Program-made: the position numbers and the translations under genes
Notes under the pieces: generated by a model
Told to the model about the DNA's origin: nothing
The model's database searches: none
The model's input: only the letters and a program-made list of their open reading frames with translations
Sequence record: MN850639.1
Length of the DNA stretch: 64,000 nucleotides
Reading direction: 5' to 3' (one strand)
DNA from: Escherichia phage radambza
In this document: one piece after another, positions 1 through 64,000 of the stretch
How positions within the stretch are numbered: the stretch's first letter is position 1
Layout: every line of letters starts with the position of its first letter

Positions 1-1788
1 ATCAATGTCAACTCCACAACCAGATGCTTTGATGAGACGTCCTGTATCTGGATTGTACCAAGTATGACCAGCAATACCAGTTGACTTACCATGCCGACGG
101 CACTTAGTTAACTTGATTTTTGTCAAGTTTTTCTTAACAGGGTCTGGGTCAACCTTGTTACGCATTAACAGAATGTTGTTCATAGAAATCTGGAAATACG
201 CACCAGAGCCTTTGATATCCTCTTCAGAGATATCTCCACCTTCAGAGTTGGCTTTCTGACCCCCTGCGCTCTTACGAACGTGACAGACGTTCACCTGTGC
301 ATACTGGTAGCGTTTGCAACGGCGCAATAGTTCAGACAAAACTTCCTCTTCATCCGTATCTGAACGTGACAGAGCCAACGTAATAGGGTCAAGAATAATA
401 ATCTTACAGTCTAAACTGTTAACAAGATAGTCAACAAATTCCAGCAGGTTATCTTGGTCAATTGCACCTTGATGGTCTACGATGTGGATACGACGACCTT
501 TAGATAGCTCTGCATGTGCTTCCTTCAATTCATCCCAATCACGTTCGTCATAAGGAATCTCAGAAATCTGCTTGCTGAGGTGGATTGCACAGAGCATCTC
601 CATCAACTCTTCATAGGTATCTTCGACCGGAATTACACCAATATTGTAATCGGTATCTTTCCAAGCAGTATAAATCATTTCACGAGTGTATGCTGATTTA
701 CCCACTGAAGATGGTGCTGCCAGAGTTGTAATCTCACCTAAACCATAACCGCCATAAGTCAGCCTGTTCAAATCTCCGAAAGATTCTGGGAAAGGAATCA
801 ATGGAATCTGACCACGATTCTTCATTGCCTCAAAACCATCTGCGAAGTTCTTGATACCAGCAGGGCAGTAACGGGGCGCATTGTAGATACGCTGCTTAAA
901 CCCTTCAAGAACTGTGTCTTTCTCTTTATAGAACTTTGTCCACCATTCGTTAAGGTCTTTTACACCTTCTGGATACTGGAATAAACGAACCTTCTCAATA
1001 GGTAGGATACCAGCAGCCTCTTTGGTAGCTTTAGCACCTGCTTCATCGTTATCAAAGCACAAGTAAATCTCATCAAATGATGTGATGTACTGATAGTTGT
1101 CTTTGATAGACTTAATGTTTGCACCTGATGGTACAGATACGTGACAGTAATTCTTACGACGAGACTTATCTTTAATCGCAAGAGAAGTCATATAGATTGC
1201 TGTCGCACATTCCATCTCACCTTCCCAGATGAATAGACGGTTACCGCCTTCTGGAGCAATCCATGAACCGAACATTGCCAGTTCACCTTTAATGTCTCCA
1301 ACACCACCAGAAAAGTCTTTTAGCTTACCACGTAGGTGCTCTTTTGGATGGTCTTCTGGGTAACGGTGACGAACACGGTAACCAACATGTTCTAGCTTAC
1401 CATCTTCATTACGTTTGTAAGTTGGATAGAAATGTGCGTCAATTTCACCATCACTGTCAATGTCAACCTTGATACCTAAGCGTTCAAGGACTTTTGCAGG
1501 AATCTTCCTGTCTTTCAAGTCCATTGCTTCTAGGTTTTCTTTTACATCGTCTAAATCCATTCCACGGAAAGTACGGTTTTTATTGTCTGAACCAGTAGAA
1601 TAAGTGCTCACGATTTGTCCTTTATCAAAATCCCACTCTGGGAAACCTTTGTTACAACTAAAGCAAGTCATCGAATAAGAATCATCGTCATGATGATAGA
1701 TTGAACCAGCATCTGATGAACCACAACGTGGACATGCACAATGACCAATAAACTGACCAGCCTCTTTCAATTTACGACCTTTAGACAT
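1..1788 (-). CDS. DNA primase-helicase, T7 gp4-like (partial; C-terminus beyond window start)
   Basis: Minus-strand frame open from ATG at 1788 to base 1 (ORF track omits it, no stop in window). N-term MSKGRKLKEAGQFIGHCACPRCGSSDAGS = CxxC zinc ribbon of primases; Walker A APSSVGKSAY near 690-730. RBS GAGGTG upstream. Confidence 0.8.
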   Translation of the reverse strand, partial: MSKGRKLKEAGQFIGHCACPRCGSSDAGSIYHHDDDSYSMTCFSCNKGFPEWDFDKGQIVSTYSTGSDNKNRTFRGMDLDDVKENLEAMDLKDRKIPAKVLERLGIKVDIDSDGEIDAHFYPTYKRNEDGKLEHVGYRVRHRYPEDHPKEHLRGKLKDFSGGVGDIKGELAMFGSWIAPEGGNRLFIWEGEMECATAIYMTSLAIKDKSRRKNYCHVSVPSGANIKSIKDNYQYITSFDEIYLCFDNDEAGAKATKEAAGILPIEKVRLFQYPEGVKDLNEWWTKFYKEKDTVLEGFKQRIYNAPRYCPAGIKNFADGFEAMKNRGQIPLIPFPESFGDLNRLTYGGYGLGEITTLAAPSSVGKSAYTREMIYTAWKDTDYNIGVIPVEDTYEELMEMLCAIHLSKQISEIPYDERDWDELKEAHAELSKGRRIHIVDHQGAIDQDNLLEFVDYLVNSLDCKIIILDPITLALSRSDTDEEEVLSELLRRCKRYQYAQVNVCHVRKSAGGQKANSEGGDISEEDIKGSGAYFQISMNNILLMRNKVDPDPVKKNLTKIKLTKCRRHGKSTGIAGHTWYNPDTGRLIKASGCGVDID

Positions 1789-1981
1789 TAGCACCTCTTC
1801 GTTGTAGTTCTGCCTTCAATCCATTTTCAATCTTGTCCAGTTCATGAATTTCATCTGCAATCTCTTTCCTTCGTGATTCAACTCTCTTAAGACGTTCAAT
1901 CATTACCTCATTGGAAAGAGATGAGAGTTCCACTAAACGGTGGTCAATAACTTTAAAATTGTCTTTTACTCTCATCTTCAT
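1781..1981 (-). CDS. hypothetical coiled-coil protein (66 aa)
   Basis: ORF track; charged heptad-like sequence; overlaps primase start by 8 nt. Confidence 0.45.
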   Translation of the reverse strand: MKMRVKDNFKVIDHRLVELSSLSNEVMIERLKRVESRRKEIADEIHELDKIENGLKAELQRRGANV

Positions 1982-1989
1982 TCTCTCTT

Positions 1990-2733
1990 TTAAACTTTAA
2001 TGATGGCTCTTAGCTTGTTCTCAAGGTCTGCAAGAGTACCATTATTATGAATAATGTCACGCTCATATTTTGTAGAAATCCCATTTTCTGAAACATGTGA
2101 TGAAACTTTGTCCACATTGTCTCTTTTTACTTCAATAGTTTGGTGTGCAAATCTACTCAGCCATTCAGCTTCAGAGTCAAATCTTAAATCACTGATTAAG
2201 ACAAAACCATATTGATTTCTAAGTGAGCACATTTCATGGAATCTAACCATTCTTTTTTCAAGGTCTTTAGACCAGAACTTGTCGCCCATTACTTTACGGA
2301 CAACTTCAGTACCCCAAATCTGTTGAATTTGTCTTGATGAGAATTTATACTTTTTACTAAATCCCAGACGTGTTAATAGGGTAGGTTTAGCAACCTTCTT
2401 AAGCTCCATGATTAATCGTCCGGTTAACTCTGACATAAGCTTGAAGTCCATATGGTAACGTTCATCTCTGAAGGTGAACTCCATAGCTTCCGTAACTTTA
2501 AACATCAGTTCAGGATATGATAAGTCAAAAACCTGTGGAGTCTCTTTAGTTTCACCGTACAGGTCATTCCAAGTCAAGTCAAATATCTTTGATGCAGATA
2601 GTTTAAGGTTGTCTGCAAAGGCCATTACTTCAACATTGTAGCCATACTCATCCTCTAAAATGTTCTTCACAATAGAACATGAGGTGTCTTTTCCAGAACG
2701 TGCCTTTCCAGTAAATGCGATAATATTACTCAT
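1990..2733 (-). CDS. deoxynucleoside monophosphate kinase
   Basis: N-terminal P-loop AFTGKARSGKDT resembles T4 gene 1 dNMP kinase; 247 aa. Confidence 0.65.
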   Translation of the reverse strand: MSNIIAFTGKARSGKDTSCSIVKNILEDEYGYNVEVMAFADNLKLSASKIFDLTWNDLYGETKETPQVFDLSYPELMFKVTEAMEFTFRDERYHMDFKLMSELTGRLIMELKKVAKPTLLTRLGFSKKYKFSSRQIQQIWGTEVVRKVMGDKFWSKDLEKRMVRFHEMCSLRNQYGFVLISDLRFDSEAEWLSRFAHQTIEVKRDNVDKVSSHVSENGISTKYERDIIHNNGTLADLENKLRAIIKV

Positions 2734-2794
2734 TTTATCTCCATTAATTACTAAAAAGCCCCCAACTAAGGAGGCTTGTAAGATTTATAAAGAC

Positions 2795-3595
2795 TTAGTG
2801 TAGTTGCTCAGCAGACTCTTTTTCATCCATAGCTGAGAGTTGCTTCACAAAATCATCACCGAAGTTAATGCGTAGTTTCTCTTCAATGATGGAAGCACCA
2901 ATGTTCACCAAAACATCATTGATTGCTTGCATACTGACGCCACCAGTCATCTCTTCAATGAACTCAATACTCACACCCATCATCTGTGAAAGTTGGATTA
3001 GTGCAACGATATTCATCATCGTAGAGATAGCTGGAATCATTAGTGCAACTTTCACCTGAAGTGGCTCTATATCAGCTACAGAGTCATTTTCAACAGCTTC
3101 TTCCAAAGACTCTTTAGTTTGCTGGATAATCTCTTTGATTCGTGGGTTTAACTCTTCTACACCCCAATCAAGTTTTTCATATCGTGACAGCTTCTCTTCC
3201 ATGCGCTTCTCAAGAGCAGCCATAACAGCACTCGTTGACGAAATTAACAGGTCAACTAGCTCATTATTATCTAAGAGCAGTAGCGAGTCTTTTTCTTCAG
3301 AGGTCATGGCAATATAGTCATTTTTCTGCATCTCATAAAAAATGAACTCTGCAAGAGCATCAACACCTACAACAATAGATGCTAAAGCAAGTGTTTTGTC
3401 GCACAGCATCATATTAACCTGTTCTGCAAAAGCACCGTTATCAGACTTGTCTTTAGGCAGGTTATAGCTTGCAGGCATAAACTGTTCTGTGTAGTTGTTT
3501 CCACGAAGAATCATAGCCATGCTTTCTACGGCATTGATTAAGAAAGCTTCGTCAATACCTTTTTCTTCAAGCATCTGGTCTACAGTAGTATTCAT
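2795..3595 (-). CDS. hypothetical protein (266 aa)
   Basis: ORF track; acidic helical protein, no recognised motif. Confidence 0.5.
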   Translation of the reverse strand: MNTTVDQMLEEKGIDEAFLINAVESMAMILRGNNYTEQFMPASYNLPKDKSDNGAFAEQVNMMLCDKTLALASIVVGVDALAEFIFYEMQKNDYIAMTSEEKDSLLLLDNNELVDLLISSTSAVMAALEKRMEEKLSRYEKLDWGVEELNPRIKEIIQQTKESLEEAVENDSVADIEPLQVKVALMIPAISTMMNIVALIQLSQMMGVSIEFIEEMTGGVSMQAINDVLVNIGASIIEEKLRINFGDDFVKQLSAMDEKESAEQLH

Positions 3596-3596
3596 A

Positions 3597-4019
3597 TTAT
3601 TTCTCTCTCAGTTGGTTAAGTTTCTTTCTAGAGCATTTTAAGTTTTCAGATGAAGAAAAGTCAAGTGTCTTTTCAGAACGTGGATAATAGTGTCTATCCC
3701 AAGAAGTTTCAACATCGTTAATCAGTGACGCTAGATTACACAGGTCTGTACCACTTTGCAACCTCTTTTTAAGAGAATCTAGTAAAGCAACTGTGTCTTT
3801 AGCTTTACGTCTCGCTGTAGCAACATCTTTCATATGCTCAAATACAGAGCATTTTAAGTCATCTTCATAGTTTTCAGACAACTCTATTTCATGTTGTATA
3901 TCAACCATTCTCCTGTGATGGTGAGCATATTCCCGTTGAGCAGCAATGTCAAGTTCTTCCAACTTCTGCAAAGCTCTAACAAAGTCAGCTATGTCTGGGT
4001 GAACAAACATTTTCTGCAT
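3597..4019 (-). CDS. hypothetical protein (140 aa)
   Basis: ORF track; adjacent to previous ORF, first gene of the leftward operon. Confidence 0.5.
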   Translation of the reverse strand: MQKMFVHPDIADFVRALQKLEELDIAAQREYAHHHRRMVDIQHEIELSENYEDDLKCSVFEHMKDVATARRKAKDTVALLDSLKKRLQSGTDLCNLASLINDVETSWDRHYYPRSEKTLDFSSSENLKCSRKKLNQLREK

Positions 4020-4194
4020 GTAAGCCTCTTTTAAGTAACTATTAAGTTTTAATCTTTTATCTTAACGTATTCTATACGTTATACTTTAAAGCTTTTTAAA
4101 AGCTATTAAATAATCTTTTAAGAGTTTTAAAGTATCTGTATAGTTAAACTGTTAAGTAACCTTTTAAGTAAAAACCCACTTCGCAAAGATTAAC

Positions 4195-4217
4195 ACCTTG
4201 TCAAGTACATTGTCAAC
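4195..4217 (+). promoter_or_regulatory. conserved motif ACCTTGTCAAGTACATTGTCAAC in divergent promoter region
   Basis: Two TGTCAA half-sites around an AAGTAC core, followed by TATAAT at 4226-4231; 60 bp upstream of the DNA polymerase start. Confidence 0.5.
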
Positions 4218-4276
4218 TTGCTTTTTATAATTTTTTGCAGTAATGTATGAGGTTAATGATTTTAGAGGGAGTAAAA

Positions 4277-6976
4277 ATGGAAAACGTAGATTTTAAAAAC
4301 TTACATTTGGTTGGTGATACAGAAACTGATGGTTTACTCCTTGAGTTCACTAAAGTGCACGTAATGGCTTTCGCAGACTATAAATCTGACGAGGAAGAGC
4401 CACCTGTATGGGTCTTTACAGATGAACCTATCCTCGGTCACAAGTACACCAAGTACATCAAGGGTGGCTTACGTGAAGGTATTGAGTTTGCGTTAAAGGC
4501 AAAACGTCTTTGCATCCACAACGGTCTCGGTTATGACTGGTGGGTTTTCAATCACATTGCACCTGATTTATGGAACTTTGATAATCCAAAGTGTAAACCG
4601 TGGAGTAATTTCTTTCAGGATTCTCTTATCCAGTCTCGTGTTCAGTGGATGGATAGACCAACTCCAAAGGGTTATAAAGGTGCTCATGGTTTGGCTGCAT
4701 GGGGTGCTCGTGTTGGTGTTCGTAAACCAGAGATTGAGCATTGGGGTGTGTGGAATGCAGAAATCTTCACTCGTGTTGTAGAAGATATCCGTATTAACGC
4801 CAAAACTAAACGGGCACTTGATAACGAGTATCTCAAGCTTAAGAAGTGTGGCATAGACACTTATGAAACCTACATGCGAGCTAAAGAAACATCTTTCTGG
4901 ATGAGTCAACAAGCTATTAATGGTTGGAAAGCTGATAAAGAGCTTATGGAGTTCCATGTAAAGGAACTTGACAAGTTGACTAATGAGCTTGCTTCAGAGG
5001 TTGAACCACATCTTCCTCCAACTATTAAGACTAAAGGTAAAGTTACTGGAGAAGAGTTTGCAAAAGCTTGGAATGAGTATGTTGAAGCGTTCGGTCATGC
5101 AGATGGACTGAAGAGAATTACCAAGTACCCTAAGACGAAGTACCGTCAGCAGGTACGTAACGGTGAGATGCAGACATATGAAATCAAGCCATTTGGTAAG
5201 CCAACTACAAAGATTTTTAACATTGAAAAAAGAAATTGCTATACACCAACCAACACTGTAACTGGTGAAGAGTACAAGGAAGGTTTTGTAGCAATGAAGG
5301 ATGCTCGTGCAATTTGCAATGCGTTGAACGCAAAGATTGGTAAGAAATGCAAAGACTGGAAGCCAGTAAAAACAGTCAAAACTGTGAAGTACTATAACAG
5401 TCACGTTGTTAACCACTTTGAACTTGAGTCAAGTCGCTACACAGGTTTGATTGATGCACCATATACACCAATTGAGTTCGAAGTTTCTCGTATGACTCAG
5501 GTAGCAGTTGTTAAAGACTACTTGAAATCAGTTGGTTGGATTCCAGATGACTGGAACTACAAGAAAGACTCTGATGGTCGCCCTGTCAAAGTTTGTCGTT
5601 TCAAAGACAATAAAAAGATGATTACAAAGCATCCTAAGTGGCAGGAAATGGTTGAGCGGTGTGGTTTGAGTTATGTTGAACATGAAGGTGTACAGTACAT
5701 CGAGCATAACTGGTCTGTGAAGAAATACACAGATTTGCTTGAACCTTGCTTAATCCGTACTTCACCAAAACTTACTGAATCATCTTATGATACGATTGAA
5801 GGTGAGCTTGGACAGAAGATTGCTAAGTACTATACTTTGATGCACCGACGCAGAACTATTGAGAACTCAAAGGATGATGAAAAAGGTTGGTTGAACCAGA
5901 TTCGTCCTGATGGTCGCCTTAGTGCTGGTGCAATGGTATTTGGTACTTCAACTGGACGTATGACACAATATGGTATTGTAAACGTACCGTCTGGTGCTGC
6001 TGTCTATGGAGCACCTATGAGGGAGGTGTGGACTTGTGAAGATGGTACAGATATCATCTCCGTAGACCAAAACTCAGCCCAGCTAGTTCTTCTTTGTAAC
6101 TTTATGGGTGATGAAGACTTCACTAAAGCGGTAACTGAGGGTAAAGAGTCAGTAGAGTTCACTAAGCAAGATGATGGTAGATACTACTGTAAGCATCTTG
6201 ACAAGTATCTTAACCCAGAAACTGACAAGTATCTGCGTTATGATGCTGAAAATGACCTCTATGAAGTCTACACAGGGACTGATGCACATACACTGAACAG
6301 TATTTACTTTGGTCTGAACAAAGAAGAAGATATTGTTCGTTGTAGGGAGACACAGGATGAGGAACTTCTTCACGAAATTACAAAAGGCCGTAAGAAGGCT
6401 AAGAATGGCATCTACGCCCTGTTATTTGGAGCCGGAGACGAGAAGTTTGCAAAAACTATCAAGGCATCATCTACGGAAGAGGGTGCGTTAACTAAACAAA
6501 CTTACTTTGTGCGCCTCCCTAAGATTAAGAAGCTGCTGGACAGGTTAGAGGAAGACTTCAAAGCAACTAAGAAAGCACTTGAAGAGGTTTTCGGAAAAAC
6601 TTCTGCAATTGCCAAAGGTGGTTATATCAAAGTTGCTGGAGCGTGGTTATGGTGTAAATCTCCACATAAGTTATTGAATTACACACTTATGGGTAGTGAG
6701 GCTCAGGTGCAGAATGAGGGTATTAACTTGGCTAACAGAGAGTTAACAGAGCGTAAGCTTACAGTCCTAAATGGTAGGAAGCCCGCTATTGGTGCTAGGT
6801 GGGTCTGTAGTTACCACGATGAGGTCTCTTTAGAGGTTCCAACAAAAGATGTACCTGATGTTAAGGAGATTATTGATAGAATGTATGGTCAAGCATCAAA
6901 AAATCTTGGATTAAAGAGTAAGACGCTTGTTACAGGCACTGGTAAGGTAGGTAAGACATGGTACGCCGTACACTAA
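4277..6976 (+). CDS. DNA polymerase, family A (Pol I / T7-like) with 3'-5' exonuclease
   Basis: 900 aa ORF; start moved to ATG 4277 behind RBS AGGGAG; exo motif DTETDG; C-terminal motif C SYHDEVSLEV (HDE). Confidence 0.85.
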   Translation: MENVDFKNLHLVGDTETDGLLLEFTKVHVMAFADYKSDEEEPPVWVFTDEPILGHKYTKYIKGGLREGIEFALKAKRLCIHNGLGYDWWVFNHIAPDLWNFDNPKCKPWSNFFQDSLIQSRVQWMDRPTPKGYKGAHGLAAWGARVGVRKPEIEHWGVWNAEIFTRVVEDIRINAKTKRALDNEYLKLKKCGIDTYETYMRAKETSFWMSQQAINGWKADKELMEFHVKELDKLTNELASEVEPHLPPTIKTKGKVTGEEFAKAWNEYVEAFGHADGLKRITKYPKTKYRQQVRNGEMQTYEIKPFGKPTTKIFNIEKRNCYTPTNTVTGEEYKEGFVAMKDARAICNALNAKIGKKCKDWKPVKTVKTVKYYNSHVVNHFELESSRYTGLIDAPYTPIEFEVSRMTQVAVVKDYLKSVGWIPDDWNYKKDSDGRPVKVCRFKDNKKMITKHPKWQEMVERCGLSYVEHEGVQYIEHNWSVKKYTDLLEPCLIRTSPKLTESSYDTIEGELGQKIAKYYTLMHRRRTIENSKDDEKGWLNQIRPDGRLSAGAMVFGTSTGRMTQYGIVNVPSGAAVYGAPMREVWTCEDGTDIISVDQNSAQLVLLCNFMGDEDFTKAVTEGKESVEFTKQDDGRYYCKHLDKYLNPETDKYLRYDAENDLYEVYTGTDAHTLNSIYFGLNKEEDIVRCRETQDEELLHEITKGRKKAKNGIYALLFGAGDEKFAKTIKASSTEEGALTKQTYFVRLPKIKKLLDRLEEDFKATKKALEEVFGKTSAIAKGGYIKVAGAWLWCKSPHKLLNYTLMGSEAQVQNEGINLANRELTERKLTVLNGRKPAIGARWVCSYHDEVSLEVPTKDVPDVKEIIDRMYGQASKNLGLKSKTLVTGTGKVGKTWYAVH

Positions 6977-7461
6977 CACTTCAAGATTACAAGGATAATT
7001 TTATTTACGACCCCGACAAAGGGGTCTTCTACAACAAGTACGACAGGAATAGACAAGCTAAAGCTGGGCAGATTGCAGGAGGTGCTGATGCTTACGGTTA
7101 CAAAGTACTTAAATTCAAAGATGTCGTAATAAAAATTCATCACCTCGTTTGGTGGTTTGAGCATGGTTACAAACCCACTAAGATGATAGACCACATTGAT
7201 GGTAACAGGAGTAATAATCACATTTCTAATCTTAGGGAGGCTGATAAATACGGAAATGCTCAAAATAGAGTAAAGCAGACAACTAACAAATCAGGTTACA
7301 AGGGTGTTTATTACTTTAAAGACTGCAATAAGTGGAGGGCGACTATAACATGCAGAGGTAAAAGGACATCACTTGGTTTATTTGACACACCAGAAGAAGC
7401 CCATAAAGCTTACTGTGAAGCTGCTGTAAAACTCCACGGAGAGTTTGCAAAACTAAGTTGA
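6958..7461 (+). CDS. HNH homing endonuclease with AP2-like DNA-binding domain
   Basis: HHLVWWFEHGY...DHIDGNRSNNHISNLR (HNH) followed by YKGVYY...WRA...GLFDTPEEAHKAY (AP2-like); overlaps pol 3' end by 19 nt. Confidence 0.7.
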   Translation: MVRRTLTLQDYKDNFIYDPDKGVFYNKYDRNRQAKAGQIAGGADAYGYKVLKFKDVVIKIHHLVWWFEHGYKPTKMIDHIDGNRSNNHISNLREADKYGNAQNRVKQTTNKSGYKGVYYFKDCNKWRATITCRGKRTSLGLFDTPEEAHKAYCEAAVKLHGEFAKLS

Positions 7462-7512
7462 CAAGGTGCTCAGGGAAGAGTACCTTATACTATATCTTGT
7501 ATAGGAGGGCTT

Positions 7513-7722
7513 ATGAGCCACCGTGGAAGAACCCATGCAGCGATGATGAAAGGTGCTTCAAAGGAAACTATCAAGAACCGTAAGCAGAAGTTGTTTGAGA
7601 GGATGAACAGGTTAATTGACAATTCATCTCTTTCAGGTTCTGAGAAGGTTTTCTTGAAAGGTAATCTGAAAAGCATTGCACAAGAACTTATTGACATTGA
7701 GTATTGGAGACATCAAAAATGA
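7513..7722 (+). CDS. hypothetical protein (69 aa)
   Basis: ATG behind RBS AGGAGG. Confidence 0.5.
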   Translation: MSHRGRTHAAMMKGASKETIKNRKQKLFERMNRLIDNSSLSGSEKVFLKGNLKSIAQELIDIEYWRHQK

Positions 7723-7931
7723 CACTTGCAGACGTTATTCAGCAACTTCATGACAATTGCTACACTCCAGAGTTAATTCAGGAGATGCTTATTGTAGTGA
7801 TGCCTAGTAAGTTCGTAAAAGGTTTTAATCATGATTCTTTAAGGTCTGCACACATTCTTATTGTTGACGGTAAGATTGCAAGAGACCGTACAGGAGTCCT
7901 TAAGGGTGAGTGTATTAATATTGACATCTGA
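7719..7931 (+). CDS. hypothetical protein (70 aa)
   Basis: Track ORF 7704 uses TTG; first ATG at 7719 behind GGAGA (MTLADVIQQ...). Confidence 0.45.
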   Translation: MTLADVIQQLHDNCYTPELIQEMLIVVMPSKFVKGFNHDSLRSAHILIVDGKIARDRTGVLKGECINIDI

Positions 7932-7949
7932 GTATTGGAGATACCAAAA

Positions 7950-8105
7950 ATGAAACGCAAAGTAAAGTTATTTAATTTATATGGAAGAGTCGCTAAAGGT
8001 TTTGACTGGCAACTGTTACGTTCAAATGTTAAAAGCAATGAATTAGCACCTCTTATCATAAACTACCGACGCACATACAGAGAAGTAGAACATCGTGAAC
8101 AGTAA
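7950..8105 (+). CDS. hypothetical small basic protein (51 aa)
   Basis: Not in ORF track (<60 aa); ATG preceded by the same GAGTATTGGAGA-YAYCAAAAATG initiation region as the upstream gene. Confidence 0.35.
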   Translation: MKRKVKLFNLYGRVAKGFDWQLLRSNVKSNELAPLIINYRRTYREVEHREQ

Positions 8106-8109
8106 TAGG

Positions 8110-8355
8110 ATGAGTATTATGTGGAAAGCAGTAATTGCACTTGGTGTTATTTTTCTATCTGGCTGCAACCCTTCTTATGAAGATAAGAATGCTTCTTACA
8201 GCCTCCCACCAGAGATGCAAGATTGCAGAGTATACAAGTTACATGGTGATGCTATAAGCAGAGATATTGTTGTTGTCAGATGTCCAAACTCTCAAACAAC
8301 AACATCTTACAGCTATGGCAAAAATGGACAATCACATACTACGGTTATTGAGTGA
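8110..8355 (+). CDS. putative lipoprotein
   Basis: N-terminal signal peptide with lipobox LSGC (MSIMWKAVIALGVIFLSGC). Confidence 0.55.
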   Translation: MSIMWKAVIALGVIFLSGCNPSYEDKNASYSLPPEMQDCRVYKLHGDAISRDIVVVRCPNSQTTTSYSYGKNGQSHTTVIE

Positions 8356-8365
8356 GGTTTTCACG

Positions 8366-8572
8366 ATGGAAGTCCTAGTAAACTATATCTATTGTTATGA
8401 TGTTGTTCATTCCACTACAACTGTAGCTCAACGTAATCCAATAGTTCCACGAGAAGGTGAGTTGGTTCGCATTGATGGTTGGACTTACACTGTGGAAAGC
8501 ATCATTCATAAGTTTGATGTTGCTGGCGATGTTCAAGTTATCGACGTAGAGATTGGTGGTAAGAGGAAATGA
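8366..8572 (+). CDS. hypothetical protein (68 aa)
   Basis: ATG 8366 behind GTGAGG; the longer track ORF overlaps the lipoprotein gene. Confidence 0.45.
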   Translation: MEVLVNYIYCYDVVHSTTTVAQRNPIVPREGELVRIDGWTYTVESIIHKFDVAGDVQVIDVEIGGKRK

Positions 8573-8787
8573 CTGTAGAAGATAAATTTAAGAACGCAGT
8601 TCTTACAGAAGATGGTGAGCTTGAAACATTCATTCTTCGTGTTGATGGTAAGCTATTCCGGTGTCGTTGTGGGTCAAACTGTTTTCATAAACCAGATAAA
8701 AATGACTTAGAGCTTTACGCATGTAATGCTTGCAATACTTGGTATCACTCAGAGGTTAAAAATGACAACACTGTACAAACAAAATAA
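8569..8787 (+). CDS. zinc-ribbon protein
   Basis: CRC...C and CNAC cysteine pairs; 72 aa. Confidence 0.5.
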   Translation: MTVEDKFKNAVLTEDGELETFILRVDGKLFRCRCGSNCFHKPDKNDLELYACNACNTWYHSEVKNDNTVQTK

Positions 8788-9862
8788 AGATGGCTCTTTC
8801 AACGTCTGGTCATGCGTTGCTGTAGGTGACAAAGTTGTTACAACCTACGGTAAAGAAAATGGCAAGATGATGTTTGAAGAATATACAGCAGAACCTAAAA
8901 ACATCGGTAAAAAGAATGAGCGTAACGCTGAACAGCAAGCTCTCTTTGAAGTTGCTGCTAAGTATAAAAAGCAAGTTGACCGCAAAGGTTATGCTTACAC
9001 AAAAGAGTCTGCACAGAACACTGAAAAGGTAGGTGTACAGCTTGCTCATGATGCTGCAAAAGTTAGTCATGCAAAGTATATGAAGTTCCCTGCTGATGCT
9101 CAACCAAAACTTGATGGTGTACGTTGTAGAATTTCAAGAGATGCTGATTCAGTTAGTTTCACGGCTTATTCTCGTGAGAATACTGTTTACAACGTCCCAG
9201 CAGAACTAATCCCAGATTTGCTTTTGTTGCTTAAATTACATCCACAAGTCGAAGACTTTGATGGTGAGATTTATGCTCATGGTTGGGACTTAGAAGATAT
9301 TGTGTCTATGATTAAGAATGCTGACAACCCAGAACGTCACCTTCTTAAATTCTACTGGTATGATATCTGTGACAATTCAAAAACTTGGCCTGAGCGTCGT
9401 GAAATTATTGATAGCTCACCCATTATTGAGCTTGGTGATATCTGTAGAGTTGTTCCTGTACAGACTATCCGTGTTAACTCTTGGGAAGAGTTTGATGAAG
9501 CTCATGATAAGTGGGTTGAAGCTAAGTTTGAAGGTGCAATGTACCGTTCAATCTCTGAAAACTCCTTCTATGAGTGTTGTCACCGTTCATACTTCTTGAT
9601 TAAGCACAAGAAGATGCACACTGAAGAGTTTAAAGTGACTGGTGTAAAGACTGATAAGCGGGGTCATGGCAAGTTCGTTGTAGAGACTCTTCCTAACGTC
9701 TTTGTAGATGTCTCATGGAAGACTACTCATGAGAAGAAACAGTATCTTGCTGAGCATCCTGAAGAGTTTATCGGGAAACCTTTGACGGTTCAGTTCCAGA
9801 AGATGACTCGTAAGGGTTCTTTACAGTTCCCTGTCGGGCTAGTTATTAGGGATTATGAATAG
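8762..9862 (+). CDS. ATP-dependent DNA ligase
   Basis: Nucleotidyltransferase motif I KLDGVR (KxDG); about 366 aa; start set at ATG 8762 behind GAGG. Confidence 0.8.
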   Translation: MTTLYKQNKDGSFNVWSCVAVGDKVVTTYGKENGKMMFEEYTAEPKNIGKKNERNAEQQALFEVAAKYKKQVDRKGYAYTKESAQNTEKVGVQLAHDAAKVSHAKYMKFPADAQPKLDGVRCRISRDADSVSFTAYSRENTVYNVPAELIPDLLLLLKLHPQVEDFDGEIYAHGWDLEDIVSMIKNADNPERHLLKFYWYDICDNSKTWPERREIIDSSPIIELGDICRVVPVQTIRVNSWEEFDEAHDKWVEAKFEGAMYRSISENSFYECCHRSYFLIKHKKMHTEEFKVTGVKTDKRGHGKFVVETLPNVFVDVSWKTTHEKKQYLAEHPEEFIGKPLTVQFQKMTRKGSLQFPVGLVIRDYE

Positions 9863-10046
9863 TGAAAAGAGAGATTATCAAGTTTACAAATCCGGGTGGT
9901 TGTTGTCCGGTTCATGATAAGTACCCTAGCAACACTTACAAGAATAGGCGCTCTATCAAGAAGAGGTCACTCTTTATTAAGAAAGAGCACAGGCATGTGA
10001 GGCGGGTCGTTAAGCAAAATCTTCATAAAACTTTATTAGAAAGTTG

Positions 10047-10074
10047 TTGACATAGAAAATTTGGTGAGTATACT
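10047..10074 (+). promoter_or_regulatory. sigma70-like promoter
   Basis: TTGACA-16 bp-TATACT; about 250 nt upstream of the secreted-protein gene. Confidence 0.5.
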
Positions 10075-10327
10075 GAGCAGCATAAACCAACGGGTACTCA
10101 CCAGCATCACTTAAGAGTCTTCTAAGAGGGTTTTTAAGTGATGTCTGGTCAAGTGTTGTCCAGTATGGCAAAGCATGGTTCTGTTCGGTAGGGTTTGGTA
10201 TGGAAGGATGGCAGTAGCCTTATAAAAAATCTGCCAAATAAGCTATAAAATCTGTTGACAAGTCAGGTGTTATAGCTTATTTTTATACTCAATGTAATAC
10301 AAAATTTAATATAACTTTGAGGTAATT

Positions 10328-10711
10328 ATGAAAAAGGTTTTATTAGCTGCTGCAATGGTTATGGCAATGAATTTACCAGTCAATGCAACAGAACTCCCAA
10401 ATGTGGACTTATCAGGTGTTCCAGAAGACACTTGCCAGATTGTTAAAGGTGTTGCTCTAGCTAATGGCGAGCTACTTAAACCAATCTCTGAAGAGTCTTT
10501 AACAGAGATGACTGATAAGGTGACTGACTATCAGTATCGTGTCCTTGCAGAGTATTTCCTGCAATCTGCAAATATTAAAGAGAAGCACCATGATGATATT
10601 GATGTACAGGCTATGCTCAATCATCGCATCCAGTTTAAAGAGGATTTGATGCAAAAAGCTATGTATGGTGTTGAGTATTTCTTAGAAAACAGAAGCTGCA
10701 CAGGTATTTGA
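10328..10711 (+). CDS. secreted/periplasmic hypothetical protein
   Basis: Signal peptide MKKVLLAAAMVMAMNLPVNA; RBS GAGG upstream. Confidence 0.55.
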   Translation: MKKVLLAAAMVMAMNLPVNATELPNVDLSGVPEDTCQIVKGVALANGELLKPISEESLTEMTDKVTDYQYRVLAEYFLQSANIKEKHHDDIDVQAMLNHRIQFKEDLMQKAMYGVEYFLENRSCTGI

Positions 10712-10712
10712 T

Positions 10713-10925
10713 ATGGCTCTTAAAAAGTTACATCCCAGAAGCGGTTATGGTAAGATAATTGATGATACAGATGGCTTTACAGTCTTTACAGTTATCTGTC
10801 AAGATGATTCACAGATTGAAAAGGCTCTTGATGATTATCTTAACGATGAACGTGAAAAGGTTAGGGCTACGAACATAGATTCATTGATTGACACTTCACG
10901 CAAACGGAAGAAGAAAGATGAATGA
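10713..10925 (+). CDS. hypothetical protein (70 aa)
   Basis: ORF track; tightly coupled to the upstream gene. Confidence 0.45.
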   Translation: MALKKLHPRSGYGKIIDDTDGFTVFTVICQDDSQIEKALDDYLNDEREKVRATNIDSLIDTSRKRKKKDE

Positions 10926-11217
10926 GGTTTTTGACCCTTATGCCCCACAAGATGATTGGGAGGCTGATAGAGAGGCTGAAATGGAGAGTTATATTTGTCC
11001 AATGGATGTAGACGAAATGAGAGACTTCGTTGCACATCGTTTTAAGAGAGAGATTAAATCAAGAGGTCTTTCTCAAGAGCAAGTTGCTAAAATTTGTGGT
11101 ATCTCTCAGGCTCGTGTATCCAACATAATCCATCTCACTGGTAACGTCTCCCTTGAGTATATGTTGGAAGTATGTGAAAAATTTGGTGTTAATTTCAATT
11201 TAAGGTTGGCAGACTAA
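10918..11217 (+). CDS. putative helix-turn-helix DNA-binding protein
   Basis: LSQEQVAKICGISQARVSNII resembles an XRE-type HTH; start moved to ATG 10918. Confidence 0.5.
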   Translation: MNEVFDPYAPQDDWEADREAEMESYICPMDVDEMRDFVAHRFKREIKSRGLSQEQVAKICGISQARVSNIIHLTGNVSLEYMLEVCEKFGVNFNLRLAD

Positions 11218-11218
11218 T

Positions 11219-11578
11219 ATGAAACGTGAAAACATTATCCACTCTGAAAACTTCGCATTAGGCTTTTATGGTGTACCTACTCACCTTGAAAAGTATTATG
11301 GTGTAAAGATTCTTTCCAATCTCATTATGGCTTACAAAGATGGTAAGATTAAGCATACTGAGAAGAAACGTGTCATGGGTTATATGGCTGTAGGTTCAGC
11401 AATCTCGAACATTAAGTTGGAAACAACTAGCAGTCAGATTGTAAAAGACCACTTCATCAAAGAGCTTTACCAAAATCTTGATGGTGTAGATGTTCAGGCT
11501 GTTTGGCTGGATGTTGATGGTCATAACTACACAAGTTTTGTTTTCAAAAACGATGACATTAAGTGCTTGTTCCCATAA
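11219..11578 (+). CDS. hypothetical protein (119 aa)
   Basis: ORF track, operon context. Confidence 0.5.
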   Translation: MKRENIIHSENFALGFYGVPTHLEKYYGVKILSNLIMAYKDGKIKHTEKKRVMGYMAVGSAISNIKLETTSSQIVKDHFIKELYQNLDGVDVQAVWLDVDGHNYTSFVFKNDDIKCLFP

Positions 11579-11591
11579 TAGGTGATTAACT

Positions 11592-12107
11592 ATGATTGAT
11601 ATCTACTTACAAGATGCTCATGCAGACTTCCTTAAAGAAATGATTAAAAAGTTTATGGCTTCACAGTATGAGAATGAAGCATCTTTTAAAATAGTTACAT
11701 GTGGCGATGAAGCTGGTTTTGTTGAGATTGAACATGAAGGTACTGGAAAGACTGTTTGTAAGCTACCTGATAGTATGTTCTCTAACACGTTCTTAACAAA
11801 GACTAGTATAAATGTTAAGCTTGTACCACAGATTGAAACATACTCTGGTACAGATTACCCTAAAGGTTTTAAGTCACTGATGAAGTACTTCTTAGATGAC
11901 TTTGTGAGTAATCTTCTGAGAGAGGTAAAAGAAAGCCGTACAGTGTTGACTTTAGAGAATATGGGAGGCACTATTAGGGTTACTTCTGACTGCTTTGTTA
12001 TGAGCCTCTTCGACTTCGTTCCTAAGAACTTTGATGGTATTCTGGATGAAGAAGATGACTGTGTAGACTTTATATTGGTTCTTGAACCAGTTTTTGAGGT
12101 TAAATAA
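11592..12107 (+). CDS. hypothetical protein (171 aa)
   Basis: ORF track, RBS GGTG upstream. Confidence 0.5.
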   Translation: MIDIYLQDAHADFLKEMIKKFMASQYENEASFKIVTCGDEAGFVEIEHEGTGKTVCKLPDSMFSNTFLTKTSINVKLVPQIETYSGTDYPKGFKSLMKYFLDDFVSNLLREVKESRTVLTLENMGGTIRVTSDCFVMSLFDFVPKNFDGILDEEDDCVDFILVLEPVFEVK

Positions 12108-12368
12108 ATGAAAATTGAACACTGCTATGAGTCTGATGGAACACCTATACGTTGTCCACATTGTGGGTGTACAGACTTACAAGGTGAAGTTCATGTGATT
12201 GTTAATGGTCATATAGCTGAAGAAAGTACTACATGTGTTGGTTGTGGTGAGCATCTATCATTCTGGGCCTATGGTTCATACCAACCTGCACCACACTTAA
12301 TCTACCATAGCAATAAAGCTGTGAAGAATATTATCAACTGGTTCATTAAGAAAGGGTTTACAAAATGA
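12108..12368 (+). CDS. zinc-finger protein (86 aa)
   Basis: CPHCGC ... CVGCGEH cysteine clusters. Confidence 0.5.
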   Translation: MKIEHCYESDGTPIRCPHCGCTDLQGEVHVIVNGHIAEESTTCVGCGEHLSFWAYGSYQPAPHLIYHSNKAVKNIINWFIKKGFTK

Positions 12369-12910
12369 TTAAATTAATCTTTGCAAGTGGTGAAAATGGG
12401 GAGTTTGGTACTCCAACTGGTATGCCGTGGCCTCGACATAAACAGGACATGCAAGAGTTTAAGAGACTCACTAAAAATAACTTAGTAGTGATGGGTAATG
12501 AGACTTTCAAGACTCTGGGGTGTAAGCCTTTACCAGAACGTGCAAACCTCGTCTTAACAAATTCTGTACCATACTTAGGCATAGACTTTGGCAAAGATGA
12601 TGTAATGTATGCTAAAGCCAGTAAAGAGTCATTTGGAGCATTTTTGAACTATCTTGATAGCTCTATTGATGAAGATGTCTTTGTAATTGGTGGTGCAGGT
12701 GTCCTTGTCAATGCTTTACCATATGCTGGTGTAGTTTTCCATACAGTTTTCCATAAAGTTACTGAAGAGGCTACTGTGCATTTACCTTTTGAAAACTTCT
12801 TCGAGAAGCTGTATGATAACCGTGTATTTACAAAGGTACAGTCAAAACCATCAGAGGATGGTAAAACAACCTTTGAAATTTATGTTCCACAAGTAAAAGG
12901 ACACTTTTGA
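12365..12910 (+). CDS. dihydrofolate reductase
   Basis: MIKLIFASGENGEFG..GMPW...VMGNETFKTLG..PLPERANLVLT matches the DHFR fold motifs. Confidence 0.8.
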   Translation: MIKLIFASGENGEFGTPTGMPWPRHKQDMQEFKRLTKNNLVVMGNETFKTLGCKPLPERANLVLTNSVPYLGIDFGKDDVMYAKASKESFGAFLNYLDSSIDEDVFVIGGAGVLVNALPYAGVVFHTVFHKVTEEATVHLPFENFFEKLYDNRVFTKVQSKPSEDGKTTFEIYVPQVKGHF

Positions 12911-12911
12911 T

Positions 12912-13811
12912 ATGTCACAAGCAGATACAAGTTACAAAAATATCCTGAACCATGTTTTATCCGTTGGTGAACTACGTACTACACGAACTGGAGATGTTAT
13001 CTCTGCATTTGCTCCACCACAATTTCGTTTTGATATGCGTACTGGTTTTCCACTCTTAACATCTAAACAGGTGTTTACACGGCAAGTTATTGGGGAAGCT
13101 CTATGGTTCCTGAATGGTGAGAATAAGCTTGGTGAACTTCGTTACCGTACTTGGGGTGAAAATGACGGAGAACGCTGGACTATCTGGTCAGATGATTTTA
13201 AACGCTGGTTAAGCTCTAATTATTCTTCTGAACAAGATTGGTTAGATGATGCAGGTGGAAGGATTTATGGGGTTCAGTGGAGAAACTTTGAAGGTCATAA
13301 TGGTTGTGTTGTAGACCAACTAGAGACCTTAGTAACGAAGATGAAGGGTGATATCACAGACCGTTACATGCTTGTTAATGCTTGGAATGCAGCAGATATT
13401 GCAGCAAACTCAATGGCTTTAGCACCTTGTCATGTTCTGTTTCAGATTTATATCACTAACGAGGGTGAAGTTGACTTACAATGGTATCAGCGTTCAGTAG
13501 ACACCTTTTTAGGACTTCCGTTTAATATTGCTTCTTATGGTTTTATTCTGGAAGTTCTTTGTAAGATGACTGGATACACTCCACGGTACTTGATAGGTGT
13601 CTTTGGAGATACTCAGATTTATCAGAACCACATGAAACAGGTTTATGAACTACTGAACAACGAAGAGTTCCATGCACCAACTTTTGAGATTGGTATACCA
13701 CTTAACACTTTAAGTGACTTAAAACATCTTACAGCAAGTGATTTTATTGGTGGCATTAACAACTACCAACATGCAGGTAAGATTGAAGCACCTCTGTCAG
13801 TAGGCAAGTAA
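12912..13811 (+). CDS. thyA: thymidylate synthase
   Basis: Active-site context ALAPCHVLFQIY (ThyA catalytic Cys), 299 aa; directly follows DHFR. Confidence 0.85.
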   Translation: MSQADTSYKNILNHVLSVGELRTTRTGDVISAFAPPQFRFDMRTGFPLLTSKQVFTRQVIGEALWFLNGENKLGELRYRTWGENDGERWTIWSDDFKRWLSSNYSSEQDWLDDAGGRIYGVQWRNFEGHNGCVVDQLETLVTKMKGDITDRYMLVNAWNAADIAANSMALAPCHVLFQIYITNEGEVDLQWYQRSVDTFLGLPFNIASYGFILEVLCKMTGYTPRYLIGVFGDTQIYQNHMKQVYELLNNEEFHAPTFEIGIPLNTLSDLKHLTASDFIGGINNYQHAGKIEAPLSVGK

Positions 13812-13816
13812 AACAA

Positions 13817-13845
13817 AAAAGGCTCCTTTTTTACGGGAGCCTTAA
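13817..13845. terminator. bidirectional rho-independent terminator
   Basis: AAAAAAGGCTCC-TTTTTTAC-GGGAGCCTT between convergent thymidylate synthase (+) and the tail-module operon (-). Confidence 0.6.
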
Positions 13846-13848
13846 ATT

Positions 13849-14220
13849 TTATTTTTCAGTATTCTTTGTGTTCTTTTCAGTAATAGCTTGCAAGGCTGAT
13901 ACTGATTGAGCCAGATTGTTCACACTGTCAGAGAATTTATCCAGAGTTTTAGTAAGTTTTGCGTTCTCACCCTTAACATTCTCTAACTGAACTTTCTGGT
14001 TCTCCATCCCTAGCTGAATCAGTCTCATGTCAGACTGTAAATCACGAATAGCTGAGTAATTAGATTTGCTATAATTATCTAGCTGCTGTAACTTTGTTGT
14101 GACAGACACTTCTTGCTTACCATCCGAAACTTGCATGGTGGTATACATCCCAATAACACTAAAAATACCAACTACAATTGCACCAATATTATTTTTAAAA
14201 GCTTCCTCTAGCCACTTCAT
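13849..14220 (-). CDS. hypothetical membrane-anchored coiled-coil protein
   Basis: N-terminal TM AIVVGIFSVIGMY then heptad-rich region; last gene of the tail operon. Confidence 0.45.
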   Translation of the reverse strand: MKWLEEAFKNNIGAIVVGIFSVIGMYTTMQVSDGKQEVSVTTKLQQLDNYSKSNYSAIRDLQSDMRLIQLGMENQKVQLENVKGENAKLTKTLDKFSDSVNNLAQSVSALQAITEKNTKNTEK

Positions 14221-14414
14221 TTATTCTCCCCCTTAAAAGCTTTTTCTAAGTTATCTACGAACTCATCATCAATAGGTGTGTCTGTCTTACTCGCAAGATA
14301 TCTTGCAAGCTTAAAGAACACTTTCTCAATCATGTATTCACTTAGAAGGGATAAAATGAGTTTCCAGAAGAAGCTACCTAGATTTTTTAGGAGAATTGCT
14401 AGGATTGTAGGCAT
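14217..14414 (-). CDS. hypothetical small membrane protein (65 aa)
   Basis: Hydrophobic N-terminus; 4 nt overlap with the downstream gene. Confidence 0.4.
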   Translation of the reverse strand: MPTILAILLKNLGSFFWKLILSLLSEYMIEKVFFKLARYLASKTDTPIDDEFVDNLEKAFKGENK

Positions 14415-14493
14415 TTAATCACCTCATCAGCCAAGATGGTGAGAATACCCATAGAGAATATTAACACCATCTTAACAATCAGTCAACAAGGGA

Positions 14494-16845
14494 TTAAGCA
14501 GTTCTCACCCAAGCCATTAGCTTGTAGAATTGGTTAGTAACACTAAATGCTGAACCAGAACCTGTACCACCAGTGTTACCACTAACTGTATGAGTGTGAG
14601 CACCGATACCTACACTGTGAGCATGGTTACCAGCAGAAGCGGCAGTACCACTTACAGAGTGGGTGTGAGCACCGTTAGCATCGGTGTAACCCGGTCCTAC
14701 ACCAATACTACCACCACCACCACCAGAGTAGTGTGTAGAGTTCTGACCAATCCACGAAATGGAATGGTTGTGGTTACCAGCAGATGAAGTAGAGCCACTT
14801 ACAGAGTGAGCGTGAGCACCAGTCGTGTTAGTGTTTTTTGTTCCGTAGTCAAAAGATGAAGTGGTAGCAGAAAAACTGTGAGTGTGTGATGGTAAGTTAC
14901 CAACAGCTAACGTCACAGAATCTGAACCACCTGTTGTAGCAACATCTGAACCGTTAGCTGCTGCAACCCTGATAGTTCTACCAACACCGTTGTTCAGATA
15001 CGTCCAAGTTAGACCAGGCAGTGCTGTATTAGGGTTAACATTGCTGTTAAACCATGTCACAATACCTACTGGATAGATTTTGTTAAGGTCTGTAGAGTCA
15101 CTTACCGCCTGCGCAATCTTCTGGTCAGTCTCAGTTTTAGTATATGCACCAATATCTGAAGGGGTTGGTTTCTGAGCCTCTGTGTAAATCTTAGACCACT
15201 TAGCTTCAAAGCCTTTACTATCTACAGATGTTCTGTACCACATTCCACCGTTTTTATACTGGAACTTTAATTGCGCACAGGCAGTAGATGAGGTCACCCC
15301 CTGATACATTTGAAACACAAGTGCTGTGTAATCAGCATTTGTTGAGGTTACATTATATAAGCCTGTTTTAGCGTTCCATGCCACACCATCTGCATTCTGC
15401 TCTGTAGCTTCTCCTGTAGAACCTGCAACCATGAATCTCTGATTAGCTGCTGACTGAGTGAAGTATCTAGCATCTAAGTTAGACCAATCAGAAGGTTTTA
15501 CCTGTCCAGTAATCTGTAGAGATTTAGACAGAAGAACTTCGTCAGCTAAATCGAGTCTTGCACCAGTCAAGTAGTTATGGAATGATGCCGTACCAGAACC
15601 ATTAGTACCACAACCGATAAACCACTTATTTGTGTTATCAGTATTCTTACCAACAATGTAAGAAGAATTATTCTGAGCCTTGCTGTAGATTCTTAATGCT
15701 TCACCATCAGATTGAATATTCTGCTGTAAAGTGAATGTGTTAGCTTCATTCTTCTTAGCAAGATTTGCGTATGAACCGATAAGAACATAACGAGAGTCAA
15801 TGTTAGTCCAGTCAGAAGGTTGAACTTGACCAGTTACAGTTAGTGTTTTATTGATATTAACACTTGTCCCTACAGTAATCTTGCCACTAGTTTTGTAGTT
15901 TTCTAGAGCTACGTTATCACCTTCGTTACTATTACCAATGTACCATCTGTTGACACCTGTGCTATCAATCGCCTTAATGTACAATGGTTGTGCAGCATTG
16001 GCATTCTGTAGCCTAATTGCTTCACCATCTTTTTTGAAAACACTTAGTTGGTTGAATGTGTTTAAACCACTGAATGTGTTATTACCAACTAACTGTGCAA
16101 ATCTCTGATTAGCTGCTGTCTGAGTAAAGTATCTAGCATCTAAGTTAGAGAAGTCAGAAGGTTGCACTTGACCATTGATTGATAAAGACCTATTAAAAGA
16201 AGCAGCCGTTCCTAGAGTGAGGATGGAACCTAGTTTACTCTCGATTTGAACATCAAGACTACCCCTAATCAGGTTCCCAATAGCCCAAGTTTTTTCATTA
16301 CTTGCATCCCTACCTACAATAGCAGAGTATGCACTATCCCCACTCACAGGAGACCTTAGTGTTAACTGTTCCCCATTTGCTACAATGGTCTGTTTAGAGT
16401 TAAATGTGTTTGTAACAGCCAACCTTGCATATCTTGCGTCATTCTCTTCATTAGTTCTCATCCCAAGTTCATTAGGACTTGGCTTATTCAGAGTATGATA
16501 AACAGTTGCCGACCTTGAAGCGTCTGCAATAGTTAGTTTAAGGCCATTTGCGTTGATTTTAAAAGTCTTTAAAACATCCCCAATAGTAATCTCAGAAGAG
16601 CCTGTTGGGTCAAAGACTGCCTTACCACCATAAAGTAACTTAACAATCCCTAAGTCACCAGTCATAGTGCTGCCAGCAATCTGAACAAATCTTTCAAGTT
16701 TAAAAGATGCTAAGAAGTCTTGATAGGTCATTCGACGGTCTTCATCACCCAGCATTTCAGGTCTCTTTTTAACCCTGATATGAAGGAGGTCGTCTGAACG
16801 AATTGTATCAATTGAGTTTAATTCACTCAACTTGTAATCTGCCAT
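14494..16845 (-). CDS. tail fiber protein (long, receptor-binding candidate)
   Basis: 783 aa; three internal PSD(W/F)(S/T)N(L/I)D(A/S)RY repeats; C-terminal His-x-His-rich segment (HTHSFS, HAHSVSG, NHNHS, HTHSVSG, HAHSVGIGAHTHTVSG) typical of fiber tips. Confidence 0.75.
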   Translation of the reverse strand: MADYKLSELNSIDTIRSDDLLHIRVKKRPEMLGDEDRRMTYQDFLASFKLERFVQIAGSTMTGDLGIVKLLYGGKAVFDPTGSSEITIGDVLKTFKINANGLKLTIADASRSATVYHTLNKPSPNELGMRTNEENDARYARLAVTNTFNSKQTIVANGEQLTLRSPVSGDSAYSAIVGRDASNEKTWAIGNLIRGSLDVQIESKLGSILTLGTAASFNRSLSINGQVQPSDFSNLDARYFTQTAANQRFAQLVGNNTFSGLNTFNQLSVFKKDGEAIRLQNANAAQPLYIKAIDSTGVNRWYIGNSNEGDNVALENYKTSGKITVGTSVNINKTLTVTGQVQPSDWTNIDSRYVLIGSYANLAKKNEANTFTLQQNIQSDGEALRIYSKAQNNSSYIVGKNTDNTNKWFIGCGTNGSGTASFHNYLTGARLDLADEVLLSKSLQITGQVKPSDWSNLDARYFTQSAANQRFMVAGSTGEATEQNADGVAWNAKTGLYNVTSTNADYTALVFQMYQGVTSSTACAQLKFQYKNGGMWYRTSVDSKGFEAKWSKIYTEAQKPTPSDIGAYTKTETDQKIAQAVSDSTDLNKIYPVGIVTWFNSNVNPNTALPGLTWTYLNNGVGRTIRVAAANGSDVATTGGSDSVTLAVGNLPSHTHSFSATTSSFDYGTKNTNTTGAHAHSVSGSTSSAGNHNHSISWIGQNSTHYSGGGGGSIGVGPGYTDANGAHTHSVSGTAASAGNHAHSVGIGAHTHTVSGNTGGTGSGSAFSVTNQFYKLMAWVRTA

Positions 16846-16891
16846 TATAAATTTTCCTCTTAAAAGGGGCTATACAGCCCCTGTAAAGAAA

Positions 16892-18040
16892 TTAAGCTGT
16901 TCTCTGCCATACATACAATACGAAGGATGGCTGTTCAACGCTAAATGCTTGACCAGAACCAGTTGTGCCAGTTGTGCCAGAGTGCGAATGCTCACCTGCT
17001 CCGGTTACTGTTACTGTTGCTGAGTGGTTGTGGGAGCCAATTGCAACAGAATGACTGTGAGCACCAATACCAACTGTGTGATTATGCGCACCAATTGCTA
17101 CAGAGTGAGTGTGGTTGTTAGCTGTTGTCAGCGTAGCTCTTGGGTCATAGCTTGCCCCCTCAACTGATAAACCTCTCCAACCACCATCAGCATAACCACG
17201 ATTAATGAATGTTGTTTGTGTTAAACCAGCAGCACTGGTTGTTCTGTTACCATAGTCATAAGTAGATACAGTCTTTGTTCCATAGTCAAACGTTGTAGTC
17301 CCTTTAGTACCGTAGTCAAAAGCACTGATAGAGGCCGTTGCACCGTGTGTGTGACCACCACCAGTGACGTATACTGAGTGAGTATGTGCAGGAATGTTGT
17401 TAACTGTCAGTGCAGTAGTCTGCGAACCAAACGTTGAGCCAACTGGCCTAGAAGCACTATCATAACCTACAAGTGCTCTTCCTTTTGAAACTAACTCCCA
17501 AGTACCTCCACAAATTAAATATGTAGAAGGGTTTGCAGGATTCATAGAGAGATGGATAGTACCTACTGGATAAGAAGCCTGAACAGCCTTGTACAAGTTA
17601 TTTACTGCTCTTGCTGTAGCATACTTATCTGCATCCTCGTTATAAAGGTTAGATGTCACCCAGTTCTGAACATTACTTAACCCAACCTGTGCCTTAGTGG
17701 TATTGTGTGGGTTGCTCTTATCATCAATATGTTGTTGAATAAGATTATTAACCTCTTCTGAAGACATAATCTGTAGATTTGCTCTTGCCTCAGCTACATT
17801 AACAATGTCTGATAAGTTATTTTCAGCAACTAACTGGAGAGCATTAATAACGTTATCTAAACCAATTTGTGTCTTAGTAACACCATGAGGGTTATTTCTT
17901 AGGCTTGAGTGTGGAGCAAGTAATTGCTCAAGAGTGCATCTCTTATCCTCGATACCCTGTTTAAGATGGAAGATATCACTAAGGTCAATTGGTAAGGCTG
18001 CTTGAGGCAAGGCACTAATTTGAATTTCACCTACTGCCAT
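16892..18040 (-). CDS. tail fiber protein (second)
   Basis: NPHGVTKTQIGLDNV / NPHNTTKAQVGLSNV phage fiber repeats; C-terminal HxH motifs. Confidence 0.7.
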   Translation of the reverse strand: MAVGEIQISALPQAALPIDLSDIFHLKQGIEDKRCTLEQLLAPHSSLRNNPHGVTKTQIGLDNVINALQLVAENNLSDIVNVAEARANLQIMSSEEVNNLIQQHIDDKSNPHNTTKAQVGLSNVQNWVTSNLYNEDADKYATARAVNNLYKAVQASYPVGTIHLSMNPANPSTYLICGGTWELVSKGRALVGYDSASRPVGSTFGSQTTALTVNNIPAHTHSVYVTGGGHTHGATASISAFDYGTKGTTTFDYGTKTVSTYDYGNRTTSAAGLTQTTFINRGYADGGWRGLSVEGASYDPRATLTTANNHTHSVAIGAHNHTVGIGAHSHSVAIGSHNHSATVTVTGAGEHSHSGTTGTTGSGQAFSVEQPSFVLYVWQRTA

Positions 18041-18042
18041 TA

Positions 18043-26061
<8,019 letters not shown>

Positions 26062-26062
<1 letters not shown>

Positions 26063-26301
26063 TACATTTTTCCTGCTCTTCTAAGTTCGTTGTAAGCAAT
26101 TTCCTCTTTATACGACCTCTGAATCTCAAGAAATTGTCTCAATGATAATAAATCAGAGAATGTCATAGCAAAGAGTTGGTCAAGTGTTTCTTTACACCCT
26201 TCCATACCATAAATAGCAAGCACAAATTTCATCTCGTCTGCTTCTTCATAGGTTGCCTCTACAGCAGCATCAGTTAGTGGTGTCTGTAGAGTGTTACCCA
26301 T
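26062..26301 (-). CDS. tail assembly chaperone (small)
   Basis: 79 aa directly upstream of the tape measure gene. Confidence 0.45.
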
Positions 26302-26303
26302 GT

Positions 26304-26702
26304 TTACTGAGAAGTTAGGCTTTTGAAAATGCTTGCTTCGAAAAAACTTCCGAAGTTTGCCTCCAGCGCAAATGCTAAGTAATCAATAAACTCACCGTAG
26401 TTTGCTTGGAAGTACGTATCAATATTAAGTGGGAAGTCGTCAACAGTTGCCCCTTGAAATAATAAGGTAGCCATCTCTTCAAGGTTAATTTCTTCAATTC
26501 TGTCAAAACAAGCTTCAACAAGTTCTTTAAATGGAACCATTGGAGCTTCTTTCTTACCCTTGTCAGTCAGACTTGACAGCATCTGTGCAAAAGTTGGAAC
26601 AACAATTTTACCCAACTTCATAGACATCTTAATACCATCTCTTGCCCCAAGCAGAACGATATTTACTTTCTTACCATTAATTACTCTAGATTCTGTTTTC
26701 AT
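26304..26702 (-). CDS. tail assembly chaperone
   Basis: 132 aa between tube and tape measure genes. Confidence 0.5.
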   Translation of the reverse strand: MKTESRVINGKKVNIVLLGARDGIKMSMKLGKIVVPTFAQMLSSLTDKGKKEAPMVPFKELVEACFDRIEEINLEEMATLLFQGATVDDFPLNIDTYFQANYGEFIDYLAFALEANFGSFFEASIFKSLTSQ

Positions 26703-26775
26703 TGTGATTCCTTAATACTTTTAAAAGAAACAAAAAAGGGGAAGACCTTTTAAAGTCTCCCCCTTATAGGATTTA

Positions 26776-27222
26776 TTAAACACTTGACGCTGGAATTGTA
26801 GAAGTGTAGTCTAGCTTCTCACAACCAAAAATCCAAGTTTTAGAGTTCTGGTCACGACCAAGTTCAATCTGCGGTAATTCCTGCAACCAAGCATTAATAC
26901 CAGTTGCCAGAACAGAGCCTGATGGGTCGTAGATTACGAAGTTAGAAGAGATATCTTCTTCAAGTTCCATATTGTCTTGTTTAGCTTGAATTGCAGAAAG
27001 CATCTGGTTAGAGAGAGAAGTCTGCATTAACTCAATCTCAATAGTACCTGTCTTGTCTGCATTTCTTGTCAGAGCAACTTGACCACCTGCACCAACAACT
27101 GGTGTCACAAGTGGTGATGTTCTCTGTAGACGCAAGAATGAATCTGGGGCAAAGCCTTCAATGGCAATACCATTCCAGCTACATACAACGTCTTTAGGGG
27201 AATATTGCTGATACATAGCCAT
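26776..27222 (-). CDS. tail tube protein (putative)
   Basis: 148 aa directly after the 450 aa sheath candidate (sheath-tube-chaperone-tape measure order). Confidence 0.5.
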   Translation of the reverse strand: MAMYQQYSPKDVVCSWNGIAIEGFAPDSFLRLQRTSPLVTPVVGAGGQVALTRNADKTGTIEIELMQTSLSNQMLSAIQAKQDNMELEEDISSNFVIYDPSGSVLATGINAWLQELPQIELGRDQNSKTWIFGCEKLDYTSTIPASSV

Positions 27223-27237
27223 TCCAATTTACCTCTA

Positions 27238-28590
27238 TTATTCGTAAGCCACTGTACCTTTCAAGTCAACATCCAAGATAGCCCCTGCTAAGATACCTGC
27301 GAAGGTAACATCTTTCAGGATACGAGCTTTCTTGTCTGCCAAAGCAACTTGAGAGGCTTTAGGAACATTAACTGTGTAAGATGACAGGAAGTTTCTGTTG
27401 ACTGCTCTTTGCAGAGAGGTTTCAATGACTTGACGAATACGGGTAATACCAGTATCATCATAAGTAATCTTACCACCCTTCTGGTTAATTAGCAAGTCTC
27501 TCAGAGAAGTTTTCAGGTCTGATTCTAACCAGTCAACACCACGGATGATATCAATCCATTCCCCACCAGAAGTAATCCCTCTACGAACCACTGGAACACC
27601 ACCATCAAGGTCAATAAAGTTACAGTGACGTGCATCTAAAGCTGACTTCTGAATACTTGTCAGAGGTCTCTGATTAGAAGGTTGTAGAGAAGCTGCTACA
27701 CCAGTTAGCTGAGCATTACCCCAAGCAATTGAACCTGCATCATATGGAGCACCATAAGCAATGTATGCCATCTCTGGGTAATCTTCTGCTGCTGCGTGAT
27801 GCCACAAGCAAACTGTACGAGTGTACATATTCTTAGCAAGCTGTGCTGGAACATCATTTGCACTGGCTAATTCTGTCCCTTGCAGTGCTGCTACATCAGA
27901 GTTAGCTGTAAAGAAGATTTTCTTGCGAGCCTGAATCTCAGAAGCCATCGCTAAGACAAACTGTTGAGTTCTGTCTTCTGCTGCAATGAAATACCAGTCG
28001 GTAGAATAAGCTTCGATAGCTGCCAGAGCAGTTGATGCTGTATCGGCAGTTGTACTTGCAATATACACAGTCTGTGCTGTGGTTGTTACTTTCACAAAGT
28101 CATTATCACCAGCTTTGGTAATAATCATTGTGGCAGAGCCATTGCTACCAGTTACATTCACAGAAACCTTATCTTTGATTGTTGGGTCAGCTTCAATCTG
28201 TGTTTTAAACTGTTGCAACACTACCTCAGCAGTGTCTGAATCTTGTGCTGTGTACTGGTATGGTTGAGAAATTCCACCGCCAGCAGCTACAGTAATTGAG
28301 TAGTCTGTACTTTCGGTAACGGCATCAGGAATTGATACAGTGTACTGCATAGCACGTCTACCAATATAAAGCTGAGTTACTTTAGGAGTCTGACTCCAAA
28401 GTTGTTTAGCAGCCTTATATGCAGCAGAGTTTTCATCGAAATCTTCAGCAACTTCAGTTAAGGAAGTGTAACCACGGACTCTTTCTTCAAAGTTATCTGT
28501 TGAAGCTAAGAATAGTGGCAAACCAAAACCTTCTCTTGTAGTTCCTGCGGTGTTCAATGTAATATCTACATTAACAATTGGATTCCACAT
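27238..28590 (-). CDS. tail sheath protein (putative)
   Basis: 450 aa; position and size in a contractile-tail gene order; no motif-level confirmation. Confidence 0.5.
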   Translation of the reverse strand: MWNPIVNVDITLNTAGTTREGFGLPLFLASTDNFEERVRGYTSLTEVAEDFDENSAAYKAAKQLWSQTPKVTQLYIGRRAMQYTVSIPDAVTESTDYSITVAAGGGISQPYQYTAQDSDTAEVVLQQFKTQIEADPTIKDKVSVNVTGSNGSATMIITKAGDNDFVKVTTTAQTVYIASTTADTASTALAAIEAYSTDWYFIAAEDRTQQFVLAMASEIQARKKIFFTANSDVAALQGTELASANDVPAQLAKNMYTRTVCLWHHAAAEDYPEMAYIAYGAPYDAGSIAWGNAQLTGVAASLQPSNQRPLTSIQKSALDARHCNFIDLDGGVPVVRRGITSGGEWIDIIRGVDWLESDLKTSLRDLLINQKGGKITYDDTGITRIRQVIETSLQRAVNRNFLSSYTVNVPKASQVALADKKARILKDVTFAGILAGAILDVDLKGTVAYE

Positions 28591-29190
28591 TTATTTTACC
28601 CCTTTGGAGTCTACATCTAGATGGATAGTATATTCTGGTGGCTCTTGTCCTTCTTCATAAACCAACTCACCATCAACAATGACACGCTCAATAATACTTC
28701 CACGTTCATCCTTCAGGACTGAGTTTTTTACAAGAGTTACAACAAGAGGTGCAGAATTTTCGAAATCTGTATTGAGATAAGTATAGTCATTCGGGATAGC
28801 TCCAGTGTCTAGTACTGTAGCTCCTGTTTCTTCAAGGATTAAATCTCTGACTGAACTCATCTCTAATCGTTGTTTAAGCTCAAGCATAATACTGTGAGCA
28901 CCTTTACCATTCACCGTAATTAATACTGGAATCTGAAAAGCAATTCTGTAGCAAACTACATCATCCTCAACAAACTTATCAAGAACCCAACCATAAGGTG
29001 TTGCAGCATCTTGACAATATACGGTAATAAATGGCTGGTCAGGTTTTAAACCTTTGTCATTTGAGTTATCAGAAGGGTAAGCTCTAATTACATTTGGTCT
29101 ATTATTCTTATCACGAGCTAATCTGTGACCAATAACATCCACTAAGGTTCTAACTAGACCTTTTTCAAGTTCTGCTGTTTCTAACTGCAT
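28591..29190 (-). CDS. tail completion/neck protein (putative)
   Basis: 199 aa between head and tail modules. Confidence 0.4.
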   Translation of the reverse strand: MQLETAELEKGLVRTLVDVIGHRLARDKNNRPNVIRAYPSDNSNDKGLKPDQPFITVYCQDAATPYGWVLDKFVEDDVVCYRIAFQIPVLITVNGKGAHSIMLELKQRLEMSSVRDLILEETGATVLDTGAIPNDYTYLNTDFENSAPLVVTLVKNSVLKDERGSIIERVIVDGELVYEEGQEPPEYTIHLDVDSKGVK

Positions 29191-29566
29191 TCATTTTATC
29201 CCTTCTAATAATGATATATTCATAATGGGACGTATGAGCTAATTGCTGTGACCAATCCATAGTCATAAATACTTCATACTCATGACCATCAATCATAACA
29301 ATATCAGACTCATTCCACTCTACATCATCTGAAGTTCTAAGTTTATATGTGGTATACAGGATTCTTGTATCGGTAAGCCTAATACCTTCCGGTAAAGCAA
29401 TCTGTGTACCATTCTTTACAGAACCTTTGATATATGGCTGGATATTACCTTTGCAGTTAACCTCTACAATATCTTGTGAAGCTACCCAATCACCATCATC
29501 ATTATAATAACCATCTTCAGAGACTTTACGCTTTACTACAAAGCTGTGTCTGTTTAAGAGTCTCAT
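29165..29566 (-). CDS. head-tail connector protein (putative)
   Basis: 133 aa, position. Confidence 0.4.
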   Translation of the reverse strand: MRLLNRHSFVVKRKVSEDGYYNDDGDWVASQDIVEVNCKGNIQPYIKGSVKNGTQIALPEGIRLTDTRILYTTYKLRTSDDVEWNESDIVMIDGHEYEVFMTMDWSQQLAHTSHYEYIIIRRDKMNAVRNSRT

Positions 29567-30045
29567 TTCTTAATACCCTTCTTAGTAGAAATTTTATAAG
29601 CAAGGTTATCTCTTAAGTCACCTGTCTCAACAAGAGGTGCATTAAAGCCTTTTTTCTTGACTGTGGAAGGTGCGTTAGGAGGGAGGATAGCAGAATTACC
29701 AAACCCCCTTTTAATTACCTTTTGAGTATTCTTTGCAAATGCTTCTAAGGTATTTGAAGGGTCTGTGTTGAGACTGCTAAGTTGCTTATATAGATTCTTC
29801 TTAGTCTGCTCTAACAAGGTCTGTTTGTTTAGCATCATAGTGATTTCAAACAACCTACGATATACTTTACCAGAAGCTGAAGGAACCCCAATAACTTCTT
29901 GTAAATACATTAAAGCAGGATAAGAAAAACCAGAGCTATGTTGACCTTGTTCTTGAAAATACCCAACTTGAGCATTAGCCGTTTGCAAGTTCTTCATAGC
30001 CCCGACTAATTTTGCTCTAGCGGGGTGAATAACCCTTTTAACCAT
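29563..30045 (-). CDS. head-tail joining protein (putative)
   Basis: 160 aa, position. Confidence 0.4.
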   Translation of the reverse strand: MVKRVIHPARAKLVGAMKNLQTANAQVGYFQEQGQHSSGFSYPALMYLQEVIGVPSASGKVYRRLFEITMMLNKQTLLEQTKKNLYKQLSSLNTDPSNTLEAFAKNTQKVIKRGFGNSAILPPNAPSTVKKKGFNAPLVETGDLRDNLAYKISTKKGIKK

Positions 30046-30494
30046 TATTCATCTCGCTCGATAATAAATACGCCATTAACACGGTTGCAGTAATCTCTGC
30101 CTTCGTATCTGGCAGCATCACCATATTCTGTGTATTTCTTGACAGAGCAAGGATTCTGACGACGCATGTCAATATCACACTGATTAATACCACCTGCATA
30201 GGGTAGTCCTGAAACAGAGCTTTTAACAAGGTCGTCATAAACAGCTTTCAGAGATTTGAATCTGGAAGAGTTACGTAAATAAACACCACCAACCTTCTCA
30301 TCTCCCATCTTGGCTACTTGAAAGAGTAAATATTTAAGAGCTTTGATGGCTGCTTTCTTTTCATCCTTTCCAGATTCTAGATAGAACCACTCTAGCACAG
30401 ACTGTTCAATAAGAATTTCATCATTATTGGTGTCTGTGCAGAGGATTCTTACTCTATCAAGAGGGTTATTGGCTGGGTCGCCTGTATAACACAT
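30045..30494 (-). CDS. head completion protein (putative)
   Basis: 149 aa, position after capsid gene. Confidence 0.4.
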   Translation of the reverse strand: MCYTGDPANNPLDRVRILCTDTNNDEILIEQSVLEWFYLESGKDEKKAAIKALKYLLFQVAKMGDEKVGGVYLRNSSRFKSLKAVYDDLVKSSVSGLPYAGGINQCDIDMRRQNPCSVKKYTEYGDAARYEGRDYCNRVNGVFIIERDE

Positions 30495-30515
30495 TCATAA
30501 CCCTCCTTAAGAATA

Positions 30516-31622
30516 TTAGTCAGCTTTAGCGTCAGCGCGAACATCTACCAGCAACTGAGGACGAGTACAGTATGGCAGCATGTAAGAGTGAGCTTCGAAG
30601 TCAATACCTTCGTCACGGTCTTTTTCGTATTCGAATACGTACAGTTCCTGACCAAGTGTATTTGCGTAACCCATCTTAGGACATGGACCATATGCAACTT
30701 CGAAGATGTTGTTAGCTTCACCCAGCATAGCTACGTTAGGGAAAGCATGACCAACACCAACAGTGTCTGCTACGCTGTCAATGCTAACCAGAGTGTGAAC
30801 CTTACCACGCTTGTCTTTGAACTTACCGTTGTACTGGACAAACTTAACACCACCGTAGTAGAAGGTGTTCATATGAGCCTGAACGCCGTCAGTACCACCA
30901 GTTCTCAGAGAACCAGTAATCTGTTGCCAAGCCAGTGGGGTCTGCTGTGCAAGATAAGCGTCACGAATCTTAGGATGCTTAACCAGTTTGCTGAAGAATA
31001 CACGGTCAACAACTACGTGAATTTCTTCACCGTTGATTACAGTGCCAGTCTTAGCTTCGTCTTCCATGTGCATACGCAGTTCTTCAATAGAAGCGTCAAT
31101 GTCAGCATTAGGGTTGTCAAGGTCGAAGTAAACAGTCTTCTTCTCAACGTCGAACTGCTTGTACAGGTCAGCGTACAGAGTACCACGAGCATCAACAACT
31201 TTACCCTTCAGAGCTTGCATAAACAGGAACTCACGAGTAATATCGAACTTGGTACGAATCTTCATCAGCTTCTTAGCACGTACTACAGCTTCAGTAGTCA
31301 GTTCGTTTGCAGTGCCTGGCTGACGTACACCCTGAATTTCATCAGGAGTGATGCTTTCAACTTCTTTGAAGTACATCATTGGGAAGCTGATTTGACGAAC
31401 ACGCTCAGGTGCGCTAGTCTCTGCTTTACGGCTATCACGGTCTACCGCATCAAGCAAGCTAACATCCCAATCAGTCAAGTCCATAAGGAAAGTAGTTTGG
31501 GTGATTGGTGCTGAACGGAACAGACCTAAGTTGGAAATATACCCATAAGTATTTGGGATAGACTGGACTTCACCAGTCAGGTCAGCAAGGAAAAATCTGC
31601 TTTTTTCAGAATTAGTCAACAT
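30516..31622 (-). CDS. major capsid protein (lambda gpE-like)
   Basis: 368 aa, higher GC and codon bias than neighbours; follows protease-scaffold and a small decoration-like gene as in lambda C-Nu3-D-E. Confidence 0.7.
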   Translation of the reverse strand: MLTNSEKSRFFLADLTGEVQSIPNTYGYISNLGLFRSAPITQTTFLMDLTDWDVSLLDAVDRDSRKAETSAPERVRQISFPMMYFKEVESITPDEIQGVRQPGTANELTTEAVVRAKKLMKIRTKFDITREFLFMQALKGKVVDARGTLYADLYKQFDVEKKTVYFDLDNPNADIDASIEELRMHMEDEAKTGTVINGEEIHVVVDRVFFSKLVKHPKIRDAYLAQQTPLAWQQITGSLRTGGTDGVQAHMNTFYYGGVKFVQYNGKFKDKRGKVHTLVSIDSVADTVGVGHAFPNVAMLGEANNIFEVAYGPCPKMGYANTLGQELYVFEYEKDRDEGIDFEAHSYMLPYCTRPQLLVDVRADAKAD

Positions 31623-31655
31623 TGTAAAATTCTCCAGAATGTCTTATTATTGTTA

Positions 31656-32033
31656 TTACAGGCCAGTTGGTACGAAATCAATACCTTTAGCAGCCAGAGC
31701 TTTCTTGACTTCAGTAGCATCAACGCTTGATTCAAGAGTTAGCAGGTCTTTCAGTTCTGCATCACGGTGGATACCTACTACTTTCAACTGACCATGATAA
31801 GACAGTTGCAGGTCTGCGTAGAAATTAACGATACATACAGAGTCTGCTTGGGCTTCTTCTCCAGCTTGTACCTTAGTACCATCTGCTTTCAGAACTTCAC
31901 CTACACGATACTCTGTAGATGCCTGTGGAGTGTACTCTTTACGAGAGTGGCCTGTTGGGGTAATCTGTTCCCAAAGAATGATATCATTCAGAGGTTCTCT
32001 GTTACCTAACTTAGTAAAACCTTGATATGCCAT
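31656..32033 (-). CDS. head decoration protein (putative)
   Basis: 125 aa immediately upstream of the capsid gene (lambda gpD position). Confidence 0.45.
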   Translation of the reverse strand: MAYQGFTKLGNREPLNDIILWEQITPTGHSRKEYTPQASTEYRVGEVLKADGTKVQAGEEAQADSVCIVNFYADLQLSYHGQLKVVGIHRDAELKDLLTLESSVDATEVKKALAAKGIDFVPTGL

Positions 32034-32044
32034 TATTGTGTTCC

Positions 32045-33391
32045 TTATTTGATAAGAGATTTTAGAGCATTCTGGAGAGCCAGTTTGCGTTGTTCAGCGG
32101 TGTCTTCGGAAGCATTCTTAGCTGGTTCTTTTTCTTCTTCAACCAAATCAGCTTCGCCGTCATTACCCATTTCTTCCATAGCATTAGAATGTTCAAGAAC
32201 AGCACCAGCAGTTTCTTTCAGCTTGGTAATTTCTGATTCTTTTTCTTCCATTGCAGAAGCATGGGACGCGATAGTTTCATTAAGTTTCTGGTTAGCACCT
32301 TCCATAGCATTCATAAACAGAACACTCAGAGGGTTATCAAGACCAGCACCTAAAATAGTCGTTGCAGCTTCTTTTGCATCAAACCCAAAAGCTTCAGCAG
32401 AAGCAGAAATCTTATTAGTCAAATCTGACAAAGCAGCTTCCTGTTCTTTAGCTTTCATTTGAGCAACCTGAAGACGCAAAGCTTCTAGTTCTTGCTTTTC
32501 TTGTTCAGTCATTTCTTCACCTGAATTGTTAACGTTTAAACTTACAGGAGCCTCTTCAGAACCTTGTAAGTAATTTAAGAAATCATCTTGAGACATGATT
32601 GAGTTAATTAAACCAAGTTCAAGAGCTTCCTGAGCAGAATAAACATTCGCCTCAGTATTCTTTACAGCTTCTTCAGAGAGATTACGAGATTCGGCTACAA
32701 AACCTGTAAAGGTTGCGTAGGTATCATTAATTCTCTTTTGAAGTCTTTCTTTGCTTTCTTCTGAAAGTGCTTGGAATGGTGAACCCATACCTTTAAATTC
32801 ACCAGCTTTAATGACGTTAATTGTTACGCCATTCTTTTCAAATGCCTTAGTTAATTCCTGATGAACCATGATTACACCGATAGAACCAACATCTGCATCT
32901 GGTGATGCAATAATTTCTTCAGCAGAAGATGCAAGAGCGTATGCAGCGGAACAAGCGAACTCATCTACATAAGCAATAATTTTCTTTTGGCCTCTTGAAG
33001 CCATAATGTGACGTGCTAATTCAAAGCAACCTGAAGCTTCACCACCACCGGAATCAATATGCAGAACAATAGTCTTGATTGACTCATCTGCTAAAGCTTC
33101 GTCAAAGCCTCTACGCAAACCTTCATAAGAGCTTAATCCACCTGTACACATTGCATCAATGAATGTCATACGATGGGTTAAACCACCCATAATAGGGATA
33201 ATAGCAATGTCATCTTTTACTTTTAAAAGACTTCTTGCTTCACCTTTGGGTTTATCAAAGTTTACTGCTGCTTGGACATCACCCAGCAATCTGTTATTCA
33301 CATAAGTTGCTGCTGAGTGAGCTAATGATTCAGTGGCTAGTAAAGGTTGGTTGAATAATCTATCAGCAAGTCTGAAGATATTCGAACTCAT
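32045..33391 (-). CDS. prohead protease (S49/ClpP-like) fused to scaffold domain
   Basis: N-terminal half has S49-like serine peptidase motifs (HIDSGGGEASG, FACSAAYALAS); C-terminal half is Glu/Ala/Lys-rich coiled coil (EQEKQELEALRLQVAQMKAKEQ). Confidence 0.7.
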   Translation of the reverse strand: MSSNIFRLADRLFNQPLLATESLAHSAATYVNNRLLGDVQAAVNFDKPKGEARSLLKVKDDIAIIPIMGGLTHRMTFIDAMCTGGLSSYEGLRRGFDEALADESIKTIVLHIDSGGGEASGCFELARHIMASRGQKKIIAYVDEFACSAAYALASSAEEIIASPDADVGSIGVIMVHQELTKAFEKNGVTINVIKAGEFKGMGSPFQALSEESKERLQKRINDTYATFTGFVAESRNLSEEAVKNTEANVYSAQEALELGLINSIMSQDDFLNYLQGSEEAPVSLNVNNSGEEMTEQEKQELEALRLQVAQMKAKEQEAALSDLTNKISASAEAFGFDAKEAATTILGAGLDNPLSVLFMNAMEGANQKLNETIASHASAMEEKESEITKLKETAGAVLEHSNAMEEMGNDGEADLVEEEKEPAKNASEDTAEQRKLALQNALKSLIK

Positions 33392-33402
33392 TTTTACTCA
33401 CC

Positions 33403-33735
33403 CTATTTGTTTAAATCTACAGAGACTGAAGAGATAACATAGATACCTTCTTCAGCAAAGAATTGAGGTTTGCTAAGAGCACCAGTTGCCACGCATTTAT
33501 CGTTAGCATCCCACAAGCTATAGTGTGAGACCGTTGCAGAAGCTGGAACAGTAATGTTAACTGTGTCTTCTGAGGCAATTAAGCCATTATCCGGTTCAGA
33601 AAAATAAATAGCCACTGGCTGAGTAACCTTATTTGCTGTAGGGTCTGCCGTTGGGTCTACATTGTGTAAAATAATAGTCGTTGGGGTTAGCGTGGCGAGG
33701 ATTTTATTCTTACCATCAATAGTTAATGTTCCCAT
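33403..33735 (-). CDS. hypothetical head protein (110 aa)
   Basis: ORF track, between portal and protease. Confidence 0.4.
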   Translation of the reverse strand: MGTLTIDGKNKILATLTPTTIILHNVDPTADPTANKVTQPVAIYFSEPDNGLIASEDTVNITVPASATVSHYSLWDANDKCVATGALSKPQFFAEEGIYVISSVSVDLNK

Positions 33736-34235
33736 TAATTAAACCTTACTTTTTGTTTAAGGACTGTTGAATGGTTACCAGATTCATCTACCACATTTAC
33801 AATCATATCATATACTTTGCCTTTGACAAGTACTTTGTAATCATTTTGTGAAAAAATGTATTCAAGTCTGTTTGTTTCTTTATTAACTGTCATTGGAGAT
33901 TGAAATGCAGTGTCGAGGGTAATGAAAGCGGCTTCAATGCTATTAACATTGATACGTTTATTCTCGCAGTTATATAACTTTACACCCAAAAGGCATGAAC
34001 TGTCAAATGGAATTTTAACAATTTCACTACAATTTCCTGAAATAAACGGTTTTCCACTCATTGGAGCATCAAGTAACCTGCAAATAGTGAAAACGTCAGA
34101 GGTTCCACCATCACTTACATAACCTGAAAGGCTGACCCTTGAGCCAGCCTCTACAGATAATTTGTCAGTGATAATAAGAACACCTCTATACGAATGCACC
34201 CGTGTAGCATTTGAAATAGAGATAACTTCAGCCAT
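33735..34235 (-). CDS. hypothetical head protein (166 aa)
   Basis: ORF track, directly downstream of portal. Confidence 0.4.
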   Translation of the reverse strand: MAEVISISNATRVHSYRGVLIITDKLSVEAGSRVSLSGYVSDGGTSDVFTICRLLDAPMSGKPFISGNCSEIVKIPFDSSCLLGVKLYNCENKRINVNSIEAAFITLDTAFQSPMTVNKETNRLEYIFSQNDYKVLVKGKVYDMIVNVVDESGNHSTVLKQKVRFN

Positions 34236-35710
34236 TATTTATTTGCCTTATTTGCTGTGCTTGGGTCTTTCGCTGAAGGTGTCTTTGCAGTACCTTCTCC
34301 AGCGGTCTTATAACCATCTCCTGAACGGCTTTGGCTATTTGGAGAAAGCTTTTCAGATACTGGCTGAGACTCATCAGCAGGAGGAAGACCAATATGCTCT
34401 CTAAGTTTGTTAGATAGCTCTTTGTCAACTTCCAAAGCACCTACTGCAACAGTCTTCTGAATATAAGAACCAATTGCTTCAAGGTCTGGAGTTTCGATAT
34501 CATCATATGTGATTTGTACATGCTCTTCATCATCCCACATATTAAGAGCATAAGTCTGTGCAACTAAATCACGGTTAATTACGTTCTTAATTTGCTTCAG
34601 CAGAATATCTACTGACATTGCTAATAAGCTTGTCTTAGAATCTGCAAGAGAGAATGAACCATATTTTGACTGACCCATAGCAAGAACATCTGACATAAAT
34701 GCCATCATAATCTGCTTAGAATATCTGTCAATGATAGAACCTGTGTCATACGCTTTAGCACCCTGTCTAGAAACTAATGAGAACTCAAAGATATCCTCTT
34801 TAGTTTCTGGGTCGATATATCTAGGCCAGATTAAACCTGCTCTATCATTAGCAATCATATCATTAACAACAGTTTTGCAGTATTGTACGAAAGCTTTCTT
34901 TTCAGGTTCTGCATTTTCATCCAGATAATCTGGTGGTAAACCAATTTTTGGCATACCTACCAAGTCTCTTGAAACACCAACAGCTTCATACTCTTCAATC
35001 TGTACTTTATATTTCCACGGTACATAAGCATTAAGTAATGGTGAACGACCTTCTGGGTTTCCATATTCATCGTCATACTTAAACAGCATGAATTTAGCTC
35101 GTGGAAGTTTTCTTGTCAGTGGTCTTTCTCCGAGATTAATTGCTCCAGCAATATGTGAAACATTTCTCAGATTCTGTCTAACACCAGTAACTTTTCTAAA
35201 GTCTTCGTCAAAGTACCACTTATCAAGCGTTGACTGATTTCTGATTGGTAATTTAGCCCATCCAATTAGACCATCATCAAATTTTGACTGGTACTTTCCT
35301 TTCTTACCCTGACGTTTCTTATAAACCTTTTCATTAACACAGAACCCATAAGTGCAGAATGACATTACAGAGTTAATAAAATCTGCCCAATCATGCTCCA
35401 TGTCATCCATTAAAGAATTAAAGAAGTCTGCTCTTTCAAGCATTTTAGGGTCTTGCTCTTTTCCCTTTGGAGGTACAAATCTCCAGTTGACTTTTCTGAC
35501 AAACATCTTAATAATATTTACAGATGCTGCTACAGCAGGGTCACGCATCATTAATTGGAAAGTTTTAATACTTTCAGGGAACCTTAGTGCCTGACGAGGT
35601 TCTTCATAGATTCTTCCATTCTTAACCTTCAGACCCAAAGAACCTACTTCACCCATTCTAAATGGTGGTAAGCTTTCTTGTGTTTCTGTAATATCTGCCA
35701 TTCTTCTCAC
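34235..35710 (-). CDS. portal protein
   Basis: 491 aa immediately downstream of the large terminase; acidic/Ser-rich C-terminal tail. Confidence 0.75.
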   Translation of the reverse strand: MRRMADITETQESLPPFRMGEVGSLGLKVKNGRIYEEPRQALRFPESIKTFQLMMRDPAVAASVNIIKMFVRKVNWRFVPPKGKEQDPKMLERADFFNSLMDDMEHDWADFINSVMSFCTYGFCVNEKVYKKRQGKKGKYQSKFDDGLIGWAKLPIRNQSTLDKWYFDEDFRKVTGVRQNLRNVSHIAGAINLGERPLTRKLPRAKFMLFKYDDEYGNPEGRSPLLNAYVPWKYKVQIEEYEAVGVSRDLVGMPKIGLPPDYLDENAEPEKKAFVQYCKTVVNDMIANDRAGLIWPRYIDPETKEDIFEFSLVSRQGAKAYDTGSIIDRYSKQIMMAFMSDVLAMGQSKYGSFSLADSKTSLLAMSVDILLKQIKNVINRDLVAQTYALNMWDDEEHVQITYDDIETPDLEAIGSYIQKTVAVGALEVDKELSNKLREHIGLPPADESQPVSEKLSPNSQSRSGDGYKTAGEGTAKTPSAKDPSTANKANK

Positions 35711-35717
35711 CTAGCTA

Positions 35718-37334
35718 TCAACGTCTAAGCCCCTCATATGGGTTTCCTCTCACTAAATCTGTGTGAGCACCCATTGATGGTGGCTTGAATAATTTAACTT
35801 CGTTAAGACTGTTGAAAGCATCACTGGTAGCATCCACTTGGTCATCTTTAGTTTTACCGTCACCACAAAAGCCTTCAAGTTCTTGAAAGTAAGCTTCATT
35901 CCAACTACCTCTCAAGACTTTTACAAGTCCAGCTTCAGAAGCAGCAGAAAATCCCGCAAAGCGGGTAACTTTATCTTTATTTGTTGGTTTGGCTCTTGCT
36001 CGATAACCTTTCTCGGCAAGTTTCCTGATGAGGGATGTTGCGTAGGATTTACCAGCAGCGCCTGGGTCTTGAGGGATAAAAATACCAGTTCGCTTACCGT
36101 CACTTTCAGCAGTCAAATTAATTTGTGTTTCGACTCCAGAGGGTCTATCTCTAAATCTTACTACATCAATGATATAATAGCAACCGTCTTTTTTAGATTT
36201 ACCCATCTTAACACCTGCTGTCCAGTCTGGATTAGGGTTAACCTCAGATGGTAAAGTTGCTGCTAAGTCCCATGCTCTAACATCAAATACATCTTCTGGG
36301 AGTGAATCAACAATCTCACACCATTGTCTTTGCCAATAGTTTGAACCTTCTGCACGAGCTTTCCAGTTACCGAAACGAAGCCTTGCAACGTTTACAGGGG
36401 TGTTGTTTTCCAACTTACCACGGTACTTAGGCTCTAAGAAGTCAAGGATTGGGTTATCATCAATCGTACCAGAGATGAAGGTGTATGTTTGAGGAATCTC
36501 AAGAGGGAACATTTCAAGAATCTTGTCTCTCTCCCAATCAGAAACCATCACACCATCATTCATTACATACCAACGAATACGACCACACTTTTCAGGGTCT
36601 GGATAACCTTCTTCATCTAAGAATGGCTCTACCCAATCATAAATAAAATGGTCTCTGTCTGGGTTCATGGAAATTTTCATGTATGAATCACCTTCAGCAC
36701 CAGAACGAAGACGTGTTTGTAGGTATGAAATCTGTGAAGCAGAGAAGTGTGTACCTTCGTCAAAGTAAATAGCTGAGTATTCAATACCCTGATGACCTTC
36801 AGCGTGCTTTTCAAGTTCTAGATAGGTAAACTTGATAGTCGCCCCAGAAGGGAATGTGATAGTCATCTTCTGCTCGTGAGGAACCCCACCAAACTTACCA
36901 AATAGTTTCTTTGCAGCAGGCCATAAACCACCTTGTAACTGTGTTGTATTTCGACGGAAATATACAGCATTATAGTTAGGGTCTTCAATAAACCTTAAAG
37001 AGTCCATTAACAATGCAGCAGTTTTACCAGCACCAGCAGCACCACCATAGAGAACCAAGTCAGCATTAGTATTTAAAAAGACCTCTTGAGAACCCGGCTG
37101 AGGGGCTACATAATTCTTATCAGTCATCAATTTAAAGATAAGGCGAACTTGGTCTGGTGTGTATCTTAATAAAGTCAGAATTTGAGTTGGAAGGAATTTA
37201 GAGGGGTCTTTACCGAATGATTTAATAATTTCTTTTACTTCATCAGAAAGCCCCAACTCTCCAGCTAGGACTTTCCTAACATCTTCCACTCGCTTCTGCT
37301 TAACAGCATTTAAGTCCATTAAGCGCCTCCGCAA
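35718..37334 (-). CDS. terminase large subunit
   Basis: Walker A VLYGGAAGAGKT, later acidic nuclease-type motifs; 538 aa. Confidence 0.85.
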   Translation of the reverse strand: MRRRLMDLNAVKQKRVEDVRKVLAGELGLSDEVKEIIKSFGKDPSKFLPTQILTLLRYTPDQVRLIFKLMTDKNYVAPQPGSQEVFLNTNADLVLYGGAAGAGKTAALLMDSLRFIEDPNYNAVYFRRNTTQLQGGLWPAAKKLFGKFGGVPHEQKMTITFPSGATIKFTYLELEKHAEGHQGIEYSAIYFDEGTHFSASQISYLQTRLRSGAEGDSYMKISMNPDRDHFIYDWVEPFLDEEGYPDPEKCGRIRWYVMNDGVMVSDWERDKILEMFPLEIPQTYTFISGTIDDNPILDFLEPKYRGKLENNTPVNVARLRFGNWKARAEGSNYWQRQWCEIVDSLPEDVFDVRAWDLAATLPSEVNPNPDWTAGVKMGKSKKDGCYYIIDVVRFRDRPSGVETQINLTAESDGKRTGIFIPQDPGAAGKSYATSLIRKLAEKGYRARAKPTNKDKVTRFAGFSAASEAGLVKVLRGSWNEAYFQELEGFCGDGKTKDDQVDATSDAFNSLNEVKLFKPPSMGAHTDLVRGNPYEGLRR

Positions 37335-37340
37335 ATAGAA

Positions 37341-37541
37341 TTATTCAGAGTCTGTAGCAGTCTCTTCTTTCTTAACTTCGAACTTTGCATCAACGGCATC
37401 AAGAAGTGCATCCATAGATGCTTCTTTAATATCAATACCTGTTGCTACAGACAGTCTGTCTGCAATTGCCATGATAGTATTCTGCATAAATTCTAGCTTT
37501 TTGTTAGCTTCATAAAGTTCTTTATAAACGGTCTCACTCAT
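37341..37541 (-). CDS. hypothetical protein (66 aa)
   Basis: Small acidic ORF upstream of terminase; too small to call as small terminase. Confidence 0.4.
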   Translation of the reverse strand: MSETVYKELYEANKKLEFMQNTIMAIADRLSVATGIDIKEASMDALLDAVDAKFEVKKEETATDSE

Positions 37542-45089: not shown

Positions 45090-45217
45090 TGGTATGCCTC
45101 TTATAAGACCTCTTAAAAGGCTTTTAAGATAAAAGATAGATATCCAGAAAGATATCTGTTTAAATAGCCTTTTTAGAGGAACCTTTTAAGTTATCTTCTA
45201 AGTATTTATAAGCCTAC

Positions 45218-45240
45218 ACCTTGTCAAGTACTTTGTCAAC
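45218..45240 (+). promoter_or_regulatory. second copy of the motif (ACCTTGTCAAGTACTTTGTCAAC)
   Basis: 22 of 23 identical to the 4195 copy; sits in the divergent region before the rightward operon. Confidence 0.5.
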
Positions 45241-45338
45241 AACTTTTTTAACTTGCAATAGTTCTTGACTTGTTGTATGGATTACTGTACCATCTTACTT
45301 AAAGCTGTAGGTCTGCCTTGTTCTACAAAGGAGACTTA

Positions 45339-45500
45339 ATGAGAAAATCAAATAAACCGAAGAAAGGTAAGAATACCAATCACTGTAAGGAATCAAAAAG
45401 GGTAGAATTAATCTACTATTCATCCTCTGAAATTGGTCTGTACCTGTTCTTTCAAAATTACAGAAGACAAGAGGATTATCTATGTGTAGTTCCCAATTAG
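45339..45500 (+). CDS. hypothetical small protein (53 aa)
   Basis: Track ORF uses TTG at 45318; ATG 45339 behind RBS AAGGAGA. Confidence 0.4.
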   Translation: MRKSNKPKKGKNTNHCKESKRVELIYYSSSEIGLYLFFQNYRRQEDYLCVVPN

Positions 45501-45715
45501 AAATCGCAGATATTATAGATTTATATCAAACTGCAAAGAGTCATGGCTATATAACCTCAATTGGAAAGAATAGTCACTATGATGCTTTGACTGGAATGTA
45601 TTTCAGGGCAATGGCTCAATCTAGTGAACAACACTTAGTGGTTTCTTCCAGTGAGTTTACTTCGTTTCTCTATTGCAGCAAAATTATAAATCGCAGGAGA
45701 ACTGAAAAATGTTAA
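45482..45715 (+). CDS. hypothetical protein (77 aa)
   Basis: ORF track, operon context. Confidence 0.4.
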   Translation: MCSSQLEIADIIDLYQTAKSHGYITSIGKNSHYDALTGMYFRAMAQSSEQHLVVSSSEFTSFLYCSKIINRRRTEKC

Positions 45716-46299
45716 CAGTAAGTTTTAATTACAATAGTGATGGCTCTGTATCAATTAACTCACCATATGCAAATGACCTACTTAAAGAGCTAGTCAATCA
45801 GTGTGAGAGGGGTCTTCACTATGTTCAAAATTCTTTTAAACAGAAGACTATTGCTAATAACTTGATGCGTGTAACAGTGACGGCATCGAATCCAAATTAT
45901 GACTTTGATAGTGAAAGTCCGTACTCATTAGTTGCGCTTGGAGAGAGCAGCCAATTCAAACTTGTTTGCCACGACTCAGAAACATTCCTTAAGGTATTTT
46001 CCAACCTTATTCATAATAATAAGTACAGCTACGTTGATGGTAGTGTAAATTTCTATCCAGCAAACTATACATGTTTGTTGGTTGATAATATGAGAAAAAG
46101 TAAGCAAGAGCCTACAGAGATTTCATTTGATGTGAACTCTAGTCCAGACGCAGAAATAAGTAAGAACTTTGATATGAGTTACGCATTGTCACTCAGTAAG
46201 AAATCCGAGTTCATTGATTATGTCAATGGATTTGGTTTTAAGTTTGATGAGAGTATGAATCTTAAAAAACTTAAGAACCTACTTAAGACCAAAGCTTAA
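45709..46299 (+). CDS. hypothetical protein (196 aa)
   Basis: ORF track, no recognised motif. Confidence 0.5.
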   Translation: MLTVSFNYNSDGSVSINSPYANDLLKELVNQCERGLHYVQNSFKQKTIANNLMRVTVTASNPNYDFDSESPYSLVALGESSQFKLVCHDSETFLKVFSNLIHNNKYSYVDGSVNFYPANYTCLLVDNMRKSKQEPTEISFDVNSSPDAEISKNFDMSYALSLSKKSEFIDYVNGFGFKFDESMNLKKLKNLLKTKA

Positions 46300-46346
46300 G
46301 TGTGAATAGGGGCTGATGCCCCTTTAACTATTTATAAGGATACTTA

Positions 46347-46718
46347 ATGAAAGCTAAGAGTGCAAAAGACTTTTATTGCTTCCTACAATCCTATATCAAT
46401 TCCGTGCAAAATGGTGAAAGGTACAACCTTAATGATGTTATCCCAACACCTTTGACATGGAGACTCAGCAAATGGCCTGAAGAAGATATTACACCAACAA
46501 TCGAACAGCGTACCTACAAACCTGAAATAAATATTCCAGATTCTGAGAACCTATTATATCCAATGTTCCATATTGTTGGACTTGGAAGATTCCTTATGGA
46601 TATCCAGTATGTAATTGGTAAAGGCTATAAGGTTAAAGGTATTGTTGTTGGTGATGTATCTCCGCATCACAAAGGTTATTTTAGACTAAACGCACATTTA
46701 GAGGCTAAAAAGAAATGA
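46347..46718 (+). CDS. hypothetical protein, paralog of the N-terminal domain of the next gene
   Basis: 123 aa; shares conserved blocks with residues 1-120 of the 46715 product. Confidence 0.5.
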   Translation: MKAKSAKDFYCFLQSYINSVQNGERYNLNDVIPTPLTWRLSKWPEEDITPTIEQRTYKPEINIPDSENLLYPMFHIVGLGRFLMDIQYVIGKGYKVKGIVVGDVSPHHKGYFRLNAHLEAKKK

Positions 46719-47596
46719 TTAAAGCAAAGACTTACCCAGACTTCAAAGAGTTTGTGAAGGGCTTCGTTGCGAACGTAAAGGCTGGTAAGAGATATGATTT
46801 TAGAACATATCAAGAGGCTATTTTACCACTTACCTATAGTTCGTATTGGCCTGAAGCTGATATTGCAGAAGTTAAGAAGTTTGACTACAAACCAGACTAC
46901 AAAGTTCCATTTAGTGATGAGTTGCTTTACAGCGTTGGTGCTCAAATGAGAACGTCTGACTTCTTCATGGACTTACAATATGCAATTATCAATGGTAAAG
47001 ACGTTGATACAGTTTATTGTGAATGGCTGGCAAGAGTTAAACCGTTCTCAATGTTGAATGCTAAGTTGAAGGATGCTATCAAGCCACCATCAATCACTCA
47101 GCAACCAACCAATCAAACAGTAAATGAAGGGGGTACACTTACCCTAAGCGTTATTGCAACTAATGCCACTGGATATCAATGGAAAAAGGATGGTGAGGAC
47201 ATCCCTAGTGCCAATTCTGCAACTTACACAAAACAGTCAGTAGCACCTTCTGACGCTGGTTCATACACTTGCGTTGTAACAGGTGCAGGTGGTTCTGTTA
47301 CTTCTAGCCCTGCAACAGTTACTGTGAATGCACTTCCGGTAATCACTCAGCAACCAACCAATCAAGAAATCACTGAAGGTGAGACCTTAACACTGAATGT
47401 TGTGGCAACAGGTGCGACAGGTTATCAGTGGAAGAAAGGTGAGGAAGTCATCCCAGACGCAACTGCTGCAACTTACACCAAAGAAGGTGCAACCGCTGCT
47501 GATGCAGGAAGCTACACCTGTGTAGTGACTGGCGCAGGTGGCTCTGTAACATCTAATGCGGCAACAGTTACAGTTAACCCAGCAGGGGAGGCATAA
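46715..47596 (+). CDS. protein with two tandem Ig-like domains
   Basis: 293 aa; two about 83 aa repeats (ITQQPTNQ...GYQWKK...ATYTK...DAGSYTCVVTGAGGSVTS..ATVTVN) resembling I-set Ig domains; ends at the endolysin start. Confidence 0.6.
   Translation: MIKAKTYPDFKEFVKGFVANVKAGKRYDFRTYQEAILPLTYSSYWPEADIAEVKKFDYKPDYKVPFSDELLYSVGAQMRTSDFFMDLQYAIINGKDVDTVYCEWLARVKPFSMLNAKLKDAIKPPSITQQPTNQTVNEGGTLTLSVIATNATGYQWKKDGEDIPSANSATYTKQSVAPSDAGSYTCVVTGAGGSVTSSPATVTVNALPVITQQPTNQEITEGETLTLNVVATGATGYQWKKGEEVIPDATAATYTKEGATAADAGSYTCVVTGAGGSVTSNAATVTVNPAGEA
47087..47584 (+). repeat. tandem duplication of about 249 bp inside the Ig-like gene
   Basis: Two consecutive copies (about 47087-47335 and 47336-47584) encoding the two Ig-like repeats. 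Confidence 0.6.
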
Positions 47597-48060
47597 TGCA
47601 ACTCTCAAGAAAAGGTTTAGAAGCTATTAAGTTCTTTGAAGGTCTGAAGTTAGAGGCTTACGAAGACTCTGCCGGAATCCCTACAATCGGGTATGGTACA
47701 ATCCGTATTGACGGAAAACCTGTTAAGATGGGTATGATAATTACTGCTGAACAAGCTGAACATTATCTTCTCGCAGATGTTGAAAAGTTTGTTACAGCAG
47801 TGAACAAAGCTATCAAGGTTCCAACTTCTCAGAACGAGTTTGATGCACTTGTAAGTGAAACATACAACATCGGCATCACAGCTATGCAGGATTCTACATT
47901 TATCAAGCGCCACAATGCTGGTAATAAGGTAGGTTGCGCAGAAGCTATGCAGTGGTGGAACAAGGTTACAGTCAAAGGTAAGAAGGTCACCTCAAACGGT
48001 CTGAAAAACAGACGTAGAATGGAAGCTGACATTTATCTTGACAGTGTATATCCAAAGTAA
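47596..48060 (+). CDS. endolysin, GH24 T4-type lysozyme
   Basis: Catalytic E-D-T triad context EGLKLEAYEDSAGIPTIGYGT; 154 aa. Confidence 0.8.
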   Translation: MQLSRKGLEAIKFFEGLKLEAYEDSAGIPTIGYGTIRIDGKPVKMGMIITAEQAEHYLLADVEKFVTAVNKAIKVPTSQNEFDALVSETYNIGITAMQDSTFIKRHNAGNKVGCAEAMQWWNKVTVKGKKVTSNGLKNRRRMEADIYLDSVYPK

Positions 48061-48070
48061 TATCTTCATA

Positions 48071-48092
48071 GGCTCCTTCGGGAGCCTTTTTT
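48071..48092 (+). terminator. rho-independent terminator
   Basis: GGCTCC-TTCG-GGAGCC hairpin followed by TTTTTT. Confidence 0.6.
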
Positions 48093-48111
48093 ATTTTCTA
48101 AGGAGAAAACT

Positions 48112-48510
48112 ATGAAGCTTTGGGCTAGTGACTTTGGGACTTTTAAGTACACTCGCAATGGTTCGCTTGTACGCATTGTCGGAAACAATGTGGTTTCAAG
48201 AGGCGACAAGGTGTATACACGGTTTACTGTAGAGCTTGTTGAACTGTCACCTATTGAGTCTGTGAACAATGGCCTGTTCAAGTTTGAGACTTACAATGTC
48301 AATGAGCATGGACAATTCAACCCTCTTGGCGAAAGTGGACTCGATATTATTTCAGAACACCCGTTGACAAAAGAGCAACTTGCAGGTTATTATAAAACTG
48401 TTCTTGAAAGGCAGTTAGCAACACATGAACAAGAAGCTAACTACCATTTACAACATTGCGAAATTTTAAGAGCAAAAATCGAACAAGCAGAGAGAGGTTT
48501 TTATGAATAA
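48112..48510 (+). CDS. hypothetical protein (132 aa)
   Basis: ORF track, RBS GGAGAA. Confidence 0.5.
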   Translation: MKLWASDFGTFKYTRNGSLVRIVGNNVVSRGDKVYTRFTVELVELSPIESVNNGLFKFETYNVNEHGQFNPLGESGLDIISEHPLTKEQLAGYYKTVLERQLATHEQEANYHLQHCEILRAKIEQAERGFYE

Positions 48511-48898
48511 TAACAGTCATATCCATGTTAAGGTTGATGTCAGCCGTTACAGCGAAAATGAGGAACTAGACCTGCAAGATGCTCTTCTATTTGAGAAGAA
48601 TGGTAATCTCCATTTGCATTTTGAAGGTACAAACACATATCTCCACAGATGTCGAGATGATGCAGATGGTTGCCCTGTTTTTGCTTGGTATAATTTAGAG
48701 TTTCCACTTTACGCAATCCACTACCCAGATGGTGGAGAAGACTGGACAACTCAATCAATCTTTGATGAGCTTAACGGTATTCCGGTTGAGCAGGAAGAAC
48801 AAGAGCCTGTTGAACTTACCTTCACCTTCGTCAAAGAAGAAACGGTTGGTGATTTGTCAGTAACTGAAGCTATTCAGGTAACACAGGTCATTTGCTAA
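48503..48898 (+). CDS. hypothetical protein (131 aa)
   Basis: ORF track, acidic. Confidence 0.5.
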   Translation: MNNNSHIHVKVDVSRYSENEELDLQDALLFEKNGNLHLHFEGTNTYLHRCRDDADGCPVFAWYNLEFPLYAIHYPDGGEDWTTQSIFDELNGIPVEQEEQEPVELTFTFVKEETVGDLSVTEAIQVTQVIC

Positions 48899-49191
48899 TG
48901 AGTAAAGTACAGGTTATTTTCCCTATTTGTGACTTCTCACTAGAGCGTGAACTTGACCTGTACGAAGAAATTACTGACGAAATCATCTGGTCTGTTGTAG
49001 AAGAGTCTATCAAGAAGCTGTATGGTGGCCTCTTAAACCCATCAAGTAAGAAGTTAAGCACTAAGCAAGTAGCTGACCCATATGTTTCATATGATGCCTA
49101 CAACAAACCTTTTGAGAATACCTGCTTTGACCTTATGGTAGGTAATAACAAAGTCAACTATTTCTTCGTCAGAGAGTTTAACGATGAGTAA
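48898..49191 (+). CDS. hypothetical protein (97 aa)
   Basis: Track start 48892 is TTG; ATG at 48898. Confidence 0.45.
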   Translation: MSKVQVIFPICDFSLERELDLYEEITDEIIWSVVEESIKKLYGGLLNPSSKKLSTKQVADPYVSYDAYNKPFENTCFDLMVGNNKVNYFFVREFNDE

Positions 49192-49528
49192 GCTCCATGT
49201 CACAGTGTACAAAAACTTCTCAGATATTAAAGAGTCTTTAACAAACAAGCTTGATATGCAACGTAAAAGGCTCTTTTTAATGTATGACATAGACAACTAC
49301 AACCATCCTAAAGAGTTTAACTATAAAGATGGTACAAAGATTGTCGAATTTGAAGATTCTGTAACGGTGTATGTCAAACATGACTTACCAGCAAAGTACA
49401 TAGGGATGTTAGAGTATTATATATTCAGGCATACAGGTATGCGTGGTGAATCTGTCAAGATATCTTCTATAGAAGTTTTTGAGAAACCTAACACACAACT
49501 TAAAAAGTATTTAATGAGGAAACTGTAA
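49184..49528 (+). CDS. hypothetical protein (114 aa)
   Basis: ORF track. Confidence 0.45.
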   Translation: MSKLHVTVYKNFSDIKESLTNKLDMQRKRLFLMYDIDNYNHPKEFNYKDGTKIVEFEDSVTVYVKHDLPAKYIGMLEYYIFRHTGMRGESVKISSIEVFEKPNTQLKKYLMRKL

Positions 49529-50118
49529 TGTCTGAAGAGCAACAGGATATTATCCCACAAGTAACATTAGTTCAACATTTTGGAAACATTGAAGGATGTG
49601 TTGCACTTTTTCAACCAAGTGTCAATTCTCCTGCAAAAGTTTGCAAGCTGACTATGAATGTTAATAACATTAGTGTCTGCCTTGTTGATGAAGTCCAGTA
49701 CTTCAAGTTCAATGACAGAGAAGTTGATGCTGCACTATTGAAGTATCGAGCAAGCCTCGAAAAAGACATTGACCATAAAGAGCTTGTCACATTGTTTGGT
49801 GACCTTCACAAGCTTCTTGAAAAGGTTATGAAGCGTACATACTACATGAACAATGGTTCAATTATCACCACCATGATTTCACCATGTATCTCTGAGCCAA
49901 TTTTAACTGATGATGGCGGGTACTATGTTGTAGCATCAGCAGATTCTGATTGGTGGATGAAAAATACAGCACTTAAGACGGTTATTGACGCTATTCGTGA
50001 GCATATCCCTTCATTCAGCCCGTGGAAAGGTAAAGGTGATGACTTTATCGCGTTGTTGAGTGAAGAAAGCAGCAAACGTAGTGCATTAATGCCTAAGAAA
50101 TACTCTTGCAGAGTATAA
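49528..50118 (+). CDS. hypothetical protein (196 aa)
   Basis: ORF track. Confidence 0.5.
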   Translation: MSEEQQDIIPQVTLVQHFGNIEGCVALFQPSVNSPAKVCKLTMNVNNISVCLVDEVQYFKFNDREVDAALLKYRASLEKDIDHKELVTLFGDLHKLLEKVMKRTYYMNNGSIITTMISPCISEPILTDDGGYYVVASADSDWWMKNTALKTVIDAIREHIPSFSPWKGKGDDFIALLSEESSKRSALMPKKYSCRV

Positions 50119-50180
50119 AATATTAGCTATAATGGGAGCTATCGAGAGGTAGTTCCCTTTTTAGTTTCTGGAGAATAGAA

Positions 50181-50726
50181 ATGCCTAAAGTAAAAGAACA
50201 CGATAAAATTATTTTGTATGTTAAACAGAACCCTTCTAAGAGTGTTGAGGCTGTTGTGACATATGTCTCACACAATGGCACAGTCTATTTTCGACCACTG
50301 AAGAACTTAGACTTTGACATAACACAAAGCTACACATTTAGTACCTCTGCTAGACTGTGTGCAGGGACTGTATACTCAACTTCTGAGATTGAGTCCTTAT
50401 CTTTCACAGGTGCTTACAAGAACTTTATCGGGATTGCTTTAAAGGACTCTGAAGAATCTTTTAAATTTTTCATGGAGACTAATAAAGGTTGCTACGCACA
50501 TGTTATGCCAGTCTATAAGAAAGTTGATACAGAACTTACCAGTAAGTGCGAAGAGATTAGTAGTGACCTGAAGGAGCGCAAAACAGCTATTCAGAATGCC
50601 ATTTACATCATTGAGAGGAACCATTTAGAAGTTCTTTTCAGAGATATGCTAAAAGCAGGGTTTACTCCAAACGAAATTACAAGAGAAACACAACGACAGT
50701 TCAGAAACGCTATGGTGAAAGAATGA
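50181..50726 (+). CDS. hypothetical protein (181 aa)
   Basis: ORF track, RBS GGAGAA. Confidence 0.5.
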   Translation: MPKVKEHDKIILYVKQNPSKSVEAVVTYVSHNGTVYFRPLKNLDFDITQSYTFSTSARLCAGTVYSTSEIESLSFTGAYKNFIGIALKDSEESFKFFMETNKGCYAHVMPVYKKVDTELTSKCEEISSDLKERKTAIQNAIYIIERNHLEVLFRDMLKAGFTPNEITRETQRQFRNAMVKE

Positions 50727-50941
50727 AAAAGTTAACTACAGTTGAAGATTACTACAAACTATCCCTGTTAGAGCAGTATCGCAGAAGCCAGAGTATCAGA
50801 AAATGCTATGGTAAACACGCTGAAGGTGACTTTTACCGTTGTTACGATGCAGATTTAAAAGGTGTAACACCTAGAGGGAAAGTCCTGCAAAGACTTGTTG
50901 ACCTTGAGTGGAACAAACGATTGAGAGGGGTTGGAAAATGA
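50723..50941 (+). CDS. hypothetical protein (72 aa)
   Basis: ORF track. Confidence 0.4.
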   Translation: MKKLTTVEDYYKLSLLEQYRRSQSIRKCYGKHAEGDFYRCYDADLKGVTPRGKVLQRLVDLEWNKRLRGVGK

Positions 50942-51441
50942 TTTACGAAGAAAGATACAAGATAGACTATCAGAAGACTGGTCATCATACTTCACTAAGA
51001 GTAACCAAACCAAATGGGGATACTGGTATCATAGCACATTTTGGTGGTGATTATTGGTACGGTACAGGTTGCTTTGAAGGCTACACTCAAGAATACTTGA
51101 AAGCTTTCTACAGAGACTTTACAAATGACTACAACAGGGTTGTTGAAGAGAAGAATAGGTGCATTAAGCATGAATACCATGCCAGAGGTTGTCTGAATAT
51201 TGTTATGATACTAGTGTTCTTCTTAGCAACATTGATAGCCGTATCGTCAATCAGCTACATAGCTCAAGACTTGACCATTACACAGATTACTGCAAAGGTA
51301 CATGATGTTTGGTACTTGTATGCTGTTCCTTTAGCTGGTATCATCATCTCACTAATGAGGTTCAGAGTTCATAAGAAACGACTTAAGGACTCTGAAGTTA
51401 AACTTGAAGAGGTAAGTAAAGAATGCAACCTACAATTATAG
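50938..51441 (+). CDS. hypothetical membrane protein
   Basis: Track start 50908 is GTG; ATG 50938 behind GAGAGGGG; two predicted TM helices. Confidence 0.45.
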   Translation: MIYEERYKIDYQKTGHHTSLRVTKPNGDTGIIAHFGGDYWYGTGCFEGYTQEYLKAFYRDFTNDYNRVVEEKNRCIKHEYHARGCLNIVMILVFFLATLIAVSSISYIAQDLTITQITAKVHDVWYLYAVPLAGIIISLMRFRVHKKRLKDSEVKLEEVSKECNLQL

Positions 51442-51495
51442 CTGTATGTGTTCGTTTTGCAATCGCTGAAATGATTAACAAGGCAATCTTAAAAG

Positions 51496-51741
51496 ATGCC
51501 TATGGAGAGACTAAGAATGATTAAGACACCTGTACCAATTTTTGGATTTCCTTCTATAGAAGAGTTCAAAGTTTATCTTGACAAAAACTTCTACAACGAG
51601 CAGCCTGTTACTTTGCTGAAGAGTGACTTATCAGAGCTTCTTGATATGGTTATCAAGGCAACTCCTGAGAAGGAACCTGAGCAGAAAGCTGAGAAGAAGA
51701 CTAGTAAGAAATCTGATAAGAAGACTGAAAAGTCTGAGTAG
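51496..51741 (+). CDS. hypothetical protein (81 aa)
   Basis: Lys/Glu-rich C-terminus. Confidence 0.4.
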   Translation: MPMERLRMIKTPVPIFGFPSIEEFKVYLDKNFYNEQPVTLLKSDLSELLDMVIKATPEKEPEQKAEKKTSKKSDKKTEKSE

Positions 51742-51794
51742 TAACTTGAGGGGTTACTTGATAGCCCCTTTGTAGAAACTTAGAAGGTAGCGAA

Positions 51795-52217
51795 ATGAAA
51801 GAGCTTATTGGTAAAAGATTGACAGTTTACTGCTCTAAAACAAAGAAACCACTCACTTCTGTGAAGGTATTTGATGTTGACGACACTGGTGTAGAGTATC
51901 CAATCCAATGCACAATAATTACTCCATTCAATGCAGATGATATGGATTTTAAAGAGTGTGAAGTGATATCTTTTAATGCTGATGGGTATTGGAGAGGTAA
52001 GTTAAACAAACAATCGAAAGATTTTGATATGCAAATCCTCATCAATGAAGGATATATCGGTGTAAAAGATATCCTTGTAGAAGCCTATGAAGAAGGTATA
52101 ATAGATGTTGTGCATGATGTTGAAGAAGCTTTAAAGCTCATTATGCCACATTTAGAATCTGGAAAGCTGACTTTAGAGATGCTTAATAGGGTTATTCGGA
52201 GAGCTTATGAAAATTAA
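51795..52217 (+). CDS. hypothetical protein (140 aa)
   Basis: ORF track. Confidence 0.5.
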   Translation: MKELIGKRLTVYCSKTKKPLTSVKVFDVDDTGVEYPIQCTIITPFNADDMDFKECEVISFNADGYWRGKLNKQSKDFDMQILINEGYIGVKDILVEAYEEGIIDVVHDVEEALKLIMPHLESGKLTLEMLNRVIRRAYEN

Positions 52218-52671
52218 AGAAGTCGTTCAAAAAGCCATGCTTAACAATTCAACTAAACATGAAATGTACATAGAGATTTGTGATAAGCTGAATTGTTCAA
52301 GACATGCTGCTAAGGTTCTTGTAAGTTGCTTTATCTGGGAATGCTCAGAAGCTTATATGCAATATGTAGCGTTTGAAAGTTCTCACTTACTAGGTGATGT
52401 AGAAGCTGGTGAGAAGCTAAAAGAACCTGAAGTGAAAACAGTCCCTAAAGTTGGTAATGTATACCGTCTTAAAGACTTCAAGACTGGAAAGATTGTTGCA
52501 AAAGGTGTAGTAGAATCTGTCTATCATGATGGTAAATACCTACTTAAAATATTTGAGTATGACAGCCACTATACGCACTTATGTGGGATTACATTCTTAG
52601 TAACAGAAGAAGACCTTATTAAGAACAACAGCAACAAGTTTGCAGTACCAGCCTACCAAGTTTTACGATAA
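52207..52671 (+). CDS. hypothetical protein (154 aa)
   Basis: ORF track. Confidence 0.5.
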   Translation: MKIKEVVQKAMLNNSTKHEMYIEICDKLNCSRHAAKVLVSCFIWECSEAYMQYVAFESSHLLGDVEAGEKLKEPEVKTVPKVGNVYRLKDFKTGKIVAKGVVESVYHDGKYLLKIFEYDSHYTHLCGITFLVTEEDLIKNNSNKFAVPAYQVLR

Positions 52672-52684
52672 TGGTGTGATAGCT

Positions 52685-53233
52685 ATGGAAAAAGATAACT
52701 TAAAAGAAGTTGAAGGTAACTACTTAGTACTTGACTGGAAGGATGTTCGGGAAGCACTCTCCGAAGAAAATCTTGACTGGTTCGAACAAATTATCTTTGC
52801 AGTACGGCATAACCGAGAAGTTGAAAATGGTAAAGAGCCACTTGAAGGAATCTTTGTAGAAAGGTCTTATCCATTCTATGAAGACACTTTGCAGAAAGTT
52901 AAGATGTACTTTAAACAGAAGAACCGTAAAGTGGTCACTATGGTATCTCTTGGTGGACAGAGTATGTCTGTGATGGAAGATATCAACCCTAAGAGACCAA
53001 GTAAGGGTGTCTGTATAAAAATCACAGGTCATGAAGAGTACATCTCAGCAAGTGATTTTAGTGTGTTCTGTAATGGTTCTGCTGTCTTTAATGGGTTTCA
53101 CTATGATATCCGAGTGTACCCAATCAAGGGAGATGATATCATGATGCAGATATTCGATAACAATAATGGGTTCACTCATTTTTACCAGACAACTAAGTCA
53201 TCCTTGAAGACAGTTTTAGAAAGCCTGATTTAA
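52685..53233 (+). CDS. hypothetical protein (182 aa)
   Basis: Track start 52640 is TTG; first in-frame ATG at 52685. Confidence 0.45.
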   Translation: MEKDNLKEVEGNYLVLDWKDVREALSEENLDWFEQIIFAVRHNREVENGKEPLEGIFVERSYPFYEDTLQKVKMYFKQKNRKVVTMVSLGGQSMSVMEDINPKRPSKGVCIKITGHEEYISASDFSVFCNGSAVFNGFHYDIRVYPIKGDDIMMQIFDNNNGFTHFYQTTKSSLKTVLESLI

Positions 53234-53244
53234 AATATCTTAAG

Positions 53245-53276
53245 AGCCTCCTTAATTGGGGGCTTTTTAATTTTTA
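53245..53276 (+). terminator. rho-independent terminator ending the rightward operon
   Basis: AGCCTCC-TTAATT-GGGGGCT hairpin followed by TTTTTAATTTTT. Confidence 0.55.
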
Positions 53277-54659
53277 TAAAATTTTATCGGTTGTTCCAAC
53301 CTCTGGGTCACCATCACATGTGAATAAAATATCTACCCTTCTTAACAACCTTCTTAAGCTTACTCTCTATATATAGTTATATAGTACTATATAGTATCTT
53401 AGTATCTATCTAGTGGTCTTAATAGCCCCTCTGTATAAACCTTCTAAACACTCTTCTAACAAGCCTTCTTAACAACCTATACAATCACCTTAACCATCCC
53501 TCTACACCCTCTTAGAAGCTCCTATACACCTCTTAATCTCTATGTCAGCTATGTTACCCTCTATAGGTGTTCACTAGGTATTACTAAACCTCTATATAGA
53601 CTGTTTTAACAAACTTAACAGGAATATCTTTACAGACCTTATCTCACAAGGTCTAACACGGTACTAACAAGGTATCTTATAAGCCTGTTATTACCTGTAT
53701 TTTTAAAAGGCTGTATAGGTAATTATTCAGAATCTTAAAATTTTTATAAAATAGGACTATCAAGTCATTTTTTAGGGTCTTTGAAGGAACTGAAAAATAT
53801 CTGTAGAGGATGTATATCTGCTTGGTAGCCCTTAACAGCTCCCTTACAAGTACTTTGCAAAATTTTAAAATATCCTTAACAATCTCTTAACAGTTCTCAC
53901 ATCTTCTTAACAACTCTTCAAAGGTCTTAACAGTTTCTTAACAGAACTAACAAGGGCTTAACAGTTTTCTAGGGATTGGTAACAATACCAATTAACAAGT
54001 GCTGAATAGTCTTTACAGAGGCTTAACAGATGACTAACAAGAGCTAACAAGTTAATTTTAAAGAGTTATTTTGTTAAGATAATTAACAAGTTCCTAACAA
54101 GTGTTTAATCTTTTTAACAAGCTGTTAACATGGTCACTACTCTTTTCTTATCGTTCCCTTTCCTTTCTTAGTGATTCTTTAAACATACCTCTTAAAAGCT
54201 CTGTATAGCTCTGCATAACCCCTTTTAAGTCTCTTCCTAGTATCTACAGCCCAACTATACAGACACCTCTTTATAAGGCTTTACAGAAGCTTTAAAGGCT
54301 ATGTCAAAGACTCTTACAAGGCTTTTACGTGGTCTTAACAGAGATTTAACAAGGGGCTAACAAGTTGCTAACAAGTGCCTTAAAAGCATAACTATGTAGG
54401 ATTTGTTAAGAAATTGTTAAGAAAATGTTAAGGGGGCTAGCATTTACGTAACTTTTAAGCTACTTCAAAGTAACTTTTAAGCCCCTATAACATACTTTAA
54501 GACACTAACAAGCCCTTTTTAGTTATTCACAAGATAGCTAACGAGATGATAAAGCTTACACCCTTATAAGATTCTTTTAAGGCTCTGGGAAGCTCTAGGA
54601 AGGGCTTTTTAGAGTGGGTTAATATGATTGCTTAAGTTAGGTTGATAAGGCTGTTATAG

Positions 54660-54689
54660 AGCGTTTTAGAGCGTTTTAGAGCGTTTTAG
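54660..54689. repeat. tandem repeat (GAGCGTTTTA) x3
   Basis: Three exact adjacent 10-mers inside the heptamer-repeat region. Confidence 0.7.
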
Positions 54690-54853
54690 TGGTTGCCCTT
54701 CCCTTTCGGGTTATGGGCTTACATTTAAGGGAAAGATTAAGTTGATTTGATAAAAGGCTATAGAGTAGACTATAGAGTTATTGCTTTTTAAGGTCTGGTA
54801 AAGTTCTGACTTGTTAGGTGGGTTTTAAGATTCTGGAAAGGAATTTGATAGAC

Positions 54854-54879
54854 GTAAAAAAAGCCCCATTTAAGGGGCT
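54854..54879 (-). terminator. rho-independent terminator ending the leftward small-gene array
   Basis: On the minus strand AGCCCC-TTAAAT-GGGGCT followed by TTTTTTT. Confidence 0.55.
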
Positions 54880-54917
54880 GTAAAGGTATCTGGGGCTATT
54901 TAGCCCCGTTGCGGCGT

Positions 54918-55166
54918 TTAGTTAGTGCCTTCTTTGTCGTAGTACAGGGAGACAATTTTTTCACCCCAGTAGTGGTATGTATAACCCTCTTTGAGAGCTT
55001 CCTGTTTTGTTTCTTTCCAGAATTCATCAGAGGGGTTGTAGTCACTGATGGTCTGGCTGATAAGGCCTTTCACCATTTCAAAGGCGTTATCAGTACCTAC
55101 AAGGTCAAATTTAACGTCCAGAGAGTAGAAGCCAAATTCGTTAACAGTTGCGCGGATAGTAGCCAT
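54918..55166 (-). CDS. hypothetical protein (82 aa)
   Basis: Preceded by cassette A copy 1. Confidence 0.5.
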   Translation of the reverse strand: MATIRATVNEFGFYSLDVKFDLVGTDNAFEMVKGLISQTISDYNPSDEFWKETKQEALKEGYTYHYWGEKIVSLYYDKEGTN

Positions 55167-55271
55167 TTTTGAATCTCCAGTTTAGGAAGTTGATTAAGGG
55201 TTTTATTTAGTGGGGAAGGTCATTCCCTCCCCGTTGATTGACAATTTACAAACTTTTGATTGTCTCGTCAA
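55167..55271 (-). promoter_or_regulatory. cassette A copy 1: sigma70-like promoter + 5' hairpin + RBS
   Basis: Minus strand TTGACG-17 bp-TAAATT, then hairpin GGGGAGGG-AAUGA-CCUUCCCC, then GGAGAUUCAAAAAUG. Confidence 0.55.
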
Positions 55272-55776
55272 TATCTTTTTCAATATCTTTTAAAGTTTTT
55301 TCTAAGTTCTTGATATTGAAAGATAAGCCTTCCCCCAGTGTCTTAGAGTAACCGCTAGGACGTGAGTCATAGAGTTCGATTTCTTCCACTTCGAAGAGGC
55401 TAACCAACTCACCGCTTACACTGTAAGCCATTGAAACAGTATTTACAGGGGCTTTATAGAACTTGTTTAAAGACTTGATAGAACGCTCGTAAGCCATTTT
55501 ATAGCCATTTAAAAGGTCTTTAACGTGGTTACGAACGTTTTTACACTCATCTAAGTAAATCTCTAAGAATAACGGTAATAATTCTGCTACAGCTTGCATA
55601 AAGTGAGAGACTACAACGGTTGCAACATTACGACGATGGATATAATAAGCCCCGTTTTCTGATTTGGTGATGGTTGCAAAGTGTACACCGTTGCAGCGGA
55701 ATTCATAGGTATCTTTAACAGGCTTAGACATTACAGCATTTGAGCGAATGTAGTTGATAGCTCGAAATTTGTTCAT
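55246..55776 (-). CDS. hypothetical protein (176 aa)
   Basis: Track ORF reads through the cassette; trimmed to the ATG that directly follows the cassette RBS. Confidence 0.5.
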   Translation of the reverse strand: MNKFRAINYIRSNAVMSKPVKDTYEFRCNGVHFATITKSENGAYYIHRRNVATVVVSHFMQAVAELLPLFLEIYLDECKNVRNHVKDLLNGYKMAYERSIKSLNKFYKAPVNTVSMAYSVSGELVSLFEVEEIELYDSRPSGYSKTLGEGLSFNIKNLEKTLKDIEKDIDETIKSL

Positions 55777-55868
55777 TTTTGAATCTCCTAGTTTAAGGAC
55801 TTTGTTTAGTGGGGAGGTCATTACCTCCCGTTGATTAGTAATTTACTTGTTTTGATATCTGATTGCAA
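55777..55868 (-). promoter_or_regulatory. cassette A copy 2
   Basis: TTGCAA-17-TAAATT, hairpin GGGAGGUAAUGACCUCCC, RBS AGGAGA, ATG. Confidence 0.55.
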
Positions 55869-55997
55869 GCAATTTTTTAAGTTTATCTATAAAGAATCTT
55901 TTAAGTTAATCCCTTTTAGATAAACCCCCTCGAACAAATCTACCAATGTCAAGGGGCGTTGTCAATACTTTTTTGAAAGTTTTTTGTAAGTTATTGA

Positions 55998-56339
55998 TTA
56001 ACTGATGAATATTTTTTCAGGTTTTACATAGCTGATACGCTGACTTTTTAGCAGGTCATCCCAGATTAACGCGGCGATATGGGCATAACCGGATTCACGT
56101 AATAACTTCATCGTTTTACATCTCGTTTCAAATCGGGTTGCGTAGAACTCGCTGTTTAAAGTCGTTTTCTTCCCTTCATTGTCTACATGGATAATCTGCA
56201 TCACTTGAAAGGGGCTTGTGTCCTCGCCTTTGTTCCACTGTTCAAAGTATTTTAGGCACTGCATAGGCGACATCTTATCACTAACCTGAGTTGACCAAGA
56301 TGAACCCTCTTTATCAGTAATTACGGTTACATAAGCCAT
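55998..56339 (-). CDS. hypothetical protein (113 aa)
   Basis: Trimmed to the ATG after the cassette RBS. Confidence 0.5.
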   Translation of the reverse strand: MAYVTVITDKEGSSWSTQVSDKMSPMQCLKYFEQWNKGEDTSPFQVMQIIHVDNEGKKTTLNSEFYATRFETRCKTMKLLRESGYAHIAALIWDDLLKSQRISYVKPEKIFIS

Positions 56340-56432
56340 TTTTTGAATCTCCAGTTTAGGATTTTGTTTAGTGGGGAAGGTCATTCCCTCCCCGTTGATG
56401 TGTAATTTACAGATTTTTATCAGGCTTGTCTA
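56340..56432 (-). promoter_or_regulatory. cassette A copy 3
   Basis: TAGACA-17-TAAATT, hairpin GGGGAGGGAAUGACCUUCCCC, RBS GGAGA. Confidence 0.5.
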
Positions 56433-56663
56433 GTCTTTTTCTATAATTATTTCATATTGACCGTCTACACTATCGAAATAGATACCATCTTCATCTTCTG
56501 TCTTAAAGTAACATTGTATGTCATCACTGGCGGGATAGTCTTGTCTTGCTATCTGGCAAACTTGAATAGCATTTTCTTTACTTCCTGTAAACTCCTCAAG
56601 CCCTTTAAAATCACATGAATGGCCATTACAAATTGAGAGGATGAGATAAACGGTTGTTAGCAT
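56430..56663 (-). CDS. hypothetical Cys-containing small protein (77 aa)
   Basis: Hydrophobic N-terminus then acidic region; no cassette directly upstream. Confidence 0.45.
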   Translation of the reverse strand: MLTTVYLILSICNGHSCDFKGLEEFTGSKENAIQVCQIARQDYPASDDIQCYFKTEDEDGIYFDSVDGQYEIIIEKD

Positions 56664-56675
56664 GATTTAAGCCCT

Positions 56676-56697
56676 CTAAAAGCCCCTACAAGGGGCT
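56676..56697 (-). terminator. possible intra-array terminator or attenuator hairpin
   Basis: AGCCCCT-TGT-AGGGGCT hairpin then a short U run on the minus strand. Confidence 0.3.
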
Positions 56698-56729
56698 AAT
56701 CAGTGTTTATAAGGTGATTGTGTAGGTTT

Positions 56730-57272
56730 TTAGAAAAAGCTCTTTAAATCCTCTTCTGCGATGTTTCCCGTTAGTGTGTCCATGATGTCACAAAAAACCT
56801 GAATACTGTCCGACTGTTGGACACTTTTAGCAAGAAGCTCCAGAGACTCATCAAGATAATTTAAATTTGGGTTATCCAATGAAGGAAGACAAAAAGGCGA
56901 ATACATAGCGTTAAACTCTGTTACGTAAACCTTTTTAATCCAATTTAAATCGAAGTATTCTGTAAAACTTGCTACGCCAGACATATTATCACAAGAATAA
57001 TCGTCATTTAGGTCATCCTCTGGGATATCAAGTTCTAAGATAACAATATTTTGGGTTTTCATCTGGAAAGCGGCCGTAATAGTGGCATTACCTAACGCTT
57101 GCTGGATACCTTCAGAGATTATCTCTTCCTCATCGTCGCCATAGATTTTATTTTCTGGGTACACGTAAAAATTGCCGTCCATATCCGAACAATTCCATGC
57201 ACCTGATGGCTTGTCACCGTTATTAATCAGGTTGAGGAAATTTTCTTGGGTAGTTCCGTGATAGCATTTCAT
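56730..57272 (-). CDS. hypothetical acidic protein (180 aa)
   Basis: Preceded by cassette B copy 1. Confidence 0.5.
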   Translation of the reverse strand: MKCYHGTTQENFLNLINNGDKPSGAWNCSDMDGNFYVYPENKIYGDDEEEIISEGIQQALGNATITAAFQMKTQNIVILELDIPEDDLNDDYSCDNMSGVASFTEYFDLNWIKKVYVTEFNAMYSPFCLPSLDNPNLNYLDESLELLAKSVQQSDSIQVFCDIMDTLTGNIAEEDLKSFF

Positions 57273-57363
57273 TTTTGAATCTCCTAGTTTAAGGATTGAG
57301 TGATTAAGCTCTTTATCTGGGGCTTAAGATATCAACTTCCAAGCCCCCTGTAAAGTACTTTAT
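57273..57363 (-). promoter_or_regulatory. cassette B copy 1: palindrome + hairpin + RBS
   Basis: Minus strand near-palindrome TGTAAAGTACTTTAT, hairpin GGGGGCUUGGAAGUUGAUAUCUUAAGCCCC, then GGAGAUUCAAAAAUG. Confidence 0.5.
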
Positions 57364-57563
57364 TTGTTATTTTTGACAACTTTTAAAACTGCAAGATAAC
57401 CTAAGCAATAAGAATCACCGAAGAGAGTCCTACCCATGAAAGAGTCCTCTTTGATATCCTTTGCAGTGACAGTTTTCTCTACGCCGTGGGAAAGGACTAC
57501 ATCACCAACTTTAATATCTTTGATGTGAGTTGTTTCAATGTGTAAGCCGTTAATAATAGCCAT
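57360..57563 (-). CDS. hypothetical protein (67 aa)
   Basis: Preceded by cassette A copy 4. Confidence 0.45.
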   Translation of the reverse strand: MAIINGLHIETTHIKDIKVGDVVLSHGVEKTVTAKDIKEDSFMGRTLFGDSYCLGYLAVLKVVKNNK

Positions 57564-57654
57564 TTTAGAATCTCCAGTTTAGGATTTTATTTAGTGGGAA
57601 GGTCATCCCCTTCCCGTTGATGTGTAATTTAATCTATCTAAAAACCAGTGTCAA
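57564..57654 (-). promoter_or_regulatory. cassette A copy 4
   Basis: TTGACA-17-TAAATT, hairpin GGGAAGGGGAUGACCUUCCC, RBS GGAGA. Confidence 0.6.
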
Positions 57655-57663
57655 CAAAATTTT

Positions 57664-58068
57664 TTAGAGTTCTGCATAAATTGCATCACAGACATCGCGA
57701 AAATCATGATTTGTCAAATTACGTTGTAACCAAGTGGCAAAGAAATCAGCGATTGCAAAATTAGCGTCATACTCGACAGATAACCATACTTTCACGGCAA
57801 ATCGAAACATTTTTAAATCAAGCTCTTTATTCATTACCTTCGATTTGCCTAACATGTCAGCCATTTCATATTGCGCACCGTCTAGCGTGATACCTGCTGC
57901 AACGTCAGCCAATGAACTTTTTACGTTTTCAACGTCTAAGATAACGCTTTGAATCTTTCCGATAATGTTGTGCAATGTTTCATCAGGCGCTGATGACGTC
58001 ATGATATTGATTCGATTAACGGTCAAGCGTGCTTTTAAGATTGATAATTCACGGTTATTAATAGCCAT
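57664..58068 (-). CDS. hypothetical protein (134 aa)
   Basis: Preceded by cassette B copy 2. Confidence 0.5.
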   Translation of the reverse strand: MAINNRELSILKARLTVNRINIMTSSAPDETLHNIIGKIQSVILDVENVKSSLADVAAGITLDGAQYEMADMLGKSKVMNKELDLKMFRFAVKVWLSVEYDANFAIADFFATWLQRNLTNHDFRDVCDAIYAEL

Positions 58069-58158
58069 TTTAGAATCTCCAATTTAGGATTGAGTGGTAA
58101 AGTTCTTTATCTGGGGCTTACTTTATCGAACTATAAGCCCCCTGTAAAGTACTTTACA
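58069..58158 (-). promoter_or_regulatory. cassette B copy 2
   Basis: Perfect 16 bp palindrome TGTAAAGTACTTTACA (58143-58158), hairpin GGGGCUUAUAGUUCGAUAAAGUAAGCCCC, RBS UGGAGA. Confidence 0.55.
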
Positions 58159-58426
58159 CTAAATGCAGTTTTTTACCTTTTACTATAATGTAACTCGATG
58201 CACTATTGCTTTGCACATCCTGATAAATTCTGCGCAAACGGCCTTCATAGTGTACTTTCCAACTGGTTGGAATCTTTTTACCGTATCCGGTAGCAGTTTT
58301 TTGGAGTCCTGCGACTTGCCAATCTAAGATATGTTGTTCAGCTTGTAAGTCTTCAAAGTGCATGACACCATCTACATAGTGACGTAGTGTGACATTTAAA
58401 GTGCGACCGTTGTTAGTAGTATACAT
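58154..58426 (-). CDS. hypothetical protein (90 aa)
   Basis: Preceded by cassette A copy 5. Confidence 0.5.
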   Translation of the reverse strand: MYTTNNGRTLNVTLRHYVDGVMHFEDLQAEQHILDWQVAGLQKTATGYGKKIPTSWKVHYEGRLRRIYQDVQSNSASSYIIVKGKKLHLV

Positions 58427-58518
58427 TTTAGAATCTCCAGTTTAGGACTTTATTTAGTGGGGAAGGTCATCCCCTTCCCGTTGATGTGTAATTTAATCTA
58501 TCTAAAAATCAGTGTCAA
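58427..58518 (-). promoter_or_regulatory. cassette A copy 5
   Basis: TTGACA (58513-58518 rc)-17-TAAATT (58490-58495 rc), hairpin GGGAAGGGGAUGACCUUCCCC, RBS GGAGA. Confidence 0.6.
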
Positions 58519-58847
58519 GAATTTTGTTTTCGTTTGCTCAACTCTTGAACAATTACAGCATGATAGTCTTTCAAGTCACTGATGTTTAAAGCATTTATCA
58601 GAGAATTATAATCATCAACTAACTGAAAATCATCTTTGAAGATGTCACTTATCTGATAGGTTTTGGCTTTATATCTGAAGCTCATCTCTAGCCGCTTTAT
58701 TTGCTCATCACTGAGACGTCCTAGAAAGCTTTCTACAAGGTTATTGCTAACCTGCTGTGTGATTGCCTTATTTGCTAGATTATAGGCTTTATATGCCTTA
58801 TATAGCGCGAAAATGGCAATGATTGCAGTGATACCAGTCATTAACAT
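58515..58847 (-). CDS. hypothetical membrane protein (110 aa)
   Basis: N-terminal TM GITAIIAIFALY; overlaps the upstream gene end, so co-transcribed without its own cassette. Confidence 0.5.
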   Translation of the reverse strand: MLMTGITAIIAIFALYKAYKAYNLANKAITQQVSNNLVESFLGRLSDEQIKRLEMSFRYKAKTYQISDIFKDDFQLVDDYNSLINALNISDLKDYHAVIVQELSKRKQNS

Positions 58848-59137
58848 GGTGTTTCCTCTTTACGTGATACTTTGCCACTTACAGTTATCTCATAAGATTC
58901 TAATAAATCGCTTTTAGACTTTACAGGGCTTTTAAAAGTATCATCGTAAATATTGACTTGCAATACAGGTTTTTTATACTCCCTGCAACTACTCCATAAG
59001 CAAATCACTACACGACGGCCTTTGATTTTTCCGTGTAACCATTCCATAACATCATGACTATTCCTTGATGTTTCAATGAAATCAATTTTATTAAGTAACT
59101 TGCTTAGATTTTCACGGACTTTATTTGATAGTTTCAT
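58841..59137 (-). CDS. hypothetical protein (98 aa)
   Basis: Preceded by cassette B copy 3. Confidence 0.5.
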   Translation of the reverse strand: MKLSNKVRENLSKLLNKIDFIETSRNSHDVMEWLHGKIKGRRVVICLWSSCREYKKPVLQVNIYDDTFKSPVKSKSDLLESYEITVSGKVSRKEETPC

Positions 59138-59226
59138 TTTTGAATCTCCAGTTTAGGATTTAGTGGTAAAGCTCTTTATCTGGGGCTTACTTTATCGAAC
59201 TATAAGCCCCTTGTAAAGTACTTTAT
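59138..59226 (-). promoter_or_regulatory. cassette B copy 3
   Basis: Near-palindrome TGTAAAGTACTTTAT, same GGGGCUUAUAGUUCGAUAAAGUAAGCCCC hairpin, RBS GGAGA. Confidence 0.5.
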
Positions 59227-59606
59227 CAGTTAATTTTGAAGATTGTTACATAACCATCGCTCCCGATGATTTGTGATACTCCAGCTTTTTCTACTTGATA
59301 GCCCATATTTTCAAGATGATAAATAGCGTCATCGTAACCATATGCGCCACCCTGATAACGTCTCTTATCGCATCTTATCAGGTTTTTTCCACGCCCAGCA
59401 AGTGCATGTAGAATTGTTTTTTCACTTGAAAGAGTGCCATCTAACATGGTTGCCGTGTAATGGTTGATTTTATTCCCGTTGATATCATACTTAAAATTGA
59501 ACGAGTGAACAACAATCACATTACCTTTGAAATTTTCATCAAGTGACTTCTCCAGTACGCTACGAAAGTTGTCTTTGTTGATGAATTTAGGCGCACGATA
59601 TTTCAT
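59226..59606 (-). CDS. hypothetical protein (126 aa)
   Basis: First gene of the array; preceded by cassette A copy 6. Confidence 0.5.
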   Translation of the reverse strand: MKYRAPKFINKDNFRSVLEKSLDENFKGNVIVVHSFNFKYDINGNKINHYTATMLDGTLSSEKTILHALAGRGKNLIRCDKRRYQGGAYGYDDAIYHLENMGYQVEKAGVSQIIGSDGYVTIFKIN

Positions 59607-59698
59607 TTTTGAATCTCCAGTTTAGGACTTTATTTAGTGGGGAAGGTCATTCCCTCCCCGTTGATGCAAATACTAGATAACCCCGTTCAAAGAGTCAA
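59607..59698 (-). promoter_or_regulatory. cassette A copy 6
   Basis: TTGACT-17-TAGTAT, hairpin GGGGAGGGAAUGACCUUCCCC, RBS GGAGA. Confidence 0.55.
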
Positions 59699-59819
59699 GA
59701 AAAATTTTAAAAATATCTTTGGCAAAACTGTAATGAAACGGGCGCACACGACTACCACAAAACAGAACACAAATCAAGAATTATTTTTCAATCCGCTACA
59801 AATTTTTCTCTTGACTTTT

Positions 59820-59850
59820 GGGGAGAGGGGGAGTAAGAGGGGGAGAGGGG
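59820..59850 (+). repeat. G-run tract (possible G-quadruplex former)
   Basis: GGGGAGAGGGGGAGTAAGAGGGGGAGAGGGG: four G runs of 4-5 in 31 nt within an AT-rich genome. Confidence 0.5.
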
Positions 59851-59869
59851 TTGGTCTGGCTCTCTATAA

Positions 59870-60050
59870 AAACCTACCTGCACGATTCTAAAATGATTTT
59901 TCTTGCCCGACCTGAGCGGGGTCTGCACGTTTTGAAAATGAAAAAGCCCTTTGGAGATTACCTGCACAGTTTGAAAATGAATTTTCTCTTTGGAGTTCAA
60001 AATTTTCTCTACAGATTTCTATACAGAACTCTACCTGCACAATCCTGAAA
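59870..60050 (+). repeat. four dispersed repeats YCTGCAC-N-TT-N-GAAAATGAA
   Basis: CCTGCACGATTCTAAAATGA, TCTGCACGTTTTGAAAATGAAAAAGCCCT, CCTGCACAGTTTGAAAATGAA, CCTGCACAATCCTGAAATGAAAAAGCCCT. Confidence 0.5.
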
Positions 60051-60126
60051 TGAAAAAGCCCTCCTTACCTGAAAAATTTACCAGATAAGAAAGGCTTAGT
60101 CTATTATGAATATTCTACAGAGTTTC

Positions 60127-60912
60127 TTAGTTCTTTGCGTCTAAGAAGGTAACTTCTGGTGAAGAGAAGATTGCCTCGATATCCTCATCAGTTCTTGCAT
60201 AGATATAAGCTTCTGCATCACTACCAAATGTTACAGCAATTCTGTGATTGCTCTTCGACAGGTGGGTAACTAGAGCGTTGCTTAGAGACATCTTTTCAAC
60301 CGGAGGGTTACTTTGATGTATCTTACCTTTTCTTCGTCTGAAGAGGGTAACTGCATTATCCGTGAACACTGCTACACCTGCAAAGTATCCTGGCTCACAG
60401 TAGTTTTTCCAACCTGAGAGTAACTTGTGGTACATATCACCTTCATAGACATACAGATAGACATCTACACTCTTCATCACCTGATTGATGATAACTGTGA
60501 CAGCTTGAGGGTCAAGTCCACCGATACCTGCACCAATCATAGGTAGACCGACTTTCTTCAACTGATTCACTTCACAGTATCTGTTAAGTTGCTTCAAAGA
60601 TGACTCTAAAGCACTGTATCGGGCATCTTTACCAGTCTTAAGCTGAGTGTAAAGGTTAGCTATACGACCTTGTTTTAAGCGTGCTACAGAGAAATTACCT
60701 AGTAAATTCTCACAAGGTTTGTGACCTATACCACCTGCATAGAGATAAACTTCTGTATCGGTCTCATATGCTTTTGGGTAAAGTTTAGAAATCTTGTCAG
60801 CGATACCTGCACCCATTAGGTTCATGCAGTTACAACCATGACCAATGATGTCAAACTTACCTTTATCAAATGCAGCAAAGATATCACCATTGATGATTTT
60901 TACAATACCCAT
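60127..60912 (-). CDS. macro-domain-like protein (putative ADP-ribose binding/hydrolase) with C-terminal extension
   Basis: N-terminal GDI...DIIGHGCNCMNLMGAGIADKI and later GLPMIGAGIGGLD resemble the two macro-domain signature blocks; 261 aa. Confidence 0.5.
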   Translation of the reverse strand: MGIVKIINGDIFAAFDKGKFDIIGHGCNCMNLMGAGIADKISKLYPKAYETDTEVYLYAGGIGHKPCENLLGNFSVARLKQGRIANLYTQLKTGKDARYSALESSLKQLNRYCEVNQLKKVGLPMIGAGIGGLDPQAVTVIINQVMKSVDVYLYVYEGDMYHKLLSGWKNYCEPGYFAGVAVFTDNAVTLFRRRKGKIHQSNPPVEKMSLSNALVTHLSKSNHRIAVTFGSDAEAYIYARTDEDIEAIFSSPEVTFLDAKN

Positions 60913-61113
60913 TTAACATCTCTCCCAAGATTCTTTATCCTCTGAAGGCTTTACACGTTGCCCTTCGTGGTCTACCCAGATGCACCCACAACCTTCACAG
61001 ATTACTGGCATTGCATAACCAGCTTTAAAGTCATCTTCAGTGATAAGACCTTTTAAGTCACCTGTATCACGTCCAAACATTTCTATAGAACAGTCTTTGC
61101 AGAAGTCAGCCAT
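60913..61113 (-). CDS. zinc-binding small protein (66 aa)
   Basis: CKDC ... CEGCGC cysteine pairs. Confidence 0.45.
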   Translation of the reverse strand: MADFCKDCSIEMFGRDTGDLKGLITEDDFKAGYAMPVICEGCGCIWVDHEGQRVKPSEDKESWERC

Positions 61114-61125
61114 ATCATATACACC

Positions 61126-61353
61126 TTATAGTTCAGTTTCTCGTAATTCTTTGCCTTCATCATAGAAGCATTTATAGAATGTATCTATAGAAATTCTGGC
61201 AAAGGTAAGGTCTTCAAAGTATTCTTCTGGAGTTATCCCTGTAAAACTAAAGCTATCGAGATTGTAAAATGGTATCACTGTGTCGTTACTAACGAAAACA
61301 CATGCTGATGTCACTTCTCCAGTATCTTTATCAATTACCTCTAGAGCCTTCAT
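61126..61353 (-). CDS. hypothetical protein (75 aa)
   Basis: ORF track. Confidence 0.4.
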   Translation of the reverse strand: MKALEVIDKDTGEVTSACVFVSNDTVIPFYNLDSFSFTGITPEEYFEDLTFARISIDTFYKCFYDEGKELRETEL

Positions 61354-61654
61354 AGTTTACCTTCTCAGTTAGCTCATATAAATCAACATGCTCAATACTG
61401 TCAATGTGGATATCAATCTTTTTGAAACGCTCCATCACTTCGTTATCAGTCATCCATATCAGACACCAATGATTATGGATGGATTCTTCAAGAAGTTCAA
61501 CACAATCTTTAAAAGTTTTTGTATCACTTCTCGTTCCAACTACTGCGATTGTTCCATATAGCCACCCACCATTGCCATAAGATACTTGCGCTACGCCAAC
61601 TTCTTTACCTTTCTCGTAGTAAACGGCTACAAAGTCTCTTCCATTAATCTGCAT
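61331..61654 (-). CDS. hypothetical protein (107 aa)
   Basis: ORF track. Confidence 0.45.
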   Translation of the reverse strand: MQINGRDFVAVYYEKGKEVGVAQVSYGNGGWLYGTIAVVGTRSDTKTFKDCVELLEESIHNHWCLIWMTDNEVMERFKKIDIHIDSIEHVDLYELTEKVNYEGSRGN

Positions 61655-61656
61655 AG

Positions 61657-61926
61657 TTACTTCCTCGTTTTAAGAACTGCTAAGATTTCTTTAGAATCTG
61701 GTAAGAACCATGTGTAGTGATTCTCTTTGATTTCTGGATGAGTGTCAACCTTTATTTTGCACTCTTTACCAACATGCTTAAGCTGTGCTGTGACACCTTG
61801 CATAAAGATATGACACATCACATTATCCATAATGGTTGGCAAGAAGTCAATTCGCATATAAGTTTCTTTTGGTCGTGGTAACAGTAAGTAACCTTCTACA
61901 TAGAAAGTGTCTTGATTCTCTGTCAT
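61657..61926 (-). CDS. hypothetical protein (89 aa)
   Basis: ORF track. Confidence 0.45.
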   Translation of the reverse strand: MTENQDTFYVEGYLLLPRPKETYMRIDFLPTIMDNVMCHIFMQGVTAQLKHVGKECKIKVDTHPEIKENHYTWFLPDSKEILAVLKTRK

Positions 61927-62192
61927 TGCTGCTTATTCCCTAATAAAATCATGTCAATAAGGTTATTAGCTTTAATTGTACACTGGTAAAAGCCGTCACG
62001 GTAGAACTCAAGTGCTGCTGCTACATCACTGCCTGTGTTGCCTTTGATGATATACCGTGATTCTTCTTGAGTGTACTTATCACTCTCACTTACTTGGGAG
62101 TTTTTGAATGTACTGCTCACTTTGTTCGTTGAACACCCTGACATAATTATCAGTAACACAAACATTATAAAACTCTGGCTTAGTTTTTTCAT
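61923..62192 (-). CDS. o-spanin (Rz1-like outer-membrane lipoprotein)
   Basis: Signal peptide with lipobox IIMSGC; gene overlaps the 3' end of the i-spanin gene in another frame. Confidence 0.55.
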   Translation of the reverse strand: MKKLSQSFIMFVLLIIMSGCSTNKVSSTFKNSQVSESDKYTQEESRYIIKGNTGSDVAAALEFYRDGFYQCTIKANNLIDMILLGNKQQ

Positions 62193-62433
62193 ATGTTAGT
62201 ACCTCTTTTGTGTGCTTATTCTTAGCAAGCACATCTTTCAAATCATTTTTGTAATTGGTGCTCAGTGTAACTAATCCTTCCTGATAAGCATCTTTAGCAA
62301 CACTTATTAGCTTCTCATTGCTTAACTCAGCTTCAGCAACTTGGTAGTCTCTGTAAGAGTATCCTCCCCAGACACCCGCCCCAGCTAAGAAAACAATTAT
62401 GAAAGTGGCTTGACAGAACTCTTTAAATGTCAT
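62086..62433 (-). CDS. i-spanin (Rz-like)
   Basis: N-terminal TM (FIIVFLAGAGVWGG) followed by charged helical periplasmic domain; 115 aa. Confidence 0.55.
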   Translation of the reverse strand: MTFKEFCQATFIIVFLAGAGVWGGYSYRDYQVAEAELSNEKLISVAKDAYQEGLVTLSTNYKNDLKDVLAKNKHTKEVLTYEKTKPEFYNVCVTDNYVRVFNEQSEQYIQKLPSK

Positions 62434-62453
62434 TTAGCAATCTCCTGAAATGA

Positions 62454-62474
62454 AAAAGGCTCCCGAAGGAGCCT
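62454..62474 (-). terminator. rho-independent terminator
   Basis: Minus strand GGCTCC-TTCG-GGAGCC followed by TTTTT; same hairpin as the terminator at 48071. Confidence 0.5.
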
Positions 62475-62485
62475 GTATCTTAACC

Positions 62486-62950
62486 TTAACCGAGGACTTT
62501 AGCAAGGATATTCGCAGCCATCGAAGAAGCTTTTGCAGCAGCAACTACGCCAGCTTTGACAGTGCTATCCTTAATAGCAGATACCGTTGCAGCATCAGTA
62601 AAGAGATAAGTGATTGTTTTAGAACCACTTGTAAAGGAAAGCATAAGAGTAGTTTCCAGATTGAAAGAGCGATACGGAGCACCTTCTTTAACGATACCTT
62701 CAGCACCTAACTCTGAAGCCTTACCCATATCATAGATAGTCATCAGGTTTTCTTTGTGTGCAGTCGTTGAACCAGCACCTTTTACGTGTTTTTTAACATT
62801 CAATAATGCACGATATTCACGAATGCTGCCATCAGCTTTTACATTAACAGCACGGAAAATTTTACCTTCAAAGTTACCTTGAATCATTTTACGAACTATT
62901 GCAGATTTGTTTACCGTATCGTCCAGTGCTACCGTAATGATATTGTTCAT
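62486..62950 (-). CDS. hypothetical protein (154 aa)
   Basis: ORF track; Ala/Lys-rich C-terminus. Confidence 0.5.
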   Translation of the reverse strand: MNNIITVALDDTVNKSAIVRKMIQGNFEGKIFRAVNVKADGSIREYRALLNVKKHVKGAGSTTAHKENLMTIYDMGKASELGAEGIVKEGAPYRSFNLETTLMLSFTSGSKTITYLFTDAATVSAIKDSTVKAGVVAAAKASSMAANILAKVLG

Positions 62951-62960
62951 AAGTTTTCTC

Positions 62961-63656
62961 TCAATGTTTAACTAACATGGTTTTAATGTGTGGAAGGATT
63001 CTGTTCACCTTCTGCACATTCTTCTCTGTGTCTTCTATAAAACATACTATATTAAAGTAAGGCAGGATGCAAGACTGAATCATCCTCACTTTCAAACTTT
63101 CTGCACTTATAGAGTTAGTTCCAAAACCACGCATAAAAAGCATGTAGTCATGCTCTATGTTATGCCTTAAAAACATCTCAGTAGGTATTCTCTGAGATTC
63201 ACCTCTCGCTGTCAAGAGTCCAATGGCAGCATGATTAGCAATTGCATCAATAATACTAAAAACATACGTTGGTTTTGCTCTTACAGAATCAAGAAGATTA
63301 GTGTACTGTGAGAATGACCCATCAGTCAATTCCGTTGAACAATCTTCGTGATTAAAATTTGTAAGAACACCATCAATATCTGCTAAGATGAGATTCCCTT
63401 TTTCTACAAGGTCTTTATTGACTATGACTAAGCTATCACGACTTACTCCTATAGATTGTCCAGTCTCTTTGTCCACAACGTTCACAATTGGTTCTGATGT
63501 GTGGAACTCTTCAAGTGAACATACAACTTCTCTTGCAGTGTCTTCAAAATCCCTACACTGTTCTGGAGACCATACACAGGAATCAAGACCTAACTCATGA
63601 GGATGTAAGTCATAAGCATGACACAGTACTTCATCAGACTTTCTTAATTTTTTCAT
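62961..63656 (-). CDS. HAD-superfamily phosphatase/nucleotidase-like protein
   Basis: Motif ILADIDGVLT (DxDG(T/V)) typical of HAD phosphatases. Confidence 0.5.
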   Translation of the reverse strand: MKKLRKSDEVLCHAYDLHPHELGLDSCVWSPEQCRDFEDTAREVVCSLEEFHTSEPIVNVVDKETGQSIGVSRDSLVIVNKDLVEKGNLILADIDGVLTNFNHEDCSTELTDGSFSQYTNLLDSVRAKPTYVFSIIDAIANHAAIGLLTARGESQRIPTEMFLRHNIEHDYMLFMRGFGTNSISAESLKVRMIQSCILPYFNIVCFIEDTEKNVQKVNRILPHIKTMLVKH

Positions 63657-64000
63657 GATTTACCTTAGAAATGTTTGTTGCAAATTCACATTGAGCAATT
63701 ACTTTCATGTTGTTATAGACATCTTGAGAATACTTCTTAGCTTTAGGGATTCTGTACGAATACCCAGCATTATATGATGCTAAAACTTTTTGTAAAGTCT
63801 TCTTTGACTTTGGCTGACCATGCACCTTTGTCCAAAACTCAAGCTCTTTGTGAGTTTCCTTCGCAGCATAATCAAAGTCTCTTAAGAGTTTCTTTTTAGC
63901 CACATTAGGACTAATTTTGTTACGCTTTACAACAGTCTTCAAGTGATTCTGGAAAATACCATAATCATGTGTCTTTTTATTTTCTACCTTCAGACCTAAC
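63634..64000 (-). CDS. hypothetical protein (partial; N-terminus beyond window end)
   Basis: Track start at 63942 is a TTG; the frame stays open to base 64000, so the true start lies outside the window. Confidence 0.45.
   Translation of the reverse strand, partial: LGLKVENKKTHDYGIFQNHLKTVVKRNKISPNVAKKKLLRDFDYAAKETHKELEFWTKVHGQPKSKKTLQKVLASYNAGYSYRIPKAKKYSQDVYNNMKVIAQCEFATNISKVNHEKIKKV

Follow-up and report, generated by a model that had tools for sequence, protein, structure and literature searches.

Felix O1-type phages are in wide use for Salmonella typing, biocontrol and cell-free phage synthesis. The Felix O1 genome has been divided into four transcription units (97-131/1-23, 96-80, 40-24 and 41-79), and neither a phage RNA polymerase nor recognised modifiers of the host enzyme or its sigma factor were found in it (Whichard et al., 2010; PMC3185647). 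The same study reported late-sigma-type genes (gp55/gp33) to be absent, predicted only few host-type promoters, P41 among them, and declared the temporal regulation of the phage unknown; by RT-PCR, ORFs 41, 42, 97 and 98 peaked at 25 min instead of the first time point sampled (Whichard et al., 2010; PMC3185647). For the Felix O1-like phage UAB_Phi87, BPROM predicted 42 promoters of the TTGACA/TATAAT type. In the literature searched, we found no start sites, RNA polymerase binding or transcriptomes for Felix O1-like phages.

The closest described elements are strong sigma-70 promoters with an UP element, as in the early regions of lytic coliphages and at rrn P1. The two sites analysed here, termed P97 and P41, resemble these in an A-tract, TTGACA, a spacer of 17-18 bp, TAnnnT, a TGn (in one copy), the position at the head of a transcription unit and in that no phage RNA polymerase is needed. 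They differ in a second TTGACA 4-7 bp after the first and in a weak -10. In T4-type phages, early promoters occur as mobile cassettes, the promoter-early stem-loops. Similarly, a near-identical promoter segment recurs here across contexts and phages; however, neither site has a stem-loop, and transfer is read from sequence identity. The element is of an ordinary kind, apart from the conserved second hexamer and an echo in another phage family.

Two copies of a 23-bp motif in divergent intergenic regions

The window, i.e., the whole stretch of DNA that was analysed, comprises 64,000 nucleotides of Escherichia phage radambza (MN850639.1) and belongs to a Felix O1-like myovirus, reverse-complemented with respect to NC_005282. 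Salmonella phage Felix O1 and about 260 further Felixounavirus-type records match the region 3600-7000 in reverse orientation, at 97-98% identity. The following layout was derived from the NC_005282 annotation together with maps of the ORFs and tRNAs in the window:

up to 4019, minus strand: leftward genes, headed by the ORF97 homologue (4019..3597)
from 4277, plus strand: rightward DNA polymerase operon
up to the ORF41 homologue (45089..44718), minus strand: structural genes and 24 tRNAs
from 45339, plus strand: rightward gene-40 operon
about 53.2-55.2 kb: long non-coding stretch, with leftward early genes beyond

The original prediction had described a 23-bp motif shared by both divergent regions and regarded it as an operator or promoter element of the rightward operons:

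4195-4217: motif copy 1, plus strand ACCTTGTCAAGTACATTGTCAAC, minus strand GTTGACAATGTACTTGACAAGGT; core of the putative promoter P97
45218-45240: motif copy 2, plus strand ACCTTGTCAAGTACTTTGTCAAC, minus strand GTTGACAAAGTACTTGACAAGGT; core of the putative promoter P41

Both copies were present at these positions and were the sole matches with up to 3 mismatches on either strand of the window, and no match occurred in 100 dinucleotide-preserving shuffles. The genome-wide search gave the same picture for Felix O1, whose whole reference genome contains exactly two copies at the homologous sites, with GTGC replacing GTAC in both. The divergent, AT-rich setting was confirmed as well (G+C 20-30% and 28-33% at the copies compared to about 39% overall), as was the richness of these regions in CTTTTAAG, of which the window has 15 plus-strand copies where about 2 are expected, clustered near the motif copies at 4028/4115/4161 and 45121/45183. 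The predicted distance of 60-80 bp to the rightward gene applied to copy 1 (60 nt to the ATG at 4277) but not to copy 2 (99 nt to the ATG at 45339).

Two further sites had been related to the motif:

53842-53860: proposed motif variant, ACAAGTAC
58143: class B palindrome, with variants at 57349 and 59212

Neither relation held. The sequence at 53842 exists, yet it deviates from the motif at 7 of 23 positions, and neither TGTCAA hexamer is present; its Felix O1 counterpart is ACACCCCC, between flanks that are 94% identical. The class B palindrome has only AAGTACTTT in common with the motif, which is the part without evolutionary constraint, and the 11-mer CAAGTACWTTG is not enriched in the window (6 matches, 4.8 expected). 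No known RNA family was identified at the motif sites, only tRNAs passing the Rfam thresholds, and the exact motif sequence had no matches in the literature.

The motif as tandem -35 hexamers of probable leftward promoters

Read on the opposite strand, the motif becomes GTTGACA-A(A/T)GTAC-TTGACA-AGGT, in which two sigma-70 -35 hexamers, both perfect, follow each other with a period of 12 bp. In the window as well as in Felix O1, TTGACA-N6-TTGACA is restricted to these two sites and always shares the strand of ORF97 and ORF41. On this strand, copy 1 forms part of AAAAAGCAAG-TTGACA-(18 bp)-TAATCT, with TGT immediately preceding the -10, and copy 2 of AAAAAAGTTG-TTGACA-(17 bp)-TAGGCT. The proposed parts of the two promoters are, all on the minus strand:

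4217..4226: P97 A-tract AAAAAGCAAG, UP-element-like, just upstream of the -35; block CTTGCTTTTT invariant
4211..4216: P97 distal TTGACA, proposed -35, 6/6 consensus; invariant in 23 distinct sequences upstream of the polymerase gene
4199..4204: P97 proximal TTGACA, inside the spacer; conserved
4187..4195: P97 extended -10, TGT TAATCT, 18 bp from the distal hexamer
45240..45249: P41 A-tract AAAAAAGTTG, upstream of the -35
45234..45239: P41 distal TTGACA, proposed -35, 6/6 consensus; invariant in relatives
45222..45227: P41 proximal TTGACA, inside the spacer; conserved
45211..45216: P41 -10 TAGGCT, 17 bp from the distal hexamer

Both copies combine a -35 that matches TTGACA at all six positions with a -10 having T1, A2 and T6 at 16-18 bp, and both are co-oriented with and located upstream of ORF97 and ORF41, respectively, on the minus strand. 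Key positions and spacer length are kept in evolution while the spacer sequence is free, as in sigma-70 promoters, except that the second hexamer is conserved. Both -10 hexamers match TATAAT at only 3/6 positions, which is why a generic consensus scanner missed them. The element points leftward because of the minus-strand TTGACA, the A-tract upstream of it and the conserved TAnnnT 17/18 bp downstream.

We consider it probable, at roughly 70%, that the motif represents the -35 hexamer and most of the spacer of two paralogous host sigma-70 promoters on the minus strand. The units served would most likely be the leftward ones, i.e., ORF97 onward, and ORF41 with the tRNAs and structural genes. The weak -10 hexamers and the RT-PCR maximum of ORFs 41, 42, 97 and 98 at 25 min count against this interpretation. 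The original prediction was thus supported in regarding the motif as a promoter-region element common to several transcription units, but not in assigning it to the rightward operons, as the informative strand is the minus strand. On infection, unmodified host polymerase would bind both promoters, each made up of an A5-6 tract, a perfect TTGACA, a 17- or 18-bp spacer with the second TTGACA 6 bp on, and a TAnnnT -10. Leftward transcription is predicted to start near 4180 and 45204. The P97 transcript would have an AT-rich leader of about 160 nt followed by ORF97 and the genes for replication and nucleotide metabolism (Felix O1 unit 97-131/1-23), and the P41 transcript an AT-rich leader of about 115 nt followed by ORF41, the tRNA cluster and the structural genes (Felix O1 unit 41-79). 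The two copies would look alike because they belong to the same type of promoter. Polymerase binding, start sites, timing and the role of the second hexamer are what we infer from these features.

The P41 promoter of Whichard et al. (2010; PMC3185647), TTGACA-N15-TATAGG at 21515-21541 of Felix O1, has the TTGACA and the orientation of the distal hexamer of copy 2. A 15-bp spacer and TATAGG were chosen there, whereas the relatives compared here favour N17 and TAGGCT. Whichard et al. (2010) reported no homologous sequence in the 96-97 region, where copy 1 was found here, and did not remark on the tandem hexamer. The motif strings are not present in the supplementary promoter table of the UAB_Phi87 paper.

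Conservation in related phages

Intergenic regions of relatives were taken from IMG/VR, picked by similarity of the polymerase or ORF41 protein and not by the motif, and were then aligned. The alignment of close relatives comprised about 25 genomes with polymerase identities of 90-100%. Both TGTCAA boxes were invariant in 23 (copy 1) and 17 (copy 2) distinct sequences, and near the proximal hexamer of copy 1 only a single flanking position had changed (CCTGTCAAG, in L161). By contrast, the 4-6 intervening bases varied freely (GTACA, GCGCA, GTGTA, GTGAA, GTTAT, GAGGA, TCCCC and others). The AAGTAC regarded as the core by the original prediction is therefore unconstrained, being the least conserved part of the motif, and the constraint would lie on TTGACA-N6-TTGACA and its flanks instead. 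Concerted evolution of the two copies, as the GTGC found twice in Felix O1 might suggest, was ruled out, as the central 6-mers of the two copies vary independently within a genome across 22 genomes.

The -10 of copy 1 reads TG[T/G]TA[A/G]TCT among the relatives, so that only n-type positions change. For copy 2, TAGGCT, TAGCCT, TAAGTT and TAGTGT were found, with T1, A2 and T6 fixed and positions 3-5 free; judged from the alignment, this is the variation expected of a genuine -10.

Distant Ounavirinae (Pectobacterium, Erwinia and Hafnia phages) lack the 23-mer, yet where examined they have TTGACA-17/18-TAnnnT in the same orientation. Pectobacterium phage Arno162, with a polymerase 63% identical, has no tandem hexamer anywhere, but TTGACA-18-TGA TACCCT before the ORF41 homologue and TTGACA-17-TAGGCT before the ORF97 homologue. 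In the polymerase-side regions that were examined, Erwinia vEam_PM_21 has TTGACA-17-TACATT towards the ORF97 homologue, and in Hafnia Zyzzx two TTGACA hexamers repeat with a 10-bp period, the distal one being followed at 17 bp by TATTGT. From these three phages, orientation and the spacing between distal hexamer and -10 are kept across the subfamily where examined, and the second hexamer is not universal in it. A plain sigma-70 promoter leaves the conserved second TTGACA in the spacer unaccounted for.

A putative class of tandem-hexamer promoters and the HTH protein gp85

The window was searched for TTGACA-16..18-TAnnnT with TTGA(C/T)A inside the spacer. Four sites were obtained, all on the minus strand, intergenic and with an A-tract upstream, compared to 0.017 in shuffles. 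Plain TTGACA-16..18-TAnnnT is also enriched in the window (20 versus 3.5). In addition to 4187-4216 and 45211-45239, the sites are:

43173..43201, minus strand: third tandem promoter candidate, TTGACA-ATGTGT-TTGATA-CCCTT-TAATAT, between ORF42 and the tRNA cluster
55937..55965, minus strand: fourth tandem promoter candidate, TTGACA-ACGCCCC-TTGACA-TTGG-TAGATT, upstream of the ORF 55821..55246

Felix O1 has homologues of three of the four, the one at the tRNA cluster not being detected. In the homologue of 55937-55965, both hexamers are kept, and the bases between them and the n positions of the -10 differ (TAACTT versus TAGATT). The gap between the hexamers is 6, 6, 6 and 7 bp in the window promoters, whereas the Hafnia phage has a gap of 4 bp and the T4-like phages described below one of 5-6 bp. 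Despite the shifting second hexamer, the distal hexamer stays 17-18 bp away from the -10, suggesting a constraint set by polymerase rather than by a rigid protein dimer on both boxes. No -10-like hexamer was found 16-18 bp downstream of the second hexamer.

The second hexamer may alternatively be explained by an operator: the TGTCAA/TTGACA boxes would bind a phage DNA-binding protein, e.g., gp85, which switches both divergent regions by repressing the leftward promoters, activating the rightward ones, or both. Such an operator is compatible with a promoter, and its target would be the second hexamer. The HTH protein encoded at 10888-11217 is Felix O1 gp85, and has an HTH_3 domain. Its gene lies within the polymerase operon, and gp85 is limited to a single clade (Felixounavirus, Mooglevirus and Suspvirus), exactly the one with the 12-bp-period double site; Arno162 lacks both site and protein. 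Sigma-70 is not known to require the proximal hexamer, which is nevertheless invariant. Furthermore, each box is pseudo-palindromic (TTGNCAA), CTTGTCAAG being a 9-bp palindrome, and gp85 resembles sigma-70 region 4, the domain that reads TTGACA; this match is, however, below the Pfam cut-off. The second box of the third promoter, TTGATA, is not palindromic, and a gap of 4-7 bp across promoters and phages, at a constant 17-18 bp from distal hexamer to -10, also speaks against an operator. The Hafnia phage has the tandem hexamers without a gp85 homologue, and a search of the phage record collection gave no gp85 match among its cultured T4-like phages. With tandem hexamers present in both groups, an operator role of the second hexamer is possible but not favoured, and we regard it as rather unlikely. 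The phage regulator invoked by the original prediction is likewise not needed to explain the motif, as the hexamers occur in phages without the HTH protein named there.

Operators of the Cro/CI type are similar in having a short conserved repeat over the -35 and spacer and an HTH_3 protein encoded nearby. They differ in that the repeats here are direct and not inverted, vary in spacing and occur in phages without the HTH protein; the dyad-symmetric half-sites at fixed spacing of such operators were not observed, the repeats being direct and the gap 4-7 bp.

An antisense element at g55 of T4-like phages

A scan of IMG/VR for TTGTCAAGTNCNTTGTCAA yielded contigs of Felix O1-like phages, numerous coding repeats of 12 nt and a group of T4-like contigs with relatives among cyanophages and pelagiphages. 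In this last group, the element occupies the short interval that directly precedes the late sigma gene g55 (phrog_234), where it abuts the g55 ribosome-binding site, often with the second TTGACA in the spacer. One T4-like contig (L093) shares 35 consecutive bases with copy 2 of the window. The antisense elements at g55 are:

L093:1150-1235, minus strand
L109:1283-1480
L110:1378-1500
L111:1380-1520
L176-L255: about 150 nt upstream of position 701

Eighty g55 loci were picked by protein similarity, a sample skewed towards relatives of the motif-bearing queries. TGTCAAG was present within 220 nt upstream of g55 in 46 of these 80 loci and a double TGTCAA in 20/80, and TTGACA-16..18-TAnnnT antisense to g55 in 42/80. 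The antisense -10 hexamers are mostly very good (TATAAT, TATAGT, TACAAT, TATCAT and others) and precede a conserved CGGTGTTCC. The cultured phages HTVC008M, P-SSM2 and S-MbCM6 likewise have this antisense promoter-like site. A forward ECF-sigma site (GGAAC...GTCAAG) was rejected for these elements, as its spacing ranges from 19 to 31 bp compared to a constant 17 bp between the antisense -35 and -10. We found no description of an antisense promoter at g55 in the literature searched.

These loci support the interpretation of the element as a sigma-70-type promoter, the architecture of which, second hexamer included, is found in more than one phage family. The antisense orientation to the neighbouring genes is odd for a simple promoter. 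A tentative extension, to which we give a low probability, is that the tandem TTGACA is a portable cassette shared horizontally between Felix O1-like and T4-like phages and that the second hexamer is a functional target. The second hexamer could then provide a second contact of the sigma region-4 type or be bound by a small phage protein, for example gp85. Host polymerase bound antisense at the g55 ribosome-binding site might gate the late genes by transcriptional interference; an antisense 5' end just upstream of g55 is predicted near GGUGUUCC. The antisense copy at g55 may bear on the timing of late genes in phages without MotA and AsiA. The second -35-like hexamer, which four promoters here share with a Hafnia phage and numerous T4-like phages, lies outside the textbook promoter; if functional, it would extend promoter architecture in a small but general way and offer a means to engineer early expression in phages.

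Some matches of the scan were of a different nature. A human-microbiome group (L004, L026, L034, L057, L077 and L084) has 26 nt identical to Felix O1 copy 2; it was rejected, as the match lies within an ORF and encodes VDKALDKV. About 40 further IMG/VR matches, in unrelated viral contigs, are coding 12-nt tandem repeats of GTGCTTTGTCAA, in frame and encoding DKAL on the other strand (L010, L014, L016, L017, L025, L027, L036 and about 30 other loci). These repeats match the motif core by chance, and pattern searches with the motif therefore require care.

Candidate rightward promoters

For the rightward operons, the plus strand offers the following candidate promoters, separate from the motif:

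4218..4246, plus strand: P96, candidate DNA polymerase operon promoter, TTGCTT-N17-TAATGT, back to back with P97
45265..45293, plus strand: gene-40 operon promoter candidate, TTGACT-17-TACCAT; block 100% conserved in relatives
45233-45262, plus strand: weaker gene-40 candidate, TTGTCA-18-TGcAATAGT

P96 consists of TTGCTT (4218-4223), a 17-bp spacer and the -10 (4241-4246). In relatives, the -35 is invariant, the spacer is fixed in length and variable in sequence, and the -10 follows TA[A/G][A/G/T]GT (TAATGT, TAAGGT, TAGGGT, TAGTGT) with T1, A2 and T6 invariant; the Hafnia phage has TTGCAA-17-TACTAT at this position. As this conservation pattern is promoter-like, TTGCTT-17-TAATGT was taken as the polymerase promoter. 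The data are best explained, on sequence grounds, by rightward polymerase and gene-40 operons that use their own promoters, back to back with the leftward ones. Host-type heads for the two large leftward units together with these separate rightward promoters would provide a testable transcription map.

Alternatively, the motif itself could be a plus-strand promoter element of the rightward operons, either with TTGTCA, a -35 hexamer with one mismatch, or with a pho-box-like direct repeat replacing the -35. Copy 2 does show TTGTCA-18-TGcAATAGT on the plus strand, with TGn and AATnnT largely conserved, and a TATAAT is found at 4226-4231, 9 bp past copy 1. However, neither TTGTCA of copy 1 has a -10 at 16-18 bp (the distances are 10, 22 and 23 bp), and the TATAAT at 4226 is not conserved, its counterparts in relatives being GAAACT, GTGTCG, GAAGAT, CATAAA and CAAAAA. 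TTGCTT-17-TAATGT better accounts for the polymerase promoter, and at gene 40 the fully conserved TTGACT-17-TACCAT lies further downstream. The repeat period is 12 bp compared to 11 bp in PhoB-type sites, and the distance to the start codon differs between the copies (60 versus 99 nt). We thus consider a plus-strand role of the motif improbable. A PhoB/OmpR-type direct-repeat activator site was rejected on the 12-bp period and the unconserved TATAAT at 4226, for which copy 2 has no equivalent.

A possible replication origin and phage-specific promoter types

The primary origin of T7 consists of a promoter and an AT-rich stretch, and T4 oriF and oriG of a promoter and an unwinding element. By analogy, the promoter and its AT-rich leader could form a transcription-primed replication origin, which is compatible with a sigma-70 promoter. 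Copy 1 has the T7-like DNA polymerase on one side and the T7-like primase/helicase cluster on the other, the leader behind it is the most AT-rich stretch of the region (G+C 20-26%) and has conserved palindromes, and in T4-like phages the element adjoins uvsW and uvsY. However, four such promoters exist, one of them in front of tRNAs, and such an origin appears very unlikely. Changes in GC skew are uninformative here because they coincide with the change in gene orientation.

A T4-type late promoter, for which TATAAATA at 45203-45210 (minus strand) was a candidate, was rejected: the site is not conserved and the octamer is depleted (2 versus about 10 expected). No match to the late sigma family was obtained among the seven window ORFs scanned, and for Felix O1 ORF38, which has 196 aa and lies downstream of copy 2, an identity as an unrecognised gp55 found no support in PHROGs or Pfam. 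A T4 MotA middle promoter was dismissed as well, as the sequence has no MotA box (TGCTTtA) and Whichard et al. report no polymerase-specificity modifiers (PMC3185647).

Repeats and palindromes in leaders and non-coding regions

CTTTTAAG, which reads CTTAAAAG on leftward transcripts, occurs at 4028-4168, 45112-45190, 54191-54581 and 55898, i.e., concentrated in the long non-coding region and in the two leaders that follow the leftward promoters. These leaders also have 12-mers of the ACTTAAAGGTT type in common (ACTTAAAAGGTT), and the equivalent leaders of Arno162 and the Hafnia phage are full of similar TCTTAAAAG and TCTAAACAG words. The minus-strand leader of ORF97 contains two conserved palindromes at 4060-4100, AGCTTTTTAAAAAGCT and (T/A)ACGTATAGAATACGT(A/T). 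The second of these shows compensatory changes in relatives (ACGTAT..ATACGT to ATGTAT..ATACAT), which would fit either an RNA hairpin or a dyad operator. In the leader behind the copy 2 promoter, the inverted repeat GATAGATATCCAGAAAGATATCTG at 45135-45165 is invariant in all aligned relatives.

The region 53233-55246, about 2 kb of non-coding sequence between convergent unit ends, is highly conserved in Felix O1. It holds 9 of the 13 window copies of CTTAACAG (about 1.3 expected for the window as a whole), especially at 53600-54340; conceivable roles are those of an origin, a non-coding RNA or an array of protein-binding sites.

An intergenic cassette is repeated on the minus strand of the leftward early region, at 57280-57430, 58075-58225 and 59145-59295. 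Its elements, in order, are (T)AAAGTACTTTACA, a GGGGCTT...AAGCCCC hairpin and AGATAAAGARCTTTACCACT; the class B palindrome belongs to this cassette. Two near-identical putative promoters, TTGACACTGRTTTTTAGATAGATTAAATT, are located at 57626-57654 and 58490-58518.

Follow-up and report, generated by a model that had tools for sequence, protein, structure and literature searches.

A predicted terminal-repeat region with a phased heptamer array, a putative packaging-recognition lattice, in a Felix O1-like phage

Introduction

Why would an otherwise tightly packed phage genome carry 1.7 kb of gene-free DNA crowded with copies of one short motif? The question is raised by positions 53234-54908 of a 64,000-nt stretch of Escherichia phage radambza (MN850639.1; this whole stretch is called the window below). 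Three candidates were offered in the initial annotation: the stretch could be a replication origin of the iteron type, it could be a genome terminus or packaging site, or it could be an array of binding sites for a phage DNA-binding protein. Of these, the packaging site or genome terminus is now strongly supported, as the direct terminal repeat (DTR) of related phages maps to 53824-54437, whereas an origin is neither demonstrated nor excluded by our analysis; binding of a phage protein is compatible with the terminus and is probably what the heptamers are for.

In phages with T7-type DTRs, replication yields concatemers in which one repeat copy lies between neighbouring genomes; these are cleaved by the terminase at fixed positions, and packaging is accompanied by synthesis of the second repeat copy. 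More than 200 Felix O1-like genomes, among them Felix O1 itself (12315-13927), match the region studied here at 84-91% identity, and by its sequence the source is a Felix O1-like phage (Ounavirinae), a myovirus. For this group the type of terminus is already known. Short-DTR packaging has been asserted from TerL homology and PhageTerm, and short DTRs were reported for Fifi106 and Fifi318 (PMC11984208). PhageTerm gave DTRs of 439 bp for SPARTY, on PacBio reads (PMC8928762), 613 bp for Ro111lw (PMC6454146) and 581 bp for Pr103Blw (PMC8303462), and HP1 was described as carrying direct repeats at each of its ends (PMC9120918). Felix O1 DNA measured about 86.5 kb by PFGE against a sequence of 86,155 bp, a difference read by the authors of that work as a hint of short terminal repeats (PMC3185647). 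The papers that we searched on Felix O1-like DTRs give the length of the repeat only, with no location, heptamers, phasing, polarity or boundary sequences, and we found no description of the heptamer array in the Felix O1 (Whichard 2010), BASEL collection, Danish coliphage or HP1 papers. What is new here is thus only the anatomy of the array; the finding does not reveal a new kind of system.

Results

Coding content and transcriptional setting

The longest ORF within 53234-54908 encodes 35 aa, which bears out the claim that the region contains no credible ORF. The search for conserved ORFs in related phages that had been proposed as a check found none among 13 relatives, whose longest ORFs in the homologous region (34-60 aa) are inconsistent in position and strand. 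Indels between relatives measure 1, 9-11 or 21-23 bp, a pattern that is not codon-like, and we reject a hidden gene on both counts.

The flanking ORFs are convergent, with both operons transcribed towards the junction and ending there. By the ORF map, the last gene of the rightward operon (52640-53233, + strand) is followed by an intrinsic terminator at 53242-53267 (+), a 10-pair hairpin and then a T-run; by the terminator scan and the ORF map, the last gene of the leftward operon (54918-55166, − strand) is followed by another at 54862-54879 (−, read from 54879 to 54862). The terminators described on both sides are therefore present, and the accompanying view that the region is not a promoter hub is consistent with its 10 promoter-like matches, which do not exceed those in shuffled sequence (7.7±2.8); we reject a promoter hub. 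A structured RNA was also rejected, as an Rfam scan of 52500-55500 returned a single sub-threshold match, which lies on a terminator. The genes next to the region all belong to families of unknown function.

Number, spacing and polarity of the heptamers

The region holds 34 YTAACA cores, 28 on the + strand and 6 on the − strand, in keeping with the more than 30 heptamer copies first noticed. Comparison with a shuffled background, which had been suggested, gave 26 YTAACAR matches on the + strand against 1.29±1.14 expected; across 1000 shuffles of the region with dinucleotide content preserved, the highest count was 7. Heptamer density is 16.7 per kb in the region and 1.1 per kb elsewhere in the window, a difference of about 15-fold. 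The excess is limited to approximately 53.3-54.5 kb, because the 66 sites outside the region match the total of 69±8 obtained from whole-window shuffles.

The spacing of 10-11 bp noted initially is real: the + strand has 27 nearest-neighbour spacings, with exactly 11 bp in 10 of them, 9-11 bp in 13 and 20 bp in 3, and further spacings are multiples (20-22 and 31-33 bp). The main forward array (53875-54131, +) has 15 cores on the + strand and 2 on the − strand, mostly spaced by 9-11, 20 or 31 bp. A second forward group, CTTAACAG, TTTAACAAG, CTAACAAG and again CTAACAAG (54335-54375, +), keeps an exact 11-bp spacing. Close to 54400, where phased copies had been pointed out, there are three inverted heptamers, TGTTAAG ×3 at 54403-54432 with a period of 11 bp, in a block (54403-54437, −) that abuts the right boundary of the predicted DTR (…TGTTAAGGGGGC).

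The heptamers are polar. Nearly all lie on the + strand up to 54375 and are inverted from 54403 on, so that the switch falls at about 54390, roughly 35 bp before the predicted right cut site. Over a total of about 1.1 kb, 25 YTAACA cores lie in the predicted DTR, 7 in its left flank and 2 in its right flank; with one mismatch allowed, the counts are 14+/9− in the left flank, 29+/14− in the DTR and 3+/13− in the right flank.

Genome ends of related phages map to the region

We located the terminal repeats of related phages by BLAST of each record's start against its end. At least five GenBank records from three genera begin and finish inside the homologous region and carry exact DTRs of 439-628 bp whose two copies are 100% identical: ECP2307 (592 bp), NBEco004 (628 bp), Citrobacter phage HP1 (570 bp), Hafnia phage SPARTY (439 bp) and Erwinia phage M7 (444 bp). 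The terminal bases of ECP2307, NBEco004 and HP1 align exactly to 53824 and 54437. Position 53824, the left boundary, is the start of the ECP2307 and NBEco004 records and the end of the HP1 record, and 54437, the right boundary, is the end of the first two and the start of the third. The left-boundary position is likewise where six vEam_* records end, and the right-boundary position is where those of Roscha1, Hena2 and Prophecy begin. The SPARTY record starts directly after a conserved TGTATATCTACTT box and finishes at …GTAAAAGTGGC, with the M7 boundaries lying 2-3 nt wider on each side than the homologous positions. The same aligned boundary nucleotides thus recur in Felixounavirus, Mooglevirus and Kolesnikvirus records deposited by different laboratories, M7 being off by those 2-3 nt.

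Since the genome ends of relatives map to the same nucleotides in the homologous region, we take 53234-54908 to be, with high probability, the terminus region and concatemer junction of this phage as well. Its predicted DTR (53824-54437; 614 bp, 34% G+C) contains 20 + and 5 − YTAACA cores and would be found at each end of the virion DNA and as a single copy in every concatemer junction. Mapped from the record ends of relatives, its boundaries are 53823|53824 (…TGTATATCTGCTT|GGTAGCCCTTAACA) and 54437|54438 (…TGTTAAGGGGGC|TAGC), and the corresponding predicted boundary-to-boundary distance is 569-633 bp in 14 relatives (Felixounavirus, Suspvirus, Mooglevirus). Homology shows the virion DNA of the Felix O1-like group to be linear and non-permuted with a short DTR. 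In the window itself the repeat is present only once, which is what a collapsed assembly or an internal window should show. A 127-bp “repeat_region” annotated at the ends of the PC79-13 record was rejected as a terminus: it maps inside the DTR (53845-53971) and looks like an assembler overlap.

The boundaries have recognizable sequences. Directly outside the left end, alignment reveals the conserved box TGTATATCTGCTT (53811-53823, +), which reads TGTATATCTACTT in Erwinia and Hafnia phages (FIfi106, SPARTY). The predicted first bases of the virion left end, GGTAGCCCTTAACAG (53824-53838, +), are nearly invariant in 14 genomes and contain a GCCC-TTAACA element; the two boundaries share this GCCC(CC)TTAACA element in inverted orientation. 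A hairpin or cruciform at the right boundary, as in the T7 hairpin-end model, is not supported, with ssDNA folding z-scores of −1.2 (54320-54500) and +1.6 (53760-53900).

The left flank (53268-53823) is non-coding and highly conserved, with a mean identity of 0.886 to 13 relatives; it contains seven + strand YTAACA sites (53342, 53456, 53469, 53606, 53615, 53653 and 53664), a TATAG-rich AT stretch (53366-53412) and a 12-bp-phased array of CTTCTAACA-type units (53427-53484). The right flank (54438-54861), also non-coding, carries a second repeat family, comprising GTAACTTTTAAGC ×2 (54447-54482), a GAGCGTTTTA tandem of TTTAGAG-type units (54653-54689; period 10, 3.7 copies), which is the threefold tandem repeat of the initial annotation, and CTATAGAG ×2 (54758-54777). 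An Erwinia phage has 11 TTAGAA units at the position corresponding to the right-flank repeats. GC skew is as low as −0.5 in the left flank and rises to +0.36 (G-rich) in the right flank, with a local flip between these values around 54400.

Conservation of the heptamers

Short repeats of this kind could in principle be slippage products, functionless and tolerated in a spacer that serves only to hold the cut sites. Whole-unit copy variation among relatives, with 2-5 copies of TGTTAAG in the inverted group and 2-4 of CTAACAAG in the forward group at 54335-54375, would fit such an origin, as would the dominance of unit-length indels (multiples of the array unit, 10/11/22/23 bp). However, the heptamer cores are markedly more conserved than their spacers: inside the DTR, core columns are 0.955 identical as against 0.802 for other columns, and heptamer sites are kept in 10.7 of 13 relatives, whereas background hexamers are kept in 5.95 of 13 (p=1e-8 by Mann-Whitney). 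In the main forward array most sites are present in 12-13 of the 13 relatives, and the phase is kept through the indels, whose unit-multiple lengths speak for constraint as well.

The array also persists in Erwinia phages, where hardly any other DNA similarity remains. The block of the main forward array is the only one clearly similar to the Erwinia phage FIfi106 (53853-53966, E=4e-12), and the right-boundary block 54404-54439, conserved in Erwinia phages, is 80.6% identical to FIfi106 2877-2912. In the Kolesnikvirus phages only the array and the right boundary can still be aligned, with 17 sites within a 439-bp DTR. Four genera whose DNA is otherwise unalignable here keep the motif, its switch of polarity and its placement with respect to the two boundaries, which makes pure slippage very improbable. 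Taken together, these comparisons give clear evidence, drawn from sequence conservation, that functional constraint acts on the heptamers.

Discussion

A putative packaging lattice and its alternatives

The explanation that we favour overall, and hold to be rather probable, is that of a terminus region whose heptamer array serves as a putative packaging-recognition lattice. In this proposal the YTAACAR heptamers would form a cis-acting lattice on which a packaging or terminus-recognition protein, the small terminase or an equivalent, assembles. With 25 heptamers inside the DTR and 7 to its left, mostly 11 bp or one helical turn apart, the protein could bind along one face of the DNA, bend it and so position the TerL nuclease at the two boundaries, while the TTTAGAG/TTAGAAG repeat family would mark the DNA just outside the right boundary. 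That the heptamers themselves serve packaging or terminus recognition, rather than some other function associated with genome ends, is by analogy a plausible assignment, to which we would give somewhat less than an even chance. The TerL gene (35718-37334, −) belongs to phrog_979 and Pfam Terminase_6N/6C, families that do not discriminate between packaging types. No small terminase is recognizable, and a 66-aa ORF upstream of TerL carries no family annotation.

Alternatively, the array might bind another phage or host protein that acts on genome ends, to protect them from exonuclease, to pause or steer ejection, to synapse repeats during recombination or concatemer formation, or to silence the ends. 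The conserved and helically phased sites would suit such a protein, as would the terminators that close off the region transcriptionally, and, with the array inside the DTR, each virion end would carry it in full. The genome also encodes a Cro/C1-type protein (10888-11217) with a genuine HTH_3 domain, which the initial annotation had put forward, at about 10.9-11.2 kb, as a candidate binder. However, no candidate co-varies with the array: tblastn found homologues of neither the HTH_3 protein nor the 66-aa ORF in the Erwinia phages that share the TTAACA motif, which weakly disfavours the former as the binder, and the Felix O1-like group offers no experimental precedent for such a role. We consider a protein of this kind quite unlikely.

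The array could also be an iteron-type origin located in, or coinciding with, the DTR, where an initiator would bind the phased repeats and melt an AT-rich element. It has many direct repeats in helical phase, with ten spacings of exactly 11 bp, and the TATAG-rich stretch at 53366-53412 could be melted. Two boxes fitting the DnaA consensus, TTATTCACA at 53319 (−) and 54523 (+), lie here at about 12-fold their density in the window, and the GC skew flips around 54400, which motif composition and polarity can also explain. Against an origin, the array occupies precisely the stretch bounded by the two terminase cut sites, and no recognizable initiator, helicase-loader or Rep-like gene is adjacent, the eight nearest ORFs matching only PHROGs of unknown function and the three ORFs tested against Pfam having no domain. 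Each DnaA-like box is missing from about half of the relatives, and the Erwinia phage has neither; the boxes are not conserved, and no IHF consensus was found in the region. An origin and a terminus are compatible and not mutually exclusive. In T7, secondary origins lie near both ends, and the phiOL and phiOR promoters are annotated there. For the present array, origin function seems unlikely.

TTAACA arrays in uncultured phages

Uncultured Bacteroidota-type phage contigs may give an independent hint at a packaging role: in them, a TTAACA triplet in 11-bp phase begins 5-8 bp after the TerL stop at 13 loci, which were chosen by our own search pattern and represent one or two related lineages. 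The cultured relatives FpV9 and P12024L have no such arrays beside TerL. In two other contigs, L086 and L122, whose TerL is distantly related to that of this phage, an ORF-free region has TTAACA arrays right next to a perfect TTATCCACA box; lying beside a perfect DnaA box, these arrays point towards origin function. A 0.6-kb non-coding segment of another contig (L080), flanked by TTAACA triplets, gave no match in an Rfam scan.

One might go further and propose that the YTAACAR lattice, with its 11-bp phase and its switch of polarity at the cut site, is the recognition code of a packaging-initiation protein conserved in all Ounavirinae, and that unrelated, uncultured Bacteroidota-type phages employ this grammar, as TTAACA triplets 11 bp apart, beside their terminase genes. 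If so, this grammar would be a widely shared packaging signal, and the ends of DTR phages could be predicted from sequence alone. We regard this extension as quite unlikely.

Significance and comparison with known systems

The terminus assignment accounts for a conspicuous “empty” stretch of 1.7 kb; more than 250 deposited Felix O1-like genomes leave it blank or fill it with spurious ORFs of 30 aa. Nucleotide-exact boundaries (TGTATATCTRCTT|… and …TGTTAAGGGGGC|TA), recognizable from sequence, make it possible to orient and complete genomes of this therapeutically used group with no need for read-level analysis.

Among known systems, the closest are the DTRs of other Ounavirinae (SPARTY, M7, HP1, Pr103Blw, ECP2307, Ro111lw, NBEco004). 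The DNA is homologous, and the boundary nucleotides are shared, with …TGTATATCTRCTT| to the left and …GGC|TA to the right. Here as there, the repeat sits in non-coding DNA between convergent operons, and 614 bp falls within the 569-633 bp predicted for Felixounavirus, Suspvirus and Mooglevirus. Judged by these sequence features, the DTR described here is the same element as that of the Felix O1-like phages, and nothing essential differs.

Iteron origins such as lambda ori and plasmid oriV resemble the region in having helically phased direct repeats near AT-rich non-coding DNA, but here there is no recognizable adjacent initiator gene and no conserved DnaA box, and the array coincides with the interval between the terminase cuts. 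The phage P1 pac site has 4+3 TGATCA/G hexamers around the cut, SPP1 has pacL and pacR boxes, and lambda cosB has R sites. These sites share with our region several short repeats near the cut, in groups on either side and in some cases helically phased; in our region, the right cut site comes after a group of four forward heptamers and one of three inverted heptamers. However, P1 and SPP1 package by headful and have permuted ends, whereas ends are exact in the relatives of this phage; here the cut is at the side of the two repeat groups and does not fall between them; and the array is far larger (34 sites over about 1.1 kb). A headful pac site of the P1, P22 or SPP1 kind does not describe this locus, as the repeats of relatives are exact, their boundaries identical and their PhageTerm class DTR.

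Outside the subfamily, the region resembles the ends of T7, which has 12 CCTAARG heptamers in its first 350 bp and another 8 in its final 320 bp. Both phages combine a short exact DTR and fixed ends with ORF-free DNA in which a 7-bp motif occurs some 20 times in or beside the repeat, and PhageTerm places relatives of this phage among the T7-like DTR phages. The T7 flanking arrays are said to have been named SRL and SRR by Dunn and Studier in 1983, around a terminal repetition reportedly of 160 bp. The motifs are unrelated (CCTAAAG in T7, YTAACAR here) and are spaced by about 13 bp in T7 and by 11 bp here. All T7 copies have one orientation and most lie outside its 160-bp repeat, whereas here the polarity inverts before the right boundary and most copies lie inside a repeat four times longer. 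The T7 ends carry strong early promoters, while here the neighbouring operons end at the junction, and phage family and TerL type also differ, the present phage being a myovirus with Terminase_6N/6C. We know of no settled function for the T7 arrays, so the analogy carries no mechanism with it; the two arrays may work alike, but they are not homologous. The region nevertheless adds to T7 a second, tractable case in which arrays of short repeats form part of a terminal repeat, and because there is clear comparative evidence of selection on the repeats, it is one in which the role of such arrays can be tested.

Repeat content of the region

The 1,675-bp region at 53234-54908 matched more than 250 phage records by BLAST, nearly all of them from Felix O1-like myoviruses (Ounavirinae), and full-length identity to Felix O1-like records was 84-91% (warpig, 91.4%; Felix O1 12315-13927, opposite strand, 88.8%). 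This identity is consistent with the cluster of 24 tRNA genes (37767-43054, - strand), the terminase large subunit (TerL; 35718-37334, -) and portal (34235-35710, -) pair just downstream of it, and the DNA polymerase elsewhere in the window. A 66-aa ORF (37341-37541, -) lies directly upstream of TerL, a position in which one might look for a small terminase. GATC, the Dam/MboI/Sau3AI site, is totally avoided across the 64-kb window (0 sites, with 184±13 expected from dinucleotide shuffles).

The initial annotation had described an ORF-free stretch between convergent operons, bounded by terminators on both sides and carrying more than 30 copies of a heptamer, often 10-11 bp apart, and this observation is confirmed. 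The longest ORF within the region is 35 aa; in 13 relatives the longest is 34-60 aa, at inconsistent positions, and well-curated records show no annotated CDS in it. The flanking ORFs are convergent, and terminators lie at 53242-53267 (+ strand) and 54879-54862 (- strand). The sole Rfam match, to Phe_leader at 53212-53272, falls on the + strand terminator hairpin; its 25 bits lie below the gathering score (55), and it is almost certainly spurious. The core YTAACA occurs 34 times (28 on the + strand, 6 on the -), and the heptamer YTAACAR 26 times on the + strand, as opposed to 1.3±1.1 (maximum 7) in 1000 dinucleotide shuffles; the rest of the 64 kb has 66 YTAACAR sites, a chance-level number given a total of 69±8 in whole-window shuffles. 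Of the 27 distances between neighbours, ten are exactly 11 bp and most others 9-10, 20-22 or 31-33 bp; TRF recovered the GAGCGTTTTA tandem, at 3.7 copies where three had been counted, as well as the arrays of 11-bp period. Motif copies as far as 54375 are + oriented and those from 54403 on are inverted, a switch in polarity matched by a GC skew switch from -0.5 to +0.36.

Genome ends in related phages

A sensitive BLAST listing showed several records starting or ending in the region, and both ends of such records were fetched. In ECP2307 (592 bp), NBEco004 (628 bp) and Citrobacter (Mooglevirus) phage HP1 (570 bp, annotated as a repeat_region), a direct repeat is present at both ends in 100% identical copies; in each case its first base aligns to window position 53824 (GGTAGCCCTTAACA…) and its last to 54437 (…TGTTAAGGGGGC). 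In Hafnia phage SPARTY, from the distant genus Kolesnikvirus, a 439-bp direct terminal repeat (DTR) starts directly after a conserved box, TGTATATCTACTT, and stops at …GTAAAAGTGGC, the same aligned nucleotides; the 444-bp DTR of Erwinia phage M7 has boundaries 2-3 nt wider per side. The left-boundary position is also the end of six vEam_* records, and the right-boundary position the start of the Roscha1, Hena2 and Prophecy records. From boundary to boundary the distance is 569-633 bp among 14 aligned genomes and 614 bp in the window. We therefore conclude by homology, from these aligned record ends, that the region is very probably the genome terminus, or concatemer junction, with a predicted terminal repeat at 53824-54437, in line with one of the roles first proposed for it, a packaging site or genome terminus. 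Several other records, dune and BPS17W1 among them, were opened at arbitrary points within the region, and the 127-bp end repeat of PC79-13 (OR687644.2), considered as a genome terminus, looks instead like an assembler k-mer overlap.

Of the 34 heptamers, 25 lie in the predicted DTR. They are grouped into a forward array (53875-54131, +), a set of four forward copies exactly 11 bp apart (54335-54375, +) and a set of three inverted copies (54403-54432, -) that stops 5 bp short of the right cut. The left flank (53268-53823) has seven further forward heptamers and a TATAG-rich stretch, and closes with the box TGTATATCTGCTT. A second repeat family (GTAACTTTTAAGC, TTTAGAG and GAGCGTTTTA) takes over in the right flank (54438-54861); it is confined to DNA just outside the right DTR boundary both here and in Erwinia phage FIfi106 (record L015:3048-3330), where it takes the form of 11 TTAGAA units in one orientation, with pairs 10-12 bp apart. 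Units of 22 bp (GTAACTTT…TTTTAC) adjoining the right boundary vary from one to about six copies among relatives, with most in Si3. Common to both boundaries, in inverted orientation, is GCCC(CC)TTAACA.

Conservation of the heptamers

An alignment of 14 genomes from three genera gives evidence that the heptamers are under selection. Within the DTR, the TAACA core columns have 0.955 identity to the window, as against 0.802 for the remaining columns, and sites are retained on average in 10.7 of 13 relatives, as against 5.95 for background hexamers (p=1e-8). Indels are overwhelmingly of 10, 11, 22 or 23 bp, so that whole units are gained or lost, with phase kept; TGTTAAG copy number is two in warpig, three in the window and five in Si3. 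With FIfi106 only the forward array and right boundary are still alignable, yet the overall layout is shared: TTAACA arrays run forward, two inverted copies sit at the right boundary, and a 439-bp DTR contains 17 sites. Because of these conservation data, it is unlikely that the heptamers are functionless slippage repeats.

TTAACA arrays in other viral contigs

When viral contigs were searched with the pattern TTAACA-N5-TTAACA-N5-TTAACA, Felix-like termini were recovered and, unexpectedly, about 39 loci that encode a single TerL family. At 13 of them, which come from related lineages and were selected by the search pattern itself, the triplet (TTAACA or TGTTAA, 11-bp spacing) starts 5-8 bp past the TerL stop codon and is followed by a TTGTATATTAGC-like conserved box (uncultured viral contigs L026:2134-2161, L046:3278-3305, L054:2888-2915, L080:5034-5061, L109:13933-13960, L137:5256-5283 and seven more loci). 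TerL in the triplet-bearing contigs shares about 53% identity with that of Flavobacterium phages; triplet arrays are absent from the cultured relatives FpV9 and P12024L, and those of a sister lineage (L117 type) are located 0.1-2.5 kb downstream of TerL. The placement beside the TerL stop codon is suggestive of a link to the terminase. In L080, about 0.6 kb of non-coding DNA downstream of TerL (5100-5730), with G+C visibly above its surroundings, has TTAACA triplets on both sides and a terminator-like hairpin at its end; an Rfam scan of it gave no match. The 169-kb viral contig L075 has, at 7330-7530, three forward TTAACA, two TGTTAA, GAGGGGGCTAGC, three TGTTAA and then GGGCTGCC, a layout closely resembling the Felix-type right boundary (TGTTAAGGGGGC followed by TAGC); downstream of it is a gene that resembles a sigma factor and has a good sigma-70-type promoter.

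Two further contigs, each with a TerL that is a distant relative of the one in the window (E about 1e-20), have four to six TTAACAG units at 11-bp spacing in ORF-free DNA (L086:1720-1800, L122:300-370) that directly adjoin, or are interrupted by, a perfect DnaA box (TTATCCACA), an arrangement that looks like an origin. These arrays speak for an iteron-type replication origin in the region as well, as do its phased repeats, AT-rich stretch, local flip in GC skew and two DnaA-like boxes. However, those boxes are not conserved in relatives, no gene close by was recognised as an initiator, and the array matches the span from one cut site to the other; we consider an origin the less likely reading.

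Discussion

The terminus itself is the same element already deposited or reported for relatives: DTRs of 439 bp in SPARTY, from PhageTerm on PacBio reads (PMC8928762), 613 bp in vB_EcoM-Ro111lw (PMC6454146) and 581 bp in Pr103Blw (PMC8303462), short DTRs in Fifi106 and Fifi318 (PMC11984208), direct repeats at both termini of HP1 (PMC9120918) and short terminal repeats of Felix O1 inferred from PFGE (PMC3185647). The searchable literature on Felix O1-like phages gives DTR lengths only; it describes neither the heptamer arrays nor the boundary sequences, nor that the repeat is located between convergent operons. In practice, the terminus should help to orient and complete Felix O1-like genomes, and the region could be a test bed for the role of terminal heptamer arrays.

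In T7-type DTR phages, each concatemer junction has one repeat; cutting by the terminase is site-specific, and synthesis supplies the second copy of the repeat (as summarised in PMC10438801). In our preferred reading, the heptamers at such a junction would form a helically phased lattice for a junction-recognising protein, a small terminase or an equivalent (none is identifiable in this genome), which on binding would bend the DNA and so position the TerL nuclease over the two boundary elements. It is possible that a different end-binding protein binds the array; for the two obvious candidates, the HTH_3 protein (10888-11217) proposed in the initial annotation and the 66-aa ORF adjoining TerL, no homologue is detectable in the motif-bearing Erwinia phages.

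T7 offers a structural precedent for a terminus of this kind, since we counted 12 CCTAARG heptamers in the first 350 bp and eight in the last 320 bp of its sequence, in ORF-free terminal regions, although motif, spacing, polarity and phage family are all unlike those of the region. To our knowledge the function of the T7 arrays is still unsettled, and the analogy thus favours heptamer arrays being typical of DTR junctions over any particular mechanism. The region may work as the T7 junction does but, given the differences listed, is not homologous to it.

Follow-up and report, generated by a model that had tools for sequence, protein, structure and literature searches.

The closest described counterparts of the elements reported here are the PeSLs (promoter-early stem-loops) of T4-like phages, known from RB49/phi1, T4/PST and KVP40/nt-1 (PMC2839356, Arbiol et al. 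2010; PMC4122927, Comeau et al. 2014). The T4/PST promoter consensus, TTTACW-N17-TAYWAT, is similar to that of the class B cassettes below (PMC4122927). Our cassettes appear to match PeSLs in architecture and behaviour: both are intergenic cassettes of ∼100 bp with an upstream stop codon in an AT-rich stretch, sigma70-like −35 and −10 hexamers, a G-run/C-run stem-loop that lies over the −10 or between the two hexamers, and a Shine-Dalgarno (SD) sequence with start codon, and both cluster around ORFans in plastic early regions, where indel and replacement breakpoints between close relatives fall inside them. They differ in that the present phage belongs to another subfamily, the Ounavirinae, and the sequences are unrelated; the class A stem-loop follows the start site, in the 5′UTR, the class B stem, ∼20 bp long, takes in the −35 as well as the first 15 bases of the transcript, and two classes here have one long RBS module in common. 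Promoter and terminator activities and mini-circles have been measured for PeSLs; the present cassettes are described from their sequence.

The SAS/ESAS elements of cluster K mycobacteriophages (PMC3203893, Pope et al. 2011) are also similar. There, too, many non-structural genes have a conserved asymmetric SD-containing motif a few nucleotides ahead of the ATG; about half of them have an imperfect inverted repeat just upstream, and the gene families concerned vary by phage. These elements are unrelated to the cassettes in sequence and host, and SAS were not proposed to contain a promoter. RNA pairing is unsupported for the ESAS arms, whereas the arms of class B covary. The RNase III sites of T7 early mRNA are ∼20 bp intergenic hairpins with an internal loop, located between early genes; after cutting, the upstream message keeps a 3′ hairpin and the downstream message begins at a defined 5′ end. 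These sites contain no promoters and have no sequence similarity to the cassettes. In bacterial promoter-coupled terminators, as described in a preprint (Fletcher et al. 2026, 10.64898/2026.08.19.745784), the end signals of one transcription unit likewise overlap the start signals of the next, although these terminators are canonical, with a U/A tract that contributes to the promoter, and the cassette hairpins have no U-tract.

The genome papers on Felix O1 and Mordin had already noted the repeats themselves, without interpretation. The former lists them as direct repeats (PMC3185647, Whichard et al. 2010), of which the 57-bp repeat CTTTACATGGGGCTTAAAAGTCTGTAAAGTAAGCCCCAGATAAAGAGCTTTACCACT corresponds to class B and the 39-bp repeat TTGACACTGGTTTTTAGATAGATTAAATTACACATCAAC to the class A promoter; its five putative promoters are other sequences, and it calls the temporal control of transcription unknown. 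The Mordin paper compared its own 26-bp repeat to the cluster K SAS (PMC4611695).

Organization of the early gene array

The window, the whole 64-kb stretch of DNA analysed, is from a Felixounavirus, a Felix O1-like myophage, and matches 257 phage records, nearly all Felix O1-like. Its minus-strand block at 54.9–59.7 kb contains 11 ORFan genes (54918–59606; 126, 98, 110, 90, 134, 67, 180, 77, 113, 176 and 82 aa) and nine cassettes, six of class A and three of class B, with a cassette in front of nine of the 11 ORFs. One of the other two ORFs overlaps its predecessor (ATGTTAATGA at 58847), and the second (ATG 56663) has its own SD and comes after a terminator-like hairpin (AGCCCCTTGTAGGGGCT plus TTTT, 56678–56697, minus strand) that follows the gene behind cassette B3 and is missing from a stricter terminator scan because it has just four T residues. 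None of the 10 array proteins scanned (all but that at 55166–54918) has a significant Pfam match, in agreement with an earlier description of the block as an ORFan array; a single weak match, to DUF3139, is below cutoff, and all 10 belong to PHROGs of unknown function.

Upstream of the array, the scan lists an intrinsic terminator (60056–60097, minus strand) that closes the preceding macro-domain gene unit and is t13 of Felix O1 (PMC3185647 Table 2). The array ends (54855–54912, minus strand) in a cassette remnant, CAACGGGGCTAAATAGCCCCAGATACCTTTAC at 54912–54880, fused to a canonical intrinsic terminator (54879–54862 followed by seven T residues), and no terminators between array units are listed by the scan.

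Nearly every small early gene of this phage has one ∼90-bp cassette, of one of two kinds. Judged from their sequence, the nine elements are probably PeSL-type composite regulatory cassettes, in which a sigma70 promoter, a stem-loop and an RBS are combined and which also act as recombination substrates. Each would give its downstream ORFan a promoter for host (sigma70) RNA polymerase, a G/C-clamped stem-loop and an RBS module.

A common RBS module

All nine cassettes end in GGAGATTC(A/T)AAA(A)ATG. The sequence GGAGATTCWAAAATG is present in eight copies in the window (0.01 expected), all on the minus strand from 55164 to 59618, and a ninth, GGAGATTCWAAAATG-like copy with one extra A is positioned just before the ATG at 56339–56337. 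Repeat grouping of the gaps places the ATGs at 59606, 58426, 57563, 56339, 55776 and 55166 in class A and those at 59137, 58068 and 57272 in class B; tRNA genes and a tandem duplication aside, no other repeat family in the window is larger. The repeat grouping and the GGAGATTCWAAAATG count support the nine cassettes and two classes of the first-pass annotation, which was also correct in giving both classes the same RBS, a single module of standard form CCTAAACTGGAGAnnnAAAATG.

The 3′ module, CCTAAACTGGAGA... ATG, is shared by both classes and is also found in cassettes without either hairpin, so it could itself be the functional core, a start-associated sequence acting as a translation-initiation signal or as the site at which a phage factor or an RNase acts on early mRNAs, with the upstream parts mattering less; the likening of the Mordin repeat to SAS (PMC4611695; PMC3203893) points the same way. 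This would leave the conserved promoter hexamers and covarying hairpins unexplained, and in Kolesnikvirus the class B promoter-hairpin is kept with a different RBS module (CCCTTATAAAGGAA). We consider it very improbable that the module is the core, albeit compatible with a composite cassette as an extra layer.

Class A cassettes

Class A cassettes consist of an A-tract, TTGACA, a 17-bp spacer and TAAATT, followed by a G/C-clamped hairpin. In a profile of 105 distinct copies, numbered from the C of CAACGG, T−12 and A−11 have 1.92 bits, T−7 has 2.0 bits and the TTG of the −35 has 1.4–1.8 bits, with a 17-bp spacer and AAAAAA at −45 to −40. Each of the 37 variants of the hairpin folds, with its stem beginning directly after AAC, and the class A UTRs of the window fold with z-scores of −1.8 to −2.5. 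Hexamers and folds are those expected from the earlier description, a near-consensus sigma70 promoter and then a hairpin, GGGGAGGG/CCTTCCCC; class A is a predicted sigma70-type promoter.

The six copies are all on the minus strand. A1 (59604–59698) has TTGACT-17-TAGTAT at 59698–59670, a predicted start at about 59663/59662, a hairpin at 59659–59639, RBS GGAG and ATG 59606. The hexamers are TTGACA-17-TAAATT in both A2 (58424–58518; hexamers 58518–58490, predicted start 58483/58482, hairpin, RBS, ATG 58426) and A3 (57561–57654; 57654–57626, predicted start 57619/57618, hairpin, RBS, ATG 57563). A4 (56337–56432) has TAGACA-17-TAAATT at 56432–56404, a predicted start at 56397/56396, a hairpin, an RBS with an extra A and ATG 56339. 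A5 (55774–55868) combines TTGCAA-17-TAAATT at 55868–55840 and a predicted start at 55833/55832 with a variant hairpin (GGGAGGT/ACCTCCC), RBS CTAGGAG and ATG 55776, and in A6 (55164–55271; TTGACG-17-TAAATT at 55271–55243, predicted start 55236/55235, hairpin, ATG 55166) 13 nt are inserted before the RBS module. In A2 the −35 and the stop codon of the gene upstream overlap.

Class A transcription is predicted to begin at the C or A of CAACGG, and a 5–8-bp hairpin would therefore begin 3–4 nt from the 5′ end. Stem-loops near the 5′ end protect E. coli mRNAs from decay, and the position of the class A hairpin would fit such a role.

The class B promoter

Class B had been described as replacing the promoter with a palindrome. 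However, 49 of 52 distinct class B cores, drawn from Felixounavirus, Mooglevirus and Kolesnikvirus, have TAnnnT behind TTTACA with a spacer of exactly 17 bp; a spacer of 17 or 18 bp is found in 51/52 and any other spacer 0–4 times. Fourteen different TAnnnT hexamers are used, with T, A and T nearly invariant and the three middle bases free. TG is present at −15/−14 in 25/49, G at −14 in 39/49, and an A 7–8 nt past the hexamer in 47/49. The core TAAAGTACTTTA has three exact copies in the window, and a promoter consensus scan lists all three window copies (minus strand). These are B1 (59135–59228), with TTTACA-17-TAAAGT at 59217–59189, predicted start A 59181, an interrupted ∼20-bp hairpin at 59225–59167, RBS and ATG 59137; B2 (58066–58160), with a perfect 16-bp TGTAAAGTACTTTACA, TTTACA-17-TAAAGT at 58148–58120, predicted start A 58112, long hairpin, RBS and ATG 58068; and B3 (57270–57362), with TG before TTTACA-17-TATCTT at 57354–57326, predicted start A 57318, long hairpin, RBS CTAGGAG (a 1-nt insertion) and ATG 57272. 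TTTACA is a −35 of the T4-early type.

In this AT-rich region promoter-like hexamer pairs per se show no enrichment (16 found against 16.7 expected), and the case for a promoter rests on positional conservation across copies, part of which could be structural since the T at −7 doubles as a stem position and the CTTTA of the −35 as a stem strand. Class B, like class A, looks like a host-type promoter.

Were class B without a host promoter, the palindrome TGTAAAGTACTTTACA could be the operator of a dimeric phage or host regulator, possibly jointly with the similar TAAAGAGCTTTA downstream of the hairpin, and timing would differ from class A. Two sites with identical half-sites (TAAAG..CTTTA), at about −45 to −33 and +4 to +15, form a classic operator arrangement, GATAAAGAGCTTT is almost invariant across three genera, and terminator palindromes can double as transcription-factor sites, according to a preprint (10.64898/2026.08.19.745784). 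Yet the palindrome does not behave as a conserved unit: its right half is TTTACA, and in some copies the left half is unrelated (ATAGACCT, AGATTT) and still pairs with co-varying sequence downstream of the hairpin, which fits a long stem better than an operator bound by a dimer. Kolesnikvirus has AAAAG/CTTTT in place of TAAAG/CTTTA, a change that breaks both palindromes and keeps the inter-arm pair. With the −35/−10 signature in 51/52 cores, and with the class swaps and RT-PCR timing described below, we regard an operator without a promoter as quite unlikely.

The class B hairpin

In class B an interrupted hairpin of ∼20 bp encloses the promoter, and the palindrome is its 5′ strand. This hairpin has a 6-bp outer stem, a 1×1 mismatch, a 5-bp middle stem, a 3×3 loop and a 9-bp inner stem, and with the −10 in the apical loop. 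Compensatory changes are present: 96.7% of cells pair versus 92.2% in shuffles, and the covariation score is 0.143 versus 0.070, each reached by 0/500 shuffles, although the copies are related by descent and probably also by gene conversion, so that these changes are few independent events and the shuffle statistics overstate significance. The arms in slid registers are 32–56% paired. By an anchor-based count, 99% of pairs in the inner 9 bp are canonical, and these positions show GC↔UA and UA↔AU exchanges, with six pair types at one of them; in the outer stem GC↔UA is found in 10 sequences and UA↔AU in 4. Pairing explains only part of the strong conservation of GATAAAGAGCTTT at +2 to +14.

Read-through RNA folds with z = −3.9, −3.75 and −2.5, and the leader from the predicted start is unstructured (z = +0.13). 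The class B hairpin noted earlier, GGGGCTTA/TAAGCCCC, is present as stated; the idea of a shared 5′UTR hairpin is not supported, the class A hairpin being after the predicted start and that of class B upstream of it. Neither class has a U-tract after the hairpin, and classical intrinsic termination is therefore not predicted; no Rfam match was found for the hairpins. A −10 within a G/C hairpin loop recurs in unrelated sequences, in Kolesnikvirus and at an extra promoter-like site (55937–55965, minus strand; TTGACA-17-TAGATT with TG) whose −10 is in the loop of an 8-bp stem, CCCCTTGA/TCGAGGGG.

The ∼20 bp stem with its 3×3 internal loop and covariation would also suit a pure RNA element of polycistronic class A transcripts, likened to the intergenic R sites of T7 early mRNA, that provides RNase III-type processing and a 3′-stabilising hairpin, the hexamers being incidental. 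The strict A-B-A-B-A-B alternation in the window would yield three bicistronic units, and the array units have no terminators between them. However, the T and A of the apical loop and the C and A of the internal loop are unpaired yet invariant and fall exactly at the required −10/−35 positions, with G at −14; in KPS64 and KhF1 up to four class B cassettes follow one another; and PeSLs, whose promoter activity has been measured, provide a precedent for a stem-loop located between the two hexamers (PMC2839356). An RNA element is compatible with a composite cassette and is a rival solely in its lack of a promoter, which we think unlikely.

Read as a composite cassette, class B has an A-rich stretch, TTTACA, 17 bp, (TG)nTAnnnT, a GC-rich discriminator and a predicted start at the A of AGATAAAG. 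The hairpin could be formed only by RNA reading through from upstream, which would most likely be attenuated or cut there (RNase III-type geometry), and RNA begun at the cassette would have an unstructured leader and a free RBS. We infer promoter activity, start sites, RNA processing or attenuation, terminator activity and stabilisation from what is directly visible, namely sequence signatures, covariation and breakpoint positions.

Gene gain and loss at the cassettes

The first-pass annotation proposed two regulatory classes that differ in timing. The sole published timing data, from RT-PCR, place genes behind both classes in both the 5-min and 25-min groups (PMC3185647), with the gene numbers used there assigned to cassettes by inference, and a search of a literature library found no TSS, Term-seq or RNA-seq study of any Felix O1-like phage. 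Cassette class also varies among orthologues, with class A and class B copies numbering 2 and 3 in gene family F0, 1 and 8 in F6, 3 and 1 in F11, 2 and 1 in F13, and 8 and 3 in F8, which has one further unclassified copy reading as class A. Mixed RT-PCR groups and swapped classes do not bear out the proposal.

Gene order is conserved among relatives, and indels correspond to units of a cassette and a gene. Comparison of the window with three relatives gives seven junctions of indels or replacements, every one with a breakpoint inside a cassette. In five indels the two successive blastn segments overlap on one cassette, which thus aligns with both indel-flanking cassettes of the longer genome: window B1 (59226–59135) aligns with AYO145A 1480–1570 and 2427–2517, Felix O1 5901–5978 aligns with window A3 and A4, and the F15 indel is located within A6.

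High identity of the copies and breakpoints inside them would also be seen if the cassettes were selfish MITE-like repeats or a side effect of gene conversion and played no part in regulation. Nevertheless, all copies have one orientation, occupy every usable gap directly before a start codon and carry an RBS, and both the covariation and the retention of TAnnnT around free middle bases are signs of selection, making a selfish origin extremely improbable. Both kinds of cassette mark points of gene gain and loss among related phages. As ∼90-bp near-repeats, the composite cassettes would also be substrates for homologous recombination, which may add, remove and swap units of a cassette and its gene between related phages.

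Genomic context and cassette organization

The 5.7 kb around the small-gene block on the minus strand match 257 phage records at 87–93% identity, nearly all of them Felix O1-like myophages of Escherichia, Salmonella, Shigella and Citrobacter, and the genome is that of a Felixounavirus of the Ounavirinae. In phage Felix O1 its counterpart is the set of small genes flanked by terminators t13 and t23 (PMC3185647). The block contains eleven ORFs of 67–180 aa on the minus strand, spanning 59606–54918. Scans covered ten of their products (all except that of 55166–54918); none has a significant Pfam match, with one weak DUF3139 hit below the cutoff, and all ten belong to PHROGs of unknown function, in keeping with the first-pass annotation, which had found the proteins to be without recognisable domains. 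The Rfam 15 covariance models gave no matches up to E = 1 on either strand of 54500–60200.

Repeat finding sorts the intergenic gaps into six copies of one cassette class (class A, cassettes A1–A6; ATGs at 59606, 58426, 57563, 56339, 55776 and 55166) and three of another (class B, B1–B3; ATGs at 59137, 58068 and 57272), the same grouping as had been described previously. These are the largest repeat families of the window, the tRNA genes and one tandem duplication excepted. The Shine-Dalgarno sequence and start codon form the 3' end of each cassette, with the RBS module CCTAAACTGGAGA positioned 7–9 nt 5' of the ATG. The 64-kb window has eight copies of GGAGATTCWAAAATG against an expected 0.01, always in the block and on the minus strand, and a ninth copy with one additional A is found at ATG 56339. 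The upstream gene's stop codon is found inside ATAAAGT in class B, and either in the A-tract and −35 or immediately before them in class A. One block gene without a cassette overlaps its predecessor (ATGTTAATGA), and another comes after a terminator-like hairpin (56697–56678). At the 3' end of the block is a cassette remnant, CAACGGGGCTAAATAGCCCCAGATACCTTTAC (54912–54880), which joins a class A start to a class B tail and is fused to a true terminator (54912–54855 together). An ORF listing starts two genes 15 codons too early and inside cassettes (55998–56384, start 56384; 55246–55821, start 55821). The RBS module, after which the real start codons lie, puts these starts at 56339 and 55776, and the longer ORFs are artefacts.

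Cassettes were gathered from IMG/VR contigs and from 13 annotated relatives in Felixounavirus (AYO145A, KhF1, Felix O1, NRG857CP1, VpaE1, tootiki and REP9), Mooglevirus (Mordin, Sf16, KPS64 and Moogle) and Kolesnikvirus (M7 and SE5). The IMG/VR scan with CCAGATAAAGAGCT returned for the most part chance single hits, and only multi-hit contigs, which are Ounavirinae, were used. Class B cassettes are also present in GU169904 ('Staphylococcus phage SA1') and MG065664 ('Campylobacter phage A132'), at 98% and 91% identity to the window; these stretches look like Felix O1-type sequence deposited under another host.

Class A cassettes

When 105 distinct class A copies are lined up by their CAACGG and numbered from its C, the profile has the pattern of a sigma70 promoter, with AAAAAA at −45 to −40, TTGACA at −35 to −30 (T, T and G being most conserved), a 17-bp spacer of little information, and TAAATT at −12 to −7 (1.92 bits at T−12 and A−11, 2.0 bits at T−7). 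The consensus scan lists the −35/−10 pairs of all the window cassettes except A5 (TTGCAA/TAAATT, 8/12). On the basis of the profile, transcription is predicted to start at the C of CAACGG or the next A (at about 59662, 58482, 57618, 56396, 55832 and 55235, minus strand), which would place the hairpin 3–4 nt from the 5' end.

All 37 of the different class A hairpin sequences fold, with a 4–8-bp stem that begins directly after AAC; stem variants include GGGGAGGG/CCTTCCCC, GGGAGGT/ACCTCCC, GGGGC/GCCCC and versions with a GAAA loop. In the window, folding of the leaders gives z = −1.8 to −2.5; the RBS remains essentially open, albeit with a 3–4-bp helix touching the first Gs of GGAG. 5'-terminal stem-loops can slow the 5'-end-dependent decay of E. 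coli mRNA, and the most economical reading is that the class A hairpin would do the same. In some GenBank records and in a simple scan, class A hairpins figure as Rho-independent terminators of the opposite strand, on which GTTGATGTGT comes after the hairpin (KhF1, KT184313, 3060–3080 and others; window 57591–57620, plus strand). These calls are probably an annotation artefact and less likely the sign of a block to antisense transcription.

Class B cassettes contain a predicted promoter

The class B cassettes had been read as promoterless and factor-dependent or repressible, with a palindrome in place of the promoter. This reading is not supported: the right half of the palindrome is TTTACA, and TTTACA-17-TAAAGT or TATCTT is listed by the consensus scan in all three window copies. 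Among 125 class B copies from three genera (52 distinct cores), TAnnnT follows TTTACA after 17 bp in 49 of the 52 cores; allowing 18 bp as well brings the number to 51, and every other spacing has 0–4 occurrences. Fourteen different hexamers match TAnnnT, and their information content (1.87, 1.87, 0.45, 0.18, 0.32 and 1.82 bits) reads as the signature of a −10 element. TG is present at −15/−14 in 25 of 49 cores and G at −14 in 39, and an A lies 7–8 nt past the hexamer in 47. The putative −10 occupies the apical loop of the hairpin, and, despite lying in an internal loop, the C and A completing TTTACA show no variation. Judged by its sequence, class B, too, is a sigma70-like promoter, with starts predicted at the A of AGATAAAG (59181, 58112 and 57318, minus strand). 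A reading of GGGGCTTA as the MotA box of a T4 middle promoter was dropped, as it lies ~8 nt from the −10 and the distance in T4 is about 12 nt; it also counts against this reading that no MotA/AsiA-like functions were reported in the Felix O1 genome (PMC3185647).

Nor do published data bear out a difference in timing between the classes: by RT-PCR in Felix O1, the 5-min and the 25-min groups each include genes served by class A and genes served by class B (PMC3185647), the assay being crude and the assignment of genes to cassettes inferred in our analysis.

The class B hairpin

Read-through RNA of class B folds into an outer stem of 6 bp (UAAAGU:GCUUUA) followed by a 1×1 mismatch, a middle stem of 5 bp (CUUUA:UAAAG) followed by a 3×3 loop, and an inner stem of 9 bp, with z = −3.9, −3.75 and −2.5 for the read-through RNAs. 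The RNA from the predicted start is unstructured (z = +0.13). The proposal of a 5'UTR hairpin common to both classes is thus not supported, the class A hairpin lying after the predicted start and the class B hairpin around the −10. For 68 distinct sequences, 96.7% of cells are paired compared to 92.2% in shuffles, and the covariation score is 0.143 compared to 0.070 (0 of 500 shuffles reach either value); slid registers give 32–56% paired. The alignment gaps 13 short-hairpin variants inside the 3' arm and so lowers the counts for three inner pairs, a gap that is avoided by an anchor-based pair count of 95 sequences. In this count, which represents few independent compensatory events given the common ancestry of the copies, 99% of the inner-stem pairs are canonical; GC↔UA exchanges occur there in nine sequences and UA↔AU in 15, and the ninth pair takes six pair types. 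In the outer stem GC↔UA is seen in 10 sequences and UA↔AU in four. The five middle pairs never vary and so are uninformative on pairing.

Left arms that are not palindromic (ATAGACCT, AGATTT and AAATTG) pair with matching altered right arms (AGCTTTAT and AGATTTAT), and a change of TAAAG/CTTTA to AAAAG/CTTTT in Kolesnikvirus loses both 'palindromes' and keeps the inter-arm pair. An operator, with the palindrome as the site of a regulator and GATAAAGAGCTTTAC as the second sequence concerned, has a low probability, as the arms covary. Because altered left arms keep pairing with altered right arms, the conserved unit of class B appears to be the interrupted stem of ~20 bp rather than a dimer-binding palindrome. 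Intrinsic terminators were also considered for the cassette hairpins and rejected: on the coding strand the stem is followed by ACTAAAT in class A and by AGATAAAG in class B, with no U-tract after either, and a coding-strand scan lists no cassette hairpin, with only 54879–54862 and 60097–60056 qualifying.

In its length and internal loop the class B hairpin, an interrupted and covarying helix of ~20 bp, resembles the RNase III sites between the T7 early genes and is a candidate for RNase III cleavage. If RNA were cut at the 3' side of the internal loop, its 5' end would nearly coincide with that of RNA from the embedded promoter. It is conceivable, although we consider it rather unlikely, that class B superimposes a sigma70 promoter and a 20-bp hairpin that is RNase III-type or otherwise processed, such that RNAs initiated there and read-through RNAs cut there share one 5' end, at the A of AGAUAAAG, and one unstructured leader. 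If so, each ORFan would receive an identical message whatever is upstream, a property that would allow free shuffling of units of cassette plus gene. On this same reading, GAUAAAGAGCUUU, near-invariant at the 5' end, could also be a handle for a phage factor that shuts off early messages.

A G/C-clamped stem with the −10 in its loop recurs in unrelated sequences, both at 55965–55937 in the window (minus strand; promoter scan), where TTGACA-17-TAGATT with TG has the stem CCCCTTGA/TCGAGGGG, and in Kolesnikvirus, with TTGACA-18-TAAAAT inside GGGGG...CCCCC. The former is the best promoter match of the block and lies within a 220-bp gap (55880–55998) with no ORF before A5. At this place, Mooglevirus relatives carry a membrane ORF of 46 aa. 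In the window, a brief non-coding leader may arise here, or the gap may mark the loss of a gene. Kolesnikvirus M7 and SE5 (Erwinia/Salmonella phages) retain the class B promoter-hairpin with a different RBS module (CCCTTATAAAGGAA), and they have a further cassette type of TTGCAA/CTTTACA, GGGGTTAYGG...CTATAACCCC and GTCGAAAC, in which a −10 is not obvious at 17 bp.

Comparison with known cassette systems

The cassettes are similar to the promoter-early stem-loop cassettes (PeSLs) of T4-like phages (PMC2839356, PMC4122927) in having a sigma70-like −35 and −10 at ~17 bp (105 class A copies and 51 of 52 class B cores), an AT-rich stretch 5' of the −35 that includes the upstream gene's stop codon, an SD-ATG at the end, an association with ORFans, and indel or replacement breakpoints inside. 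The G/C stem-loop lies between or over the hexamers in class B, at 55965–55937 and in one Kolesnikvirus promoter, and the published promoter consensus of the T4/PST PeSLs is TTTACW-N17-TAYWAT (PMC4122927). They differ in that the class A stem-loop is 3' of the start site, a placement that descriptions of PeSLs do not give as typical, and the class B stem is extended to 20 bp; furthermore, there is no sequence kinship, and the genome is of the Ounavirinae rather than T4-like (Tevenvirinae-type). We regard the cassettes as PeSLs in architecture and behaviour, not by descent. The PeSL stem-loop of RB49/phi1 reduces read-through about as much as a strong terminator (PMC2839356), and PeSLs also have measured promoter activity and recombination mini-circles. 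The SAS/ESAS elements of cluster K mycobacteriophages, a 13-bp GGGATAGGAGCCC located 3–7 bp before the start codon (PMC3203893), are only a looser analogue, the module here being CCTAAACTGGAGA at 7–9 nt.

The elements have been seen earlier as repeats: the Mordin announcement describes a 26-bp RBS repeat 'reminiscent of SAS' (PMC4611695), and Whichard et al. list 57-bp and 39-bp direct repeats in Felix O1, uninterpreted (PMC3185647). In the literature searched we found no statement of PeSL-type cassettes in Felix O1-like phages, and nothing usable on their transcript mapping (transcriptome, TSS).

Cassettes as probable recombination joints

When gene family and cassette class are mapped in 12 genomes, gene order is conserved, and differences in presence or absence always correspond to units of cassette plus gene. 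Cassette class differs within the gene families F0 (two A, three B), F6 (eight B, one A), F11 (three A, one B), F13 (two A, one B) and F8 (eight A, three B, and an unclassified copy readable as class A). In blastn comparisons of the window with three relatives, the breaks between segments fall inside cassettes, and a window cassette aligns with both flanking cassettes of the longer genome; B1 (59226–59135) matches AYO145A 1480–1570 and 2427–2517, which flank an 857-bp two-gene insertion. At the indel of family F15 the segments overlap within A6 (55249–55194), the single Felix O1 cassette at 5901–5978 matches both A3 and A4, which flank the 1.15-kb block of families F5–F7, and two insertions of NRG857CP1 have their boundaries inside A1 and B1. 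The cassettes cluster around ORFans in a plastic region, and as probable recombination joints they explain the gene-content differences of the block among near-identical Felixounavirus genomes.

Other repeats in the window

Four copies of a ~22-nt motif, TCATTTT(N5-7)GTGCAGGTA, lie on the minus strand at 59880–60070 and 59835–59870, between terminator t13 and the first cassette promoter; some have terminator-like fragments GGGCTTTTT just before them, and next comes a C-rich tract, CCCCTCTCCCCCTCTTACTCCCCCTCTCCCC. They could be iterons or regulator sites, and Mooglevirus records annotate a small reverse-strand gene at the counterpart of this region. Two tandem 237-nt copies at 47092–47577 (70% identical, spacing 249 nt) are probably a duplicated small gene. 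The tRNA gene array (37700–43000, minus strand) has repeat families with GGTTCGAATCC-type arms, and a separate 34-nt intergenic repeat, TAAGTTTTGCTGTAAACGGTCTTCTGTAAATTTG, is found at 41763, 42693 and 42860.

Implications

Felix O1-type phages are widely used in Salmonella typing, biocontrol and therapy, and the control of their transcription is stated to be unknown in the Felix O1 reference genome paper (PMC3185647). For the early ORFan block, the cassettes yield nine exact and testable predictions of promoters and start sites, and their hairpins should not be labelled as terminators. They help with annotation in Felixounavirus and with understanding its early transcription and the plasticity of its genomes, but would not surprise a specialist. 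The PeSL strategy, of portable promoter-hairpin-RBS units that double as recombination joints, is not peculiar to T4-like phages.

Follow-up and report, generated by a model that had tools for sequence, protein, structure and literature searches.

The non-coding spacer between the macro-domain gene and the first cassette gene of Escherichia phage radambza contains four copies of a bipartite repeat that are found at no other place in the genome and that are conserved across four phage lineages. These repeats may form an iteron-like array of binding sites in double-stranded DNA that acts at the boundary between a terminator and a promoter, a plausible interpretation that we put forward tentatively. 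From sequence comparison, the most likely role of the array is that of a cis-acting boundary or regulatory element, and we infer both protein binding of its units and an effect on transcription. The analysis covered one stretch of 64,000 nucleotides (sequence record MN850639.1), referred to here as the window, with positions counted from its first letter. A 1-kb query around the site matched 257 phage records, nearly all of them from the Ounavirinae, i.e., Felix-O1-like myoviruses, with Shigella phage JK55 as the best match (98.6% identity), and the 64-kb window is a Felixounavirus genome.

The spacer occupies 59607-60126 (520 bp) and is ORF-poor. Both genes that flank it are on the minus strand, so transcription runs leftward, with the minus strand as sense strand. 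The original prediction had placed the repeats and a neighboring G tract between these two genes, and the list of open reading frames agrees with that location (Table 1). Read in the sense direction, the spacer leads from the terminator of the macro gene through four repeat units (U1-U4), a C-rich tract, a 47-nt block, a sigma-70 early promoter and a 5' hairpin to a ribosome-binding site. The terminator is annotated as rho-independent in phages wV8 and KhF3, and covariation analysis indicates that its stem pairs survive U-G to C-G changes between genera. Its T tract, TTTTTCATTTC, doubles as the 5' part of U1. At the other end of the spacer, the sigma-70 early promoter is kept in all aligned relatives. 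Together with the hairpin and a ribosome-binding site it makes up a module that precedes each small cassette gene of the leftward array, with further copies of ~70 nt at 58417-58495, 57564-57631, 56341-56410 and 55777-55847. Promoter-early-stem-loop (PeSL) cassettes occur in T4-type phages, and the promoter and hairpin of the spacer likewise look like one copy of a repeated early-gene module. Unlike this module, the four-unit array and the G tract are single-copy and lie upstream of the first cassette. The 47-nt block between tract and promoter contains two divergent -35-like boxes, TTGACT (plus strand) and TTGATT (minus strand), and is 89-91% identical to its Mooglevirus counterpart; the corresponding identity of the array is 72-73%, and that of the macro gene DNA 73%. 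On the plus strand there is also a weak, divergent promoter-like element, TTGACT-17-TAAGAG, with a poor -10 box.

Table 1 Features of the spacer and its flanking genes, from the upstream gene to the downstream gene in the sense direction
Feature	Position	Strand	Details
Macro-domain gene	60127-60912	-	Upstream flank; Pfam Macro E=1e-7, above curated cutoff; phrog_335 E=7.5e-112
Intrinsic terminator of macro gene	60056-60097	-	Terminator scan: 17-pair stem followed by T run
Repeat unit U1	60033-60058	-	Sense CTTTTTCATTTCAGGATTGTGCAGGT; 31.5 bits; fourth copy of the original prediction
Repeat unit U2	59960-59985	-	Sense AAAATTCATTTTCAAACTGTGCAGGT; 35.0 bits; missing in ECML-1/phiWec177-type relatives
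Repeat unit U3	59921-59946	-	Sense CTTTTTCATTTTCAAAACGTGCAGAC; 32.5 bits
Repeat unit U4	59876-59901	-	Sense AAAAATCATTTTAGAATCGTGCAGGT; 32.1 bits
G-quadruplex-capable (predicted) homopurine mirror repeat	59820-59850	+	C-rich on sense strand; optional, allelic
47-nt block	59773-59819		Sense AAAAGTCAAGAGAAAAATTTGTAGCGGATTGAAAAATAATTCTTGAT; best conserved part of spacer; inverted repeat I4
Sigma-70 early promoter of first cassette gene	59670-59698	-	TTGACT-17-TAGTAT; promoter scan; A/T-rich UP-like stretch upstream
5'-leader hairpin	59639-59659	-	GGGGAGGGAATGACCTTCCCC; annotated as repeat DR_6 in wV8
First gene of leftward cassette array	59226-59606	-	phrog_4495; downstream flank; conserved, function unassigned

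The repeats were originally described as four spaced copies, two of them extended, and both observations hold. The motif CTGCAC-N5/6-RAAATGA has exact matches at 59878, 59923, 59962 and 60035, all on the plus strand, with none elsewhere in the window and none in 100 shuffled sequences; the extension ATGAAAAAGCCCT is present at 59938 and 60050. Allowing two mismatches in the motif search revealed no further convincing sites. Biologically, it makes more sense to read the unit on the minus strand, where it becomes W4-5 TCATTTY-N6-GTGCA and all four units share one orientation. The asymmetric, bipartite core spans ~18 bp, and the centers of TCATTT and GTGCA are about one helical turn apart. From start to start, the units are spaced irregularly in Felixounavirus, by 73, 39 and 45 bp. 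To score units, a weight matrix was trained on 36 units from four phage lineages. It gave U1-U4 between 31.5 and 35 bits, compared with 15.7 bits for the highest-scoring other site in the complete JK55 genome. That site, which lies 3' of the JK55 rIIB terminator, was considered as an extra unit and left uncounted, being at chance level. The core has two variants, GTGCAGGT and GTGCATAG, and several assemblies of Felix-O1-like phages happen to break at the array sequence.

The conservation of the repeats was assessed with 27 IMG/VR loci that were fetched via the macro protein and whose spacers were aligned. The array always lies 3' of the macro gene, a synteny common to Felixounavirus, Mooglevirus, Kolesnikvirus and a divergent 88-kb metagenomic phage (L087). 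Measured from the macro stop codon, the units lie at constant distances (~77, 150, 190 and 236 nt) in every Felixounavirus and Mooglevirus sequence; the macro proteins of the two genera are only 64-70% identical, while the number, order, orientation and position of the units are kept. Phages of the ECML-1/phiWec177 type have three units, lacking U2, and a different macro C-terminus. In Kolesnikvirus (Erwinia phages), the macro gene and its terminator are accompanied by four units 37-39 bp apart, a C-rich patch (CGCCCACCCTCCCCTCTACC) and a promoter. U4 is orthologous to the third Kolesnikvirus unit, with GGTCNGGCAAGAAAAATCATTTT common to both. The metagenomic phage is syntenic in its genes without nucleotide similarity to the window, and it has five units 3' of the macro gene, a C-rich patch among them, and a very A/T-rich tract, rich in TTAACA, after the array. 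Across the 36 units, the positions of TCATTT and GTGCA show little or no variation, and the hexamer between them is A/T-rich and semi-variable. The 4-5 nt 5' of TCATTT form a run of A about as often as a run of T, and the 9-11 nt further upstream are lineage-specific and homogenized within a genome. The sequence between units diverges across the four lineages, whose proteins are 40-70% identical; the cores do not. A scan for paired cores over 185,579 bacterial species genomes, IMG/VR and JGI metagenomes returned Ounavirinae and, beyond them, only chance, CRISPR-like or tail-fiber coding repeats, so a host chromosomal counterpart of the array was discarded as a candidate. The original prediction had been staked on conservation in relatives, and the repeats pass: with three to five units of the same core at the same position in four lineages, they are a non-coding element kept in every Felix-O1-like lineage examined.

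The pattern of variation within the units gives insight into how they may be read. An A run and a T run are equivalent in duplex DNA, where both are A-tracts, and are not equivalent in RNA, so the exchange of one for the other is a signature of double-stranded DNA. Invariant cores, a semi-variable spacer and an interchangeable A-/T-tract flank together resemble the behavior of protein-recognition sites. Recognition of duplex DNA by a protein would best fit the bipartite, asymmetric core, the tolerance of three to five irregularly spaced units and, most of all, the exchange of A and T runs. The number of units (three to five) and their irregular spacing suggest independent sites, not a processed tandem RNA, and the position of the array atop a terminator and upstream of separately promoted cassette genes suggests a boundary or timing element in early transcription. 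A putative sequence-specific protein, of phage or host origin, would bind each unit, which consists of the invariant TCATTT and GTGCA, the A/T-rich hexamer between them and the A- or T-tract before them. With the array starting on the T tract of the macro terminator and ending ~180 bp upstream of the sigma-70 early promoter of the cassette, the nucleoprotein complex could reinforce or time the separation of the upstream early operon from the separately promoted cassette genes. Among the options offered by the original prediction (a control region, a replication or packaging signal, or remnants of duplicated tiny ORFs), a control region is the best supported of the four, given the covariation-supported terminator, the conserved sigma-70 promoter and repeats that behave like protein-recognition sites.

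Some features of the spacer nevertheless speak against a boundary array. The nearest convincing promoter lies 180-380 bp downstream of the units, a distance too great for simple operator-type repression, and spacings of 37-45 bp set neighboring sites on different faces of the helix. The plus-strand TTGACT-17-TAAGAG element could transcribe the array, leaving room for a role as RNA. Conservation might also be partly promoter-related, as U1 fits a sigma-70 promoter in some relatives. The sigma-70 promoter scan found none in the four units of the window and passed U1 of JK55 alone (TTTTCA-17-TATATT), with candidate -35/-10 spacings that range from 15 to 22 bp between lineages. A general promoter class, or a phage-specific middle or late one, was rejected since the motif is restricted to a single locus in the whole genome. 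The product of the phrog_4495 gene was considered as the binding protein and set aside: it has no relative in the PDB, and its AlphaFold model reaches a pLDDT of only 43.5. Homologues of this gene are restricted to Ounavirinae.

Comparison with known systems can help to place the proposed boundary array. In phage phi29, the p4/p6 complex between A2c, A2b and A3 is a nucleoprotein switch of phage promoters. Our array is similar in having several spaced sites rich in A/T tracts within an early regulatory spacer, probably read on curved duplex DNA, and a phi29-type array of regulator sites is the analogy we favor for how it may work. The p4 sites differ in being inverted repeats that overlie promoters, whereas the array consists of asymmetric direct repeats 180-380 bp from its promoter. 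We know of no p4-like protein in Felix-O1-like phages. Known consensuses of other recognition sites were also compared with the units by eye, which provides leads and not tests. There was no fit to sigma-54, sigma-E, sigma-32, the T4 MotA box, CRP, IHF, Fis or OmpR, nor to the MarA/SoxS/Rob marbox, ArgR, NsrR, Chi, KOPS, the RfaH ops element or EcoKI-type bipartite sites. A packaging signal, another of the original suggestions, is rejected on position. Felixounavirus direct terminal repeats of 581-608 bp are documented (PMC4837284, PMC8303462), and the 581-bp terminal repeat annotated in Pr103Blw (PMC8303462) maps to 53824-54437 of the window, 5.4 kb away from the array.

The G tract that drew attention to the region is real, a 31-nt plus-strand run at 59820-59850 (GGGGAGAGGGGGAGTAAGAGGGGGAGAGGGG) with four G runs of 4-5 nt and loops of 3, 7 and 3 nt. 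Its mirror symmetry extends over 29 of 31 positions and forms a 14+3+14 homopurine mirror repeat. In these respects it is like canonical G-quadruplex and H-DNA motifs, with folding predicted from sequence only; it is unlike them in being allelic and dispensable in most relatives. The tract might itself be the functional part and the repeats of secondary importance: folded into a G-quadruplex or H-DNA, it would stop read-through transcription or serve as a structural mark. This reading, which we regard as improbable, can draw on the canonical G4 motif of the tract (G3+N1-7 x4), which has no second instance on any strand of the 64-kb window, on a G4Hunter score of 2.36 that is the window maximum, and on the near-perfect mirror repeat. 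Nonetheless, 18 of 300 first-order Markov shuffles contain such a motif, so a chance occurrence somewhere in the window would be only mildly improbable. G-rich patches also adjoin the array in Mooglevirus, where the motif is canonical and weaker (G4Hunter 1.88-1.92), and in Kolesnikvirus, where it is sub-canonical (1.68); in the metagenomic phage no canonical motif is present (1.08). Conservation of the tract stands only in part. Among ~250 related records, 109 carry it, and in 140 the same conserved flanks enclose an unrelated segment of similar length. This replacement allele is again G-rich, on the opposite strand (G4Hunter 1.5-2.2), without a canonical G4 motif. Identity of the tract to Mooglevirus is 66-71%, below that of the adjoining 47-nt block. 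Since the tract is allelic and variably canonical, what persists next to the last unit is a patch with G/C bias rather than a G-quadruplex in itself. The G/C tract thus appears to be an accessory and exchangeable element, strand-biased and predicted to be capable of adopting non-B DNA, and not the core of the system. A Rho-utilization site was considered as well and dismissed: on the sense strand, C reaches 37% and G 15% around the tract only, which is at about the 99th percentile and unexceptional.

An origin of replication is the main competing interpretation, in which the units would be iterons bound by a phage initiator and the G/C mirror repeat and A/T-rich stretch would aid strand opening or R-loop priming. 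Iterons are known from phage and plasmid origins, for instance the four 19-bp O-protein sites of ori lambda and the iterons of P1, F and pSC101. The resemblance lies in three to five direct repeats of ~19-26 bp (~19 bp in the comparison with iterons) in one orientation, unique in the genome as an origin would be. They are situated in one of the larger non-coding regions, beside a purine/pyrimidine tract and A/T-rich DNA, and their flanks evolve in concert within a lineage. In addition, a strand-biased G/C patch, predicted to be non-B-DNA-capable, adjoins the array in four lineages, and in the metagenomic phage the array gives way to the TTAACA-rich tract. The direct-repeat hallmark of a replication signal, as originally suggested, is therefore present, while the repeats lack helical phasing and the site has neither an unwinding element beside it nor a skew switch. 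The irregular spacing in Felixounavirus and the 37-39 bp of Kolesnikvirus differ from the helically phased ~22 bp of classical iterons. In nearest-neighbor stability, no 100-bp segment of the spacer goes beyond the 92nd percentile, and the window is least stable at 53.3-54.1 kb (near the terminal repeat), 4.0 kb and 10.3 kb. Cumulative GC skew does not switch at 60 kb; its turning points, near 14 kb and 45 kb, coincide with changes of gene orientation. No initiator gene is recognizable nearby, and unlike iterons the array overlies a transcription terminator and has early units of the same orientation on both sides. DnaA boxes, for which at most one mismatch was accepted, were rejected on sequence fit: against the known consensus TTATNCACA, the units of this phage (ACCTGCACA, TCTGCACG) match at 5-6 of 9 positions, at best just 6, and those of Kolesnikvirus (CTATGCACA), from Erwinia phages, at 8 of 9. 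We consider an iteron-based origin of this kind improbable. Somewhat less unlikely is a broader proposal, namely that the array, the G/C-biased tract and the 47-nt block together constitute an Ounavirinae replication origin or another genome-level cis element, recognized via a new bipartite motif, TCATTT-N7-GTGCA. Such an element could be, for instance, the target of a phage DNA-binding protein dedicated to setting the program of early transcription.

Another explanation is that the units belong to a non-coding RNA, for example a decoy or antitoxin mimic like ToxI or pseudo-ToxI, which would be transcribed from the plus-strand TTGACT-17-TAAGAG and cut at AAAAUGA by an RNase specific for A-rich sequence. 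Phage phiTE carries a pseudo-ToxI mimic in an intergenic region (PMC3475682), and type III toxins cleave A-rich motifs such as AA/AU (PMC5086642). The array shares with these systems short repeats in a phage intergenic region, A-rich AAAU, and a hairpin after the array: the plus strand has AAAAU in every unit and the order promoter-like box, repeats, hairpin, and the Kolesnikvirus units are regular at 37-39 nt, near the 36-nt ToxI unit (36-39 nt for ToxI and Kolesnikvirus together). It is unlike them in that units differ within one genome and are not near-identical, and that spacing is regular in Kolesnikvirus alone. No single RNA fold could accommodate both an A run and a T run before the core, and their exchange favors recognition at the DNA level. 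The plus-strand hairpin is without a U tail, the -10 box is poor, and no cognate enterobacterial locus with paired cores was found among the 185,579 species genomes, a set that may lack plasmid-borne systems of non-representative genomes. Structured RNA in general was also rejected. Matches to Rfam were sub-threshold and at chance level only (17-20 bits against gathering scores of 35-50), the covariation term was -0.18 for the array, with supported pairing in the terminator stem only, and pseudoknot-free folding gave MFE z-scores of -0.04 and +1.11 for the array. An RNA decoy is very improbable in our estimation. A less strained alternative, though still distinctly improbable, is that the units are functionless leftovers of duplicated terminator tails, copies of the 3' half of a terminator (GGGCTTTTTCATTT...) that were kept by chance. 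U1 is indeed a real terminator tail, U3 retains GGGCTTTTTCATTTTC, and a terminator at 62457-62480 has the same tail, TTTTTCATTTCAGGA; the lineage-specific blocks 5' of the core, homogenized per genome, are what duplication or gene conversion would yield. However, cores that stay invariant in four lineages while the sequence between them has diverged contradict a neutral origin from terminator tails, the identity of the array to Mooglevirus equals that of adjacent coding DNA, and the GTGCA block belongs to no terminator. Finally, the repeats could lie in small protein-coding genes, as annotated in some GenBank records, for example gene 13 of wV8 (minus strand) and orf48-50 of UAB_Phi87 (plus strand). 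Several frames are open through the array on both strands in all Felixounaviruses, and the alternative tract allele supplies an ATG to a 66-aa plus-strand ORF. Substitutions nevertheless lack codon periodicity, falling 8/15/14 by phase in the array, compared with 14/31/112 in the macro gene, where 112 of 157 are at codon position 3. In wV8, VpaE1, Mooglevirus and Kolesnikvirus the DNA motif is intact, yet the frames are interrupted. Ribosome-binding sites are absent, and there is no match to Pfam or PHROGs above the curated threshold. This makes coding genes the least credible of the explanations and almost certainly wrong, and the remnants of tiny ORFs that were once suggested here can be dismissed on the same evidence of periodicity, broken frames between genera and database matches.

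The array of putative protein-binding sites is not described in the genome papers on Felix O1 (PMC3185647), wV8 (PMC2674420) and UAB_Phi87 (PMC4837284), nor in those on Pr103Blw (PMC8303462) and Bas63 PhageMaP (10.1101/2024.10.10.617714). We regard it as previously undescribed, and by its architecture it would belong with direct-repeat arrays of putative protein-binding sites.

Felix O1 and related phages are classic tools for the typing and biocontrol of Salmonella and E. coli, and Bas63 is now used for genome-wide engineering as well. To our knowledge, neither transcription control nor the replication origin has been established for Felix-O1-like phages. The Felix O1 genome paper likewise noted that the temporal regulation of transcription was not understood (PMC3185647). 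A non-coding element with invariant cores, found at one position in four lineages, offers a concrete handle for finding a regulator or an initiator. The analysis also corrects spurious small-ORF annotations over the array in several GenBank records. If the array does prove to be a genome-level cis element, it would be the first such element to be defined in a phage subfamily that is in wide use.

Within the non-coding spacer that separates the macro-domain gene from the first leftward cassette gene, the best-conserved part is a 47-nt block, which retains 89-91% identity to Mooglevirus as against 73% for neighbouring coding DNA. It adjoins the G-quadruplex-capable tract and carries two divergent -35-like boxes, with A/T-rich stretches upstream and poor -10 boxes. 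Small hypothetical proteins have been annotated in GenBank across the nearby repeats (wV8 gene 13 and UAB_Phi87 orf48-50; window 59788-60048, both strands), and the analysis indicates that these are over-annotations.

Some assemblies of relatives are interrupted within the tract or within the array of repeat units U1-U4. In GenBank, the sequence of phage LMP34 stops at about window 59841, and IMG/VR contig L006 ends within the tract. In locus L007 the tract passes directly into TGTCTCTTATACACATCTCCGAGCCCACGAG, recognisable as a Nextera adapter, and in L010 unrelated sequence lies beyond U3. All four breaks have the look of artefacts of sequencing or assembly, not of genome ends. The physical genome end lies inside the window, since 53824-54437 is homologous to a direct terminal repeat of 581 bp that is annotated in the Pr103Blw genome. 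Three 60-bp segments of the ORF-free stretch around it (starts 53365, 53714 and 54053) are among the least stable DNA of the window, and the flanking genes on either side converge on the region.

Coordinates and sequence elements of the features discussed
Feature	Coordinates	Strand	Sequence or remark
Hairpin/ribosome-binding-site module	59607-59665
Hairpin/ribosome-binding-site module	58417-58495
Hairpin/ribosome-binding-site module	57564-57631
Hairpin/ribosome-binding-site module	56341-56410
Hairpin/ribosome-binding-site module	55777-55847
47-nt block	59773-59819		adjoins G tract
-35-like box in 47-nt block		+	TTGACT-17-TAAGAG
-35-like box in 47-nt block		-	TTGATT-17-TAGTCG
ORF-free stretch	53233-54909		contains terminal-repeat homologue
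Second intrinsic terminator	62457-62480	-	AGGCTCC-TTCG-GGAGCCT

One copy of a module of about 70 nt, made up of a hairpin and a ribosome-binding site and headed by a sigma-70 promoter, precedes each small leftward gene. In wV8 these modules are annotated as repeats (DR_1 to DR_9), and they are similar to promoter-early-stem-loop cassettes known from T4-type phages. A further cassette, about 483 bp in length, is present within this leftward region in some relatives. The tail of the second terminator, TTTTTCATTTCAGGA, shares 15 identical nt with the start of U1, the unit nearest the macro-domain gene; in contrast to U1, the next gene uses the CAGGAG at this terminator as its ribosome-binding site.

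Among the window's G-rich patches, the one at 62340-62390 (GCTGGGGCGGGTGTCTGGGGAGG; minus-strand G4Hunter about 1.76) ranks second in strength. It falls within the coding region 62086-62433, where it is probably a side effect of encoding a glycine-rich membrane segment. In the divergent 88-kb metagenomic phage L087 (IMGVR_UViG_3300045988_063805, 600-760), an A/T-rich stretch, about 150 bp long and with some ten copies of TTAACA, comes after the array; this stretch is without counterpart in the window.

The array itself varies within Felixounavirus, where the subgroup of ECML-1 and phiWec177 has three units and lacks U2. In this subgroup the C-terminal half of the macro-domain gene (window counterpart 60127-60912) differs, and GCCGGATAG stands ahead of a unit in the spacer, similar to the Kolesnikvirus version. 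The combination of an altered C-terminal half, the absence of U2 and a Kolesnikvirus-like part of the spacer suggests that recombination has taken place inside the array in this subgroup.

Follow-up and report, generated by a model that had tools for sequence, protein, structure and literature searches.

The DNA analysed here, a 64,000-nucleotide stretch of Escherichia phage radambza (the window), comes from a Felixounavirus of the Felix-O1 type and is ~95% identical at the DNA level to phage wV8. The open reading frame that an earlier note had placed at positions 60127-60912 is present, lies on the minus strand and encodes 261 amino acids. We refer to it as the macro gene. The gene and its local signals are as follows.

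60127..60912, minus strand: complete coding sequence of the macro gene, with an ATG start and 261 codons plus stop (ORF listing).
60920..60926, minus strand: Shine-Dalgarno-like GGGAGAG, 7 nucleotides 5' of the ATG (sequence reading).
60056..60097, minus strand: intrinsic-terminator-like hairpin followed by a T-run, 30 nucleotides past the stop codon (promoter and terminator scan).

The start codon of the macro gene adjoins the TAA of an upstream 66-amino-acid ORF, an arrangement that, as read from the sequence, points to translational coupling. A second terminator-like site on the minus strand (62474..62457) marks the upstream bound of the unit, of which the macro gene is the final gene. Around it lie small phage ORFs, spanin genes and a PNKP-like gene; none of them matched an ADP-ribosyltransferase, and there is no adjacent darT. 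The upstream 66-amino-acid ORF, which is Cys-rich, was considered as a conserved neighbour and rejected, as it is not conserved in Erwinia phage M7 or at locus L007; at locus L006 a different small CxxC protein takes its place. A NADAR (AdfN) partner was also sought, and tblastn with T4 30.3 found nothing.

Proteins 94-99% identical to the radambza protein are encoded in Felixounavirus genomes, and the gene is retained across the Ounavirinae (256 phage records at a coverage of at least 80%), where it is under strong purifying selection. Over nearly its full length (residues 1-260) the protein matches the PHROG 335 profile with E=7.5e-112. The macro-domain observation itself is already on record and is not new, because close relatives in GenBank are labelled macro domain protein, phosphatase or O-acetyl-ADP-ribose deacetylase.

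The protein had been described as about 170 N-terminal macro-domain residues followed by about 90 extra residues. This two-part layout was retained, but the boundary was not: the macro domain ends near residue 157, and the C-terminal extension is therefore ~104 residues long. The domains and the motifs discussed below are located as follows.

60442..60912, minus strand: macro domain, residues 1-157 (Pfam, DarG models, AF2 with Foldseek, dN/dS).
60799..60840, minus strand: loop 1 of the ADP-ribose site, H25-G-C-N28-C-M-N-L-M-G-A-G-I-A38 (family alignment and alignments with DarG and PhiKZ).
60643..60657, minus strand: N86-L-Y-T-Q90 motif, invariant in the family and common to T4 Tk.4/AdfM.
60511..60543, minus strand: phosphate-binding loop 2, P124-M-I-G-A-G-I-G-G-L-D134 (family, DarG and TARG1 alignments).
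60130..60441, minus strand: C-terminal domain, residues 158-261, comprising one helix and, after it, six strands in a beta-rich fold.

That the protein carries a true macro domain, at residues 1-157, was confirmed. The earlier note had proposed this from motif resemblance; HMM searches with Pfam and with DarG models gave significant matches, and structure prediction bore the assignment out. PF01661 (Macro) matched residues 25-141 with E=1e-7; its score of 32.4 bits exceeds the gathering cutoff of 22, and the alignment spans profile positions 2-117 of 118. DarG was the best match in NCBIfam (47 bits, residues 7-159), the second match being marginal (E=0.18), and the sole match in PADLOC (47.1 bits, residues 24-158, profile positions 18-145 of 329). 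T4 AdfM scored 30 and 36 bits on the DarG models, below both scores of the radambza protein. When the family profile was searched against the PDB, human TARG1/OARD1 (4J5R and related entries) was recovered with E=4e-11, Mycobacterium tuberculosis DarG with 7e-9 and Thermus aquaticus DarG with 3e-7. TARG1, a single-domain protein, is the best PDB match in structure (TMt 0.82) as well as in sequence.

An AF2 model of the 261-amino-acid protein (pLDDT 85.3, pTM 0.85; low confidence in the loops at ~residues 31-34 and ~121-130) was compared with solved structures using Foldseek. The three-layer alpha/beta/alpha macro fold is present in the predicted structure, which matched more than 50 solved macrodomains with a probability of 1.00 and TMt of 0.67-0.83. 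TARG1 and T. aquaticus DarG were the top matches, with TM-scores, normalised to target length, of 0.80-0.83, and coronavirus and alphavirus macrodomains were also significant structural matches. In three Felixounavirus orthologues, dN/dS was ~0.02 for the macro domain and 0.13-0.23, likewise purifying, for the C-terminal domain; both parts are therefore real coding sequence, with the C-terminal domain evolving 5-10 times faster.

Two blocks resembling macro-domain signatures had been pointed out previously, and both hold well beyond chance: the Gly-rich loop NLMGAGIA at residues 31-38 and GLPMIGAGIGGLD at residues 122-134 (window 60511-60546, by sequence reading). Invariance of motif residues was judged across 19 family members. 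H25, G26, N28, C29, N31 and M33-G36 are invariant in loop 1, as are P124, G127-I130 and G132-D134 in loop 2. N28, M33-G-A-G36 and G127-A-G-I-G-G132, invariant or nearly so among the 19 homologues, match the motifs of DarG, TARG1 and PhiKZ AdfM, and loop 2 aligns with PPLGxGNGGL of DarG and PRIGCGLDRL of TARG1. In MAFFT alignments, for which DarG sequences were obtained through a PhiKZ gp104 query, N28 aligns with N23 of PhiKZ AdfM and with the corresponding Asn of DarG. Mutation of a conserved catalytic-site Asn lowered the activity of PhiKZ AdfM, and an N23A construct of gp104 appears in the methods of that study (PMC13309987); the N27S mutant of Streptomyces coelicolor SCO6735 is nearly inactive (PMC9411070).

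The catalytic Lys of the TARG1/DarG type is absent. Its column (TARG1 K84, DarG K80) is occupied by an invariant Gln, Q90, both in the HMMER profile alignment and in a MAFFT alignment with DarG, PhiKZ AdfM and TARG1. The partner Asp of the TARG1 dyad, D125, is also absent and aligns with G131; DarG likewise has no equivalent of Asp125 (PMC9411070). A Gln at the Lys position is found in SCO6735 (PDB 5E3B), an ALC1-like macrodomain in which Gln85 is stated to be equivalent to K84/K80 and in which Q85A abolishes activity (PMC9411070). The enzyme hydrolyses ADP-ribose linked to thymidine in DNA and also confers protection from DarT (PMC9411070). The direct match between 5e3b_A and the radambza protein is weak (E=0.39 with the single sequence, 0.12 with the profile), so that the equivalence of the two Gln residues is transitive, through TARG1 and DarG; T4 Tk.4 matches 5e3b with E=3e-4. 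With Q90 and N28 both invariant, and subject to this transitive equivalence, the radambza protein combines an SCO6735-type Gln with the loop 1 Asn. The His-x-x-Asn spacing is also equal in the two proteins (H24/N27 in SCO6735, H25/N28 here), and SCO6735, too, stands alone as a macrodomain, lacking a neighbouring cognate toxin. Unlike the phage protein, SCO6735 lacks a C-terminal domain, and it is a bacterial protein of the housekeeping or DNA-damage-inducible kind.

The radambza protein resembles DarG of the DarTG2 system (T. aquaticus 5M31/5M3E, M. tuberculosis 5M3I) in its macro fold (TMt 0.71-0.80), in the motifs of loops 1 and 2 and in a two-domain layout with the macro domain at the N-terminus. 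On the NCBIfam DarG model NF048014, for which the equivalog cutoff is 250 bits, the radambza protein scores 47 and covers only profile positions 4-149 of 338, leaving the C-terminal DarT-binding domain (profile positions ~150-338) unmatched; Gln stands in place of catalytic Lys80; and DarG is paired with darT, which the radambza gene does not have beside it.

The closest characterised phage homologue is T4 Tk.4, whose record carries the same PHROG (phrog=335). BLASTP aligned the two over the whole macro domain with 34% identity (E=3e-24), and they have in common the motifs HGCNC..MG(A/S)GIA, P.IGAGIG and NLYTQ, the last of which puts Gln where the Lys would be. In a transposon library challenged with DarTG2, tk.4 was the single significant hit, and a clean tk.4 knockout sensitises T4 to DarTG2 (bioRxiv 10.1101/2025.11.20.689424). 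That 2025 preprint named Tk.4 AdfM, for anti-DarT factor Macrodomain, its activity being inferred from genetics only (10.1101/2025.11.20.689424). Both genes are orphans in virulent coliphages, without an adjacent toxin gene. T4 AdfM, however, is a bare macro domain of 155 amino acids whose gene has vs/tk as its neighbourhood, whereas the radambza protein adds a 104-residue C-terminal domain and its gene lies by spanins and small ORFs; given the extra domain, the radambza protein is not simply the T4 AdfM orthologue. Of the two, T4 AdfM is the one with a demonstrated phenotype.

A second phage comparison is provided by gp104 of the chimallivirus PhiKZ, also termed AdfM, which counters DarT2. 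Both are orphan phage macrodomains with the conserved Asn (N23 and N28). In vitro, PhiKZ AdfM strips DNA of the ADP-ribose that DarT2 has attached, and it also rescues cells from DarT2 toxicity (PMC13309987). It differs from the radambza protein in being truly DarG-like (an FPTK motif with Lys, and 138 bits on the DarG model) and in being imported into the phage nucleus, and the two are only 23% identical.

On balance, these comparisons favour the macro gene encoding an orphan ADP-ribosyl glycohydrolase, akin to an antitoxin and of the phage AdfM type, that would act on DarT2-modified DNA by Gln-dependent catalysis. Once DarTG2 had been triggered, host DarT2 would place ADP-ribose on thymidine in single-stranded phage DNA; the N-terminal macro domain would bind the thymidine-attached ADP-ribose during infection and hydrolyse the base-ribose bond, restoring replicable DNA. 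Catalysis would proceed without the Lys, or Lys/Asp, of DarG and TARG1, as a variant of the SCO6735 type in which the invariant Q90, held by N28, may place the distal ribose where water can attack it. The earlier suggestion of an antidote to ADP-ribosylating immunity thus finds precedent in the homologues T4 AdfM and PhiKZ AdfM, and by homology the macro gene is a credible but unsurprising candidate counter-defence gene. A search of the literature on Felixounavirus and DarTG found no report on whether these phages are sensitive to DarTG2.

Substrate specificity is not predictable from 34% identity to T4 AdfM, and the protein might be an active hydrolase whose substrate is instead an ADP-ribosylated protein or RNA, modified, for example, by a different host toxin or defence with ADP-ribosyltransferase activity. 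The nearest characterised enzymes, TARG1 and SCO6735, act on both protein- and DNA-linked ADP-ribose (for SCO6735, PMC9411070; TARG1 also hydrolyses thymidine-ADP-ribose DNA, PMC12879935), the coronavirus and alphavirus macrodomains recovered with Foldseek act on proteins, and an ADP-ribosyltransferase defence that targets mRNA, CmdTAC, exists (PMC11618068). The CmdTAC paper, however, cites macrodomains only in two coronavirus references and describes no reversal by a macrodomain (PMC11618068), the best match in the defence libraries is DarG, and the phenotype of T4 Tk.4 is specific to DarTG2 (10.1101/2025.11.20.689424). We regard a protein or RNA substrate as unlikely, while being the foremost of the alternatives. 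Processing of small ADP-ribose derivatives (ADP-ribose-1''-phosphate, O-acetyl-ADP-ribose or ADP-ribose-derived immune signals), in a metabolic or signal-quenching partnership with phage NAD+ salvage genes, is distinctly less probable. It is the function that the older annotations phosphatase and O-acetyl-ADP-ribose deacetylase would suggest. The first of these labels is attached to PHROG 335 and to many GenBank records, Felixounavirus genes for a nicotinate/nicotinamide phosphoribosyltransferase and a PRPP synthetase lie ~8 kb upstream of the macro gene, and the PNKP-like phosphatase gene lies 2 kb upstream. The yeast ADP-ribose-1''-phosphate phosphatase Poa1p also matches (profile E=6e-5), but in sequence only over the first 60 residues, the N-terminal third, while its whole-fold TMt of 0.74 is as for all macrodomains. 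The phosphatase label is inherited annotation, and T4 Tk.4, which is labelled in the same way, turned out to act against DarTG2. Neither a link of the Thoeris or Sir2 type nor any support for the interference with NAD-derived signalling that the earlier note had raised was found.

With the TARG1 K84/D125 dyad wholly absent and Gln at the position of DarG K80, the protein might be a non-catalytic ADP-ribose reader or sponge. It would then only bind its targets, whether ADP-ribosylated molecules or DarT-like proteins, and the C-terminal domain would serve as effector; catalytic mutants of SCO6735, DarG and TARG1 do still inhibit DarT by interaction (PMC9411070). A Gln in the Lys column, however, leaves SCO6735 fully active (PMC9411070), the conserved Asn, the His and both Gly loops are invariant, and the dN/dS of the macro domain is typical of an enzyme; we consider a pure reader very improbable. 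Least probable, to the point of being barely worth entertaining, is that the protein reverses or tunes ADP-ribosylation by the phage's own ADP-ribosyltransferases, as can be imagined for Alt, ModA and ModB of T4, a phage that has both such enzymes and a macrodomain of this family. T4 Alt, ModA and ModB gave no tblastn match (best E=0.5) in either the window or the complete genome of Felixounavirus ESCO49, in which no ADP-ribosyltransferase is annotated; a purely internal regulatory role would therefore have no visible partner.

The C-terminal domain is the sole new feature of the protein. It has no relative in Pfam, the PDB or BFVD and was found solely in fusion proteins of the macro-gene family, and the 104 residues searched alone against the DarG models gave no match at E<=10. 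An exhaustive profile search with the domain returned 11 matches, among which long PQQ/beta-propeller, retrotransposon and PAS proteins matched as multi-stretch repeats; these were treated as resemblance of a beta-hairpin motif, and homology was rejected. Two candidates for a stand-alone copy were also rejected: P0032 (114 amino acids) begins within the last macro strand, and P0036 (54 amino acids) covers just the C-terminal end of the domain. Both are probably fragments of fusion genes and therefore provide no evidence for an independent C-terminal domain. A nucleic-acid-binding domain was considered as well, but the RRRKGK patch is local and not conserved, and the pI varies from 4.8 to 9.7 across homologues, making a conserved electrostatic role in DNA binding unlikely. 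The domain is possibly an accessory module for partner or substrate binding. A bolder proposal, which we hold to be rather doubtful, is that it forms a second, independent anti-toxin module that would bind DarT2, or some other ADP-ribosyltransferase of the host, and block it stoichiometrically, the whole protein then being a convergent, two-pronged mimic of DarG (eraser plus binder) built from an unrelated domain.

Felix-O1-like phages are widely used for typing of Salmonella and E. coli, in biocontrol and in therapy. If the assignment to the AdfM type is right, these phages are predicted to be naturally resistant to DarTG2-carrying hosts, and AdfM counter-defence would extend from T-even and jumbo phages to the Ounavirinae. 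The family would also contribute a large number of natural sequences in which Gln takes the catalytic position, lending support to the Lys-independent mechanism put forward for SCO6735. The C-terminal domain, for its part, offers a small and tractable case in which to ask whether macrodomains of phages have, like DarG, acquired modules for toxin binding or targeting.

The minus-strand gene at 60127..60912 is the single ORF in the ORF listing there, and the earlier note had read it, from motif resemblance, as a putative macro-domain protein with a possible counter-defence role against ADP-ribosylation. The ORF and motifs had been observed correctly; they and the signals around them are as follows.

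60127..60912, minus strand: macro gene ORF, ATG start, 261 aa
Residues 31-38 of the window protein, N31-L-M-G-A-G-I-A38: Gly-rich loop
Residues 122-134 of the window protein: block GLPMIGAGIGGLD from the earlier note
7 nt 5' of the macro-gene ATG, minus strand: Shine-Dalgarno-like GGGAGAG
60097..60056, minus strand: terminator-like hairpin and T-run, 3' of the macro-gene stop
62474..62457, minus strand: second terminator-like site, upstream boundary of the macro-gene unit
62086-62433, minus strand: i-spanin
61923-62192, minus strand: o-spanin, lipobox-like MSGC

The window protein carries a macro domain. Pfam PF01661 matched residues 25-141, almost the entire model, with 32.4 bits (gathering threshold 22, E=1e-7). 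The best NCBIfam match was the DarG macrodomain (47 bits; the second match was marginal, E=0.18), which was also the sole PADLOC match (47.1 bits). A profile of 19 full-length homologues, searched against the PDB, retrieved TARG1 (E=4e-11) and the DarG proteins of M. tuberculosis (7e-9) and T. aquaticus (3e-7). Structure prediction with AlphaFold2 (pLDDT 85.3, pTM 0.85) gave a macro fold, with TARG1 and T. aquaticus DarG as the best Foldseek matches (target-normalised TM-scores 0.80-0.83). Assignment to the family is thus borne out, and there is little doubt about either the fold or ADP-ribose binding; since the HMM match is significant and the fold is that of a macro domain, neither of the outcomes that the earlier note had named as contrary to the assignment was seen.

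Within the family, the window protein falls in PHROG 335 (E=7.5e-112), as does T4 Tk.4 (phrog=335 in the T4 record), with which it shares 34% identity across the whole macro domain (BLASTP, E=3e-24) and the motifs HGCNC, MG(A/S)G, NLYTQ and IGAGIG. Residues H25, G26, N28, C29, N31, M33-G36, N86-L-Y-T-Q90, P124, G127-A-G-I130 and G132-L-D134 are invariant in the family alignment. A HMMER profile alignment to TARG1 matched Q90 to the catalytic Lys column, in agreement with a MAFFT alignment of T4 Tk.4, an Erwinia phage homologue, PhiKZ gp104, both DarG macrodomains and TARG1; that column holds K84 in TARG1, K80 in DarG and the Lys of FPTK in PhiKZ gp104, while TARG1 D125 corresponds to G131. With Gln and Gly at these positions, the alignments indicate that the window protein is not a Lys-type enzyme of the TARG1/DarG kind. 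Its 47 bits on the DarG model exceed the 30-36 bits of T4 AdfM (anti-DarT factor Macrodomain, the name borne by both Tk.4 and PhiKZ gp104) and lie below the 250-bit DarG equivalog cutoff, whereas PhiKZ gp104, far closer to DarG, scores 138 bits. No counterpart of the DarG C-terminal region was found in the window protein, and no darT neighbour at the macro gene. Gln in the Lys column is no sign of inactivity, because Streptomyces SCO6735 has Gln85 exactly at the Q90 position and needs it: Q85A abolishes activity, and N27S, equivalent to N28, almost does so (PMC9411070). The window protein is itself quite probably catalytically competent.

Functional precedents come from related macro-domain proteins. 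SCO6735 removes thymidine-linked ADP-ribose from DNA and guards against DarT (PMC9411070; also PMC12879935). T4 lacking adfA and adfN was still DarTG2-resistant (PMC11825919), a gap since filled by T4 adfM: tk.4 was the single gene depleted in a transposon screen on a DarTG2 host, and its clean knockout rendered T4 DarTG2-sensitive (bioRxiv 10.1101/2025.11.20.689424). PhiKZ gp104 took DarT2-placed ADP-ribose off DNA in vitro and neutralised DarT2 toxicity (PMC13309987). Homology to these proteins supports the counter-defence reading, and the role suggested for the window protein comes from that homology. Taken with the Gln chemistry of SCO6735, the AdfM precedents make de-ADP-ribosylation of DarT2-modified DNA the most likely mechanism. 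DarT2 would place ADP-ribose on thymidine in single-stranded phage DNA, and the macro domain would hydrolyse it off by Gln/Asn-assisted, water-mediated chemistry, as proposed for SCO6735; we consider this full scheme moderately probable.

TARG1 and SCO6735 act on proteins too, and de-ADP-ribosylation of protein or RNA is a lesser but appreciable possibility. Small-molecule processing, as implied by an older 'phosphatase' label, is rather unlikely: the match to Poa1p is limited to residues 1-60, and T4 Tk.4 bore the same label, which proved misleading. A non-catalytic ADP-ribose reader is improbable, given the SCO6735 precedent and the invariance of the active-site residues. Least probable is reversal of the phage's own ADP-ribosylation, as tblastn found no homologues of Alt, ModA or ModB in the window or the complete ESCO49 genome.

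Neither the macro-domain label, already present in many records, nor the counter-defence concept, already published for T4 and PhiKZ, is new; the variant feature of the window protein is a family-specific C-terminal domain for which no relatives were found. Residues 158-261 are predicted to start with one helix and to continue as a beta-rich domain of six strands (pLDDT 77 for the domain by itself, 81-92 in ten-residue blocks of the full model). No match was found in Pfam, NCBIfam or PADLOC, and no relative in BFVD except the homologous SUSP2 protein. HMMER over 1.8 billion representative proteins gave 11 matches; those outside repeat proteins were macro fusions or short records resembling fragments of them. 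Weak matches of the C-terminal profile to PQQ-type beta-propeller blades, through the pattern P-x-x-F/V-x-G-V-hydrophobic...D...V-x-L...G-K-x-x-W-S, probably reflect mere beta-hairpin resemblance, and kinship with propeller or repeat proteins was set aside, the matches being multi-stretch only and regarded as motif resemblance. The domain is real coding sequence, and its rate of evolution far exceeds that of the macro domain (dN/dS among three Felixounaviruses, 0.13-0.23 versus ~0.02; identity kept in distant homologues, 15-20% versus 40-53%). With a pI anywhere from 4.8 to 9.7 in family members, the domain is a poor candidate for a conserved electrostatic role in DNA binding. That it might bind a partner or toxin, by analogy with the second domain of DarG, is an attractive idea but one of low probability.

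Across the 3 kb around the macro gene, Escherichia phage wV8 and ~250 further genomes of Felixounavirus (Ounavirinae) show 91-95% identity, and orthologues there are labelled 'macro domain protein', 'phosphatase' or 'O-acetyl-ADP-ribose deacetylase'. By tblastn, relatives of the macro part occur in 2,791 phage records and the full two-domain protein in 256. The latter is at least 90% identical in Felixounavirus and allied Escherichia, Salmonella and Shigella phages and 65% identical in Citrobacter phage Michonne; two-domain proteins ~260 aa long also occur in Erwinia phage M7 types and in phage SUSP2. Metagenomic relatives (33-35% identity) keep the fusion and the order lysin, PNKP-like gene, small ORFs, macro.

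Two terminator-like sites flank the transcription unit, so the macro gene is the last of seven ORFs, after i-spanin, o-spanin and four small ORFs. The embedded spanin pair (61923-62433, minus strand) makes this an odd unit, in which lysis genes accompany a putative counter-defence gene. Directly 5' of the macro gene, a 66-aa Cys-rich ORF (60913-61113, minus strand; CxxC ... CxxCxC; PHROG 2210) probably encodes a zinc ribbon; in the sequence its TAA directly adjoins the macro start codon, an arrangement of translational coupling. Distant-relative locus L006 has a different 63-aa CxxC..CxxC protein at this position (4810-5001), and a small Cys-rich ORF before the macro gene is absent from locus L007 and Erwinia phage M7.

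On the 3' side, the ~420 nt at 59710-60126 contain no convincing ORF, although one relative has a 159-nt plus-strand CDS annotated there. Three degenerate 34-nt direct repeats (59923-59956, 59962-59995 and 60035-60068) lie in this stretch, the last overlapping the terminator hairpin of the macro gene. Close relatives differ here by indels, since megablast matches are in pieces and cover more bases than the query. Near-identical cassettes of ~90-105 nt, type A (57561-57665, 58424-58529, 59604-59709; 93-95% identity) and type B (58066-58156, 59135-59225; a 91-nt repeat, 95%), lie directly 5' of successive small minus-strand genes. Type A comprises a start codon, GGAG RBS, GGGAAGGTCATCCCCTTCCC hairpin and TTGACA-17-TAAATT promoter-like site. 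Their layout suggests terminator/promoter/RBS modules that have been reused across an array of early 'moron-like' genes.

A 231-aa protein (62961-63656, minus strand) is labelled 'polynucleotide kinase' in PHROGs (phrog_3970) and gave no Pfam match. Its gene and the macro gene keep their synteny in the distant relatives L006 and L007; the syntenic gene in related loci gave only a weak HAD_PNKP phosphatase match, and the protein may be a phosphatase-only PNKP remnant. Outside the window, phage ESCO49 carries nicotinate/nicotinamide phosphoribosyltransferase and PRPP synthetase genes (8548-11256). In Felixounavirus these NAD+ genes share the strand of the macro gene and lie ~8 kb upstream of it, in a block with rIIA and rIIB, and are a possible NAD+-replenishing counter-defence module.
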